NCBI RefSeq assembly: GCF_006345805.1
Contig: NC_043020.1
Coordinates: forward strand, 26,722,001 to 26,786,000
Direction: 5' to 3'
Source of the DNA: Octopus sinensis
Lineage: Eukaryota
Length of the DNA: 64,000 nt
Shown here: in pieces, positions 1 through 64,000 of the stretch
Position numbering within the stretch: the stretch's first letter is position 1
Layout: each line of letters begins with the position of its first letter
Notes under the pieces: model-generated
What the model was told of the DNA's origin: nothing
What the model saw: the letters and a program-made list of their open reading frames with translations, nothing else
Databases searched by the model: none
Translations under genes and position numbers: made by a program

Positions 1-11
1 AGTTGATGTCA

Positions 12-260
12 AGGTGTATGTAAGATTGTGGTTTCAAATCCTGGACCAGGCAGCACATTGTGTTCTTCAGCAAAACACTTAATTTCACGTTGCTCCAGTC
101 CACTCAGCTGGCAAACGCGAGTAATCATGTGATGGACTAGTGCCCCATCCAGGGGAAGAATATATATCTGCCAAGAAAACCAGTCCTGTGAATCTCCATG
201 ACTGAGGAAGGATCTAAGCTGAATCCACCACCAAGATAAAAGCATGGCACATTGGACAAT
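12..260 (+). mobile_element. Degenerate SINE with Meta-like central domain
   Basis: Contains tgtgttcttcagcaaaacactt...ttgctccagtccactcagctggcaa, shared with copies at about 8180 and 36993. Confidence 0.55.
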
Positions 261-768
261 ATACACCGAGGTACACTATGTAAGTGAAGTAAAAATAAAA
301 AGCCATGATGGTCAAGAATGGAATACTTTTGATAAGAAGACTATGCAATCAGAGCAGATACTGGGACCTGCTTTATAAGCTAATATCCCTATTTGTGGAT
401 GTTTGACCTGCTATAAAATGCACCCAAATCCCATTCTGAAATTTCATGCCATCCAAAAGACAAACAAAGAATTGATGGTTGCAGCTGGACTGCATAGTCT
501 TGAGTGGCCTTGGGCTGAACAATAAGATGACAAATGACCACAATAAGTCAATGTGAGACTGCACTGGATTTTGCCATTAATCTTTCCTATTAATTGTTCT
601 CCGAAAGTAAAGCCTTCTTAAGTAGTGAATTACAGAATAGAAGACATTTATAGAAAATGAATTAGAAAGAAATATATTTTAATACGTGTGTGTGTGTATG
701 TATGTACAGATGTTTGTGTGTGTGCATACAAGCATGTATGTATAGGTATAGACATTTGTGCGTGAGTG

Positions 769-779
<11 letters not shown>

Positions 780-802
<23 letters not shown>

Positions 803-1006
803 GATGTTTGTGTGTGTGTGTATACATATATATGTACATGTTCATATATGTATGTATATGTTTGAGAATTATGTATATAGCTATATATTTACATGTGTGT
901 GTATGTATACATGCTTGTGTGTATACATACATATATATGTCTATGCATTTATGTACATACGTATACTAAAGAATATACACATACTGCAACTATATATATG
1001 TATGTG

Positions 1007-1037
<31 letters not shown>

Positions 1038-1115
1038 ATGTTTATGAATATATATATATATAAACATATGCATACACACATAATGTTTGTATGTATGTGT
1101 GTAAGTGTGTCTTGC

Positions 1116-1162
<47 letters not shown>

Positions 1163-1781
1163 TATATATATATAATATATATATATATATTCATATGCAT
1201 ATGTATGTAGTCTTTAGTTATTTAGGACTAATAAAGGGAATGAAAACGCTGTATGGAATAGCCTTAGCAGAGTTCGCATTTAAAAGTCCAAAATTTAAGA
1301 ATTAAACTTAGAAAGAATATCAAATTTTCTATAGATTCTAAACAACACAATAATTTTTAATAAATTTTTTTCTTTAAGAATTATAAAATACATTTTTAAC
1401 TATATTTTTCTACTCATTTTCTATCTTTTTTTCTTATATATATATATATAATATATATATATATATAGATGTTTGTGTGTGTGTGTATACATATATATGT
1501 ACATGTTCATATATGTATGTATATGTTTGAGAATTATGTATATAGCTATATATTTACATGTGTGTGTATGTATACATGCTTGTGTGTATACATACATATA
1601 TATGTCTATGCATTTATGTACATACGTATACTAAAGAATATACACATACTGCAACTATATATATGTATGTGTATATATATATATATATATATGTGTGTGT
1701 ATGTTTATGAATATATATATATATAAACATATGCATACACACATAATGTTTGTATGTATGTGTGTAAGTGTGTCTTGCTAA

Positions 1782-1814
<33 letters not shown>

Positions 1815-2110
1815 TATACATATATATATATATGTATACATATATATATATTCATATGCATATGTATGTAGTCTTTAGTTATTTAGGACTAATAAAGGGA
1901 ATGAAAACGCTGTATGGAATAGCCTTAGCAGAGTTCGCATTTAAAAGTCCAAAATTTAAGAATTAAACTTAGAAAGAATATCAAATTTTCTATAGATTCT
2001 AAACAACACAATAAATTTTTAATAAATTTTTTTCTTTAAGAATTATAAAATACATTTTTAACTATATTTTTCTACTCAATTTTCTATCTTTTTTTCTTAT
2101 ATATATATAT
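780..2110. repeat. Tandem duplication of about 661 bp bounded by (TA)n
   Basis: The unique core ATGAAAACGCTGTATGGAATAGCC occurs at 1240 and 1901. Copies differ mainly in microsatellite lengths. Confidence 0.9.
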
Positions 2111-2219
2111 ATATATATATATTTAGATATTTATATGTATATATATATACTTATATACTTTTAAATTTTTTTTTTTTTTGAATGTGTGTCTTCTAAAACT
2201 GCTATGATTTCTAAACTAG

Positions 2220-2280
2220 GTGAACAATGCCACTGCCCGTGTTATGACCAAAAAAGCCGTTAACCCCGCAATTCCAAATG
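2220..2280 (+). CDS. Rbfox: Rbfox (Fox-1 family) coding exon: end of RRM, VNNATARVMTKKAVNPAIPN; upstream exons lie outside the window
   Basis: TAG acceptor ends at 2219 and GTAAGG donor starts at 2281. The translation matches the Rbfox RRM C-terminal signature (E)VNNATARVMTxKK. 61 nt, phase 0 in, phase 1 out. Confidence 0.93.
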
Positions 2281-2890
2281 GTAAGGTACCGTTTTGTTCT
2301 TGTCTCTTTGAAGAGCAGAACAGAACAACACATAAAACAAGCAGCAATTTTTAATAAGAAAGAGGACAAAAAAAAAAATGAAGGACAACAGTTATTTTAA
2401 TGAGAAATGAGATTTTGATGGGGATGGGGTCAGAATTTGAGAAATTGGTTAACGCCAAGAAAATACTAAATTTTCTTTTTGCAAAATCCAAAACACAAAT
2501 ATTTACCCTCCTCCTTTCCATCCGTGACCATCTCCATACACCACTGGAGAAGAAAAAAATTTGACTAATCAACAGACAAGAAAAATCTTTATTCGAAGTT
2601 TGGTAATACTGACTCTTTACTCCTGCCCTGGTCTTTTATTCTCAATTTTTTTTTCTTCCTCACCCTGTAATTTCAGCTGAACCATTCCTTACTTCAAGAG
2701 AAACAAACCACCTGTTCGTATATAAAAAATATACACAACAACCTCCCTTTCCATGCAATAAGATTCATCTCTTTTCCCCGTTCTCTGACAGAATCTTTTA
2801 AATATAATTCTATATATTTATATGTAATTTTTCTTAGTTTTTATTTTTTTTGTTCCCTTTAGTATTCAGTTTTAAACTAAGATCAATTAT

Positions 2891-3089
2891 TTAACCTTTT
2901 CATTACCATAAAATAAAATAGATTTCTTTTTTTTTTAATTTACAAAATAACGAATTTAGTAAAATAACTGTCATTATTAAGTTAGCGCTTGGAACATAAA
3001 TTAATGTAAAATTTAGCTCACTTTAAAACAAGGCTTTTATATCTAGAGTCAGGTACGATCTCAGACAGGTTGTACGAAAAATGGGTTAA
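2891..3089. mobile_element. Degenerate TTAA-flanked (piggyBac-like) MITE
   Basis: Ends are ttaacctttt... and ...gggttaa. Internal sequence is shared with 18426-18655. Confidence 0.5.
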
Positions 3090-6000
3090 ATCACTTAAAA
3101 TTAGTTATGGAAACATTCTTATATGTGTTTTTTAAATTTCTTAATCAAACAGTAAATTATTTTTTTGACAATTGTCAGTTGTTTATAGGGCTAAATAAAT
3201 AAAAATTATTCTTACTATAAATATGAAACTTTACTGGATAATACAGCTTTACAAGGAATGTGCTTGATAACTTCCATAAAAATTTAAGTTAGAAATGAAA
3301 ATTTTATCTGACTTGAACTATTTAAAAAAGGGTAGAGGTGGGTATCTGTGCCTTTTTTATCCTATGGGCATATAATATATACCAGCACGTCTTCCTTCTT
3401 CAGCTGGCATATCAGCTAGCTGGTTAGCTATTTTGGGAATGTCAGTAAATATGTTAGCTTTAAGGAGTGTATAGGAATACTATTTTAGTTAAAACTGATT
3501 TAATATTAATAGTTAAGTATTAATATGTTTAAGATTCTCTTAAATAATGAGATGAACTGATTCCTTGAGAGAGTTTTAAGAGAAAAAAAAAATTCAAAAA
3601 TATTAAACAGATATTTATTTATATATTTGTATGTGTGTGTGTGTATGCTTGTGTATGTATAAATATGCTTGACTAAAATTCTTGACTATACAAACTTTTC
3701 AGCTAATTAATTAATTCAAAAAAATTAATTAAAAATTTTTTCATTGCATCAAATATCTTTTGTAGCTTTTCCTTTTTGTTACTAAATTGAAAATGATCTT
3801 TTTTTTTGTGTTTGTGCTTGTGACGATATGTCATATATTTAATATATGTGTGTATATATATATATATGTGTGTGTCTGCGTGTATGTTTGGCATAATATG
3901 CATATGTGATATGTATGGAATATATAATATGTATTTCTTAGTTTTATAATGGCATGGCACAAATTACCTTTTCAATATTTAGTTATGTCTAGTGATGTTC
4001 TTTCTAAGTTCACCTCCCTTGAAAATCTACTCTGCATTGCAACCTCTCAGGGTCGATAAAATGGGTACCAGTAATATACTGGGATTCACTTTAATCAACC
4101 TTTTGCTCCTGCAATATTCTTTGCCTTGTGCCATTGTTAGAAATCATTATATTATATATATGTCTCAATACATATGAATGCTATATATATATACACTCAT
4201 ATATATAAATATATATGTTCATCTATATATGTTATATATATATAATATATACATATATATATAAAATGTAATATATATTATGTGTATAATGTATATATAT
4301 ATTTATATATGTATGTATTTTTGGCTGTATATATTATGTAATGTGTATACGTGTGTATTGTATTATATCATATATATATATATATGCACATATATGTATG
4401 TACTTGCGTATGTTCTCAACAACCCAAGTGATATTTGGTGCTATTGAAAAGTATTAAATCGCATGTTTGTATAGTTATGAATTGAATGCTGCATATTTAT
4501 ATACACATCTCTATATACATTACATACATACATAAATACACTGGCCTTTGTTAATTATTAATGCTCAATAGCTGAAATGAAATTTTAGCCACTCTTCTAA
4601 TCATACTAGACTATTTAATTTTGTCTTTCATGATTTCAGTAACATATCTTTTTTATTATTATTATTATTCTAGTTTTGTAATATCTCTCTAATATTTTTC
4701 CACCAATGGTATAATGGCTTTTTACACAATATGGCCATCACTTTGTATTTGCGATTACTATTAGGAATAGGATTGCTGTTGGAAGAAAATGTGACATTTT
4801 GAGTCAGTGAACTGTGTCCAGCTAAGGTAAAGTCTGTTCTTTGAACTGCTATATGCAAGCCAGTAGAAACTAAATATAATTTTTTTCTGATATTAGTCTG
4901 TGCCAGCAGTATTTAATTCTCATACTGAAGATTACTATGTGGTATACCCAAAGATTTTAACCATCATTGTGTTCATAAATTGATTAATTTTACTAATACA
5001 TGAGGCAGTCATACAAATCTCTCATGTGAGGTTGGTTGATAAACATGACAGACCTTTTGAATGTTTCATATGCCTTAGTAAATTTAATTCATTTAATTAA
5101 TTCATGAGTTCACTGATGACTAAATTCCTTTGAGTATATTTCATAGTAATCATTCAGATATATAATTTATAAAGTCAATTTTCTAGAATCCAAATTAAAT
5201 AAATGAAAACTTTCAATGTTTAAATTAGTTAAAATAAAAACATGAAATGATATTTCTACAGCCTTAATTTTAAGCATTGGCAAAACGCCAAGAATTCTCG
5301 TCTGGGAGACAAGATAGATTAAAACGTAATAATTTGGGTAGTTAGAACATAGTAACTTGGGTACTTTACAGATACTGTAAATAGATACACAAATTATGCA
5401 CAAGGTGCTTTGGTTTAATGGTTAACATAGTCATCAGGATTACAACAGACACTTTTGGTTCTTGGTGCAATCCCAGCGTGCATTTCTGCACATATTTTGC
5501 CCACCTTAGGTTTGCACTTATGAAGTGCATTCTTGAATTGAATTTAATGTTGTATTGTTACTAGAAATCTCATTGGCTGTATCATCTAAAGAAATTATGT
5601 AAGTGTTCATAAAAAGACAGAAACTATAGTATTGTTTTAAGGAAAATTAAATTTTAAAGTTTTTAATGTAAAGACACTTAAAGTAAGCTAGTCTAGGAAT
5701 TTCTCGATAAAATTCCTTGAAAGGGGAAAAAATACTGGGAAGTACAAAATTCTTAAGCAAATAATATAATTTAGGAAATATAAAATATAGGAAGAAACTC
5801 TGTTAAAGTAAATAGATCAAATTAATTTGTTGTAAATGAATTTTCGACTTTTACGAATTTCTATAGAATTATTAATAACTATCTGAATGATTTTTTTTTT
5901 TTTTGCTAATCTTACAGATCTAAGTAATTATACTCTGACTAACAAATTTTACTTAATCTACCATCTGATATATATGTATATGTGCGTGTGAGTGTATATA

Positions 6001-7242
6001 TATATATATATATATACATACACATACACAAGCATATACATATATAAAATGGAATGATTTAAAAAAATGAAATAAGAAAGAAATTTATATATATAAAAAC
6101 TTTTAATTTTACCAATTCTTTTCAAATTATTAAACCATTTTTCTTTTTGGACTTAACGTTTTTCTAATTTTTTCTTTTCTTTTCTTTACACTTCTCTCTC
6201 TGTCTCTCTATCTCTCTCTCCATATAGTAATATTAATTAATTGGTAGTTTTATTTTGTTTTTTTTTGTGAATGTGGCTGATTATCAGGTTGAGCTACTCA
6301 ATTATTTCTTTATTTTAATTTAATTTTTTTTTTTTATTCCTTTCTTAAGTTTGATCCGTCTTATCTTAATGTGTGTACGCATGTTAGCTATTTTGATGCC
6401 TACACATGTCACCCTGTCCTCATCATTCAATGCAAGAATGCAAGACAATGTTTTATTTTTTATTTAATATTTTCAACTTCCTTTCCTTTCTTTCTCGCCC
6501 TTCCATTGCCCCTTACTGTCTTGATATCCTTTCAAAAGATTTAAAAATTTAAAAGAAGCTATAGTCTTACATCAGCAAAGACGGAAACACTTTCTTACTC
6601 TCTTAAATTCCTTTTCTTCTTATTTTTTTTTTACTGCAATATTTACTCATTTCTGTTATGTTTCAGTTATTTTTAAAATAATATAGAATTTGAAAGACAG
6701 ATTTAGGAAAATAACTTAACATGAAATACAGCAAAAAAAAAATGCCTATATCAAAATTACATAGAACATGCAACAAATTTAAATATGAAAAGTACTTGAA
6801 AATTAGTAAAAAAAACATAGTTATCATTGAACTATAAGTGGCCTTAAGTGATTTGCTTTCAAAATGAACACAGTTGGGACACAATGTAAGAAAATAAATA
6901 TTGCATAAAATTCATAAGAAATATTAGATTTAGATGTAAGAATAACTTTAATATTAGAGGTTTAGTATTATAAAACGAGCTATTCTGAAGTAGACAGGTG
7001 TTAAAAGATAGGAACTGAGATTAATACATATAGATGTATATGTAACAAACAGAAGAACAGAGGTACTGGTATAACATTTATTCCTTACCTACAGCTGTTT
7101 CTATAGATTTGGCAAACATTAATATAAGCAATGACTATTTAATGTTATATATTATATAATGTAAAACCAGTAATCATTTCAAATAAATTAATAATATAGT
7201 TAATTAAATGTATATATGATATTTATTATAGTTAATAATTAT

Positions 7243-7397
7243 ACCCACTACACTCTCGGAGTGGTTGGCGTTAGGAAGGGCATCCAGCTGTAGAAACATT
7301 GCCAGATCTGACTGGCCTGGTGCAGCCTTCGGGCTCCCCAGACCCCAGTTGAACCGTCCAACCCATGCTAGCATGGAAAACGGATGATGATGATGAT
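7243..7397 (+). mobile_element. 3' fragment of a non-LTR retroelement/SINE with a (GAT)n tail
   Basis: gagtggttggcgttaggaagggcatccagc...acccatgctagcatggaaaacggatgatgatg recurs at about 20230(-), 30330(+), 32950(-) and 41160(+). Confidence 0.75.
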
Positions 7398-7890
7398 ATA
7401 TATATATATATATATATAAAATGTTTGAAAGAGGTGATATATACAATGTGTGATCAGATCTAGTTCATATATACATGACTGTCAGTGTAATTATTTGCAA
7501 TATTTGTGAGAAGTTTACTGGCACAAAAGTCAAACCATGAGACAAGAATGAAATGTGTTTGACTAAGTGTATATATTCTGAATTAAAATTGTGCCAATAG
7601 AGACTTTGCTGTCCATTCTTCTCATGGCAGTAACATACCAGTTATCTGCTATGCTCAATTATATTGACCATTGTCTCAACTAAATTTCTGGTTTTTTTTA
7701 CCTAGGCAAGAAGCCATTTTCTAAATTCCATCTGAATTTCCATGATATACAGGCTTCTTTTAATGCTTGTCTATATTTGTCTCATCTTCTTATAATGGAT
7801 AAAAGCAATCTGATAGCTTTACCCTTTTTTCTTCTATCATGAAGAAAAACTTTTTGATAATACAAACACATGTATAGATGTGTGTGTTTG

Positions 7891-7927
<37 letters not shown>

Positions 7928-8174
7928 AGGGGATATTATTCCAAAATTACAGGGAAAAATTCAATTTAGAAATACTAAATCAAATTTCACAAAATATAAT
8001 ATATATATATAAATTAGAAAAAAACTCCACCTTTTATCAATTCGATAATGAAAAATTAAATTATACCATTTAGAAAGATTACATATTATAGAAAGATTAA
8101 ATATAAGATAAAACATATAACGATGATTAAGTAATGTGCAAAATAATAAATAAAACATATATATATGTATATAG

Positions 8175-8470
8175 GTGTATAGGTTAGGGTATCTAGTTCA
8201 AGGTCGTATGGTTAGGAATTTGATTCCTGGTGATATTTAGTGTCCTTGTGCAACCTCAGTCCAGCCCACTCAGCAGGCAAAACTGGGATGTACTTGTAAT
8301 TCAAGGGCTGCCCTTGTCACATTCTGTGTCACACTGAATCTCCCTGTGAACTACGTATGTAGAGTACGCATGTCTGTGGGCTACTCAACCATTTGCACGT
8401 TAATTTCACGAGCAGGCTTCTCTGGTGATCGGATCAACTGGAACACTGGTTGTTGTAACCATGGAGTGTT
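8175..8470 (+). mobile_element. tRNA-derived SINE (Meta-like family)
   Basis: Aligns by eye with the 36993-37315 copy (gtgtccttg..., gtcacattctgtgtca, gaactacgt, taatttcacgagcaggct). Confidence 0.7.
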
Positions 8471-9686
8471 ACTTGAATATATGTATATGAATACATTCGC
8501 TGTGTGTATGTGCATAAACATACATGTATTGAGTCCATCAAATAATTTCTCTTTAAAATATATGACAGATTTGATCATTTATAGGATAAACAAGGAATTC
8601 AATAGAAATTAGCATTAAGATAGGTGGTCTTAGATTTTAAGTCGAGGAATATAGCAAACCAGTCTTTTTAAAATTTATATTTACACTATACCCCTACCTT
8701 TTTAACTTTCTCTTTCTTCCCTCCCTGTCTCATTTTATTGACCATGTCCAGTTTACTTGCCTTCCTACCTCTCCCTCTTCACTTCCTTAGACTTGATTCT
8801 GAATTTCTGCCCCTTTTGCACCCATTGACATATATTGGAGACAGACACGAAACAGACCTGGTTAGTAAGGGTACGTCACTGATCGACAAAAGGACTTTGA
8901 TAAACTTAGTTGATTGACTGATTAACTGAACAACTACGCAAACATCTAATTAGTTAATTGGTTAAATGGTTGACCAATTAATTAACACGAATAAACGAAG
9001 TGAAATAGAAACAGTGCATGTGTTTACTATTGACATAATGACCCTTCCAAGTTTGCGTATCTCGACAATTTGACATTCAGTCTAAGTGGATAAAATCTAT
9101 AACAATAGACACCCTACAATACATATACCCTCTGCCCCTCCCCTTAAAAAAAACATCTGAAAATTTAAAACCAACAACAAACATATCTGATTTTAATTGG
9201 TGCATCATTCTGTGTCCGTGTGCCTAGTTTTTCTACGTCAATGCCGTCTGCTGCATGTTATATGTGATGTTCCGTTCTGCCTTGATTAAACAACATTATT
9301 TTTTTCTTATTATACATATATATATATACATATTTTTTCTTTATTGACAATTCATTATCCCTCCTTTGTATCTGTATGTGTATATATATATTTATATATA
9401 TATAAATTTAAATGAATATATATGTGCATACATGCATAAACACATATGCATGTATATATATAATATATATATACATACACATACACTCATATACACACAC
9501 ATATATATACATATAATTATGCACTTAAACATGTATTTTTGCGTACACATGTGTGTGTATATATATGTACATACTCGTGTGTATGTATATCTATTATAAC
9601 TAACGAATCTGTTATCTTCAATTCAAATTTGAAGAAAAGTAATACTTTAAAAGCATGACCTAAGTATGTAACATATATATACATAC

Positions 9687-9726
<40 letters not shown>

Positions 9727-10499
9727 TGTGTGTATATATATTGTGTATATATATTGTGTATATATATATATATATATGAATTTTTATCTTTGTAAAAAGA
9801 AATTTCTTAGGGAGGAAAGTTAATTTAGTTTTACACTTACACGTGTATACATGCTCACGTGTGTATATAGATGATGTGTATGTGCGCATATATATATATA
9901 TAAACACATATATGCACATGTTCACATAGGTACATAAATAAAATATCCAATAAATGATTTTCATATCATTTTTTTTTTAACAAGAAAACTTATGGAAGGT
10001 TTCATAAAAAAAAAATATTTTCTGCATATATATTTTTTTTTTCATATGGCCCCTATTGTATCTTGCTTGTGAAACCTGGAACTTTTTAAAATTTGATTTT
10101 GTAATTTTTTTTTTCTTAATTTTTTTATTTACCAGTATTTTAGTATTTATTCTTTTTCTTGGTACACACTGTTGATATAGCTTATCTCATAACTCTTAAT
10201 ATTTTAACCCCTTTTTTTTTAAACATAGCAATGAATGAATAAATCTCCCCCGTATGTTTTTCATTTCTTTCCTTCTTACTTTTAATATTACATACTCTGC
10301 AATATCTTCTCCTTGCATTCACTTTGTCTTTCCAACATGTTTATTCAATTCGTTTGAGTTTATTTCTTTTTAATACGTTGCCATTTGTAATTAGCTAATT
10401 AAGTTTCTACAGTTCTTTCATTCAATTACTGTTATTAACAAACCCTAACACAAACTGTAAACTGCCCTTGTGTTGCTCATCCCTCTCATCTGAAGCCCC

Positions 10500-11380
10500 T
10501 ACGACAAATAAATCTTAGCTGCATTTCATCTGTGTTTACATTCCAGGTTCAAATTCTGCTGAGGTTGACTTTGCTTTTCATCCTTTTGGGGTCGATAAAA
10601 TAAGTCCCATTTTAGCACTGGTGTCAGTGTAATCAACAAGGCCTTCTCACAAAATTTCAGGCCATACACCCATAGTAGAAAGGATGTTTATTATTATTCT
10701 TATTTTAATCATTATTATTGGCAGGTGAGCAGAATTGTTAGCATGCTAAGCAAGATGCTTTTGAGCATTTCATCCATGTTTATTTCTGAGTTTGAATTCT
10801 GCTGAGACCTACTTTACCTTTCAGGGTTGATATGATGAGTACCTAGCTGAGTACCGGGGTTGATGTAATTAACTAGTCTCTTCCCCAAAATTTCAGGCTT
10901 TGTGTCAATAGTAGATAGAATTTTCATCATCATCATGGCAAGGTGGTAGAACCATTAGTACTTCTAACGAAATGCTTAATGGCACGTCTTCCAAGCCTTT
11001 ACTTTCAAAGTTCAAATATCTCTCAGGTCAACTTTTATCTTCCATTCTTTCAGGATCAATAGAATAAGTACCAGCTGAACCCTGGAGGCAATTTAATTAA
11101 CTTACTTCCTCCCCTAAAATTACTGGCTTTCTGCCAAAATTTGAAGCAATCATCATCTTTATCATCATCATCATAGAGTGGTTAGATTCCTAGATACTGT
11201 AAATTCTTTGCAGTGTTTCTTCCAGCTCTTTACATCCTGAGTTCAGGTTCCAACATTGTCAGTTTTGCCTCTCCTCGTTTTCAAGTCAGTAAAACAAGGT
11301 ACCAGTCATCTCCTGAGGCCACTGGTAGTAACTACCCCTCCTCTCAACATTGGTGGTCTTATGCCTAAGTCAGAAACCAT
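10500..11380 (+). mobile_element. Cluster of degenerate SINE copies with a Deu/Nin-like domain
   Basis: Repeated gttcaaattctgctgagg..gactttgc.tttcatcctttt.gggtcgataaaataagtacc motif, with copies separated by (ATT/ATC)n. Confidence 0.7.
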
Positions 11381-12088
11381 CATTATTATACCTTTTTCTC
11401 TTTATTTTTCTATATTCCACATTAGTTCTTACCTCGTCTCCTCATTATTAGTCTGTCTCTCAAAAATATTATATCTTCATTAATTAATTTAATTATAATT
11501 TGTATATGTTCTTTTTCATTTAAATATATATATTTTACCATTTTCTGTGTATCATTTTCTATACATCTCTCTTATTTTGTTTCTCTTTATTTATATTCTT
11601 TGCTCTTTACCATTTCATTTCATTCCAACTCAAAGAAAGAATGAAACAAAAATTAAAACAAAAAGAAAGCCAAAACTCTCTTTCTTAAAACATTTTTAAT
11701 TAATAAAATTTGAGATTAATTAATTGAATTTAAAGAAGAATACACACAAAATTTTTCTTCTTGACATCTTTATTCATTCATTTCTATTTTAATATGACCA
11801 TAATAAAGTGTGTGTATATGTATATATATACATATATATATACATATATATATATATATATGTTCACACACACTTGTATGTATATATGTACGCACACACA
11901 TATATATATGTAAACATGAATATATATATGTGCGTGTGTGCATACATATTCCTACTTATGTTTGTACACTTGGAAATTTGTTTAATTTAATTTTGACATA
12001 CTGGCTGATTAGACACGAGTATAATGTATTGAATGTTCTAGCATGTTTTTATCTCCCTCTCTTGATCATTATTCACTTCACATTGCCT

Positions 12089-12107
12089 TGGTCTGTTGGG
12101 TATCTTC

Positions 12108-12145
<38 letters not shown>

Positions 12146-12304
12146 GGCAGTGAGCTAACAGAATCTTTAGAATGCCAAGCAAAATTCATAGCAGAATGGT
12201 CTGTTGGGTATCTTCAGTTATTGTTATTATTATTAGTAGTATTATTATTATTAGGCAGTGAGCTAACAGAAACTTTAGAATGCCAAGCAAAATTCATAGC
12301 AGAA
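12089..12304. repeat. 108-bp tandem duplication
   Basis: tggtctgttgggtatcttca...gcaaaattcatagcagaa starts at 12089 and at 12197. Confidence 0.85.
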
Positions 12305-12626
12305 TTTTGCCTGTCTTTATATTCGAAGTTTCAATTTCACAGAGCTTGACTAGTATATATTCTATTTGTTCCCTTTGCTGTGCTGTTAATTTAAAGGATG
12401 CAAACAAAGCAATACCAACTGTCAAGCAATGGTAGGGTACAAATACTGACAGAGGCATCTATTCTCCTCACCTGCTTTTTCAGGTAACACTGGTACTTCA
12501 ATGCAATTAGCACTCTCTCTTCTTCACCACCTCTGTATTTACATAGGTCTCTGTATGTGTCTGAGTTCATCTCTCTCTCTCTCTCTGTCTATATATATAT
12601 CTATATATATATATATATATATATAT

Positions 12627-12832
12627 AAACAGGAAGCTTTATGAAAATAAACAAAAGACGAAGGCAGGTGGAAAACAAACGAACAATTGTATTAGTATGG
12701 CGCTCAGGAAATATAAATAAAACAAGTCTTTAACGTTTCGAGCCTACGCTCTTCAACAGAAAGATACACAGAGAGAGAAAAACACAGAAAGAAGGAGAGA
12801 AAAAAATGCGTGCAGTAGCTAACGAATCAACA
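12627..12832 (-). mobile_element. Probable Penelope-like element terminal-repeat fragment carrying a minimal hammerhead-like motif
   Basis: Non-microsatellite block inserted in (TA)n. Minus strand 12764-12727 reads TCTTT-CTGTTGA-A-GAGC(GTAG)GCTC-GAAA-CG-TT-AAAGA. Confidence 0.5.
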
Positions 12833-12906
12833 TAATGTATGTATGTTTATATATATATGTATGTATGTTTATACATATGTATATATGTTTATATATATAT
12901 ATTATA

Positions 12907-12937
<31 letters not shown>

Positions 12938-13072
12938 GCATATATATATATATATGTGTGTGTGTGTGTATATACACATACACACACTCATATATGTTAA
13001 GCATGTATACACATGTATATTTGTGTATGTATTTTAATTCATAGTTGTGCAATTAGAATTTTATATATATAT

Positions 13073-13113
<41 letters not shown>

Positions 13114-14734
13114 CATGTATATATATACACACACACACATATATGTGTGTTTGCATATTTAATTTGTATAATTGCTGCATACTATTGGGTTGAAGTCAAG
13201 AATTCTACCACCTACCAATCTACCCACCCACCTACCTGCCTACCAATATATCTCACTATTTCATTCTTTAAAATCTTAGCTTCAATAAATCTGCAGCTGT
13301 TCTTCTTCGTCAATGGAATGGTTATTTACTTCCTTAGATGTGAATGTATGCCATTGAAATTCACCGCAGTGGTCACGATTCAAAACATTAGCCGTACTGG
13401 TGGTGTACTTGTGAAAGCCTTACTAAGAGGAAGAACTTTTTCCAATTTCTTTATTTCTCTTCTCTTCTGTTTTCTTCTGTGATGTTTAGTTCCTTGTTTC
13501 AATCAAAAGACTTTCGGTGTTTCCATGTGAAGAATTTTCTGCTCTAGGAAATGATTCGTACAGGAAATTGAACCTAATAGGATGGAATGGTTGAAAGATA
13601 CGTGCTTCCATGATGAAAGGACAAAGTAAATGCTTAATAAAGCATTTGAACATGAGATCAAAAGGAATTCTTAAGATAGGGGCGAAAGACCACGAGAAGA
13701 AAACCAACCAACTATAACAACAACAATAACTCCCTCCAATAATAATAATAATAATAATAATAACACCACCATTAGGGACATGCAAACAGTAAATTGTTTA
13801 TTGGTTAGTAGAGTAAAGTAAGAAAACTTAAGCTGAGAGTTTAAGTAATGTCTTTGGTTGGAATCAAAGAAAGAAATTAAATGTTGGTGGATTTGTATTG
13901 CAACAAAAGTGAGATAAAACTTTGCCTTACTGGCAGACTTTTTCTGGCTATGTAACTTGTGGTGGGGTCACAAGTCAGTTTTTCCATTCCAGACCTCAAA
14001 GCGATGATTCTGATCTCTAAGAATTGCACGTTGTATCTTTGGAATCTTTGAAGTTTTTGAGGAGACGAAGTGACTTCTTTGAAATTCTAAATTTGTCGAC
14101 GCAAACATCCACTGATAAAATTTTACACTACTAAGACTCACTGCTTTGTGTATATACATGTATATACTATATATTTTTTAGTTTATGTATATACCTGGGA
14201 GTCTGTGTGATTATTTATATATATAGCAAAAGCTAAATGTTCAAAATTGCTTCTTTTTTTTGTAAGCTTTGGAAAAGATTAGGCTGTTTTATTTCTCACA
14301 GACTTTTATGGCAGTCTTGCTGCTGTTTCTTACCATTTTCACCCCCTTTTTTTCTTACTCTGTCTCAGGCTACCCTCTCTCTGTCCATTATTATTTTTTT
14401 TCCTTTTACTTGTTTCAATCAGTAGACTGTGGCCAAGCTGGAGTGCTGCCTTGAAGTGTTTAGTTAAAGAAATTTACCTCAGTACTTTTCTTCTAAGCCT
14501 GGTACTTGTTCTGTTGGTCTCTTTTTGCCAAACTACTAAGTTACAGGGAAGTAAACAAACCAACACCGGCTGTCAAGTGGTGGTGGTGGGTGGGGGTCGA
14601 TAAAATAAGTAGCGGGCTAATGCTGGGGCTGATGTCATCAACTTACCTCTTCCCCCAAGCTTGGTGGTCTTGTTCCAAAACTTGACACTATTATTATTAT
14701 CATCATCATCATCATCATCATCATTATTATTATT

Positions 14735-15135
14735 AAGGCGGCGAGCCGGCAGAATCATTAACATGCTGGACGAAATCCTTAGTGGTATTTCGCCAATCGC
14801 TACGTTTTGAGTTCAAATTCTGCCAAGGTCGACTTTGCCTTTCATCCTTTCAGGGTCAATAAATTAAGTACCAGTTACACACTGGGGTCGATATAATCGA
14901 CTTAATCCATTTGTCTATCCTTGTTTGTCCTCTCTAGCTTTAGCCCCTTGTGGGTAGTAAAGAAATAGGTATTTCGCCTATCACTATGTTTTGAGTTCAA
15001 ATTCTGCTAAGGTCGACTTTGCCTTTCATTCTTTCAGGGTCAATTAATTAAGTATCAGTTATGAACTGAGGTTGATGTAATCGACTAGACCCCCTCCACC
15101 AAATTTTCAGCCTTGAGCCTTTAGTAGAAAGGATT
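14735..15135 (+). mobile_element. SINE with Deu/Nin-like domain, internally duplicated
   Basis: Head aaggcggcgagccggcagaatc followed by two copies of gagttcaaattctgc..aggtcgactttgcctttcat.ctttcagggtcaat. Confidence 0.75.
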
Positions 15136-15153
15136 ATTGTTATTACTATTATT

Positions 15154-15186
<33 letters not shown>

Positions 15187-15771
15187 TCTTATTTCCAATT
15201 TGAAACTTACTACCTGGCGTACCCATCAGACCAAGTCTTTGCACATTGTAAACAGCATCTTGTTACCAAGAAAAAAATAAATATGTATTTAGAAATTAAA
15301 TCAAAATATGAATTATGGAAAAGTAAACCAGAGTGAAAAATATGAATGTTGTTTATTTTTCTTGAATTGTAATTATTTTTTTGTGGTATTATTTTTTTTT
15401 TATTTTTCATTTTTTTGTTTGATCTGGTCTTGTTGCACAAGAAACGTAGTTGGAAAATGCTATCTCTCATTCATATACATGTATGTATATATATATATAT
15501 ATATATATATGATATATGTGTGAGATATTAATGTAGTATACAACAATCTGCTCATGTCTGGTTGTGCACAAATATTTTTTTTTGCTAGTTGTCATGAATT
15601 TTTTTTTTTTAATATTCAAATTAATTCAAGAAATCAATTAATTTTTACCACTCAGAATACCAACTTAGTGCTATTTATAGAACCATGTATTTATACACCA
15701 CATATATATATACATATATGTATATATATAAATATATATATATATGTATATATAAATAAATACATGCATGC

Positions 15772-15805
<34 letters not shown>

Positions 15806-15984
15806 GTATATGCATCTAGTTATTCAATTATAAATATCATCCACCAACCACACTTTATTAGCAAAAAATATAAATGGTGAAAGAAAGAAGGAAAGTACAC
15901 GAAGAAATCTTCTCTTGTAGACTTAGGAAAATGTTATATATTGAAAGTTTTATAGATTTAGATTTTTAGCATATAAGTTTTTCA

Positions 15985-16016
<32 letters not shown>

Positions 16017-16255
16017 ATCAAAGACAGGAAGAATAAACATATGGAAATCAATATCAACAGATCAATATATTTATAAACAGCCCCTGAAGGAAATTAGTAT
16101 TATTATTATTATCGTTATTATTGTATTCAATTTTTTTTTATTATTATTAACTTCTTTTCCTTTTAGGTGTTTAATTTTTGAAAATATTGGTATTTCTAAG
16201 AATTTAACCATATTTCTGCTACATACATTGAATTTTTACTAGTAAGAGTAATTAG

Positions 16256-16289
<34 letters not shown>

Positions 16290-16637
16290 AGATTTATTTC
16301 CAATAATGAATCAACAGTTATTAATCTTTAATAAGTTTTCAGGGAAGGTCGTTAAGACTTCAGAGTGTATGTTTAAGAAATATATTTTGGGAGGAAAGAG
16401 AATCATGAAAAATATGAGAGTAGATAATTACAAATATTATTTCTGTTTAATAGTCTTATTTATATGTTAATGAAGTTAGCGCTTTTAATTAAAACTTTTG
16501 GTACTATTTACATATTCTTTTTAAAAGAGTTATTAATGTTTTAAAAATAATTTTCGTCTTATGCTTGTGTATGTGCACAATGGATAGACATACATGCATA
16601 TATGTGTGTATATATGCATATATTCACACATATATGA

Positions 16638-16688
<51 letters not shown>

Positions 16689-16762
16689 TATGTATATATA
16701 AATAAATACATGCATGCATATATATATATATATATACACATGTGTTATATATATATATATTA

Positions 16763-16806
<44 letters not shown>

Positions 16807-17075
16807 GTGTTATATATATATATATATATATATACATGTGTTATATATATGTATGTATGTACACTCATACATGTGTGTTTGTGTGTATATATATATACAT
16901 GTGTATATATATGCATATAGGTTTGTACACTTTTTCTACCCCCTCCCACCTTTCATTTCTCTCGAACCATTTTCATTTTTGTTTTTTCTTCCTTTGTTTT
17001 TTTTTTTGTTTTGTTTTGTTTTTGTTTCGTCTTGTGTGTGAAATAACCTTTTTCTTGGTTGTTGTATTTCTGTAG

Positions 17076-17223
17076 CTGCTGCTTTACGAGGTGTGACGTT
17101 GACTCGTGGTCGAGCAGCAGCGGCTGTAACGGCACGAGGAGTATACGCCGCAGCAGCGGCAGCAGCAGCATTCAGGCACCCGACGCCCTTGACAACAACT
17201 GCAGCAGCTTTACCGTACGCCGC
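17076..17223 (+). CDS. Rbfox: Rbfox coding exon, Ala/Arg-Gly-rich C-terminal domain: AAALRGVTLTRGRAAAAVTARGVYAAAAAAAAFRHPTPLTTTAAALPYAA
   Basis: Pyrimidine tract plus TAG acceptor (ends 17075) and GTAAGT donor at 17224. GC-rich island; 148 nt, phase 1 in, phase 2 out, in frame with both neighbours. Resembles the vertebrate AAAYRGAHLRGRGRTVY...PAYGG segment. Confidence 0.9.
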
Positions 17224-17390
17224 GTAAGTATTCGAAATTGCACATTTATCCATGAAGCATCAACTTACTTGCGTTTTTTTTTAAATTCAACCGTATTTCA
17301 TTTGCTCAAAATGGTCCTAATAGTAATAATATTTGCTCATTTAATTGTACACCTGTATTAATAATTAATTAATTAATTAATTATTAATTC

Positions 17391-17760
17391 CAGGAGTGGC
17401 TGTGTGGTAAGTAGCTTGCTAACCAACCACATGGTTCCGGGTTCAGTCCCACTGCGTGGCATCTTGGGCAAGTGTCTTCTGCTATAGCCCCGGGCCGACC
17501 AATGCCTTGTGAGTGGATCTGGTAGACGGAAACTGAAAGAAGCCTGTCGTATATATGTATATATATGTGTGTGTCTGTGTTTGTCTGTATATGGTGGTGT
17601 GTTTACGTCCCCGTCACTTAGCGGTTCGGCAAAAGAGACCGATAGAATAAGTACTGGGCTTACAAAGAATAAGTCCCGGGGTCGATTTGCTCGACTAAAG
17701 GCGGTGCCCCAGCATGGCCGCAGTCAAATGACTGAAACAAGTAAAAGAGTAAAAGAGTAA
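17391..17760 (+). mobile_element. Near full-length tRNA-derived SINE
   Basis: A-box-like TGGCTGTGTGG, B-box-like GGTTCAGTCCC and a (GTAAAAGA)n tail. Related copies lie at about 14400(-), 18870(-), 21700(-), 24330(-), 34100(+) and 39050(+). Confidence 0.85.
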
Positions 17761-18098
17761 TAATTTATCAATATTGTTAATCTTGGTGTTTATAGCGAAA
17801 GTCACTAGAACTTTTGGAATATATAGTGGAGAAGGATATATCAACTAAAATGCAAAAGACAAAATTGTCTTTTGCACATACAAGCACCTCTGCACACACA
17901 TTGTTTTTTTGTTTTTTTTTTGCTGTGGTTTCAGCTCATAGCTGCAGCTATGTATATAGAAGATATATATGTAAGGGGTATGTTGCCTTGCCTGCCTGCA
18001 TATCTTGTGGGGTGGCATCATTTGAAAGCTAAAATTGTACAAAGCACATTGTAACCAATGATGTATAACAACATCGAATTGTCTGGTCAATCATGTAA

Positions 18099-18163
<65 letters not shown>

Positions 18164-18425
18164 CATACACATATTCATACACACACACACACAGACACAC
18201 ACACACACACACATATATATAGTTCATAGGTGAGACTCTGATTCAGTAAGAAGACATTTAGCAATGCTCAGAAGATTTAAACTTGAGCAGGAAGAGAAGT
18301 AAACATAGGTACAAGGAAGTTAGACACGTCAATATATAAAGTATATTGAATATGTGAAATATAAAGAATGTATATATGTGTTTATATACAAAAAAGGTAC
18401 ACAGAGTAGAAATGATATCGAGAAT

Positions 18426-18655
18426 TTAACTCTTTCATTACCGTATTTATTTAGGAGATGCTCTGTGTTTCTTTCAATTATTTTAAATATAACAAAGAAT
18501 TTAGTAAAATAACTTAATGAACATTAAGCTAGTGTTAGGAACATAAATTGTGACTAAGGTTTGGTGGAAGATTTTAATTCAAAACTTATGAAAACAAGAC
18601 ATTTGTACAAGAGAGCCAGAGCCAGTATCGGCTGGGTTGGCAATGAAAGGGTTAA
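18426..18655. mobile_element. TTAA-flanked piggyBac-like MITE
   Basis: Terminal inverted repeats ttaactctttcattacc / ggcaatgaaagggttaa. A partial inverted copy lies at about 29672-29840. Confidence 0.7.
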
Positions 18656-19182
18656 GGGGATTGAACAGCTGTTTCTGTGTGCTATGTGGTTGAAAATAAT
18701 GTTTGTTGATTGAATCCATCGTTGAGTGAGATGAGCTGCCATCTTCAAGGTAGAAATCCTTACATTTGAGGTGTTGGTTGAAAGAAGTTCGAAAATGGAA
18801 TTATTTTCTGGAGAGCTAAGTGTATTACAGGGAGGAAATTGGGGACGTATTCAGATATATACTTACCACATAATGGGGCTTCTCTCAGTCTCCTTTGAGT
18901 AAATTTACTCACAAGGCTTTGGTTGGCCCCAGGCTACAGTGGAAGACACTCAAGGTGCCACGCAATAGGACTGAACCCCAAATTATTTAGTTGGAATGCA
19001 AACTCCTTAACATCACTGCCATTCCTTTGAGAATGGACATGACTGTTTCTTCTCACTAAAGAATGAAAAGGAAAACAAACGAAAGAATGAAAAATGAAAC
19101 AAATGAAAGAAAGAAAGAGACTACTGTTATTGCTAAAATGTTACCCGTCTCATTGATCTGATCCCTATTATTTGCCTTTCAG

Positions 19183-19240
19183 TGGAGTGTATCACCAAGA
19201 CCCCTTCTTAGCGACATATGCAGCAGCTGATCGATATCAG
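19183..19240 (+). CDS. Rbfox: Rbfox coding exon GVYHQDPFLATYAAADRYQ
   Basis: tttgcctttcag acceptor and CAG|GTAAGT donor at 19241. 58 nt, phase 2 in, phase 0 out. Resembles vertebrate GVVYQDGFYGAD. Confidence 0.9.
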
Positions 19241-19337
19241 GTAAGTAATGCTCCCTTAATTCCTACCTGTCTCACCTTTATGGTATTGCAATTTATCTTG
19301 TTTATCCTCAGGTTGATGTTCACCCAGCAGGTTTATA

Positions 19338-19549
19338 ATAAACCCTTTGACATTTGAACCAGCCATATCCAGCCCAAATATTTTACTTGTTTATATTGAA
19401 ACTGGCCAGATTCAGTCTCTCACACCTACCCTTCAATACTGTCATATCTTCAAAATATTGAAGCAACAAGATACTCCATGATGAATTTTTTAAAATACGG
19501 ATGAACAAGCATTATATTTGATAAATTAATATGAATGCTAAAGGGTTAA
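19338..19549. mobile_element. Second piggyBac-like MITE family
   Basis: Ends are taaaccctttgacatt and aatgctaaagggttaa. Related copies lie at about 23710-23944, 29464-29642, 29845-30043, 33376-33532 and 33685-33906. Confidence 0.65.
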
Positions 19550-19742
19550 TCAATAAAGGTTCCAAGAGTGGCCAATCTGTGTTGTAAGTGCATCTGGGAC
19601 TACATTACCCAAAGTACAATTCGCTTGTGTTGTTTTAATGGCATATTGTAATCTGAGCGAGATTTAAATGTTATATCTGGCTGTTCAAAAGACTATGTAG
19701 GAAACCCCGCTTTGCTATTTTTTATATATTTTTGTCTCTTTT

Positions 19743-19860
19743 TATTGGGTTGTCCGGAAAGTTCATGCCGATTTATAGTAGCTTACCTTTCGACTTATTT
19801 TAAAACATGCCTGAGTCCATAAAATAGGATTTCACTACACCTCCATTTAGAACACAATTT
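19743..19860 (+). mobile_element. Tc1/mariner-like terminal fragment
   Basis: TA followed by TTGGGTTGTCCGGAAAGTTC resembles a mariner TIR start. No partner TIR is visible. Confidence 0.4.
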
Positions 19861-20564
19861 GTTGATGGACATGTCAAGAATCCCAGACCTGCTTTTTTCA
19901 GTGGACTTGAGCAAATGAGACCAGACACAAAGACATATTGGGTTCACCCAGTCACCTCTTCACCACTTTTTCCAAAGAGAGTAGCCATGTGTCTCCTTTA
20001 CTGCAAGACAACTGTTTCTTTAATTTCTCATTGTCTGTTATGAAGACACCTCCCTCTATACTACACCATTCCTTCACTTGAGGATTTTGTCTTGCTGGTT
20101 ACTTGGTTACCTCACTGGTGCTGCTGCCATAAAAAAATGCATCTCATACCATTCTCTAAAGTGGTTGGCGTTAGGAAGTGCATCCAACTTGCAAAAACAT
20201 TGCGAAAACCAATACTGGAGCTCAATGCATTCCTCAGGGTTATCATCATCGTCATTTAACGTCTGCTTTCCAAACTAGCATGGGTTGAACGGTTTGACTG
20301 TGGGTTGGTAAACCAGATTGTTGCACCAAGCTCCAGTCTTGATCTGGCAGAGTTTCTACAGCTGGATGCCCTTCCTAACGCCAACCACTCTGAGAGTGTA
20401 GTGGGTGCTTTTACATGCCACCGGCACGGGCCAGTCAGGCGTTGTAAAACCATCCAACTCATGCCAGCATGGAAAATCAACATTAGACAATGATGATGAT
20501 GTCCAAGGTATAATTTAAAGGAGATGTGAATGCTATTTCTAGTGGATTAAGTTATAATCTAGAG

Positions 20565-20753
20565 CAGTGGTTTTTAATCTTTTTGCTGGAGCGGAACCCC
20601 AAGGAAACATTCCACTGGCTCGGGGAACCCCTGTGCAATAATTTAATAGTCTTCTGCACAGGAGAATGAAAAATTACTGCCGATTTTAGCAGTTTTGTAA
20701 CTTCTTGCGGAACCCCTGGACTGTACTGGCGGAACCCTGGTTGAAAACCACTG
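20565..20753. mobile_element. hAT-Charlie-type MITE
   Basis: TIRs CAGTGGTTTT / AAAACCACTG with a perfect 8-bp target site duplication ATCTAGAG at 20557-20564 and 20754-20761, matching the Charlie NTCTAGAN target preference. Confidence 0.9.
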
Positions 20754-20904
20754 ATCTAGAGGGTCTCTTATTTGTCCAGATCTCATTTGCCCATCCTCTT
20801 ACACCTATCATCATTGTAGTCATCACTTAAAATCCATTTTCAAATGTTGTGGTATTTATTAATTTTCTATCATTTTAATTTTTTTTTTCCCCCTCGTATT
20901 TCAG

Positions 20905-21002
20905 CTTGTTACAACCCAGCCATATGCAGCTGCAGGCTATGCGGCTGCAACACGCTATGCAATCCCCACTGTAGCAGCGACAGCAGCCACGTACGCGGCT
21001 GG
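20905..21002 (+). CDS. Rbfox: Rbfox coding exon LVTTQPYAAAGYAAATRYAIPTVAATAATYAAG
   Basis: Long pyrimidine tract plus tttcag acceptor and GTAAGT donor at 21003. 98 nt, phase 0 in, phase 2 out. Tyr/Ala-rich like vertebrate GGYAAYRYAQP..ATAAAY. Confidence 0.9.
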
Positions 21003-23398
21003 GTAAGTTCTATTCTTTTACCATTCTTCCCCTTCTCCCCACCCTGCCAACACTTTTTTTTTCTTGATTATGCTAAAAAAAAAACAAGTTGTTTCCACCA
21101 CTATCACCACTTCCACCCCCACCACCACTTCGACCAGCACCCTTTTCACCATTACCTCGGTGGGGGGGATCCTCACCAATACGAAAATGCTGAAGGACAG
21201 AATTGGGCTGGGGCCCGTGTATCTGTACAAACTATAAGGGAGCACTAGTTTCTCAGTTGATGGAATCAGTAGAGTGACACATATGTCTCTTTTCATCACC
21301 CTGGGGCCATTCTTTTGATCACTGTTGGGAAGAAAATTACTAACTCAATGCTTGGTCTTCAAAGGTCACTTTGTCTACCAAGGATCATTCCACAACTAAA
21401 TTGAGATGACCGAGATCCTGATTAGTTATAGAATGTTAGTTTCAAATTTTTGGCACAATGCCAGGAATCTCAAGGAAGGGATAAATGAACTTATTTCATC
21501 GACCTCCCAAAAAATGAAAGATACTGTCGACCTCAGCAGGATTTGAACTCAGAGCATAAATACGAATGAAAAGCCGTGAAGTATTTTGTCCAGCATGTTA
21601 ATGATTCTGCTAGCTTGCCGCTTTGAGGAATTACAGAATATTGGCAATGCCGCAAATTGTTGTAATTTACCTTGATTATCTTCTCTGAATGCATGAAGGA
21701 CAATGACACCTTCTGCCTTTAAATTGTCATTAAACTGCGACCATGCTGGAGTACTTAGTCTCAACAAATCGACTCTAGTACACGTTTATTTTTAAGCTTA
21801 GTACTTATCCCATCAGTCTTTTTTGCTGAACTGCAAAGTTACAGGGATGTAAACACACCAAACAGACACAAAGACACAAACACATAGATGACTATTCATC
21901 TCTCTCTCTGTCTCTAGACAGGCTTCTTTCAGTTTCCATCAACCAAATCTATTAACAAGGTTTTCGATAGCGACGGCCCAAGGCTATAGTAGGAGATGCT
22001 AGCCCAAGGTGTCATGCAGTAGGGACTGAACCCAAAGCCTTGTAGTTGAGAAACAACTTTCTAACCACACTACCATGCCTGTTTGTTTTATTTTGTTTCA
22101 TATATGTCTATGTGTGTGTGTATATATATAAACATGCATATATATATATATATATAATATATATATATATAATATATATATTATTAACTTCCTTTTCTAG
22201 CAGGTAGGCACCTCACGTGCCCTTATGATATATATATATATATATATATATATGCTTTCGATGCAAGCCTCATTCTTATTTTAGAAGTTTTAATCTGTTC
22301 TTAATAGTTTAGCAAGTAATCTGTCCCCTTTCCCCCTACAATGCATCTGTTGGTGGCGGTGGCAGTAGTGATGGTAGTGGTAATGGTGGTGGTGGTGGTG
22401 GTAGTGGTGGTTTTAGTGGTTCTGCAATTATAGTCTGTTAAACAGTTTGTCAACACACCTCTTTCTCTTCTTTCTTTTTTCCTTAAATTTATGTTTTTGT
22501 TAGTGTTGTTGTTGTTGTTGTTGTTGTCACCTTCTTCCCCCTCCCCCCTGATTCAACTATGTCTCTGTCTGTCTGTCTATGTTTATCTTCAAAATTTTAT
22601 TTTTAATTTTTTTTTTGCCACATTTTTCTTACTTCGTTATTCTCTCTGTCGTTAAGCTGTGATCACTTGTATAAGTGTGTATGTATATAGACATATGTGG
22701 TGTGTATATATGTGTGTATATATATATTCATATATGTATATATAATCATATATACATGCTCATATATGTATAAATATATGCATATATATATATATATATA
22801 TGTATCTATATATGCACACACACATGGATGTGTGTATATATAGATATACACATGTATGTGTGCACATGTGTGTATATATTCATATATACATATCCATATA
22901 TATGTATGAATATACTTATATGCATACATGCTTGCATATATATACACACACATGCTTACATATATGTCTGTATGTATGTATGTTTTGTACAAACACCAAA
23001 TGATTATACTTGCATACATTCCTACGATGTTTGTCTGTAATTAGATAGGTGTGTGTGTGTATATATGTATATATATTATGCTGGCTCATGTTGCTTGCGT
23101 TTAGAAAATATACTTCATTGTTTTCAATTGTTAACCCAACCTTCCACATTCTTGCTTCCTATTACAGTAACTCTCTTTGCCTCCTCAATCTTCTCTCTTT
23201 CTCTCTCTCTCTTTCATTCTCTCTTTCTCTACATCTGTTTCACTCACACCGTACATTACTTCCACCCAACACGCAAACACACAATGCATGATTAAGAGAA
23301 TGAGCCTGAACATTAGTTGTTCATGTCGCTGAAAATAACAGCTAAATCCCCCTCAAGTCTTATGACTGTCTTCTATGCCAAGAAATGGAACACTTTGG

Positions 23399-23435
<37 letters not shown>

Positions 23436-24324
23436 ATTGGAGTATTTATTAAAAAAACAACCACAATTTGATCATAAGCTTCCTCTGTGATGACTAAAAA
23501 GATGAGCTAATTACACATATAAAAACATACTTTTAAATTTACCCTCATCTTGTCCTGTCTTTTCTTATTTCTTGTTCTTGTCCACACTCTTCCCATATAA
23601 CCACTCCTTTTCAGTATCCTTTCACCCATACAATTTCTCAGCTCACAATTCATTGAAAGGTCATAGGGACAACATCCTCATTCATCTCCTCTATAGGGTC
23701 CCTCAGTCATCCCACTTTTTGTTTAGCATTTAAACCAGCCATATCCGGCCAAAAGTATTCTGCCTGTTTTATGTTCAAACTGGCCAGATCTAGTCTCTCA
23801 CACCAACCCTACAATGTCGTTTTAAAAATTAACAGCTACCTCATCAAAATCTCATAGCTACAAGATTAATGAATGATTAGTTCAAAACAATGTGGATGAA
23901 GAAGCATTTGTTTTGGCAGAATAATGCAAACACTAAAGGGTTAAAGTTGTCTAATGAAGTCTTTGGATATTATTATTATTATTATTATTATTATCTGGCC
24001 GTCTTGTTCTTGGGTTACCCTAATGTTTCCTGCCAGTTGGCTCAGCTTGAAGAATCCATCTTGCGACATTTTAATCACATGTCTGTAGGTCTGGAACTCT
24101 GGCATTTCAACACAGGGAAGAAATGGTTCAATCTGGAGAGACTCCTAATCTCCAAACTGCACACCTTGTCAAATAACAGTGCTCCAGAGATCCTTTAGAG
24201 GGATCTCCTTTTGGCCTCTTTCAATCATTAACCATCATTCTTGACCTTAGATGAATACAGGCATCAAAACTGACCTAAAGATAGCAAGTTTAGCATTTTT
24301 ATTACCAACCTCTCCTCTTTTATT

Positions 24325-24720
24325 TTTCACTTGTTTCAGTCATTAGACTGTGGCCATGCTGGAGCATGACTTTGAAATTTTTCTTTTAGTGAAATAAATC
24401 AATCCTAGGACCTATTTTTTCTTTGTAAGCCTCATACTCACTCTGTCAGTCTCTTTTGCTGAACTGCTAAGTTATGGAAACATAAATATACCAATACCAA
24501 TTGTCAAGCAGTGGGGAGGGGACAAACACAGATACAAAGACACACACACACACTCATATATATATGACAGGCTTCTTTCAGTTTCCATTTACCAAATCCA
24601 CTCAGGGCTTTGGTCGGCCTAAAGCTATAGTAGAAGACACTTGCCCAACGTACCATGTAGTGGGACTGAACCTGGACTCATGTGGTTGGGAAGCAAGCAT
24701 CTTACCACACAGCCATACTC
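24325..24720 (-). mobile_element. tRNA-derived SINE, same family as 17391-17760
   Basis: Reverse-complement match: gacaggcttctttcagtttcc...gaagacacttgcccaa...gtgggactgaacc...cttaccacacagcca. Confidence 0.8.
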
Positions 24721-25214
24721 TGCACCTCTTCCTTATTCTTCATAATTTTTACTTCATTTGTCCCTTATTTTTCCTCTTTTTACCTAATCCTTTCCTTTTC
24801 AATCCTCCTCTGCTCCTCCACATCCTTTTACCCCTACCCTTGTCTGAGCCTTTGAAGGAGTAGTAGCCCTTAAATGTAGTTAAGTGGCCTGTCTCTCATT
24901 CATCATTCACCCTCATCAACACATGCTCATTCATCACTCACAACACTCACTCTTCTCTCATTCATCACTCACAACACTCACTCTTCTCTCATTCATCTCT
25001 TCACTCATCTCACTCAACTCCTCATTCATCACTCAATCCACAAGGCTTGAAGTTAATGCAAGACTATGCTAAAAGACGTTTGCCCAAGATGCCAAGATGT
25101 GGGATTGAACTAGGAACCTGATGATTGCAAAGCAATTTTCTTAACCACTCAACTACGCCTTGCATTTGATTAATACTAACAAAGCAACGACTAATAAGAA
25201 GTGGTTTCTATACT

Positions 25215-25780
25215 TTTGGATCTTTCCTCTTCTTTGCCTTCTCTTCATCTTCCTCTTCTTTGCCTTTTCTTCTTCTTCGCCTTCATCTTCTTCTTCTTCA
25301 CCTTCTTCTCCCTCTTCTTCTTTGCCTTCTTTGCTCCCCCCTCCTTCTCCTCCTCATTTCCCTTTTTCTCCTCCTCCCCCTCTGCCTTCTTCACCTTCTT
25401 TTCACCTTTTCCTTTATCCTCCTCCTTCTTTACCTTCTCTTCATCTTCTTCCTCTTCCTCCACTTTGCATTCTTCTTCCTCTTTGCCTTCTTTGCTTTCT
25501 TCACTTTCTTCTGTGCCTCCTCTTCATTTTCATCTTTTGCCTCCTCCTTTTTGCCTTCTTTCTCTTTACTTTCTTTCTCTTTGTCTTCTTCCTCTTTGCT
25601 TTCTTCTTCTTCTTCTTCCTTCATTATCTCCTCCACCACCACCACCACCACTTTTCATGTTGCGCTCCATCAAACTCTCCACTTCTCTCTGCCACCTCCT
25701 CCCTCCCCACCCCTATGTTTCCTTCCTTCCTTCCTTCCTTCCTTCTTCCTTCCTTCCTTCCTCATCTTTCTCTTTCTCTT
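25215..25780. repeat. Polypyrimidine (CTT/CCT)n low-complexity tract
   Basis: About 560 bp that is almost entirely C/T on the + strand. It produces the spurious Ser/Phe/Leu/Pro ORFs. Confidence 0.9.
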
Positions 25781-26022
25781 AACAATTTCACTAACCCTTG
25801 TAACATTTCAAAACTTGGATATTAACCTTGCTAACTTTTCTGTAGTTATTCCTATCCCTGCCCCAGCTTGCAAGGGGCCTTTAGAAGAAAAGAAAGAAAG
25901 AAAACAAAAAAAAAGGAGCTTTTTGGGCTCTGAATTTATCCTCTCTATTTCGTTTAATTAACACCTACATTAATCGCCATCATACACTCCCTAGTATAAG
26001 GCTGTTTGTGCCTTTCTCTCCC

Positions 26023-26060
<38 letters not shown>

Positions 26061-26879
26061 ATTTTCTCTCACTCAACACACACATGCATATACATCCTAT
26101 TTGATGCTTTGTTTCTTCTCCCTCTTCCTTCTTTCATTTCCAAGGTGATGTCTCTGTATGAAACAAGTTTTTCCTTTTCTTTTTGTCTCGTATAATCTAT
26201 GCACTCACGCACACACACACACATACATTTATGTAAGTGCATATAAATATATATGTGTGTGTGTGCATATATTTAGCACATACATACATATATATATATG
26301 CATATGTACATGTGTAAATACATTTATATAGGTATGTATATATATATATATATGCATATATATATATATATATATGTGTGTATATATACATGTATATATT
26401 TATATATATATATAGTATACACATTGTACATACTTATGCATACTTACACATGTACACTCACTGACACACACAGGGCCACATGTTCAGATTGTGCTGTTTA
26501 TCCCCAATTTTTCTGTACATGTTTCACATATTTTTACTGCACTATTTTCCTTTATACACTGCCTATATATATATATATATAGATATATATATTATATATA
26601 TATAATAATGTGGATTATATTTAATATATATACATATATATATATTATCTATGTTATATATATTATATATGTATATATATTATAATTAATATATATATTA
26701 TATATATATTATATATTATATTTAATATATATTTATATTATATTTATAATTATTTTATATATATTATATATGTATATAATTATATTAATTATATATATTA
26801 AGATATTTATATCTTAATTATAATATATTAATTATATATATATATGATATATATAGAATATATATATATGTATATTATG

Positions 26880-26921
<42 letters not shown>

Positions 26922-27884
26922 ATATATTATAATATATTTATATGTATATTATATATATATTATATAATATATTATATAGTAGTAAACTGACATGCAAGCA
27001 TATGAGATGTTTTATTTCAATGGAGCTTAATTTTTTTTTTGTTACATCTTTTCACATCTTGCTTTTAAGTACCCCCCAAATTTCACAACTGCAGCATCAA
27101 CAACAACAACAACTAAACCATTTTACATAGCAAGCAAGCTATTCCAAAACAAAGCACAAAAAGAAATATGCATTTTGTAAATGCCAGTATCGTTCTGTCC
27201 AAGAGAGATCAATTCTTCTTAGAATAATTTTCATAATTATTCTTAAAATTCTTCTTAATTATTTTTCAAAAATTTTTATGGATTTTTTTAAATCAGTTTT
27301 TTTTTCTTTGAGTGCATAATTGCATGTGGTCGTAAAAATTCACACTGCAATTAAATTGTTTCTTGTATTTTTTAAAACAACTTAGAGAATGTGTGTGTGG
27401 GTGTGTGTTTTTGTTGTATATATGTGAGCATATACGTATATATATATGTGTGTGTATATATACATGTATACAATATATATATATATTGTGTATATATACA
27501 TGTATACAATATATTTATATATATATATATATGTATAGTATATGTGCATATGTACATATATATGTATATATATGTATGTGTATATATTATATATATGATA
27601 TATATATCCATATATATATATATAAATATACATATATGCATAATGTTTTACTCTTTTGTCTTTATTTTTATTTAATTTTAATTTGAGAGATTTTCTTTAA
27701 TTTAATATATATCTATAAAATAAAGCTTCCATTTATTTAGTTATTCAAAAAAAAATATTCTATTTTAATTTGCTTCTAAACTAGGTTTAATTTTATATAT
27801 ATATATTTATATATATTTATTTATTTAGATTTTTACTACTTACTTTTGGGGGACTGGAGATGGATATGCTGGTAGTGGTCTAGA

Positions 27885-27942
27885 ATTATTATTATTATTA
27901 TATTATTATTATTAGTAGTAGTATTTTATTATTATTATTATC

Positions 27943-27976
<34 letters not shown>

Positions 27977-27990
27977 CATCATTATTATTA

Positions 27991-28029
<39 letters not shown>

Positions 28030-28075
28030 TACTATTATTATTATTACTATTATTTATTATTATTATTATTATCGT
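27885..28075. repeat. (ATT)n microsatellite
   Basis: Direct inspection. Similar tracts lie at 28840-29030 and 30920-31155. Confidence 0.9.
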
Positions 28076-28084
28076 TGTTGTTAA

Positions 28085-28840
28085 TGCAATGAGCTATCAA
28101 TCGTTAACACACATGGCATATAACTCTTAACAGCATCTTGTCCACCATTTACAAATTCTGCCATGGTTGACGTTGCCTTTCATCCTTTTGAGATCAAGTG
28201 AAATAAATAGTGGTTGAGAGTTAGGGGTCGATGGAAATGACTAGCCCCTCATCACAAATATTAGGCTTTGTGTCTATAGTTGAAAGGATAATTATTATTA
28301 TTACTGCCTACTATTACTACTGCTACAAATATTCTTTTAAAGGTGGCAATTTGGCAGACTCTTTTAGCATGCTGGACAAAATGGTTAGTACCATTTTATC
28401 AGTCTCCATGCTCTAACTTCAGATTCCATCGGGGTTGACTTTGCCTTTCATCCTTTTGGGTGGGTGGGTCAATAAAATAAGTTAGAGCTGAACACTGGAG
28501 GGTCAATATAATCGACTTACCCCCTCCACCAAGTTGCTGGCTTTGTGTCAAAATTTGAAACAATCATCATCATCATCATGATTATTATTATTATTGTCAT
28601 TATTATTATTATTATTATTATTATGACGACCGCGAGCTGGCTGAATTGTTACCATGCCAAGCAAAATGCTTAGCATTATTTCATCTCACTATGTTCTGAG
28701 TTCAAATTCTGCCGAGGATGACTTGGCCTTTCATCCTTTTGTGGTCACTAAATTAAGTACCAGTGGCACACTGGGGTCGATGTAACTGACTCGTCCCCCC
28801 CACCCCAAAATTTTAGTCCTTGTGCCTATAGTAGAAATAA
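28085..28840 (+). mobile_element. Three tandem degenerate Deu/Nin-like SINE copies
   Basis: The gcctttcatccttt...aagtaccag...ggggtcgatgtaa motif is repeated three times. Confidence 0.7.
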
Positions 28841-30324
28841 TAATAATTATTTTTATTATTACTATTATTATTATTATAATTATTATTATTTTATATTATT
28901 ATTACTATTATTATTAGTATTATTATTATTATTTTTATTATTAATTTTTATTATCATTATTATTACTATTATTATTACTACTACTATTATTATTATTATT
29001 ATTATTATTGTTATTATTATTAATATTATTGCTAGTAGTGGTATTCTTACTAAGCTTCATCTACTTCATGTAGGATTATTATATATAAATTTTCATCTAT
29101 GCTTATTTACACCATAAAAAAACATACTCAGTTATGTAAGGTCAGCAAAAGATATTTTACTACACCAATTTACCCTATTTTTATATCCCCATATATAAAC
29201 TAATCCAAGCATAATCCAATACATAAAGTAAGGGAACTCTGATTGTCTCAGTCCACTTGGCTGACAAGAGGTTGAAACAAATTATTAATTATCTCATTGA
29301 CTTATAATAATAGTAAAGGTGAAATGCAACCAGTGTGTGTGTTCTTATTGACACAATGATCCTCCTGAGACACAACAGAATATGTTTCAATACATTTCAT
29401 AGTGAGAATCTAAATGAATACTCTCCATCAAAAATTTCTATCTTAATTTATATCATAAACACCAACATTCTGCTGAAATGTTAATTATTTAATTCACATT
29501 GTTTTGAATTAATCTTGCATTATCTTGTAGCTATCAGATGAAGTAACTAAGATTTTAGGATGATATTGTGGGGCTGGTGTAAGAGGCCACATCTGGCCAG
29601 TTTGAAAATAAAACAGATGGGACATTTTGGCTAAAGGGTTAATGACAGTTATTTTAGTAACCCTTTGGCCTTTAACCCTTTTGTTACCAACCCGGCTAAA
29701 ACCGGCTCTGGCTCTGTAGTACAAATGTCTTGTTTTCAGAATTTTTGAATTAAAATCTTCTGCCAAACCTTAGTCACAATTTATGTTCCCAACTCTAGCT
29801 TAATGATAAATAAGTTATTTTACTAAATTCTTTGTTATATTAGTCATATCTGGCTCAAATATCCTGTTTTGTGTTCAAACAGGTTAGATTTGCTTCTCAT
29901 GTCTGCCCCACAATCTCATTCTAAAAATAAACACCCAGATTATGAAAATCTCAACACTACGAGATAATGCAGGATTAATTCAAAAACAGTGTGAATAGAT
30001 AAGCATTACATTTGGCAGAGGAATCTAGATGCTGAATGGTTAAATTAGTACGGTGCCATTTTAACATATGAGTTAATAATCTTTTTATACTGGAATTTAA
30101 ATCGAGACTTTTATCACCTCTCACTCACAATATCTTTAAGTTCTAGCATAAGGAAAACTAACATAAGAATTAAACAAAAAATAAAGATGGCTTTGTTATC
30201 TTTTGCCCAGCAAGGCCTAACTGAAAACGTGGTGTGGATTATAAGGCTATTATCGCTGAAGATATGCAGCATAATTCCAAAGAGCCAATCTGCAAGGGCA
30301 TTGGTGTTCCTGATAAATAATTAA

Positions 30325-30573
30325 AGGGCACATAAAAAGCACCATCCGTTCGTGGCCGTTTGCCAGCTCTGTCTGGCTCCAGTGCGGGTGGCACGTAAAA
30401 AGCACCCACTACACTCACGGAGTGGTTGGCGTTAGGAAGGGCATCCAGCCGTAGAAACACTGCCAGATTTGACTGGGCCTGATGAAGCCTTCTGGCTTCA
30501 CAGACCCCAGTAGAACCGTCCAACCCATGCTAGCATGGAAAACGGACGCTAAACGACGATGATGATGATGATG
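30325..30573 (+). mobile_element. Retroelement/SINE 3' end with a (GAT)n tail
   Basis: Same family as 7243-7397, and a less diverged copy. Confidence 0.8.
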
Positions 30574-30917
30574 ATAAATAACAAACATAAAATTATGATT
30601 CTTTCTGAAGAATAAGGAGTTTTTTTTTTCCTCCACTTTATGCTTCTTATATTACTAATTATCGTAGCTTGTGACTCCATGCATAGCTTTAAAAAATATG
30701 ACATGAATTTATATTATTTCGATACTCTAAAAATAACAAGTATTATTTGATATTGATAAATGGCCTGGCCTTGCCTTGCGGTATTTGTTACAGCTCTTTA
30801 CTTTCTGAGTTCTGTTCCTGCCAAAGTCAATTATGCCTTTTCTTGTTCTGGGGCTGATATAAACGACTAACCTTCTCCACTCAAAATTGCAGGCCTTGCA
30901 CCTTAAACTGAAATCCA

Positions 30918-30949
<32 letters not shown>

Positions 30950-30976
30950 TTGACATAATATTATTGCTACTACTGC

Positions 30977-31055
<79 letters not shown>

Positions 31056-31457
31056 GTGACATAATGTTGCTACTACTGCTACTATTATTATTATTATTAT
31101 TATTATTATTTTATAATTATCACCACTACTATTACTACTACTTCTACTATTACTACTTTTTTTCATATATATTTATATATATATATATAGCCTTGTGTGT
31201 GTATGTATATATCTATATATATACATATACATATATATGTATATATATATACATATATATATATACATGTGTATATATATATATATATATACATACACAT
31301 ACACACATGTGTACTTAGACATATAATTATATATGTATGTATACATACATATGTCTGTGTGTATGTATGTATATATATGTATATATGAGTATATATATGC
31401 ATATATATATGTATATATGTGTATATATATGTATGTATATATGTATATATATGTATG

Positions 31458-31503
<46 letters not shown>

Positions 31504-31612
31504 ATATATATATATATATATGTATGTATATATGTATATATATATATGTATATATATTATGTATATATATATATATATATATGATATATATGTATATATA
31601 TATATATGTATG

Positions 31613-31643
<31 letters not shown>

Positions 31644-31732
31644 ATATGCATAAGTATGTACACGTTTTTTTTTCCTACTTCTGGTGGCTATAAGCTAAAA
31701 CATTGTGGCTGATGATCTCTTGTTTGAGGTTC

Positions 31733-31908
31733 TGCATGAGTTACAATAAATTTTGCTGCTCTGCCTGCATGTAGTGGGTTTGTTTGGTGACCCATCAGTT
31801 GCATGTCTTACAGGTATGGCAGGGAGTATGCGGCAGACCCCTATTTGGGACACAGTATCGGACCAGTCACCGGATATGGGGTAGGTCTTCCGTTTCAATC
31901 CCAGCATG
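31733..31908 (+). promoter_or_regulatory. Cluster of Rbfox binding elements (U)GCAUG around the 67-nt exon
   Basis: TGCATG at 31733-31738, 31766-31771 and 31800-31805 (8 nt before the exon start), plus GCATG at 31904-31908. All lie in non-microsatellite sequence. Confidence 0.8.
31814..31880 (+). CDS. Rbfox: Rbfox penultimate coding exon YGREYAADPYLGHSIGPVTGYG (probable cassette exon)
   Basis: ttacag acceptor and GTAGGT donor at 31881. 67 nt, phase 2 in, phase 0 out. Matches the conserved YGRVYAADPY motif of Rbfox proteins. Confidence 0.92.
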
Positions 31909-32023
31909 CTTGTGTGCCTTGTCTCTTCACTATTACTTTTTATATACACACATATATATATATTTATATAATATATATTTATATACACATATATATATAT
32001 ATATTTATATAATATATATATAA

Positions 32024-32060
<37 letters not shown>

Positions 32061-32332
32061 TATGTATAGTATATTTTTTTTTCTGCTAGATTAAAAATAT
32101 TGTAGATGTTGTGTTTTAAAGTTTGCTTGCTGCCAACCCATAGCCTAAAATATTTTATATGTATTTAGGTGCTTTTTTCGGAAAGGCATTTAATATTTTC
32201 CAATTTTGTTTTTTTATCTAAAGAAAAAAAAAAAAGAAAAAATACTTTAAGCAAAAGAAAAGAAAAAAAGAAAGAAAAACAATCCAAAATTGGGCAAAAA
32301 TGACCTGAAAATTATTATTATTATTCTCATTA

Positions 32333-32363
<31 letters not shown>

Positions 32364-35000
32364 ATTATTATTATTATTACTATTGTAATCGTATTGTTCT
32401 GTATTTTATCACTGTTTATTGCTGCATTGAATGAAATTGTTTTTCTTATTTCTTTAGTTTCTCATCATCATCATCATCACAATCATCGTCATCACCATCA
32501 TTGCAATCATCATCGTCATCATCATCATCTTTCATCCTTGTCAAAACCAAATTGTTTTCCAATTTTTATGAACAGAAATGATATTATATTCATGTTCTCT
32601 CTCTCTTTCTCATTCTCTCTCTCACTCTCTCTCTCTCCCTTTCTCTCTCTCTCTCCCTCTCTACCTATTTATTTATCTCTATCTCAAAATTTTCAGGTGT
32701 ATTCGTTAAAATGTTTTACTAAAACTTATCTTCATTAACAAAAAAGGAAAAAAAAATTTACTTCTTTCTTTTAAGCCAGCACTATTAATTTTTTACTTCG
32801 TTAATACATGTATATTTATTTTTGGTTAATTAAATCGACTTAGTAAATTATTTTTAGTTCCAAAAATTCAAATTAAGTACAACCAAGAATTAACTATCAT
32901 TTGTAACCTAAGTACAAACCCTCAGAATTATAGATGGTTTCATTATCATATCATCATCAATCCGTTTTTCCATACTGGCATATGTTGGACAGTTTGACAG
33001 GGGCTGAGCAGCTGAAGGGCTGTCCAGACCCCATGTCTGTTTTGGCATAGTTTCTATGGCTGGATGCCCTTCTTAACACCAACTATTGTACAGAATGTAC
33101 CAGGTACTTTTACACCGCACTGGTACGAGTGTTTTGTTTTTTTTATGTGGCACCAACAGAGTTACAGTTCTTCAATAGAATTCGCCTCAATACTTTTTAT
33201 TTACTCTGCCGCCCCAGAATGGTAAAAGACAAAGTTGACTGTGGCAAGGACTGAACTCAAACTGCTGAAAACGATAACGGATTCTTGCAAAGTATTTTGC
33301 TGACCTTCTCACAGTTCTGCCAATCCAGAATACTTTGTCTCTGTTGGGCCAGTGCTAGGAAAACAAATTAGACCTTTAACATCCAGACTATTCTGCTTAA
33401 TTATTCACATTGGTTTGAAAGATTTCAAGCATAACATTGTGGGGTAGATGTGGGAGGCTAGATCTGGTCAGTTTTAACACAAAACAGGTAGAATAGTTTG
33501 ACCAGATACAGGCCAGTATAAACCATGGGTTAAGGTGGGGGTAAAGACAGGTTGACTCTGACTAAGCAGATTTAAGGCCCAGAGGGTTTCCAATCATGAA
33601 CATCCCTTCTAACGCATACTTTAACAAAGACTTCATAATCCAGTATCCCTTTTTGTTGCTTACTTTTTTTGTTTTGTTCTTTTTAACTTTTTAGCCCTCA
33701 GATTAATCTCTCAAATATATTGCTTATTTATTCACATTGTTTTGAATTAATTATGCATTATTCCATGCTTAAAGATTTCGGTGATGCGATTATTTTTAGA
33801 ATGACATTATAGGGTAGATGTAAGAAGCAGGATCTGGCCAGTTTGAACATAAAATGGGCAGAATAGTTTGACCAGATATGGGCCAGTTGAAATGTGAAAG
33901 GGTTAATATTGAATTTTGATGGTAGGTTTTGGCCCTTCAGCATTCAGATTAGTCTGAAATGTAATGCCTATTTATTCACATTGTTTTTAATTAATCATGG
34001 CTTATCTCATAGCTTTGAGATTTCAATGATGTGATTCTTTATTTTTAGAATGACATTGTAGGGTAGGTGTATATATATATATGTATATATATGCGTGCAT
34101 GTATGTTTGTGTTTGTTCCCCTAGCATTGCTTGACAACCGATGCTGGTGTGTTTACGTCCCTGCCACTTAGCGGTTCGGCAAAAGAGACCGGTAGAATAA
34201 GTACAAAGAATAAGTCCCGGGGTCAAGTTGCTCGACTAAAGGCGGTGCTCCAGCATGGCTGCAGTCAAATGACTGAAAGAAGTAAAAGAGTAAAAGAGAG
34301 AGAGTATATGTGTGTGTGTGTGTGAATGTATGTAGTTGCACACTCACACGCATTCATACCGTTGCATATTTTGTTTTGTGTGCATTGAAGTCGAAGGCAT
34401 AACTGCATTATACAACATAAAACTTGTGAATAACCTCATTATTTAATTGAAAGTAAAGGTTTTGATAGTCTCCTACATTTGGTTTGAGGTAACATACATC
34501 ATGGATATCTGTGCTTATACACACACACATTTATTCTTGAATATAAACCATAAAGCATGCATCTAATATGCATTTATATAGATGCATATATATATATATG
34601 TATGTATATATAATATATGTATATAAATTAGAGAAGAACCACCATATATATATATATATATATATATAGCCTTATTAAATATTTATTTTATGCTTTATGT
34701 TTAGTCATAAATTCTAAAACATATATTCTTGTAGGTACCATATTATTATTTTTTTTACTTTGTTGTTATTAATTTAAAATATATACATTATATATTACTG
34801 TTATTTTCTCTAAAATACATTACACTTTATGTATGTGTACACGTGCCTATGTGTGGGAATCAAATTGATGCCCCACATAATAATAATAATAATAATGATA
34901 ATAACAACAATTATTATTATAAAGATACATATATATGTATATACATACATAGATGCACATATATACATACCCTCTGTATACGTACTTCTCATTTGTTTAT

Positions 35001-35070
<70 letters not shown>

Positions 35071-36992
35071 ATGAGACCTTTTTAATATGAAATGCATTTT
35101 TCAAAACACTGAAATAAAACAGTTACCAAATAGTAATAGCAAACAAAAAGGAAAAAAAAGAAATTAAAAACCAAATAATAAAATGTCACAAAATAGAAAT
35201 ATTAACTTTTATTCTACAACCCAAAAACATTAAAATACACCTAAAATCATGATATGGTATGTATATATTGTATGTATATATATAGTATGTATATATATAT
35301 TTATATGTGAGCAGAAACATAAAAATACAGAAAGGGCATTAATGTACAGCTATAACCATTTTCCCACAAAAAAAAAAAAATAAATAAATCCCCAAAATAT
35401 GTAGACTAACAAAAACTTAAAAAATTTTAAAAAGCAACATAGGATTTCAAACTAGGGTATTTTTTATACATTCTATAAAATGTATTAATCTCTTTCTCTC
35501 GCGCTCTCTAACTTTAAAATAAAAAAGTTTTGAAATTAAATATAAAACTATTATATATTTTAGGCTCTGTAAAAAAAAAATAATAAAATAAAAAATAAAA
35601 AGCTAAGAGGTTTCAAGGGAAATTTAGAAAAAAAAAAATTATCAAAAAAGACGGCAAAATATTGGAATAAAAGAGGCTGGGGAATAATTCTGTTTGTTTC
35701 TGATGTAGGAATTTTGAAATTCTTGCACAAACTCTATAAGCAAAGCTGATTTATTCAAATGCCTTTTGGCTCTGAAAGAAAATTGCCCCTCCTCCCACCA
35801 CATTTATGCTCATATGCATAATTATATGCTATTAGAATAAAAACAAATATGCATACATACATGTGAATTTATATATGTGTTTGTGTGAGTGCATATAAAA
35901 ATATATATATATATGTATGTGTGTATGAATATGCACGTCTATATGTATATATATATATATATATGGACTTACAGATATGGTGGTTGTCTGCTCTTTATGT
36001 CTATATCTATATAGGTTATGAGAGGTAATGGTGTCATTGAGACCCAAAGGTGTCAGGTAATGCTGAATAAGTGCTATAGATGGACCATGGTTAAGTTCCA
36101 GGTTTGGTGATTATGCGAATAGGGGTTCAACATTGGTCATATGTCAGCATGTGTATATAACATTTTTTTTTTTAATGAGATAAAAAAAATTCAAGGCAGT
36201 GTAGATTTTTGAACATTTATAGATAGAAGGTCTTACAGCTGTTTCAAGGATATTTATTAATTATCATCGGAGACGGTGTGAGAGGATGGTTAAGAAATAG
36301 TTCATTTAGATAAGATACAAAATAGAGAGTGAGGTGGAGGAAATCTATTTTCTTTTCTTTCCTCCACATCACTCTCTATTTTATAAATGTTCTATCTTTA
36401 AATGTTCTAAAATCTACACTGCCTTGGGTTTTTTTATCTCATTACAAAAAAAAATTATATATTTACAAATATATATATATATATATCATTGCTATTATGC
36501 AAAAGTATTGCAAGTGTGAAAAGCTAAACGCGAAACCGGTCTTTCTCCTGAATTATGTCATTATAAGAGAAAAAAATTTTTTTAATATTCTTCAAAAAAA
36601 TTCTTTAATATTCTTCAGACATATTGATGCAAATATATATTTTTTAACATTTAAGCCTTCTGTAGTTTTTTCACTTTTTACTATTTTCTATATATTCAAC
36701 CACGTGCTTTCACAAACCAACTTTCTTATCTATATATATATATTCATATATATATATAGATATCCTGACACAGAGGTGCCATGCAAAAAGCACTGGCAAC
36801 ATGGTTAGATCAGATCTTAAATTTTTAATCAAAATCTTCAGGTTTTGAGTTCAAACCCTACTAACCTCAACTTTGCTGTTCATCTTTCTGGGATTAACTA
36901 AAAATAATTCCATTTTTAAAATCTCAAAGCCACAAGAAGATAATTCATGATTAATTCAAAACAATGTGAATAAATAAACATTACATTTGACT

Positions 36993-37315
36993 GAGGTGTG
37001 TGGCTCAGTGGTTAGTGCATTCAGCTCATGATCGTAAGGTCATGAGTTCAATTCCTGGTGATGTGTTGTGTCCTTGAGCAAGACACTTATTTTGTATTGC
37101 TCCAGTCTACTCACCTGGCAAAAATGAGTAGTACCTGTAATTCAAAGGGCGGGCCAGGTCACATTCTGTGTCATGCTGAATTTCCCCATGAACTACGTTA
37201 AGGGTACACATGTCTGTGGAGTACTCAGCCACTTGCTTGTTAATTTCACGAGCAGGCTGTTCCATTGATAAAATTAACTGGGACCCATATCAGTATAACC
37301 GAAGAAGGGTCAGTT
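36993..37315 (+). mobile_element. tRNA-derived SINE with Meta-like domain, inserted in a MITE remnant
   Basis: A-box TGGCTCAGTGG, B-box GAGTTCAATTCC and gtgtccttgagcaagacactt. The sequence acatttgac flanks both sides. Confidence 0.8.
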
Positions 37316-38582
37316 TTACATTTGACAAAGTAATTTGAATGCTAACAGGTTAAAAGTTGGTGTGTTAGCAACATTGTTAGATCATATTTTAATATTTGAT
37401 CTGAATCCTTGGGTTTCAAGTTCAAATACTACTGACCCCATACTTTAATGTTCATCTTTCTGGGATCAACTAAATCAAAATATGAATAAAAGTGCTGGGG
37501 CCAATTTACATTAGTAATCCCATCTCCTCAAATCTGTGACCTTGTCTAAGAAATAATTACTATAATTAAAAGCTTTCTTTAATCAACCAATTAGTATTTG
37601 CAAATTTTTGCTGTTGATTTCTACAATTTTTTTGTTTTGTTTTTCTCTTTTTTATTTTCTGTTTTATTATTTTTTTAACTGGCTTTAAATGATATAACCA
37701 AAGAATGCTGGCTGTGTAGAATATATTTTTGTTTTGTTTCTGTTTATTTTTATCTATCAATTATTAATTAATATATATACATATATATATTTAACATTTT
37801 GGCAAGCAAGCAAGCAATGCAATGCAACCTTACAATTTAAATTTTTTGATAATATTCTTTTCTTTTTTGTCTAAGTCTTAAGAACCATATTTATAGTCAT
37901 TCATGTTCACTATTTGTCATCTTAATATAGGCTAATGTGATTATTATTATCATTATTATTATTATCATTATTATTATTATTATTATCATTATTATTAACA
38001 AGAAAATAGCATAAATATTGTGAATTTCAGTTTTGCTAAGCAGCATGACATTATTATTATCATCATCATCATCATCACCCCCATTAATTTTATTATAATT
38101 ATTATTATTATATTATTATTATTAAGGTGGTGAGTGTGCAGAATCATTAGCAGGCCAGTGCTTAGGGGCATTTCGACCGTCCTTACGGTCTGAATTCAAA
38201 TTCTGCCGAGGTTGATTTTGCCTTTCATCCTTTTGAGGTCGATAAATTAAGTACCAGTGAAACACTGGGGTGTCGACGTGATCAATTATTTCTCTCTCAC
38301 CAAATTTCAGGCCATGTGCCTATAGAAGAAAGGATTATTATTATTATTATAATTATTTTTATTATTAAGGTAGCAAGCTGGTAGAGTCGTTAGCAAGCCA
38401 AGCAAAATGTTAGTGGCATTTTGTCCGTCTTTAGATTCTGAGTTCAAATTCTCCTGTGGTCGACTTTGTCTTTCATCCTTTTGAGGTTGATAAAATAAGT
38501 ACCACTTAAGTACTAGGGTCGATGTAATCAACTAGTCCCCTCCCTCCAAATTTCAAGGAGAAAGGATCATTATTATTATTAT

Positions 38583-39030
38583 TGAGTGAGAGAGCAGTGC
38601 ATGCCATCAAAGTATACCCATCATGACTACCCAGCTAATAAGGGTACACCAGGCACATGCATCACAACCATTTGTGCACGGCATAGTGATCTCATATCAA
38701 GATTAACAGCACATGACCCTGCAGGTGGGGCTTAGTTAGAATTTTATTCAGGTCAAGTAGCCCATCCTGACTCAAATGGCCCTTCGATAAGGGTTATTTA
38801 AGGATGTTGAATGAAACACCCATGTTTCCAGAGGTGAATTATCCATACCCCAGAGAATTTCTTTCAACACATGGCTATGATGCTCCCTTACTATTTCTGC
38901 TCATGGTCAGATGCACATATCATTAGCCACCAAGGGACATACTAAACTGGTTAAGGTCAAACAACTGACAAGCAGTTTGTGGTATTGAACAGAATAGTTA
39001 TTGAAGCCAGCTTTTATACCAAGATAAAAC
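38583..39030 (+). mobile_element. Interspersed repeat; an inverted partial copy lies at about 40645-40952
   Basis: gagtgagagagcagtgcatgccatc...catgtttccagaggtgaatt matches the reverse complement of 40680-40952. Confidence 0.7.
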
Positions 39031-39934
39031 ATATACAAATGAACATGTAGACATAGCTGTGTGGTTAGAAGCCTGCTTTCCAACCACTTTGTTCTGGGTT
39101 CAGTCCCATTGCATATCACAATAGGCAAGAATTTTCTACTATAACCCTGGGCTGATCAAAACCTTTTGAGTGGATTCGGTAGATGGAAACTGAAAGAAGC
39201 CTGTTTTGTGTTTGTGTGTGTGTATACACATATATATATTTTTTTTGTCTGCCACTACTGCTTGATATCCTGGGTTTGTGTTTGTCACCTTAATTTAGCA
39301 GTCTGCGAAAACTGATCAATGGAGCAGAATAAGGTCAAGTTTAAAAAAAATTAAGTATTAGAGTTGATTTGCTTGACTAAACCTTTTAAGGTGGTGATCC
39401 AGCATGGCTGCAGTCCAATGATTGAAACCAGTAAAGGATAAAAAAAAAAAGTGATTAGGCATTCATTAGTTTTATTTTTTATTTTCTTCACAGAATTTAG
39501 TTAATTAGATTTTTCTTTTGTTGTCTTTTTTTAAATTATATTCGCTTTTACTTTCATACATCATTTTGCCAACTTATCACTAACAAACTCTGCATTATTT
39601 AATTTGTGTCTGTCTGTGTGTCCCTGCATTTGTGTGTTTTCCTTTTGATTAATTATATTTTTTTTCTTGATTTCCCCATTTGTCTTTCTCTTCTCTACAT
39701 GTCGGTGAGATCGGCAGAATCAGCAGATAGGCAGTAGCAGAGGCGATGGACAAAACACTTCGCAGTGTTTCATTACATCGCTCTTGTTACATCTTCATTT
39801 TCCTACTTTTAAATCAAATCACAATTATTGCCTTTCATCCATCAAAAGGAGATGGTAAAATATAGTACCAGACTGTCGGTTTTCTAAAAGTACTGGGGTT
39901 TTGTGCACCAATGATTAAATTGAGCGATTGAAGT

Positions 39935-40645
39935 TTTTAAAGAAGTGGAGTGGTCACTTTAATGATGGAAATTAGAAAAAAGAAAGAAGGAAAGAAATTT
40001 GAGGGTTTGAATAATTGAAAGAAGTGGAGTGGTCACTTTAATGAAAGAAATTTTGGGGTTCGAATAATTCACCTCTGGACTGTAATTTTTAAAGAAGTGG
40101 AGTGGTCACTTTAATGATGGAAATTAGAAAAAAGAAAGAAGGAAAGAAATTTGGGGGTTTGAATAATTGAAAGAAGTGGAGTGGTCACTTTAATGAAAGA
40201 AATTTTGGGGTTCGAATAATTCACCTCTGGACTGTAATTTTTAAAGAAGTGGAGTGGTCACTTTAATGATGGAAATTAGAAAAAAGAAAGAAGGAAAGAA
40301 ATTTGGGGGTTTGAATAATTGAAAGAAGTGGAGTGGTCACTTTAATGAAAGAAATTTTGGGGTTCGAATAATTCACCTCTGGACTGTAATTTTTAAAGAA
40401 GTGGAGTGGTCACTTTAATGATGGAAATTAGAAAAAAGAAAGAAGGAAAGAAATTTGGGGGTTTGAATAATTGACCTCGGGACTAGTTTTTAAAGAAGTG
40501 GAGTGGTCACTTTAATGAAAGAATTTAGAAAAAGGAAAGAATGAAAGAAATTTTGGGGTTTGAATAATTCACCTGTGGATTGTAGTTTTTAAAGAAGTGG
40601 AGTGGTCACTCTAATGATGGAACTTAGAAAAAAAGAAAGAATTTT
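39935..40645. repeat. Higher-order tandem repeat: three 152-bp dimers plus two monomers of about 98 bp
   Basis: Core AGAAGTGGAGTGGTCACT starts at 39941, 40020, 40093, 40172, 40245, 40324, 40397, 40494 and 40593. Confidence 0.92.
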
Positions 40646-41613
40646 TGAGCATCATAGAGAGAAATTCTTTGCAGTTTGAAAAATTCATCTCTGGAAACAT
40701 GAGTGTTTTATTCAACATCCTTAAACAACTCTTATTCAAGGACCTTTTGAGTGGAATGGGCTACTCAACTTGCAGAAAATTCTAACTGGTACCCACTTCC
40801 AAGGTCAGGCACTGTTTGTCATGATATGAGATCACCGTATTGTGGACATATGGTTGTGATACATCAGACAGGTAGTCATGATGGATATATTGGGCTTTGT
40901 AAATTTGTACCCCAGTGTCATATCGATGGCATGCACTGCTCTCTCACTCAATGATGATAATAATAAAATACATGGTTCTTGAAATAGAGGTCTCAAAAAT
41001 GACAACTGTTCCAGTGATCATGAGAGCTTTGGGGATAATGGCACTCTTGAACTCTGGTCTAGTACGGAACTATAAAAAATTCTTCTTATGGGTACAGTTC
41101 ACACCCTAAGGAAGCTGGCTCTAAATTCAGTTGGAAATTTATTGAGATGCACTTAATTTTGTAAAGTGGTTGATATTAGGAAGGGCATCCAGCCATGGAA
41201 ACCATGCAAAAACAGATGTAGGAGCTTCATGCAGTTTCCTTTCAAATCATCCATGGACGAGTAATATTAGATGCTGATGGTTATGATGATACTTATCTGA
41301 CATGGCTATGGGGTTAGAAAAAGTAGTTTTGCACAAATTCTTTAATCTTTTCTCTATAACAACCATTGCATTTTGGTCTTCCATTCCTGGTTGGAAGTTA
41401 CCATTATCAAAACACAGTATCACTCGTGAAATTTGTAAAGCTTAAAGTGTGTCTATGTCTGGTATATATTTTACTGTTCCTTCTTCATCAAATGGTTGAC
41501 TAAGTTCATCTGGGTTACAACTCAATATTGTGTAATTGCTAACACCTTTATTATTGTTATTTGAAAATTAAATTTTTTTTGAGTTTTATCATCTCTGTTT
41601 TCCACTGTTGCAG

Positions 41614-41658
41614 GCTACTGTTTACAGGGGTGGTTACCAGCGGTTTGCACCATACTGA
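41614..41658 (+). CDS. Rbfox: Rbfox terminal coding exon ATVYRGGYQRFAPY* (PY-type nuclear localisation signal)
   Basis: ctgttgcag acceptor and TGA stop at 41656-41658. Near-identical to the canonical Rbfox C-terminus YRGGYxRFAPY. Confidence 0.95.
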   Translation, partial: ATVYRGGYQRFAPY

Positions 41659-41765
41659 GGTCACGTGAGTACGTTGCTATGAAGCGGATGGCAAGAAACT
41701 CTTTTTTCCTGAATCTGACAGCAAGACAGGCTGTCTGATTTTTTTTTATATAAAACAAATAAGTT

Positions 41766-41769
<4 letters not shown>

Positions 41770-41808
<39 letters not shown>

Positions 41809-41918
41809 TATATATACATACACACATATAATACGTATATATATGTGTGTGTAATACATATATGTATGTATATATAAATATATGTATATATATATATATA
41901 TATAATATATATATATAC

Positions 41919-41967
<49 letters not shown>

Positions 41968-42378
41968 CATGTATATACACACACATATATATACCTTACA
42001 CACATGTACATACATATGTATATATATATATATATACACACATATATATATATATAATATATATATATATATATACACGCAAAGCAAAAATGCCACCCTG
42101 AGGATTTTTAAACGTGGTTACAAAATTCACCCCTGATCAGGGTGGTGTTGTCAATCATTGATATCGAAACGATATTGATTGGGACTAATAATAATAATAA
42201 TGATAACAACAACAATCTAACATACATACAAATTTAAAAACAAAAAAAAAATGCGAAAACTATTTTGTTTTTCAAGCAGCAAAGAATTATGGGAAAAGAA
42301 ATTAAATATTGGAAAACGGAAAATACCAAATGTCAGAACGATAATGACTATATATATATATATATATATACATATGTA

Positions 42379-42424
<46 letters not shown>

Positions 42425-42494
42425 TATATATACATACACACATATAATACGTATATATATGTGTGTGTAATACATATATGTATGTATATATAAA

Positions 42495-42540
<46 letters not shown>

Positions 42541-42652
42541 TGTATATATGTATATATATACATATATATATGTATATATATATACATGTATATACACACA
42601 CATATATATACCTTACACACATGTACATACATATGTATATATATATATATAT

Positions 42653-42683
<31 letters not shown>

Positions 42684-43000
42684 CACGCAAAGCAAAAATG
42701 CCACCCTGAGGATTTTTAAACGTGGTTACAAAATTCACCCCTGATCAGGGTGGTGTTGTCAATCATTGATATCGAAACGATATTGATTGGGACTAATAAT
42801 AATAATAATGATAACAACAACAATCTAACATACATACAAATTTAAAAACAAAAAAAAAATGCGAAAACTATTTTGTTTTTCAAGCAGCAAAGAATTATGG
42901 GAAAAGAAATTAAATATTGGAAAACGGAAAATACCAAATGTCAGAACGATAATGACTATATATATATACATATGTATATATATATACATATGTATATATG
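41770..43000. repeat. Tandem duplication of about 608 bp just 3' of the Rbfox stop codon
   Basis: The unique block TGCCACCCTGAGG... occurs at 42091 and 42699. Copies are identical apart from microsatellite lengths. Confidence 0.9.
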
Positions 43001-44709
43001 TGTATATATATATATATATATATGTATAATGATGACTTCTCTGTTTTTGTTATGTTTAAACAAACAAGCAAAAAAGATAATACCAATAAAAAGAAGAGTA
43101 AAAAAGACAGAAAAGGAGAGAAATTGGAAACATTATAAAATTGATATTTAAAGAACTTGAAAAAAATTTTTAAATTTTAAAATGAAAGAAAAAAACATCA
43201 ACAGCAACAGAAAAAAAAAATCTCTTTTCAAAGAATGAAAAAAAAAAATATATATATACATCCACACAGACACAAATACATCAGCAAGTTTGGAAACAAA
43301 AAAAGGAAAAAAAAAAAAGAAAAGAATAACAACACACCCCGCTAAAGAGGAAAAAAAAATCAAAGAAGAAGCAGAAGAAGATGATGATGGTAAATCCTCT
43401 ACACTCTACCAGTATACTTTGGGGAATAAAGAAATCAAAGAAGTAAAAGAGACACATATGCTCGCGCACACATGAATGCATGCAGACACCATGCATATAC
43501 AGACATGCATACAGACTATACATATATATATATGTATATATATATGTATATGTATATATGAAGATGATTATGAAATGGTTTAAAGGAAATGAAGATAAAC
43601 AGTTTTTCATCTTTTGGACAAAGTGGAATTTTTATTATTTTTTTAATCATACTTTTGATTTTAAGTTGTTTAATTTTTTATTTTTAATTATTATTTTTCA
43701 GCTTTTTAAGGAAATTTCTCTCTCTCTCCTTTTCTACACACACACACACGCACACATGTATGTATTAACAAGTGTGTCTCTATATATATGTATACACCTA
43801 CATGTATATGTGGACTGAATGTTTTTGGTTACGAGCGAATGAAAAAAAGGTACTCAATACATAGTTTGTATACCTTATTGGAAGCTGAATCTTTTCAGGG
43901 TGTTTCTCTGAGTTTCACGTTAGCAATCATTTCAATTAAAAAATGGCAGCATGACTGTCATTTCAGAAATTGGCTGTATGAAACTCAGAGTAATTATTCA
44001 AAAAGCTTCAGCTTCTAATATATAATATATATGTATATGTGTGTGTTTTATATACACATGCAATAGTTATTCTATTCACAAAGAACTCTTTTAATACCCT
44101 ATAGACAATGGCTATTCCTACAACATGACAATGGTAACAACACCGCCACCATCAGCAGCATTATCCAGACTAAATCACCCGCAACCACTAATACCACCAC
44201 TGCCACAACCACTCATTATAGATTATAATACTACTTCTACTACAAATACTGCTACCACTCCTCTTTTTCAACTGCCACTCTAAATCATTGCTTTTTGTTA
44301 TGGTGCAGTGTTTAAGAAGTCTAGGACAGGGGCAGCTATGGGTAAAAGGTAGAGCAGAACTGAGCAAAGCGGGAGAAGAAATAAGAACATTCACTAAGAA
44401 ATTAAAACCAAAAATAATAATACTTCTACTATGGCTTATCTGTCTTATTTTTAAGATTTCAAGAAATAGAATGCTCAAAATTAAAATACATTTTCACAGA
44501 GGCAGAAAGACTGATGTAGAAAAGTTTAGAAAAATAAAAATACAGAGTAGTAAGATTAAAGACTGAAGATTAAAGAAATTTCTTTGTGAAGACAAATATT
44601 TATGAGATTAATATTAATATTTAAAATGAAAATAAAATTAGTTGCTGGTTGTAAGAATAAAAGAACAAAACTTATAATACATAGAAACACACACAAAGAT
44701 ATATGTATT

Positions 44710-44751
<42 letters not shown>

Positions 44752-45380
44752 CACACATGCATATGTATTGATATACACACATATACACTCTGAAGAAAGT
44801 ATTTACACTAACAGAAGATGTAGTCTCTATGATGATAAAATCTTCAGATTGACTGGGTATTGATGTCAGAGATATGTGTGTATACATACATACATACATA
44901 TATATGTATTCATGTATGTATATGTGTGTATATGTATACACACACACATACATATATATGAAATGGAGTTGACGGGTTGAAGAGCATTTGGTTATTTAAC
45001 AAAGATTTTTCAGTTGTATATTAATTTTTTTTTACATATTATTATTATTATTATTATTATTATGTTGTGTGTATGTCTTACCATAAAGAGAGAGAGAGAG
45101 AGAGAGTGAAGATGGGGAGAAAAAGAGAGAGAGAGAGGAAATTTATTTCTATTTATTAATTTTGCTCGCATTTTCAGCTTTACTGATTCATATCTAGTCA
45201 AAATTCTACACACATAGCACACACTTGTACCCCCTTATCTCTCACTCTCTTTCCCCCTCTCTCCACACACACACACACACGTATATATATATATATACAC
45301 AGACACATATACATAAGTGTATATAATATATATATATATATATATATTTAAAAAAAGGGAGATGTCGAACACGAGTGGTG

Positions 45381-45593
45381 ATATATAAAAAAGGAAATGA
45401 AGAAAATGCTGACAAATAATTGAAGTAATTTAAGTAATTTAATTAGGTGAAAGTTCTTTTTACCGGTTGCGCATTTGTTATGCTTATCAAAATGATTTTG
45501 ATAAGCATAACAAATGCGCAACCGGTAAAAAGAACTTTCACCTAATTAAATTACTTAAATTACTTCAATTATTTGTCAGCATTTTCTTCATTT

Positions 45594-45607
<14 letters not shown>
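45381..45607. repeat. Perfect palindrome with 113-bp arms and a 1-nt spacer
   Basis: 45381-45493 is the exact reverse complement of 45495-45607, centred on G45494. Confidence 0.95.
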
Positions 45608-45634
<27 letters not shown>

Positions 45635-46618
45635 TACATAAGCACCACTGCTCATACACAAATACATACACAAGTGCAGGTACATGTATAGATGTACTCT
45701 TTCTCTTAATTTTATTTACCATATACATTTTTTAGCCACTTCTTTATTTTCCATATGATGCCACCCCCTCTTTACATGCCACCCCTTGTCTTAATGTGGC
45801 CCACAGCTCTAACCCTCACTAACATCGTCATCATCATTGCCATCATCATCATCGACAACACTAAACAATTTTAATCACTGCTGCCTGATACAACAAGCAT
45901 TGTATTTTCCAATCTGTTTCTGCTACACTATCTCTTAGCAAGTTCCCTTAATTTTTTTGTTTTTTACTCCCTAATGGTCCTATGGATGTACACATGCATA
46001 TATATCATCATGCAGCTATCTGCATACATGTGTGTATGCATGTGCTTGCATATGTTGCAAGGAATACAATTTGAAAGTTGGAAAAGAAATAAAAATGTGT
46101 GCTGATCAAAGATTTGTTTCAATCTGAAACCAGGGTACAAAAAAAAAAAATCATCAGACATTTTTCTTTTTTCAGTCTTTTAAATTTTGTATTGAAATTA
46201 TATCCCTCTTCCATATTTCTGATTAATTAAGAGGATTTGCAAATAAAATCGTTAATTATTAATTTATATAATTTTACTCTGTGTGTGTGAGTGTATGCAT
46301 ATATCTGTGAATGGCAGGAAAAGGTGGAGAACCGGGGAAGACAAAAGGAATTACCGTTTTTATTTGTCCAAGCTTGGAATCAAATTCTTCTTCCTAATGT
46401 TATATTCACTTACCATATATTTATCTGTCACCTTCTCTTGTACCAGTGCCTCCTGAGCTCCTCTCTTCTCTCTTGCCCACTTTTTCTCTTTTTCTCTTTT
46501 TGCCCATCCCCTCAAATTTCATCCTTTCATGTTTCTTCTCCACCTTAATCGGTTGGTGCCATATTCTTTGAATATGTACTTTAGTGGGAATAAGTCTGGT
46601 GAATGGTTCCATTCTATT

Positions 46619-46835
46619 AAGGCGGCAAGCTGGCAGAAACGTTAGCATGCCGGGCGAAATGCTTAGCTGTATTTCATCAGCTGCTACGTTCTGAGTTCAA
46701 ATTCTGCTGAGGTCGACTTTGCCTTTCATCCTTTCGGGGTCGATTAAATAAGTACCAGCTACGCACTGGGGTCGATATAATCGACTTTTCCCCTCCCCAA
46801 AAGTTTCGGGCCTTGTGCCTAGAGTAGAAAAGAAT
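46619..46835 (+). mobile_element. Young Deu/Nin-like SINE with target site duplication
   Basis: aaggcggcaagctggcagaaacgttagc...gcctttcatcctttcggggtcga..., flanked on both sides by gaatggttccattctat. Confidence 0.85.
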
Positions 46836-48824
46836 GGTTCCATTCTATCATCAGTGTACATCAAGTACTCATGCAACCATTTGCATATGCAGATATGCAA
46901 GTGCATCGGCATAAGAGTGCATATGTCTTCACGCTTTTACAATTTCAAATCAATTTAACTGCCAAAGTATATATAAGCATGAAGATGCATACAAAATAAT
47001 AATAATAATAATATGAAAAATAGTAATCTAGTTCTTAAGTCTTTCACCAGTGTCTATCTGTCTGTTTGTCTCTCTGTTGAGTATGAAATTCTTCAATGGA
47101 AGTAACTGGAATCTGGTAAATGTTTCATCTTTTTCTTTAGTAAACGAAGAAATTCTCATTCCAAACGTCCATAATGGACTTGTTTCATATAAACTCATCA
47201 ACTAACTTCTATCTCTGCAGATGGTAGAATCTTACCTTAAATAAATCAAAGTCCAGTTCACATCACAACTAATGAATCTAATGAAAAGAGATTACCACTG
47301 GAACTCATTTGTTACCAGGTGTTTCACGTGTTCTTTTATTTTTCCTATCACTCTTTTTATACTCCCAAAGCGTAGTTTTTCTAATGCTAATTAGATATGC
47401 AGATATGCATATTTTAGGCAGATTTAATTAGTGTTTATGCTTTACGGTGTCTTGCTTAAATTATTGCAGTTCATTTACTGATAAACCAATCAGAACATGC
47501 CACTTAATTCTCTAACAGGTCTTTTATTTTTGTTCAGCTAAGAAGAGAGAAATAAAGATGCTATGTTAGTTTGTGTATGTGGTTAGATTGCATGTGTGTA
47601 TGTGTGTGTGTTTGTATGTTCAGTTGAGAACAAATTATGCACAGGTTGTAGTAATTTAAAAAAATACAAGATAAAAAGATAAGTGGAACAAAAGCATGTG
47701 TGAGCATTTCATCAAAGAATGACAGTATTAAAATATATAAAGTAACTTTTGAAAAGAGAATCTAGTCAATTATGCTTCTTACATAATCATAATTCAGTCT
47801 ACATGTGTGTGTTTCTAGCAAAATCTATCTGACCCCTACAAGCATGGAAAAGTGGAAATTAGATGAGGATCATCTGTGTGTGTTTCAGAAGTGCTGAAAT
47901 CATGGCATATGTACAGTAAACAGCTTTTACAGGATGTATGTAAATTGAGAGACAAAATAAATCCCAACTGTTTTGGAGAAGGGGTTTGTATATTTGTGAA
48001 GAAGGTATTTTTCAGAGAAATCTGCAATATTTGAATTCAGTTTGATTGAATTGTTTCTCTTAGTCTAAGAACAGCTAACACACCTGTGTGTGTGTTCACA
48101 AGGCTCATATCATGAACTCAGTAGGGTTCATTATAACTAATCGCAATGGTATAACTCACTGAAAGGGCTCAAATAATTTGAGGCTATGACCTGAGACTAG
48201 TGGAGAAATTAAATGGAAAGAATAAATATTCTGTTACATTATGTTAAAGAACGGTCTTAGTTTCTGTATTGTTACAGTATACATATATTGCAGCTTGAAG
48301 TTTCACATCTGGAGTCTTCCAGACAATCAACAAGTGTGTGTATGTGGGTTTTTTTTTTTTTAATTAAAACTGAGTTTGTCTCATGACTCAGTTTCATACT
48401 ACTGTGATCCTCAGATGCGACTAACCTAAAGATCACAGTTATGAAACTTGAGTAGCAAGATAAACATTCAACTTCAGTTTTAATTTAAAAAGAAAAAAAA
48501 ATGTATCTTCATATCCTCTACAATTATATATTGAGCACTTCTTTCTCATGGTTTTCAACATAAAACAATGTTTTTATCTGTATATAAACTTGACCAAAGA
48601 ACTTTTATTTGAAATAGGGTTGCAGGTTGAAGACTAAGTTGGGAAATGTGTTTTGGGGTTGAATAAGTTTGTTTTGGGTGTGTGAGTCTGAAAGTCAGTG
48701 AGGTACTTAGATTAAGTGATTTAAGTCACTAATGAATTTGCTTCAAATTAGTCCCTAAATTAACATTTGATGTTTGACTGGCCTCACTTCTGTTCTGTCT
48801 TTTCCCAGCCTTTCATATACATAA

Positions 48825-48858
<34 letters not shown>

Positions 48859-51594
48859 GGCTAAATAGATATACACACAGCCTCTTCTTTCTTTCACTCC
48901 TTCTCCATTATATGTCATATTATATATGTTCTTCCTTGTGAATTACATTCATTACCATCCATTAACACCCCATTACTTGTAGCTATGACCATAACCACAT
49001 TACCCACTAGAAATTAAAAAATATATAAATCTCATGGACCCAAAATTTTGCTGACTTTACACACACACACAAACACATACAGATATATATAAATTGATTG
49101 GATGAAAGAAATGAAATAAAGGAATGTTTATTTCATTTGTTGACAGCTGTTTCATAATCTATGTAACTTACATAAGTTTACAAAACAAGTGTCGACAAAT
49201 GTAATAAATAATTCTTTCACTTTCCTTCATTGATCAATTTTTATAATACTCTCCACCATTGCAATTCTGGGATTTTCAGAATGATGGTGAGGTTATATCC
49301 TAGTCTTAACCATGCTTTTTCATGATAGCCGTGCACTAGGTGGAGTGCTTTACAATGAGCTTTCTTTGATTCTTTGAATCTCTGTTCTTGTTATACATGT
49401 ATATGCAAAGGCGAGCATGTCTTTCTATATAAGTGTGTGCGTGCGTGCATGTGCATTTTCTCTCTCTCTCTCTGTATGTGTGTGTGTGAGTATATTTAGT
49501 GGTGTATGTGTGCGTTCATTTCCTTATTTAAAGCCACCAAGATTCATACATACATCCTAGATAATGTGCTTTCTTGCCAGAATTATTACCATTATTATTA
49601 TCATCATTATTATTAATTAACTTTTTCTCCTTCGTTTGGTGGAAGTTAATTAATCAATAAATTAAAAACAACCTTTGTTTTCTTTTTAAAACTACTTACT
49701 CAATGAAATGAGACACGCAGCACACCATGTATAAATGATAAATAATAATCATCATAATAATAATAATAATAATAGTAACAACAACATACAGAAAGAAATG
49801 CTTACCAAAATCCAGGATCTGATTTACCGTAAAAGACAACAAAAATACAAAATAAAACATTTTGAAATACTCAGACATTATATTTAAAATATATTATTAT
49901 TCCATAAATTTTTTTGTCATTATTATTCAGTCATTTAAAATGTTTTTTCATCATTTTAAATCTATTTTTAATTCTTCCTTGGAATTTCATTTCGTAATTT
50001 CTCATAATTTTTTTTTTTTTCCCATTAAATTCTACCCTTTCATCCCCTTCAGATTGTATGTATGTCTGTCTGTGTGTCTGTATATGATGATTATAATTAT
50101 TTATATTTATCACATTAAAAAAATACATCCTTTCCTCATCTAATTTCTCTTATAAAGAAAAAAAAGTCACACACTCACATTCATATACATGTGCACGCAT
50201 TCTCTCAAATGTGTATACATTCACATACACGTGTACATACATAGAGGTAATGGAAAAAATCTTCCCCTTTCACTCTTTTGGGGTCCTTAAAGTACCTGTC
50301 AGAGTAATGAGATTTATGGTATTGCCTAATTTCAATTAATTTAAAATATAACAAAGAATTTAGTAAAAATTACCCTCAAAAATTATTGGCGTTGTGCCTA
50401 AAATCATTATTATTATTATTACTACTACTACTACTAGTGAAGGTGATGAGGTGGCAGAATCATTAGCACGCTGGGCAAAATGCTTAGTGGTATTTCGTCC
50501 ATCTTTATGTTCTGAGTTCAAATATAACCAACAATAGCGACTTTGACTTTCATACTGTTTTTGGGAGGGGGTCAATCTAACCAACTAGCAGTTTCCCCTC
50601 CACCCCCCACCACAAAACTTCAGGCCCTGTGCTAGTAGTAGAGAGAAAGAATTTATTATTTCCAACAAATTTTAAAGATTTGAATTAAGATTTGTAATTT
50701 TATTTTCATTAGTTTTTTTTAAACCCCCATTTTGCTAGGAATTAAGTTTTTTTTTCTTCTCTTTAAATTGCATTGCAAGCAAAGAGCAGTTATATAAATA
50801 TCTAAAATTTACATTAGGGTGGAAGTACACACTTGTATATACACAAACAGGATATATATATATAATACATGCAAATTAATATTTTTGGAAAAAGGTATTA
50901 CTATCATAACTAAATGATTCACATGATGATGAAGATAATTACTATCATTGTTATTGTGGTAATCATCATCATCGTTTAACGTCCGCTTTCCATGCTAGCA
51001 TAATAATAATAATAATGAAATTTAATGCTTGTTATTGCAGTAATAATCACAGTAATATTATTAATTAGTAATTAACAAACATAATAATAGTGATTTCTTT
51101 ATTTGCCACAAGGGGTTGCATTAGAGAAAGAAACTATAATAACTTTACTGACAATATTTATAAATAATTAATAAAATTAATTAAAGTGATATATAATGAA
51201 ATTAGCTATTTTGAAGAATTTGGGGCCCCAGCTAAGACAGAATAATATATAAGTATGGTGTCACAGAGGGATTAGCTTGAAATAAAATAAGGACCCACCC
51301 ACCCAAAGAAACCTGCTGAAACCAGTGAAATATCTTTTAAACTAAACTGATATGTATGTATATGTGTGAATGTATTTGTGTGCAGGCATTTATGAGATGT
51401 GTAACTTTGGGCTGATTATATCTGGTGAACCCTAATTTATTTTCTAGTCTATTGTAATATTAATTTATCATGTTTTTTTTTTATTTTTATCATTTGCTTT
51501 GAAAATCTCATAACTTCTTCCTGTTGCTGTTCTAGAGATCATTCATATTTCAACATACATTACGTGTGTGTTTATATATATATGCATGTATGTG

Positions 51595-51632
<38 letters not shown>

Positions 51633-52469
51633 GTTCTTTATTTGTGAATTAAGGCTACCGTTGGTTTCATGTAAAGAAAAGTAGAAAAATATTCTAGTGG
51701 CGTAACAATTTTTCAAGCTGATCACATGGAGAAAGTTGTTTGCCTCCATTTTAGAAAACACCTTGAAAAATTGTCAAGGCACCAAGATATCTTCCTACTT
51801 TTCTTAACATAAAACCAATGGTAGCCTTGATTCATAAATAAAGAAATTATATCCACCAATGCAGTGTTGAGCACTCATTTTCATTGTTCGACATTTTTAT
51901 ATATATAATATATATATACATATATGTGTGTGCGTGTGTGTATATATATATATATATACACATGTGTGTGTGCGTTATGTGTATATAAATATGTTTGTGT
52001 GTTAGGATTTACGATTAAGTACTGCGTGCATGTAATAAAGTTTATTCATTTGGTAGAAACTTGTTTTTCTGTCTGTTCGTACTTGGAGTTTACTAATTCC
52101 GTTTTTCACAGAAAACTCCTGAGTAGCAATGGATGAAAGCTTCAGCTTCAAACATATGAATAAGCACGTACATCACACACACTCACACATACACATAATA
52201 TAGGTATCTATATCTGAACAAACATGCACAGATACACACACACACATACGCACGTATGTAATATAGATATGTATAAGTGAGCAAACATACACACACACAC
52301 ATATATATATGTACACACAAACATACACTCCCACTCTATTTTACATTTATTAGGCCAATTATTTTAAATTTAGGATGGAAAGAAATCTATGCTAATGAAG
52401 TGTGATGGAGAAATCACATTTGGTTTTGCTTACAAAAAAAGATCAAAACTTATACCAAATTTATGTCTT

Positions 52470-52531
52470 CACACACACATATATATATATATATATAATA
52501 TATATATATATGCATTTTTACATATGTACTT

Positions 52532-52563
<32 letters not shown>

Positions 52564-53126
52564 GCATTTACATATGTACACATATATATATGCATTTTTA
52601 CATATGTACTTACACACATATATATATATATATATTATATATATATATGCATTTACATATGTACACATATATATATATAATATTTATATATATATATGTA
52701 TGTATATATATATATATATATATATATGCATTTACATATGTACACATATATATATATATATAAATATTTATATATATATATATGTATGTATATATATTAT
52801 ATATATATGCATTTACATATGTACACATATATATATATAAATATTTATATATATATATGTATGTATATATATATATATATTATATATATGCATTTACATA
52901 TGTACACATATATATATATATATAAATATTATATATATATGTATGTATATATTATATATATATATATGCATTTACATATGTACACATATATATATATAAA
53001 TATTTATATATATATATGTATGTATATATATATAAATATTTATATATATATGTATGTATATATATATATATATATATGCATTTACATATGTACACATATA
53101 TATATATATTTATATATATATGTATG

Positions 53127-53157
<31 letters not shown>

Positions 53158-53190
53158 GTATGTATATATATAAATATTTATATATATATG

Positions 53191-53231
<41 letters not shown>

Positions 53232-53236
53232 GTATG

Positions 53237-53275
<39 letters not shown>
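52470..53275. repeat. Compound (TA)n minisatellite with a recurring ATGCATTTACATATGTACAC unit
   Basis: The unit recurs about seven times among variable-length (TA)n. Confidence 0.85.
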
Positions 53276-53277
<2 letters not shown>

Positions 53278-53629
53278 TAGATAGATAGATGTATAGATCT
53301 GGGTTGATTAATGTTTGCATTTACAAATATGGGAGATCATATTGAATACACAGTGGAAATATTTTACTCTAAGCTAGAGCTTTTTTGAATCATGCTTCAG
53401 AGTTTTTGTGTTGCCAATTATGCATATGAATAAATGAAGTGGAGAAGCACCAAGGCAATATATATGATGAAAGTCTTTGTTTTTTTTTTTGTCAAACATT
53501 ATATCTCTGAGTATTTTTGCTTAGATATTGTCATGCTACATCCCTGCCATAATCATCTCAATAATTGGTAACTTGAAACTCAGGTTTATGGTTCAAGGCT
53601 CCTCAACTTACACATATATTTGTATATAT

Positions 53630-53670
<41 letters not shown>

Positions 53671-55497
53671 TATTCACTCACGCATATTTATATGAACATA
53701 ACATGTTAAGTTATATATAAATACATATTTACTATTTTGTTATATTTTTTTAATTGATATGTTATTTTTCTCTTCATTTTTTTCTTCCGAACTTCTTTAC
53801 TTCTGCCAATTTTTGTTTTTCAGTGCGAATCCATGTGTAATTTTTTTGTTTCCTTTTTTTTTTATTATTATTCTTTTAAAATTTATTTTCCTGAAATACT
53901 TATTACCAAATGAAATTCTCTTGCCTTGTTTTGCTCATTATAAGCGCAGTCCAAAAAATAAAAAAAAAAAACTTTCAAAGTATGAATATATATATAAATT
54001 AAAAAAAAAAGATAACCCAACAAAAATCAAAACAAAACATATACAATTATATATATATGCAAAAAAATTTATTCAGAAAAACTGAAAAATTTGTTTTCCT
54101 TTAAATAATTTTTTTTAAAAGTTTTTTATTATTTTTTTTTTCATTTATTAAAATTTCAAAAAAAAAAAAATTCCTCTCTTCGAATTGTCCGTTTTTTTTT
54201 TGTCCTAATTGAAATTATTCTTTGTGTAACTTAACTGTTATTTTTCTTTCCTTCTTTTTTTTTGTTTTTAAAGAAAATTAATGTTCAATATTTTAAAATG
54301 GTAAAAAAAAATGTTTTCCTTTTCTTTTAATGATTCTGTCGAAAAACACTTCAAACCATGATTTCAATCGTAATACTATGTTATCATTAATTACCACCAT
54401 CAATATTATTATTATTATTCTATGAAATTGAGAAGCTTCCCCCTTCCACCCATAAGCCAACTAAATACACCCACCCCACCCCGTTCTTGTCCCATCCTTG
54501 AAATCCCCTTTCGTTTGACCCTTACTGGATTCAGGTGCTACAAGGTTTCTTCTGTACCCGGTTTGTATGTATATCATGCAGGGCTCACTGTTCTATCTAA
54601 CTGCTGTAAGCATATTGTTTTATGCTCCCAGAACGACTGAGACACTGTTTTAATTTGGTTTTATCTCTGACTCTAATTTCCTTAAGTAACAAGAACATTA
54701 TTAACTTCCTTCACATTATTATTATTATTATCATTATTTATTTATTCATAAAAGGTTGGAGGGTGGTGGATTGTGGCGAATCAGTTTGAACAACAGACGA
54801 ATATGCTTTGCGCGTTGTAGATGTGTCTCTTTACATTTTGAATATCCCCTATAGCTCTGGGATCGAGAAATAAGATACCAAAAAAAAAAAAAGAAAAATT
54901 AAGTATCAGTGATGTACTGGGGGACAGGTGAGTCTATGTAACTGACATACCACCCCTACTTTTTTCCCCCAACAAAATACAATAAGGCCTTGGGCCTGTA
55001 TCAAAATTTATCATCATCATCATTATTATGATTATTATTATTATTATCATCACCATTATTATCATTCAGAGTGGTGAATGGCAGAATTGGTAGGGTGTCG
55101 GACAAAAAATGCCTTGTGGTATTTAAGTTCTTTCCCTTTACATTCTCAGTTCAAACCCAGTCGTGCTTAACTGGGGTTGATTTAGTCAAAAGTTCCTTCT
55201 TCCAAAGTTTTGTGGCCCTGTGCCTCTGTTAAAAAAACCCTCATCATCATCATCATCACCTATATCATCATTATTGTCATTATTATTATTACCATAATAA
55301 TAAAGAAATCATTATTATTATTACTATTATTTTGATTATTATTATTATTATTATTATTATTATGATCCTTGACATTATGGTCATCATCATCATCATTATC
55401 ATACCGTTACATATACATAATTATGTGCGGGTGAAACTCCTGAATTGTGCAATATTTCTGTTCATGTTCATCACATCCATATACATTGGCCTGTCAT

Positions 55498-55535
<38 letters not shown>

Positions 55536-57379
55536 GATACATGCACTCATACTTACGCATACATACACGCAATAACAGAATCAGAAAACACACAGACAGA
55601 CACTGACACACACCCTCGCTCACTTTTTTTCTTTCTTTTGAGCTGTAGAATGAAAAAAAAAATTATATTTAAAAAATACAAACTGAAAATGGAACTAAAA
55701 GTATTACGTGAATTGGCAGAAAAATTACGGTGTTGGACAAAATGCCTCTGAGACATTAAGTTGCAGTCTTTTGGTCTTTTACAGTTTGAGTTCAAGCCCT
55801 GATGAGGTCAGATTTAGTCTGCCTCTTTTTTTTTTTTTTTTTGTTAGTGTCATTCTGGTGGAGAGTTGATAAGAATAAGGTACGGTACCAAGCAAGTTAT
55901 AAGAATTAGCATGTCAGTCAATTTATAATTCTTATAAAACCATTTTAGATGTGAATGGAATTATGTTGAAAGACTAAGACTTCACAACGTTGTCCAGAAT
56001 TACTGCAACCAACTCTAAATTTCTGAAAACAAAGTTTTTATGTTACTTAAAAAAAAAAAAAATTAAAAATATATAATAATAATATAAAAAAAATACTACA
56101 AAAAAGGACATTAAAAACTTAACACAATCAACCAGTTAATCAATAAATCAAACAAACCAAAAAAAAAAAAAAGTTTTTACCGATTCTGAAGACTTCTTCT
56201 TTCCTCCTGTCTAGAAGATGGCTGATTTCTTATGATCCCTGTAAAAAAAAAAACAAAAAAAATTTTTCTCTTGTTCTTCCAGCAGATAAAAAAATAATAC
56301 AAAAACATGGTTGGTTGGTTGGTTATATGGTAAACCAGCTGATAACCTATAATATATATATACATCTGTATATATATATAGCTTGTACATAAGTTTGTGT
56401 ATGATGTTGAGTGTGTTTCTATACATATATATATGAAATTATATATATATATATATAGGTGTGTGATTGTGTATGTATATACATGTGTGTGCGTGTGTAA
56501 TATATATATAAAAACATTAATGATTATAGCGACAATAATAAAAAAGATCAGATCAGTTCCTGAAATGCCTCTTTGCTCTCTCTCCCCCTTCCTATTAGCA
56601 CCCATTAATATGCAATACACACACACACACATATATATCCATATATACATTTAAAAATTTGTTCTAAATAGAATAAGAGAAAAATTAGTAACTCGGATAA
56701 GGATTGCTGTGTTATTTTGCCTACCATGAAATAATATGCTAAGCTGTACATAATCTTTTGATTATTATCATTATTATTATCGTTCTAGTTGCAGAATCAG
56801 TAGAGCTTCAGATAAAATACCTTGTGGTGTTTGGTGTCGCCTCAGATTGCATTCCGATTTTGAACCCCACTCAGGTTGGTTTTTGCTTTAGATGCATTTT
56901 TAGAAGCGGGGAGTAAAGTGGATTAACCATGACCATTAGGGAAAGGTGAGGTTGCTGAGAGAAGCAAAAAAGGGCAGGGTGTAGCAGCTGTCGGGTTTAA
57001 AATATTTAAGACCCTTTTTGCATCTTTTAATTCATTACAGAAATTTAATTAATGTTACCAGTAATTCTCTGGGACTGATGCAATCAAACTACATTTCCTC
57101 TGATTGCAAGCCTTGTAATTGTGGAAGAGAGATTGGTGTTAGATTACTAAGGTGTTAGTTAACCTGAAGTGCTCTCTTGTAGACTTTGAATATATATTTG
57201 AAGACCACCATAATTATTATTTTAAAAGATGGATTGCAGGCACATAAGCCTTGTGGTATTTATTCTGGTAATTTTACATTCCTGTTTCAAATCATAATGA
57301 GGCTGACTGTCTTGTTTTCCTTACATAGTGAATAAGGTACCATTCAAGTCCTGGGATTGATAATATCGACATACTCTTC

Positions 57380-58211
57380 AAGGCAGAAACGTTAGCATGC
57401 TGGGCGAAATGCTTAGCGATATTGCATATCTTTACGTTCTGAGTTCAAATTCCATCAAGGTCGACTTCGCTCTTTCATCCTTTTGAGATTAATAAATTAA
57501 GTACCAGTTGTGTACTGGGGTTAATCTAATTTTAAGCCTTGTACCTAGAGTAGCAAAGAATATTGACTTATTCTTTTCTCTAAAAGTTGCTGGCCTTGTG
57601 CCTAAAGTAGAAATAGTATTATCGTTATTATTTATTATTAAGGTGGCCAGTTGGCAGAATCATTAGCACACTGGGCATAATGCTGTGTGACATTTTACTT
57701 GTCTTTATGTTCTGAGTTCAAATTCTGCTGAGGTCAACTTTGCCTTGCCTATAACATAAAGGATTATTATTATTATTGACAAAGGCATTAGATAAAGTGT
57801 CTTGCTATGCTTAGTTATATCCCGCTATATTCTGAGTTCAAAGCCCAACAGGGTCGACTTTGCACTTCATTTTGCGACAGCTGAGAGAATATTTTAAAAT
57901 GTGCTTATACTTGACTCTTAATTTGAGAAAATGGCTTTTGGAATTTAGTTATGGACCTTCCAAGTTCAAAATCTCTCCAAGGTTGGCTTTACTCATTCGT
58001 AGCTTGAATGTTATCATTATTATTATTATTATCATTATCATTATTATTATTAATAGCTGGCATTTCATCATTCCAAACGAATTGTATTCCCTGTTTAATG
58101 TTAAGGGTATGAAAATAAAAAAGCAGACAACAAAAATATTTAGGAAAATGGTCCCTAAAATTTATAGACGTTTTATAGTTGTATATTCATGTATCGATAT
58201 GTATATACATT

Positions 58212-58251
<40 letters not shown>

Positions 58252-58985
58252 TGTGTGTAAAACTCTAGAAATATATTCACTTGTCCCTAAAACAAAAACA
58301 GCATTTTGATAGTCTCATGTCTCTCACTCAATGATATATGCACACATACACACAGTAATATATACAAAAAAAAGAAAGTGCTTCCTCGACAGACCTACAC
58401 AGGTTTCTGTTGTCCGTCTGTTTTCTAGTATGATCATGGGCTGCTCACATAAATGCTGTATTCTCTGATCCTAGATATTGGTTTTGTGTCTTGTCATTCT
58501 TATTATGGTAAGGCAGCAAGCTAGCAGAATTGTTAGCATGCTAGACAAAAAGCTCAGTGACATTTCATTCGTCTTTATGTTCCAAGTTCAAATGCTGCCA
58601 AAATTGACTTTTGCTTTCCATCCTTCCAGGATCGATGAAATAAGTACCAGTTGAATTCTGGGGTTGATGTAATTGACTATAACCTATTCCTTCAAGATTT
58701 CCAACCTCGTGCCAGTAGTAGAAAGGATTATTATTATTATTAATTATTTTGGAAATAATTTAGGTGGCGAGTTTTCAGAATTATTAAGCACACTGGGAAA
58801 AAATGTTTTGCATCATTTCATCGGCATTTGCATCCAGAGTTCAAATTCTGCTGAGGTCAACTTTACTTTTCCTCCTTTCAGGAGCAGGTTGATAAAATAA
58901 GTAGCAGTTGATCACCGATGTAGATGAAATTGATTTACCCGCTCCTCTGAAATTGCTGGCCTTGAGCCAAAATTTGAAACCATTA
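57380..58985 (+). mobile_element. Cluster of Deu/Nin-like SINE copies
   Basis: Repeated ggcagaa..gttagca...gagttcaaattc...gtcgactt motifs at about 57380, 57640, 58510 and 58760. Confidence 0.7.
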
Positions 58986-59663
58986 TTAGTTATAGGTGAA
59001 TTGAAAGAATTCTCAAAGCACATGTCGAAATGTCTTGCATGTTTTCTAGCTGCAAACTATTACAACTAGGCCCTTTCAGATCTTTCTTTTATCCAAAGGG
59101 TGATAAAACAATGTCAGTCAAAAATTTTAGGGGCCCAATATACAAATATAATCCAACTTTATACCCCCTCCCCATCAATTATGTAGACTCTCGTGCCCAT
59201 ATGTTAAATCCATTTTATTTATTATTACTAAATTAATAATAGAATTAGTGACAGCAAAGATAATAATAATAATGATAGTCATAGTAGACTTCTATATTTT
59301 ATCTTCGCTTGTTTTAGCTAAGATGCTTTTGTCTCTTTTACACAGACACACACACACCTGTACATGTATACACTTAATTTAAAATCATAAACAGAGAAAA
59401 ATAAAGTGCTATCTATAATATAATCTCTGCCCTTAGCCCCAAAATAAACATATGCTATGAATCCTAAAACAGCCAGGCATGGCCCAGCACAACAACAGCT
59501 TCAGGCACATATGTATAGCTTTAGATTTTTGCTCTTCTCTATATCTATGCATTATCAATACACACACACACACACATAATTTATATATTTCTACTGATGG
59601 GGAGGGGAGAGAGGGACTTATGACGGCATATTCTTCTGGTTGGTTTGATTGGTCAAAGATCAA

Positions 59664-60050
59664 TTGACATTTTTTTTTCTTTTCTCCTTTCATAAAAATA
59701 CTACTGATGAAGTTATACAGAAACAGCATGTATATATGCATATAGTAACTTAAGATACACAAATGTCTTGAATAGTCATTAACTTTCTTCATTTAACTAA
59801 TTATTGGTATGTATTTGTTTGTGTCTTGTAATTTTCTGATTTTCAAATTTTGACATTTTTTTTTCTTTTCTCCTTTCATAAAAATACTACTGATGAAGTT
59901 ATACAGAAACAGCATGTATATATGCATATAGTAACTTAAGATACACAAATGTCTTGAATAGTCATTAACTTTCTTCATTTAACTAATTATTGGTATGTAT
60001 TTGTTTGTGTCTTGTAATTTTCTGATTTTCAAATTTTGACATTTTTTTTT
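59664..60050. repeat. 186-bp tandem duplication
   Basis: The unit start TTGACATTTTTTTTT occurs at 59664, 59850 and 60036, and the units are identical. Confidence 0.92.
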
Positions 60051-63000
60051 TCTGTAGCCCTGCCCCCTACTCCTATCTCTAATGTCCATTATTTTATTTA
60101 TTTTTTTTTTGTTATTGTTGTCTTTGAATGTGTATGAAAGTCTTGTGTTTGCAGACAGCTTGTTTCTCATTTTTTTTTTTCGGAATGGGCTTTTTGGGAA
60201 TGTTATATATATATATATATATATAATGTATGTGTGTATATATATAATATATATATACATATATATATATACTTATATGTTTTTCTAGTTGTTTAGTCTG
60301 TTTTAGCCATCACGGCTACGGTCATGCTGGAGCACTTATATAAATATGTATGTGTATGTATATGTCTATAATATGCGTTTTCAATATATATATCTCTGCA
60401 TTGTGCATGACTGATTTTTTTGTAATGAAAAACATGCAAAAAAAAAAGATTTTTCATTGATGCATAAACAAAGAAAAAAAATAAAGAGAATGGATTTAAA
60501 AAGAGAAATAATAAACATTTAAAAAAAACAGAAAACAAGTGTTTGGTGCATGATTTGTTATTAGACTTGTATATTTCGGGGTCACCCATTAAGAACAAGG
60601 ACTTGAAACCAAATAAACTTCACAAAAAAAAAAAAAATGATGCAAGCAGCATAATTAAAAGTGACCCCTTTGCAAATTGCATGTGTATGTGCTAATATTG
60701 TAATTAATGCCGGTCTGATTATGAGTTACAAAAACAACCTAAAGTACAAAAAAAAAATCATCTTACTACTGTTTTTCTTTTATTAAAATCTTGAATAAGG
60801 GGCATGTTTTTTTTTTTAATCTATGATTTTAAATGTCTTATTGTTCTTGGTTTGAAAAAATAAAAAAAAAAACCCAAAAGTAACAGGTTGCCTGTGGAAT
60901 GGTGGGGCTCAGTTGTCTTGCTATGATGTTATCAGCATTATTATTATTATTATTACTCATCATTTATTTATTTTTATTTTTCAAGTCGAATCTCATTTTT
61001 ATTGTTTTTAATTTTTGGTTTTTTTTTGCAATTTAGAAAACAAACAAAATATAATAACAAGGAAAGAAAAAAAATAGAAAAATAATTTTTAAAAATTCCC
61101 AACCAAAACCAAGATTATTATTGTTTGCATGTACACACACACACACACTATATATATATATATATATATATAGTATATATATATACTTACCAACACACAT
61201 GCGCTGATGAATGATTTTGCTATTTTGTAATATTTGTTGGTCTGAAAAAAAAAAACAAAAAAAATCAAACCTTTTGCTTGAATTGAACTTGTATATAATT
61301 ATGTGGAAAACTTGGAGAAGGAGGTTGTTTACTGCTGCAAATTTAATTAGTTAATTAATGATAATTAATGTAGAAATTAATGTAGAATGCTCTTTACTTA
61401 TTCTAGTTTCACCGTAAAGCAGTTTGAAAAATTTAATAGATTAGATTTAAATACAATGATGAGATGAATTAAAATATTCATAGAAATTATAATTAATTTT
61501 ATTATTAATGTCTTAATTTTGAAGAAAATCCTTATTAGTCAATTAATTAAAAAAAAAAAAATTATATTCGTCACAGCTTTTTATTTCTCTGTTCCTAAAC
61601 TTTAGTGTCCCTGCATTGTACATGTATGTATATATATATGTAATATTCAGATTTTGTGACCTTACAGTTAGGATGCTGTTTCTGAGAGTTAACCATAACC
61701 TTCAGAGATCACAATGTCTGTGTGATAAGGAAAAATCAGTGAGCCAACTGTAAAATTGAAAATCTGAGTAAATGAATATATATATATACACACATATATA
61801 TATACATACATACACGCAAGCTCTATATTTAAATTATACTGAGTTCTATAATGAAAATGAAGAATAGCAATTTATTCTGTTGCAGTCTATTTCTGTCTGC
61901 TCCCATCATTATTATTATTATTATCACTATTATGATTATTATTATTATTATTATTATTATTTCGCTCTAGCATTTTTTGAAACACTTTCAATCTTTGAGC
62001 AAAATCTACAATTGTTGTCTTTCCGTGTTTACAAACAGCCTCCTTTCCAAATGAATGCTATATATATATATACATATACATATATATATATATATATACA
62101 CACACAACACATGAATGACATGAAATGTAATTGTGCTGTAGTAATGTGGAGCATGCTATCTCTTGAAAATGAAATGAAAAAAAAAACAAACTGCATTTTT
62201 TTCTTGATTGTATATTTTTCTGGTTTTTTTGAGCAATGCCTCCTGTTTTTATTTGTTTTATTTTTGGCCTGTTTATAGTTTGTTGGAATGTTTGTACATT
62301 GAATGAACAGCTAGTCTTGAAGGAAATAATGGACTAAAAAAATCACACACATGTCCCTTGCCTGAGACGTGCATGCATGCATACACACCCCCCATGTATG
62401 TATTGTTATGTTAGGGACCTTATAAATACAAGCAGCATGCACATGTATACACCCATATTTATATAAAAATATATATAAATCTCTATGTATATATGACATG
62501 CATTAGATGTATATCATATATACATTATATGTGCATTTATATACATGAAATTATACATACATGTGAACAGAAGTATACACACACACACACATACGATATA
62601 TATATATTTATAAAGTAGAAACACTTATACATGTATATTCGTTAAGGATCTTGAATGTTCTTTTTGTTCCCCCATGGGTTAAAATGGATTAATTAACTCT
62701 TAATTTGCAAGCAGACCCTAAAATCATGCAGTCCCCCCAAAACTCACAAATTTGCTTTCAGTTTCTTATCAAAACTATCTCCTGGAAACCCCCAAACTCT
62801 ATTCAGCTTTTACTAACCAACATACATTTTTTTTGTTGTTTTTTTCAGGAAGGGGTAGGTGGAATTTAATGATTTAATGCCCTGTTTATTCCCCTACAAA
62901 GTGAAGGGATTAGTAATTTCTCAGTCAGCAACATAGTGTTAAAATTTGGGTCTTTGCTATTTCATTTCTCTCTGCCCCCATTCCCCCAACCACCACCACC

Positions 63001-64000
63001 AGTATATCATCACCACCAACTGCATTTGCGAAGTACATGAACATCACACGATCTCTCACTTCAGTTCTCTTATTAACCTGAGACCTTTTGTACCTGTCTA
63101 AGAATATAATCGACTGCTGATCTGTCTTGGTTTTCCACAATCGGGGCTTCCAAATTTCCTATTATTATCTTTGCTGTTATAATTGTTGTTGTTATTTAGC
63201 TCCAGGGCAATCCTGATCGAGCTGACCCATGGTCAAAGGTCTTCTGCGCCAGCCATGACAGACCAATCTGATATTTTATGTTTGTTTTTATAGGGTAAGT
63301 AGAATTACAGTATCCGATGTTTCCTTCCATTTTTCTTTTAGTGTTGTGTGATGTGGGAGAATGTAGCTGCTGTTTCTAGCAAATTGTAGAGGCTCTTTTT
63401 TTTTAGCTGTAGAACATCAATAGTAAAATGCTTAAACCTGAGTAGTTTGCATTTCGTCTTTGGAAGTGGGGGGCAGGTTAGAGCTGAAAGCTGACTTTGG
63501 TGAGGGATAAAGTGAAGAAGTAAACAAACTTAGGGAAATATGGTGATAATGGTTGAAATGGATATGATTGTTGAGATCCCTTAAACTCGGGGTCTAACTG
63601 AACCCTTGCAACAGAAATTTGGTAAAATGAAATTGAACTGGAATCAAACAGTATTCTAAAATGCAATTGTCATTCCCATGACTTTGGTCTCTCTGACACC
63701 GTGGTAGAAGCAGGGCAAGAAAGACACTGCCAAAGGTGGCAGCCACCAATGAAATGATCATCTGATAATGTTCATTTCAGATAGGCAAAACATCTTTGTT
63801 GGTGGCTGTGAGTAAACCTAGTGCTTTATGTTCTTTTATATGTTTCAGTCATTGGACTACGGCCCTTCTGGGGCTTCTACCTTGAGGGTTTAGTTAAAGA
63901 AATCAACCCAGTGCCTTTTTTTTAAACTCTGGTATTCTATCACTGTGATCATAAACAAACCAACTGTGGTTCTCAAGTGGTGGGTAAATAAACACAAAGA

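Follow-up and report, generated by a model that had tools for sequence, protein, structure and literature searches.

A candidate second autoregulatory switch in the octopus Rbfox gene: UGCAUG motifs clustered at the exon that sets the frame of the nuclear localization signal

In the portions of the published accounts on which we draw throughout, binding of Rbfox to (U)GCAUG upstream of an exon represses that exon (PMC2777236). In calcitonin exon 4, a site at -34 blocks SF1 at the branch point and a second site blocks U2AF65 (PMC2777236), and Fox-2 exon 6, which has three UGCAUG elements upstream and one downstream, is an established case of negative autoregulation (PMC2777236; PMC3126832). The C-terminal RF(A/T)PY motif is the hPY-NLS of the Rbfox family (PMC2777236), and both frameshifted Fox-1 forms and NLS-less Rbfox3 are described as mostly cytoplasmic (PMC2777236; PMC3126832). 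Rbfox1 is reported to shift the splicing of its own exon 19 in favor of the nuclear form (PMC5478600, citing Lee 2009). In mammals and flies, cytoplasmic Rbfox governs the stability and translation of mRNAs (PMC5478600; PMC8595405), and the splicing of the C-terminal frame determines its share; in the fly, cytoplasmic Rbfox1 isoforms act on 3′ UTRs (PMC8595405), and exons 7, 12, 14/15 and 17/18 of the gene are alternative (PMC8742874). In a search confined mostly to non-subscription literature, we found no report of the splicing of a cephalopod Rbfox gene or of autoregulation of the 67-nt exon considered here, and none of autoregulation of its fly counterpart.

The window analyzed here, a stretch of 64,000 nucleotides of octopus DNA, contains the 3′ part of a gene whose nearest named proteins are the Rbfox proteins of Octopus bimaculoides, O. 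vulgaris and Argonauta. The RRM of human RBFOX1 matches the O. vulgaris orthologue with an E value of 1.5e-45, and together with the named homologues this bears out the first-pass annotation, which had taken the gene to be Rbfox. A single Fox-type RRM is present; its exons lie upstream of the window (in L006, L005 and L003), apart from the one at the RRM end, and the octopus protein presumably binds (U)GCAUG, as its RRM would predict. When one RRM exon was used as a query it had a single match in the genome, and octopus probably has one Rbfox gene. Given this single match, the regulator of any exon discussed below would be a product of the same gene.

The penultimate coding exon is bordered by an acceptor AG and a donor GT. 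When it is included, the protein ends in ...YGREYAADPYLGHSIGPVTGYGATVYRGGYQRFAPY and translation stops at 41656-41658 in the last coding exon, directly after RFAPY, the family's C-terminal NLS. When it is skipped, the frame of the last exon shifts, RFAPY is lost, another tail is gained and translation stops at 41666-41668. Translation of both forms agrees with the first-pass proposal that the exon is 67 nt long and that its loss causes a frameshift that removes RFAPY. Both stops are in the last exon, the skip stop 10 nt beyond the normal one; the two forms should therefore share NMD status, and the accompanying proposal that the skip form escapes NMD holds in this simple form. Counterparts of the peptide that the 67-nt exon encodes align in amphioxus, insects and molluscs as well as in mammalian RBFOX1 and RBFOX2; judged by these alignments, the exon is old.

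Several observations on the C-terminal region stand apart from the question of skipping. At IGPV(T/A)GYG within the 67-nt exon, cephalopod-like proteins differ between Thr and Ala (P0008 and P0132 on one side, P0005, P0131 and P0133 on the other), an A-to-G-type change that is either a species difference or RNA editing. In-frame inserts of 17-41 residues occur between the 67-nt and last exons in two cephalopod-like proteins, abalones and a nemertean (P0005, P0126, P0107, P0176 and P0196), and mammalian RBFOX1 has an insert there too; the 17-residue insert of P0005 and P0126 has no counterpart in the intron at 31881-41613. In three Lineus and Biomphalaria models (P0304, P0312 and P0279) the NLS is lost via other 3′ ends and the 67-nt exon is kept. 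The last intron also holds a 152-bp tandem array of 3.6 near-identical copies plus decayed ones (39934-40642), and 20250-20510 is taken up by an interspersed repeat of high copy number that is also abundant in RNA-type assemblies.

Table 1. Coordinates of the features discussed, numbered from the first letter of the window
Feature	Position	Strand	Remark
Coding exon, RRM end	2220..2280	+	mapped in window
Coding exon, Ala-rich region	17076..17223	+	mapped in window
Coding exon GVYHQDPFLATYAAADRYQ	19183..19240	+	aligns to mammalian VYQD block; no flanking motif
Upstream coding exon	20905..21002	+	donor for inclusion and skip junctions alike
Island between (TA)n tracts	31648..31940	+	single-copy; 31698-31940 98% identical in organism H
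TGCATG motif 1	31733..31738	+	-81 from 67-nt exon; unchanged in organism H contig
TGCATG motif 2	31766..31771	+	-48 from 67-nt exon; unchanged in organism H
Candidate branch point	31787..31791, A at 31790	+	inferred from sequence
Upstream AG	31797..31798	+	use would add 5 residues in frame
TGCATG motif 3	31800..31805	+	within weak pyrimidine tract; unchanged in organism H
Penultimate coding exon, 67 nt (3n+1), YGREYAADPYLGHSIGPVTGYG	31814..31880	+	sets PY-type NLS frame; spliced in RNA contigs
Downstream GCATG	31904..31908	+	+24 from 67-nt exon; unchanged in organism H
Last coding exon	41614..41668	+	junction 31880->41614 in contig X18

Three TGCATG motifs lie within 81 nt upstream of the 67-nt exon and a GCATG lies downstream of it (Table 1). 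This number of upstream motifs is above chance, as dinucleotide shuffling of 31660-31813 produced three TGCATG 6 times in 20,000 (frequency 3e-4). Motif 2 is followed at once by TAG. The last base of motif 3 is 8 nt upstream of the exon, and this motif lies between the candidate branch point and the AG; A31790 is a candidate by the UnA consensus. The acceptor itself is poor in pyrimidines, with a fraction of 0.59 at -20..-4 (joint lowest among the gene's acceptors listed) and a longest pyrimidine run of 4 (shortest among those listed). The surrounding island is bordered by (TA)n tracts at 31165-31647 and 31941-32074 and has a single match genome-wide. The first-pass annotation had given the positions of all four motifs, described the island as unique between its (TA)n tracts, seen the third motif as replacing the polypyrimidine tract and noted no such cluster at the window's other five exons; each of these points was borne out, the third being a fair description of the acceptor, and none of the five exons has (T)GCATG within 100 nt.

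Clusters of at least three motifs within 80 nt were counted on both strands of 264 kb of the locus. There are seven, and the one at the 67-nt exon is the only one that touches an exon; the other six touch no mapped exon and are more microsatellite-like, with purine/pyrimidine alternation of 0.70-0.91 vs 0.60. Separately, the stretch at 60404-61131, 19 kb beyond the stop codon, is AT-rich and non-tandem and contains five motifs (four TGCATG, one GCATG), of which the first four are spaced at 125-145 nt; it is possibly distal 3′ UTR or another target.

Eleven coding exons of the gene were mapped, the 5′ edges of three N-terminal ones being approximate, and TGCATG lies within 100 nt of two of the 11, namely the 67-nt exon and a 93-nt RRM exon (L003:8278-8370) located 11.6 kb upstream of the window. 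The probability that two flagged exons among 11 would coincide so by chance is 0.18. The flanks of the 93-nt RRM exon (L003:8269-8377, equal to G000:C24:26710269-26710377) carry one TGCATG right before the acceptor CAG and a second overlapping the donor (GAG/GTGCATG), which is the weakest donor listed. This exon is absent from 13 of 323 RRM-spanning homologue models, which come from bivalves, gastropods, a brachiopod and an annelid and include no cephalopod. As the counterpart of mammalian Fox-2 exon 6, it is a useful internal control. Since motifs occupy both splice sites of this RRM exon, the 67-nt exon would be a second switch and not a replacement. The earlier claim that the regulated exon differs from the vertebrate RRM exon and A53 stands for the 67-nt exon, and falls short in that motifs also flank the gene's own RRM exon.

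Our preferred reading, held with moderate confidence, is that the 67-nt exon is mostly included and is repressed by Rbfox, giving negative feedback on nuclear Rbfox. The three UGCAUG elements over the weak 3′ splice site are likely bound by Rbfox and likely repressive, and Rbfox on motifs 2 and 3, which flank the candidate branch point, would block SF1/U2AF loading. High nuclear Rbfox would then lead to some skipping, presumably as a minor or tissue-restricted outcome. The resulting protein would retain the RRM together with most of the Ala/Tyr-rich region but lack the PY-type NLS; by analogy with the NLS-less forms cited above, it is predicted to be cytoplasmic. Because skipping removes the NLS here, whereas inclusion does so for A53, repression would amount to negative feedback on nuclear Rbfox, acting beside the RRM-exon switch in the same gene.

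The skip tail predicted from the first-pass proposal exists in annotation. All seven C-terminally complete O. bimaculoides models that we saw (XP_014775169-174 and XP_052832196) end in it exactly. Reading on into the intron gives an immediate stop after YAAG, and two cuttlefish models end at this stop. Since intron read-through stops at once, the spliced, shifted ending of the O. bimaculoides models suggests transcript support, given how annotation pipelines behave. Among the models of this species that we saw, none is an inclusion model, and the all-skip set could also fit an exon missing from the assembly, lying as it does between (TA)n tracts. The exon is included in O. vulgaris, Argonauta and further cephalopod-like proteins. 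Among the 348 proteins listed, 310 carry it (large isoform sets from mussels, oysters, abalones, a limpet and a chiton among them), seven have the skip tail and 31 are fragments or have other ends; none of the 348 shows the skip tail outside O. bimaculoides, and a search with the tail found no other species. The shifted-frame pattern of the last exon was found, among 492 proteins, in the seven O. bimaculoides models and in two others in which the shift starts earlier.

In RNA, the exon is included in five of five RNA-type assemblies (X15-X18 and X20) and no skip junction was found in them; these assemblies were selected for holding the exon, for four of the five the RNA origin is a guess, and contigs drop minor forms. 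Contigs X15 and X18 join 21002 to 31814, X18 also joins 31880 to 41614, and X16, X17 and X20 match, among the matches listed, three letters past the donor, in agreement with inclusion but not with skipping. The ends of the skip junction 21002->41614 are 20.6 kb apart and could not be aligned directly, and such alignment is also swamped by interspersed repeats. Inclusion is the main form in the sampled assemblies, and skipping is a candidate only.

These transcripts and models also bear on a reading in which Rbfox binds the motifs and either stalls removal of the upstream intron or brings into use the AGs after motifs 1 and 2, lowering Rbfox through retained or premature-stop transcripts. The TAG after motif 2 is a possible upstream acceptor that would bring a premature stop, and it follows its motif as CAG follows the motif before the RRM exon; acceptors at 31741 and 31775 would lead to stops 11 and 4 codons on, well upstream of the last junction, and read-through into the intron stops at once after YAAG. 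Transcripts of this kind would be expected to be scarce in assemblies and gene models, which matches what we observe. However, the contigs examined show neither retention nor use of the acceptors at 31741 and 31775, and the O. bimaculoides skip models would go unexplained unless they are artefacts. We regard this reading as unlikely, although it survives better than the others considered below.

Conservation of the motifs was assessed at two distances. Of two DNA-type runs aligned to the island, X8 gave no contig over it and X13, from organism H, gave one contig over 31698-31940 (depth 4.2) that differs by 3 substitutions and 1 gap over 243 nt and has all four motifs intact. One base change falls in the candidate branch point, at 31789, the n position of UnA. 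The island or part of it is present in 20 of 24 runs listed; apart from labels A and B, which include the possible sources, organisms C-I (seven, H included) hold 0.50-0.58 of its words, and exon-only RNA-type runs hold 0.19-0.23. The differences in organism H predict a share of 0.51, so the other organism labels at 0.50 may be similar. In organism H the intronic part of the island has 3 substitutions in 176 nt vs 25 in 283 nt of another intron piece that is only possibly orthologous (p 0.001). No significant extra constraint on the 67-nt exon was found in organism G, with 0 differences in 69 nt vs 5 in 135 nt of flanking exons (p 0.17). RNA structure and an editing duplex were rejected as causes of conservation: the fold of 31700-31930 has a z score of -1.36, and 21 of 200 shuffles were equally stable; the best complementary partner in 20901-46000 was no better than E 0.8, and two contigs had no A>G in the exon.

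For distant lineages, 37 loci were collected by scanning metagenome contigs with a sequence pattern. Sixteen were dropped (spliced, intron-less, or one chance hit), and the 21 with an intron before the exon, their acceptors chosen by eye, fall into 11 groups. GCATG occurs within 120 nt upstream of the exon in 4 of these 11 lineages (p 0.027 vs local background), namely in L022, in one group (5 of its 8 loci), in L034 and in L055, which has two motifs. The triple cluster is absent from all 11, and seven have no motif at all in the 120 nt upstream; the triple has so far been seen only in the window species and organism H. On conservation of TGCATG in relatives, which the first-pass annotation had set as a check, the picture is mixed: the motifs are intact in the one relative read by letter, and none of the 11 distant lineages has the triple. 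In L022 a TGCATG lies ~32 nt upstream of the exon, and L055 has GCATG pairs on both sides of it.

The absence of the triple from all 11 distant lineages is among the points in favor of a reading in which a constitutive exon carries motifs of little effect, the island being kept because the octopods compared are closely related and an assembly gap accounting for the O. bimaculoides models. Inclusion in five of five RNA assemblies and in 310 of the 348 proteins listed points the same way, as does the frequency of triple clusters in the locus, about one per 75 kb of strand. Against this, the shuffle frequency is 3e-4 and the cluster sits on a splice site of Rbfox itself, the sole other motif-flanked exon is the RRM exon, and the intronic part of the island has fewer substitutions in organism H than the possibly orthologous intron piece (3/176 vs 25/283, p 0.001). 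We judge this reading improbable and rank it after the one that invokes retention.

The motifs might also choose between tandem acceptors at 31799 and 31814, which would make an in-frame change of 5 residues and leave the NLS untouched. The AG 15 nt upstream is in frame and motif 3 lies between the two acceptors, and candidate tandem in-frame acceptors 15-18 nt apart are seen at the orthologous exon in L022, L043, L054, L055 and L057. However, the longer form is in no cephalopod protein or contig seen (contigs X15 and X18 among them), and the upstream AG lies just 7 nt past the candidate branch point, which leaves this choice very improbable. Least probable of all is that Rbfox promotes inclusion through the downstream GCATG or the whole cluster, a positive feedback locking the nuclear form: organism H retains the GCATG at +24, inclusion prevails in samples that express Rbfox and mouse nuclear Rbfox1 is reported to favor its own nuclear isoform (PMC5478600), but three of the four motifs lie upstream, on the repressive side, and Fox-2 exon 6, with the same layout of three plus one, is repressed.

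The cluster is real, non-random and locally conserved, and is most likely a second autoregulatory element of the gene. If Rbfox does repress the 67-nt exon as we prefer to read it, an animal with a single Rbfox gene and a large nervous system would use direct negative feedback, exerted on an ancient exon, to keep its nuclear and cytoplasmic Rbfox in balance, a clean example of convergent regulation. A bolder version, which we offer tentatively and consider doubtful, is that octopods evolved a second Rbfox switch, in which excess nuclear Rbfox is converted, through a silencer of three UGCAUG, into a stable cytoplasmic regulator of 3′ UTRs. The exon concerned appears to be included invariably in other molluscs. 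Octopods would so have arrived independently at the nuclear/cytoplasmic split of mammalian Rbfox, differing from mammals in the exon used and in the opposite (negative) sign of the feedback. For annotation, the lack of the NLS in all O. bimaculoides models seen is either biology or assembly error.

Compared with described systems, the octopus exon shares with Fox-2/RBFOX2 exon 6 its location in the regulator's own pre-mRNA, the three UGCAUG upstream plus one downstream, and the predicted repression. It differs in that exon 6 is in frame and its skipping removes half of the RRM (giving a dominant negative), whereas skipping of the 67-nt exon, which is out of frame, removes the NLS; the description of exon 6 as an in-frame second half of the RRM fits the separate 93-nt exon. 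The mammalian VYQD block, which we take to be RBFOX2 B40, aligns to the octopus exon at 19183-19240, which has no flanking motif. RBFOX2 B40 (exon 10) is, like the 67-nt exon, a 3n+1 C-terminal exon whose loss shifts the C-terminal frame, and it too has Rbfox sites upstream, with eCLIP peaks, but it is paired with a mutually exclusive exon, M43 (PMC5577181; bioRxiv 10.1101/2025.10.28.685214). Calcitonin/CGRP exon 4, where UGCAUG near the branch point blocks SF1 and a second site U2AF65, offers a model for motifs 2 and 3, although it belongs to a target gene without autoregulation and its second site is exonic (PMC2777236). With Fox-1/RBFOX1 A53 (exon 19), which is reported to be regulated by Rbfox1 itself, the likeness is a C-terminal frameshift that removes RFAPY and yields a cytoplasmic isoform (PMC2777236; PMC5478600). 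In A53, however, inclusion of an extra cassette causes the frameshift and removes the NLS, and Rbfox1 favors the nuclear form, whereas in octopus inclusion keeps the NLS and skipping removes it; the 67-nt exon aligns with the YGRVY..DPY block common to mammalian RBFOX1 and RBFOX2 and with no RBFOX1-specific insert. Drosophila Rbfox1 resembles the octopus gene as a single invertebrate gene with cytoplasmic isoforms (PMC8595405; PMC8742874). The peptide of the 67-nt exon is present in fly isoform M, and the fly may already use a counterpart of this exon, in which case the novelty would be lower. Rbfox control of its own exons, frame-shifting C-terminal ones included, is known in mammals; what differs in octopus is the exon and the predicted sign.

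What the first reader, a model, noticed from the sequence alone, without database searches (positions are those of the whole stretch)
41614..41670. Dual-coding last exon: alternative frame ends in TEVT*, like the frameshifted vertebrate RBFOX2 tail
Seen: joining 21002 to 41614 reads GGG CTA CTG TTT ACA GGG GTG GTT ACC AGC GGT TTG CAC CAT ACT GAG GTC ACG TGA, i.e. [18 protein letters not shown], with the stop at 41666-41668, 10 nt beyond the RFAPY stop. Recalled, not verified here: human RBFOX2 frameshifted isoforms end ...ADLPPTEVT*, encoded by TACTGAAGTGACGTGAG versus TACTGAGGTCACGTGAG here. The two differences are synonymous in the alternative frame and fall after the main-frame stop. Inference: the TEVT tail may be under protein-level selection across bilaterians, reached by different skipping events in different lineages.
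Basis: partly seen in the sequence, partly recalled or inferred. Interest (0 to 1): 0.85.

Follow-up and report, generated by a model that had tools for sequence, protein, structure and literature searches.

The report
Octopus Rbfox self-skipping localisation switch
In the octopus gene for the splicing regulator Rbfox, three of the protein's own binding motifs sit just before a 67-base exon; skipping it would swap the nuclear-import tail for one ending TEVT, as in land-vertebrate RBFOX2, likely a feedback switch, while the TEVT match itself is likely not due to selection on the peptide.

Summary
The sequence observation is right. The last exon (41614) reads RFAPY* in one frame and ...LHHTEVT* in the +1 frame. 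Skipping the 67-nt exon 31814-31880 would reach the second frame, and amniote RBFOX2 isoforms do end TEVT (103 of 120 rows; also in print). Selection on TEVT across bilaterians is not supported. Only 2 of 44 animal Rbfox sequence groups end TEVT in that frame, teleost rbfox2 and the RBFOX1/3 tails seen do not, and the likeness is confined to 10 nt after the stop. That 9-mer (GTCAYGTGA) recurs in mollusc-like and other relatives at shifted positions, out of frame in 7 of 13 groups, which points to a nucleotide element or chance. The new, stronger feature is three TGCATG Rbfox sites at -81, -48 and -14 before the 67-nt exon: the only such cluster in 64 kb, echoed in 6 of 20 related groups. Rbfox likely represses this exon and so removes its own PY-type import signal. 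The skip junction itself is not shown. Two RNA contigs include the exon, and the O. bimaculoides models that skip it (7 of 7) may reflect an assembly gap.

The parts
41614..41658 (+). Last coding exon, main frame ATVYRGGYQRFAPY* (PY-NLS-type tail)
   Evidence: spliced to the 67-nt exon in contigs of runs X6 and X10
41615..41668 (+). +1 frame of the last exon, [17 protein letters not shown], reached if the 67-nt exon is skipped
   Evidence: same junction in 7 of 7 O. bimaculoides RefSeq models seen
41660..41668 (+). Post-stop 9-mer GTCACGTGA; supplies VT* of the +1 frame; also overlaps a donor-like GTGAGT (41665-41670) not used in the two contigs seen
31814..31880 (+). 67-nt second-to-last exon (YGREYAADPYLGHSIGPVTGYG), 3n+1; acceptor with 13 of 22 pyrimidines, donor 6 of 9 to consensus; candidate cassette exon
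31733..31805 (+). Three TGCATG Rbfox motifs at 31733, 31766 and 31800 (-81, -48, -14 from the acceptor)
   Evidence: only cluster of three within 100 nt among 26 sites in 64 kb; Poisson about 1e-5
31904..31908 (+). GCATG 24 nt after the donor of the 67-nt exon
20905..21002 (+). 98-nt exon (LVTTQPY...ATYAAG) whose phase-2 donor is the 5' side of the skip; its +1 frame is closed by a TAG
19183..19240 (+). 58-nt exon (GVYHQDPF...ADRYQ), positional counterpart of vertebrate B40; skipping it gives a premature stop
17076..17223 (+). 148-nt Ala-rich exon; 100% identical to O. bimaculoides Rbfox over the 48 residues searched
2220..2280 (+). 61-nt exon ending the RRM (VNNATARV...); the other RRM exons lie upstream of the window on C24

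Best explanation
Three Rbfox-binding motifs lie directly before the 67-nt second-to-last exon of the octopus Rbfox gene; Rbfox likely represses this exon in its own pre-mRNA, and skipping would shift the last exon one frame, replacing the RFAPY import signal with a short TEVT-ending tail and likely keeping that isoform in the cytoplasm. Shown: exon sizes and phases, both frames, the motifs and their clustering. Inferred: that skipping happens, that Rbfox drives it, and the localisation. The stop would lie in the last exon, so decay is not expected. The tail probably matters by lacking the import signal, not by its sequence. The four-residue identity with amniote RBFOX2 most likely reflects nucleotides: a GTCAYGTGA element at the start of the 3' UTR that octopus shares with mollusc-like relatives, and that RBFOX2 either kept (about 50%) or matches by chance (about 50%).
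For: TGCATG at -81, -48, -14; none within 100 nt upstream of the other five window exons. Positive control: the 93-nt RRM exon, whose Rbfox-driven skipping is known in mammals with an equivalent exon in fly (PMC3126832), has TGCATG over both splice sites in this genome, and two other upstream exons have none in about 1 kb each. Upstream binding represses inclusion (PMC11380049). In related loci 6 of 20 groups have TGCATG within 100 nt upstream of the same exon, against 1.1 expected (P about 0.001) and 1 in 2100 nt before the last exon. 7 of 7 O. bimaculoides models join across the exon. FAPY/FTPY ends are nuclear and alternative ends cytoplasmic in RBFOX1/2/3. For the nucleotide reading: GTCAYGTGA occurs 15 times sense and 2 antisense in the first ~200 nt after the stop of 44 groups and 0 times in 73 kb of other flank. 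Its TGA ends the +1 frame in only 4 of 13 groups, is in frame but not reached in 2, and out of frame in 7. L008 matches the window at 13 of 16 nt but shifted by 8 nt.
Against: No skip contig in 4 runs laid; the two that cover the exon include it. All O. bimaculoides models lack the exon, which is also what an assembly gap would give. 0 of 95 other proteins from the mollusc-centred searches have a +1 tail (large clusters only partly listed). 14 of 20 related groups have no upstream TGCATG, acceptors were hand-picked, and several positives belong to one clade. A GCATG also lies downstream, where binding would favour inclusion. In the largest clade carrying the 9-mer the invariant core is GTGATTCC, which octopus lacks, so homology there is doubtful. 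The amniote RBFOX2 last exon is nearly frozen in the +1 frame (3 of 17 positions vary, against 42 of 53 upstream), which leaves peptide selection in amniotes open.
Confidence: 0.5

Rival explanations
1. The 67-nt exon is effectively constitutive. The TEVT frame is an unused by-product, and the O. bimaculoides models are an artefact of a missing exon in that assembly.
For: Both informative contigs include the exon. All 7 O. bimaculoides models lack it, none keeps RFAPY. 85 of 95 other proteins from the mollusc-centred searches end PY and none has a +1 tail. The +1 frame is stop-free across the 11 overlap codons in 44 of 44 groups, so an open frame is no evidence.
Against: The triple TGCATG cluster (P about 1e-5), its echo in relatives, and the matching pattern at the known autoregulated RRM exon. 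Contigs drop rare variants.
Confidence: 0.25
2. One reading: the TEVT tail is an ancestral bilaterian peptide under selection, reached by different skipping events and lost in many lineages.
For: 8 of 10 nt and both stop positions shared, about 4e-5 to 4e-4 per pair. TEVT is invariant in 103 amniote rows. Three of the four non-vertebrate groups with the 9-mer within 30 nt of the stop end the +1 frame on it (EVT*, QVM*, LVT*), and four groups read T[DN][DN]VTVM.
Against: 42 of 44 groups, teleost rbfox2 and the RBFOX1/3 tails seen lack it. No excess +1 identity in the overlap. The motif is out of frame in L008 and six other groups. S/N change between two octopuses.
Confidence: 0.12
3. Skipping is real but driven by another factor or tissue programme, not by Rbfox feedback; the motifs serve another purpose, such as blocking a cryptic acceptor.
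For: No direct test of binding was possible; a downstream GCATG is also present.
Against: The position and number of motifs fit the published repression rule, and the gene uses the same motif at its RRM exon.
Confidence: 0.09
4. GTGAGT at 41665 is a regulated donor for a 3' UTR intron; the conserved 9-mer is a splice-site-like element, and its use would remove the +1 stop.
For: CAC|GTGAGT matches the donor consensus at 7 of 9.
Against: Both covering contigs read through it to 41756 with no joint or loose end there. Relatives have GTGATC, GTGACC or GTGATT at the same place.
Confidence: 0.04

Closest known systems
Amniote RBFOX2 exon-10 (B40) skip isoform ending PTEVT (PMC5577181; PMC11380049)
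   Same: The same last exon is read in the +1 frame; the second stop lies 10 nt after the first; the last four residues are TEVT; the C-terminal NLS is lost; reported cytoplasmic.
   Different: RBFOX2 shifts three exons earlier and recodes about 70 residues; octopus recodes 17 by dropping the second-to-last exon. The B40-type skip is closed by a stop in octopus and in teleost rbfox2.
RBFOX1 FAPY/TALVP and RBFOX3 FTPY/IGTM C-terminal switches (PMC3126832)
   Same: Splicing near the 3' end removes the hPY-NLS and gives a cytoplasmic isoform.
   Different: Different events and unrelated tails; none skips the YGREY-type exon as proposed here.
Rbfox autoregulation of the 93-nt RRM exon (Damianov and Black 2010; seen only as cited in PMC3126832 and PMC11380049)
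   Same: UGCAUG at the exon's splice sites, repression by Rbfox itself; the same arrangement is present in this genome.
   Different: That event makes a dominant-negative protein; the one proposed here keeps the RRM and would change localisation.
Non-triplet alternative splicing with alternative C-termini (PMC13247117)
   Same: A 3n+1 exon near the 3' end gives a recoded C-terminus without decay; splicing factors autoregulate such exons.
   Different: fox-1 and asd-1 are not named in that paper's main text; its autoregulated examples act through decay.

Membership tests
Rbfox (Fox-1) family | Central RRM of the Fox type | tested here: met
   P0037 (O. vulgaris Rbfox, PF00076 cluster) matches exons on C24 at 77-96% including upstream RRM exons; one locus only
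Rbfox (Fox-1) family | Ala/Tyr-rich C-terminal domain ending R-x-x-PY | tested here: met
   spliced form
Rbfox NLS-removing C-terminal splice switch | Frame-shifting exon whose skipping removes the PY tail without a premature stop upstream of the last junction | tested here: met
   67 nt, phases 2 and 0, stop in last exon
Rbfox NLS-removing C-terminal splice switch | The skipped mRNA exists | tested here: inconclusive
   0 skip contigs in 4 runs, 2 include the exon; 7 of 7 O. bimaculoides models skip it but may reflect a gap
Rbfox NLS-removing C-terminal splice switch | Alternative isoform is cytoplasmic | not testable with these tools
   inferred from vertebrate data
Rbfox-repressed cassette exon | UGCAUG in the proximal upstream intron above background | tested here: met
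   3 sites, P about 1e-5; 6 of 20 related groups
Rbfox-repressed cassette exon | Inclusion falls with Rbfox level | not testable with these tools
   needs a minigene or knockdown
Dual-coding region under selection in both frames across bilaterians | Alternative-frame peptide conserved in intermediate taxa | tested here: not met
   2 of 44 groups; 0 of 120 teleost rows
Dual-coding region under selection in both frames across bilaterians | Alternative-frame identity above what the main frame forces | tested here: not met
   5 of 11, equalled or exceeded by 20 of 43 groups
Structured RNA element at the stop | Stable fold or Rfam family | tested here: not met
   z-scores -0.46 to 0.14 in 4 sequences; none of 90 sub-threshold Rfam hits covers 41614-41760, they start at 41763 or later in the TA repeats

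The most novel reading that the evidence does not exclude
The 10 nucleotides after the Rbfox stop are an ancestral bilaterian element, kept in place for over 500 million years in cephalopods and amniote RBFOX2 and displaced in bivalve-like and other lineages. In octopus it terminates a self-induced cytoplasmic isoform whose TEVT end is itself a selected ligand shared with RBFOX2.
Probability: 0.12. Interest if true: 0.8.

Novelty: new variant of a known kind. Interest (0 to 1): 0.47.

Why it matters
Nuclear versus cytoplasmic Rbfox decides between splicing control and 3' UTR control. In vertebrates each paralog makes that choice with its own exon. If Rbfox itself represses the second-to-last exon in octopus and relatives, a single-copy gene converts excess nuclear protein into a cytoplasmic form: feedback on location rather than amount. 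I found no report of this in ten full-text searches (open-licence library only). It is testable with one RT-PCR and one minigene. The TEVT match is a useful caution: a striking peptide identity that does not hold across intermediates. It does expose a short 3' UTR motif of unknown role.

Tried and rejected
Run search: no RNA holder listed on record; not used as evidence. Of 4 runs laid, X4 gave nothing and X1 only an intronic piece. RNA structure at the stop: no signal. Rfam: only sub-threshold hits in TA repeats. An open +1 frame as evidence: rejected, 44 of 44 groups are open. The 9-mer's presence in the window alone is not above chance (2 matches against 1.34 expected); only its position in relatives is informative. 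Treating the large GTGATTCC clade as independent support: rejected, these are close relatives with a different invariant core. An extra in-frame exon like those in P0008 or abalone between the last two exons: not found (one search had a faulty pattern). A DNA E-box/M-box or a miRNA site as the 9-mer's role: considered from recall only, not tested. Earlier scan findings: 4 look-ups, nothing on this gene. Papers not held: PMC4785839, PMC2811669.

Full report
What the window is. It holds the 3' half of the single Rbfox gene of an octopus-like genome (G000:C24). The 48 residues searched from one exon are 100% identical to O. bimaculoides Rbfox. Six exons lie in the window: 2220-2280, 17076-17223, 19183-19240, 20905-21002, 31814-31880 and the last from 41614 (coordinates were off by one for four exons and were corrected).

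Observation. The last exon reads ATVYRGGYQRFAPY* and, one base on, [17 protein letters not shown]. The 67-nt exon is 3n+1, so its skipping gives the second frame; skipping the 58-nt B40-like exon instead meets a stop in the next exon. Contigs of two runs from two studies join the 67-nt exon to 41614 and run through the donor-like GTGAGT to 41756. One run gave only an intronic piece, one gave nothing, and no skip contig appeared (contigs drop rare forms). All 7 O. bimaculoides models seen skip the exon and end ...[12 protein letters not shown]. Since none keeps RFAPY, an assembly gap is a live alternative that I could not check. Of 95 other proteins from the mollusc-centred searches, 85 end PY and none has a +1 tail (for the three largest clusters only 15 of 40, 54 and 18 members were listed).

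The vertebrate side. L018 is a mammal-type RBFOX2 last exon with the same two stops. 103 of the best 120 of 2500 amniote-led rows end TEVT, human isoform 8 among them. Rat FAPY/TEVT ends are described in PMC5577181 (passages and section 7 read), and a review calls the PTEVT form cytoplasmic (PMC11380049, passages). Among 50 distinct 70-residue tails (from 101 of the 103; two dropped for length or pattern), 3 of 17 last-exon positions vary against 42 of 53 upstream. The amniote last exon is therefore constrained beyond its main frame, by peptide or by nucleotides.

Test across animals. One degenerate scan of metagenome contigs gave 64 Rbfox last exons; with the window they fall into 44 groups at 85% identity. 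The +1 frame ends TEVT* in 2 of 44 (window, L018); elsewhere it runs 1 to 102 codons past the main stop with unrelated sequence. The sample is uneven: many groups are one clade, no other cephalopod was recognised, and only tails fitting the pattern were found. Teleost rbfox2 gives 0 of 120 rows with TEVT (113 end RFAPY), and 4 of 28 further cluster members are B40-skip models that stop about 20 codons after the shift. RBFOX1-type L021 ends HTK*, pigeon and rabbit RBFOX3 run on from PTSK, and a turtle paralog from RTEE. In the 11 overlapping codons octopus and L018 share 5 residues in the +1 frame, as 20 of 43 groups do or better. The likeness is thus confined to the 10 nt after the stop: 8 of 10, against at most 6 for the other 42 groups, about 4e-4 to 4e-5 per pair before allowing for several paralogs and for a scan of many windows. 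That is too low to dismiss, and it remains the strangest part of the finding.

A nucleotide reading. GTCAYGTGA occurs in 12 of 44 groups within about 200 nt of the stop (15 sense, 2 antisense) and never in 73 kb of other flank. L008 (mollusc-like by tblastn) matches the window at 13 of 16 nt but 8 nt further on, out of frame. L013/L043/L051 (best hit Mya arenaria) carry it 12 nt further on, in frame, and share a following TGACCAAT with L008. Of 13 groups, counting L018, its TGA ends the +1 frame in 4, is in frame but unreachable in 2, and is out of frame in 7. Most of the rest belong to one clade (annelid-like; this label is recalled, not from a call) whose invariant core is GTGATTCC, so its homology is doubtful. 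No fold or Rfam family fits. The element's role is open: I favour an RNA-level 3' UTR site over a DNA E-box because some relatives, like RBFOX2, have GACGTGA, but this is inference.

The stronger feature. Three TGCATG lie at -81, -48 and -14 before the 67-nt exon. They form the only cluster of three within 100 nt among 26 sites on the + strand (P about 1e-5), and none lies before the other five exons. The acceptor has 13 of 22 pyrimidines and the donor matches 6 of 9. The 93-nt RRM exon upstream has TGCATG across both splice sites, while two other upstream exons have none. Rbfox-driven skipping of that RRM exon is described in PMC3126832 (passages). In related genomic loci 6 of 20 groups have TGCATG within 100 nt upstream of the same exon (1.1 expected; P about 0.001; L003 dropped for short flank; acceptors hand-picked; groups not all independent). 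Upstream binding represses inclusion (PMC11380049).

Mechanism. Likely, nuclear Rbfox binds the three sites and blocks the acceptor; the exon is skipped; the last exon is read in +1; the protein keeps its RRM, loses the hPY-NLS and likely accumulates in the cytoplasm, where Rbfox acts on 3' UTRs (fly example in PMC8595405, passage). Anatomy and motifs are shown; skipping, causation and localisation are inferred.

Literature seen. Passages or sections of PMC5577181, PMC11380049, PMC3126832, PMC5778076, PMC8595405, PMC13247117 and bioRxiv 2021.05.09.443278 (fly Rbfox1 has 35 intronic motifs). A term look-up in 10.64898/2026.05.28.727796 found no RBFOX2 in the main text; its supplement was not visible and may list it. 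No supplements were read. Ten searches listed nothing on this exon or on TEVT outside mammals; subscription papers are not covered.

Verdict. Observation confirmed; interpretation partly supported. This is a new variant of a known kind: a probable autoregulated location switch.

Noticed in passing
L067:570-678 (G000:C24 about 26710269-26710377): The 93-nt RRM exon upstream of the window has TGCATG overlapping both its acceptor and its donor.
   Followed up: partly
L003, L006, L009, L015, L023, L026, L028, L029, L033, L035, L041, L042, L049, L057, L059, L064 (first 200 nt after the stop): A clade-wide 3' UTR element, CTTCC...GTGATTCC, at 30-170 nt from the stop in 16 of 44 groups, always on the sense strand; role unknown.
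   Followed up: partly
L008, L013, L043, L051 (10-45 nt after the stop): GTCATGTGA followed about 6-7 nt later by TGACCAAT is shared by mollusc-like loci; L043 has a second copy of the 9-mer.
   Followed up: partly
P0008, P0043, P0021, P0025 and other abalone rows: Some cephalopod-like and abalone Rbfox proteins carry an in-frame insert of 17-20 residues before ATVYRGG, like the RBFOX1 insert at the same place; no counterpart found in the window.
   Followed up: yes
P0280-P0398 (amniote RBFOX2): The RBFOX2 last exon is almost frozen in the +1 frame across mammals, birds and turtles, unlike the two exons before it.
   Followed up: partly
window 41550, 41570, 41575: Low-depth intronic contigs in X1 and X6 differ from the window (A>G, A>T, a 2-base insertion); more like allele or species differences than editing.
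   Followed up: no
window 17077-17223: The Ala-rich exon is also stop-free in a second frame for its whole length (49 codons).
   Followed up: no
window 41768-42080 and 42350-42700: Long TA/CA microsatellites begin about 110 nt after the stop; both spliced contigs end just before them, so the 3' UTR end is unknown.
   Followed up: no
L004, L054, L055 acceptors of the second-to-last exon: Two candidate acceptors 18-21 nt apart in the same frame suggest alternative 3' splice sites at this exon in relatives.
   Followed up: no
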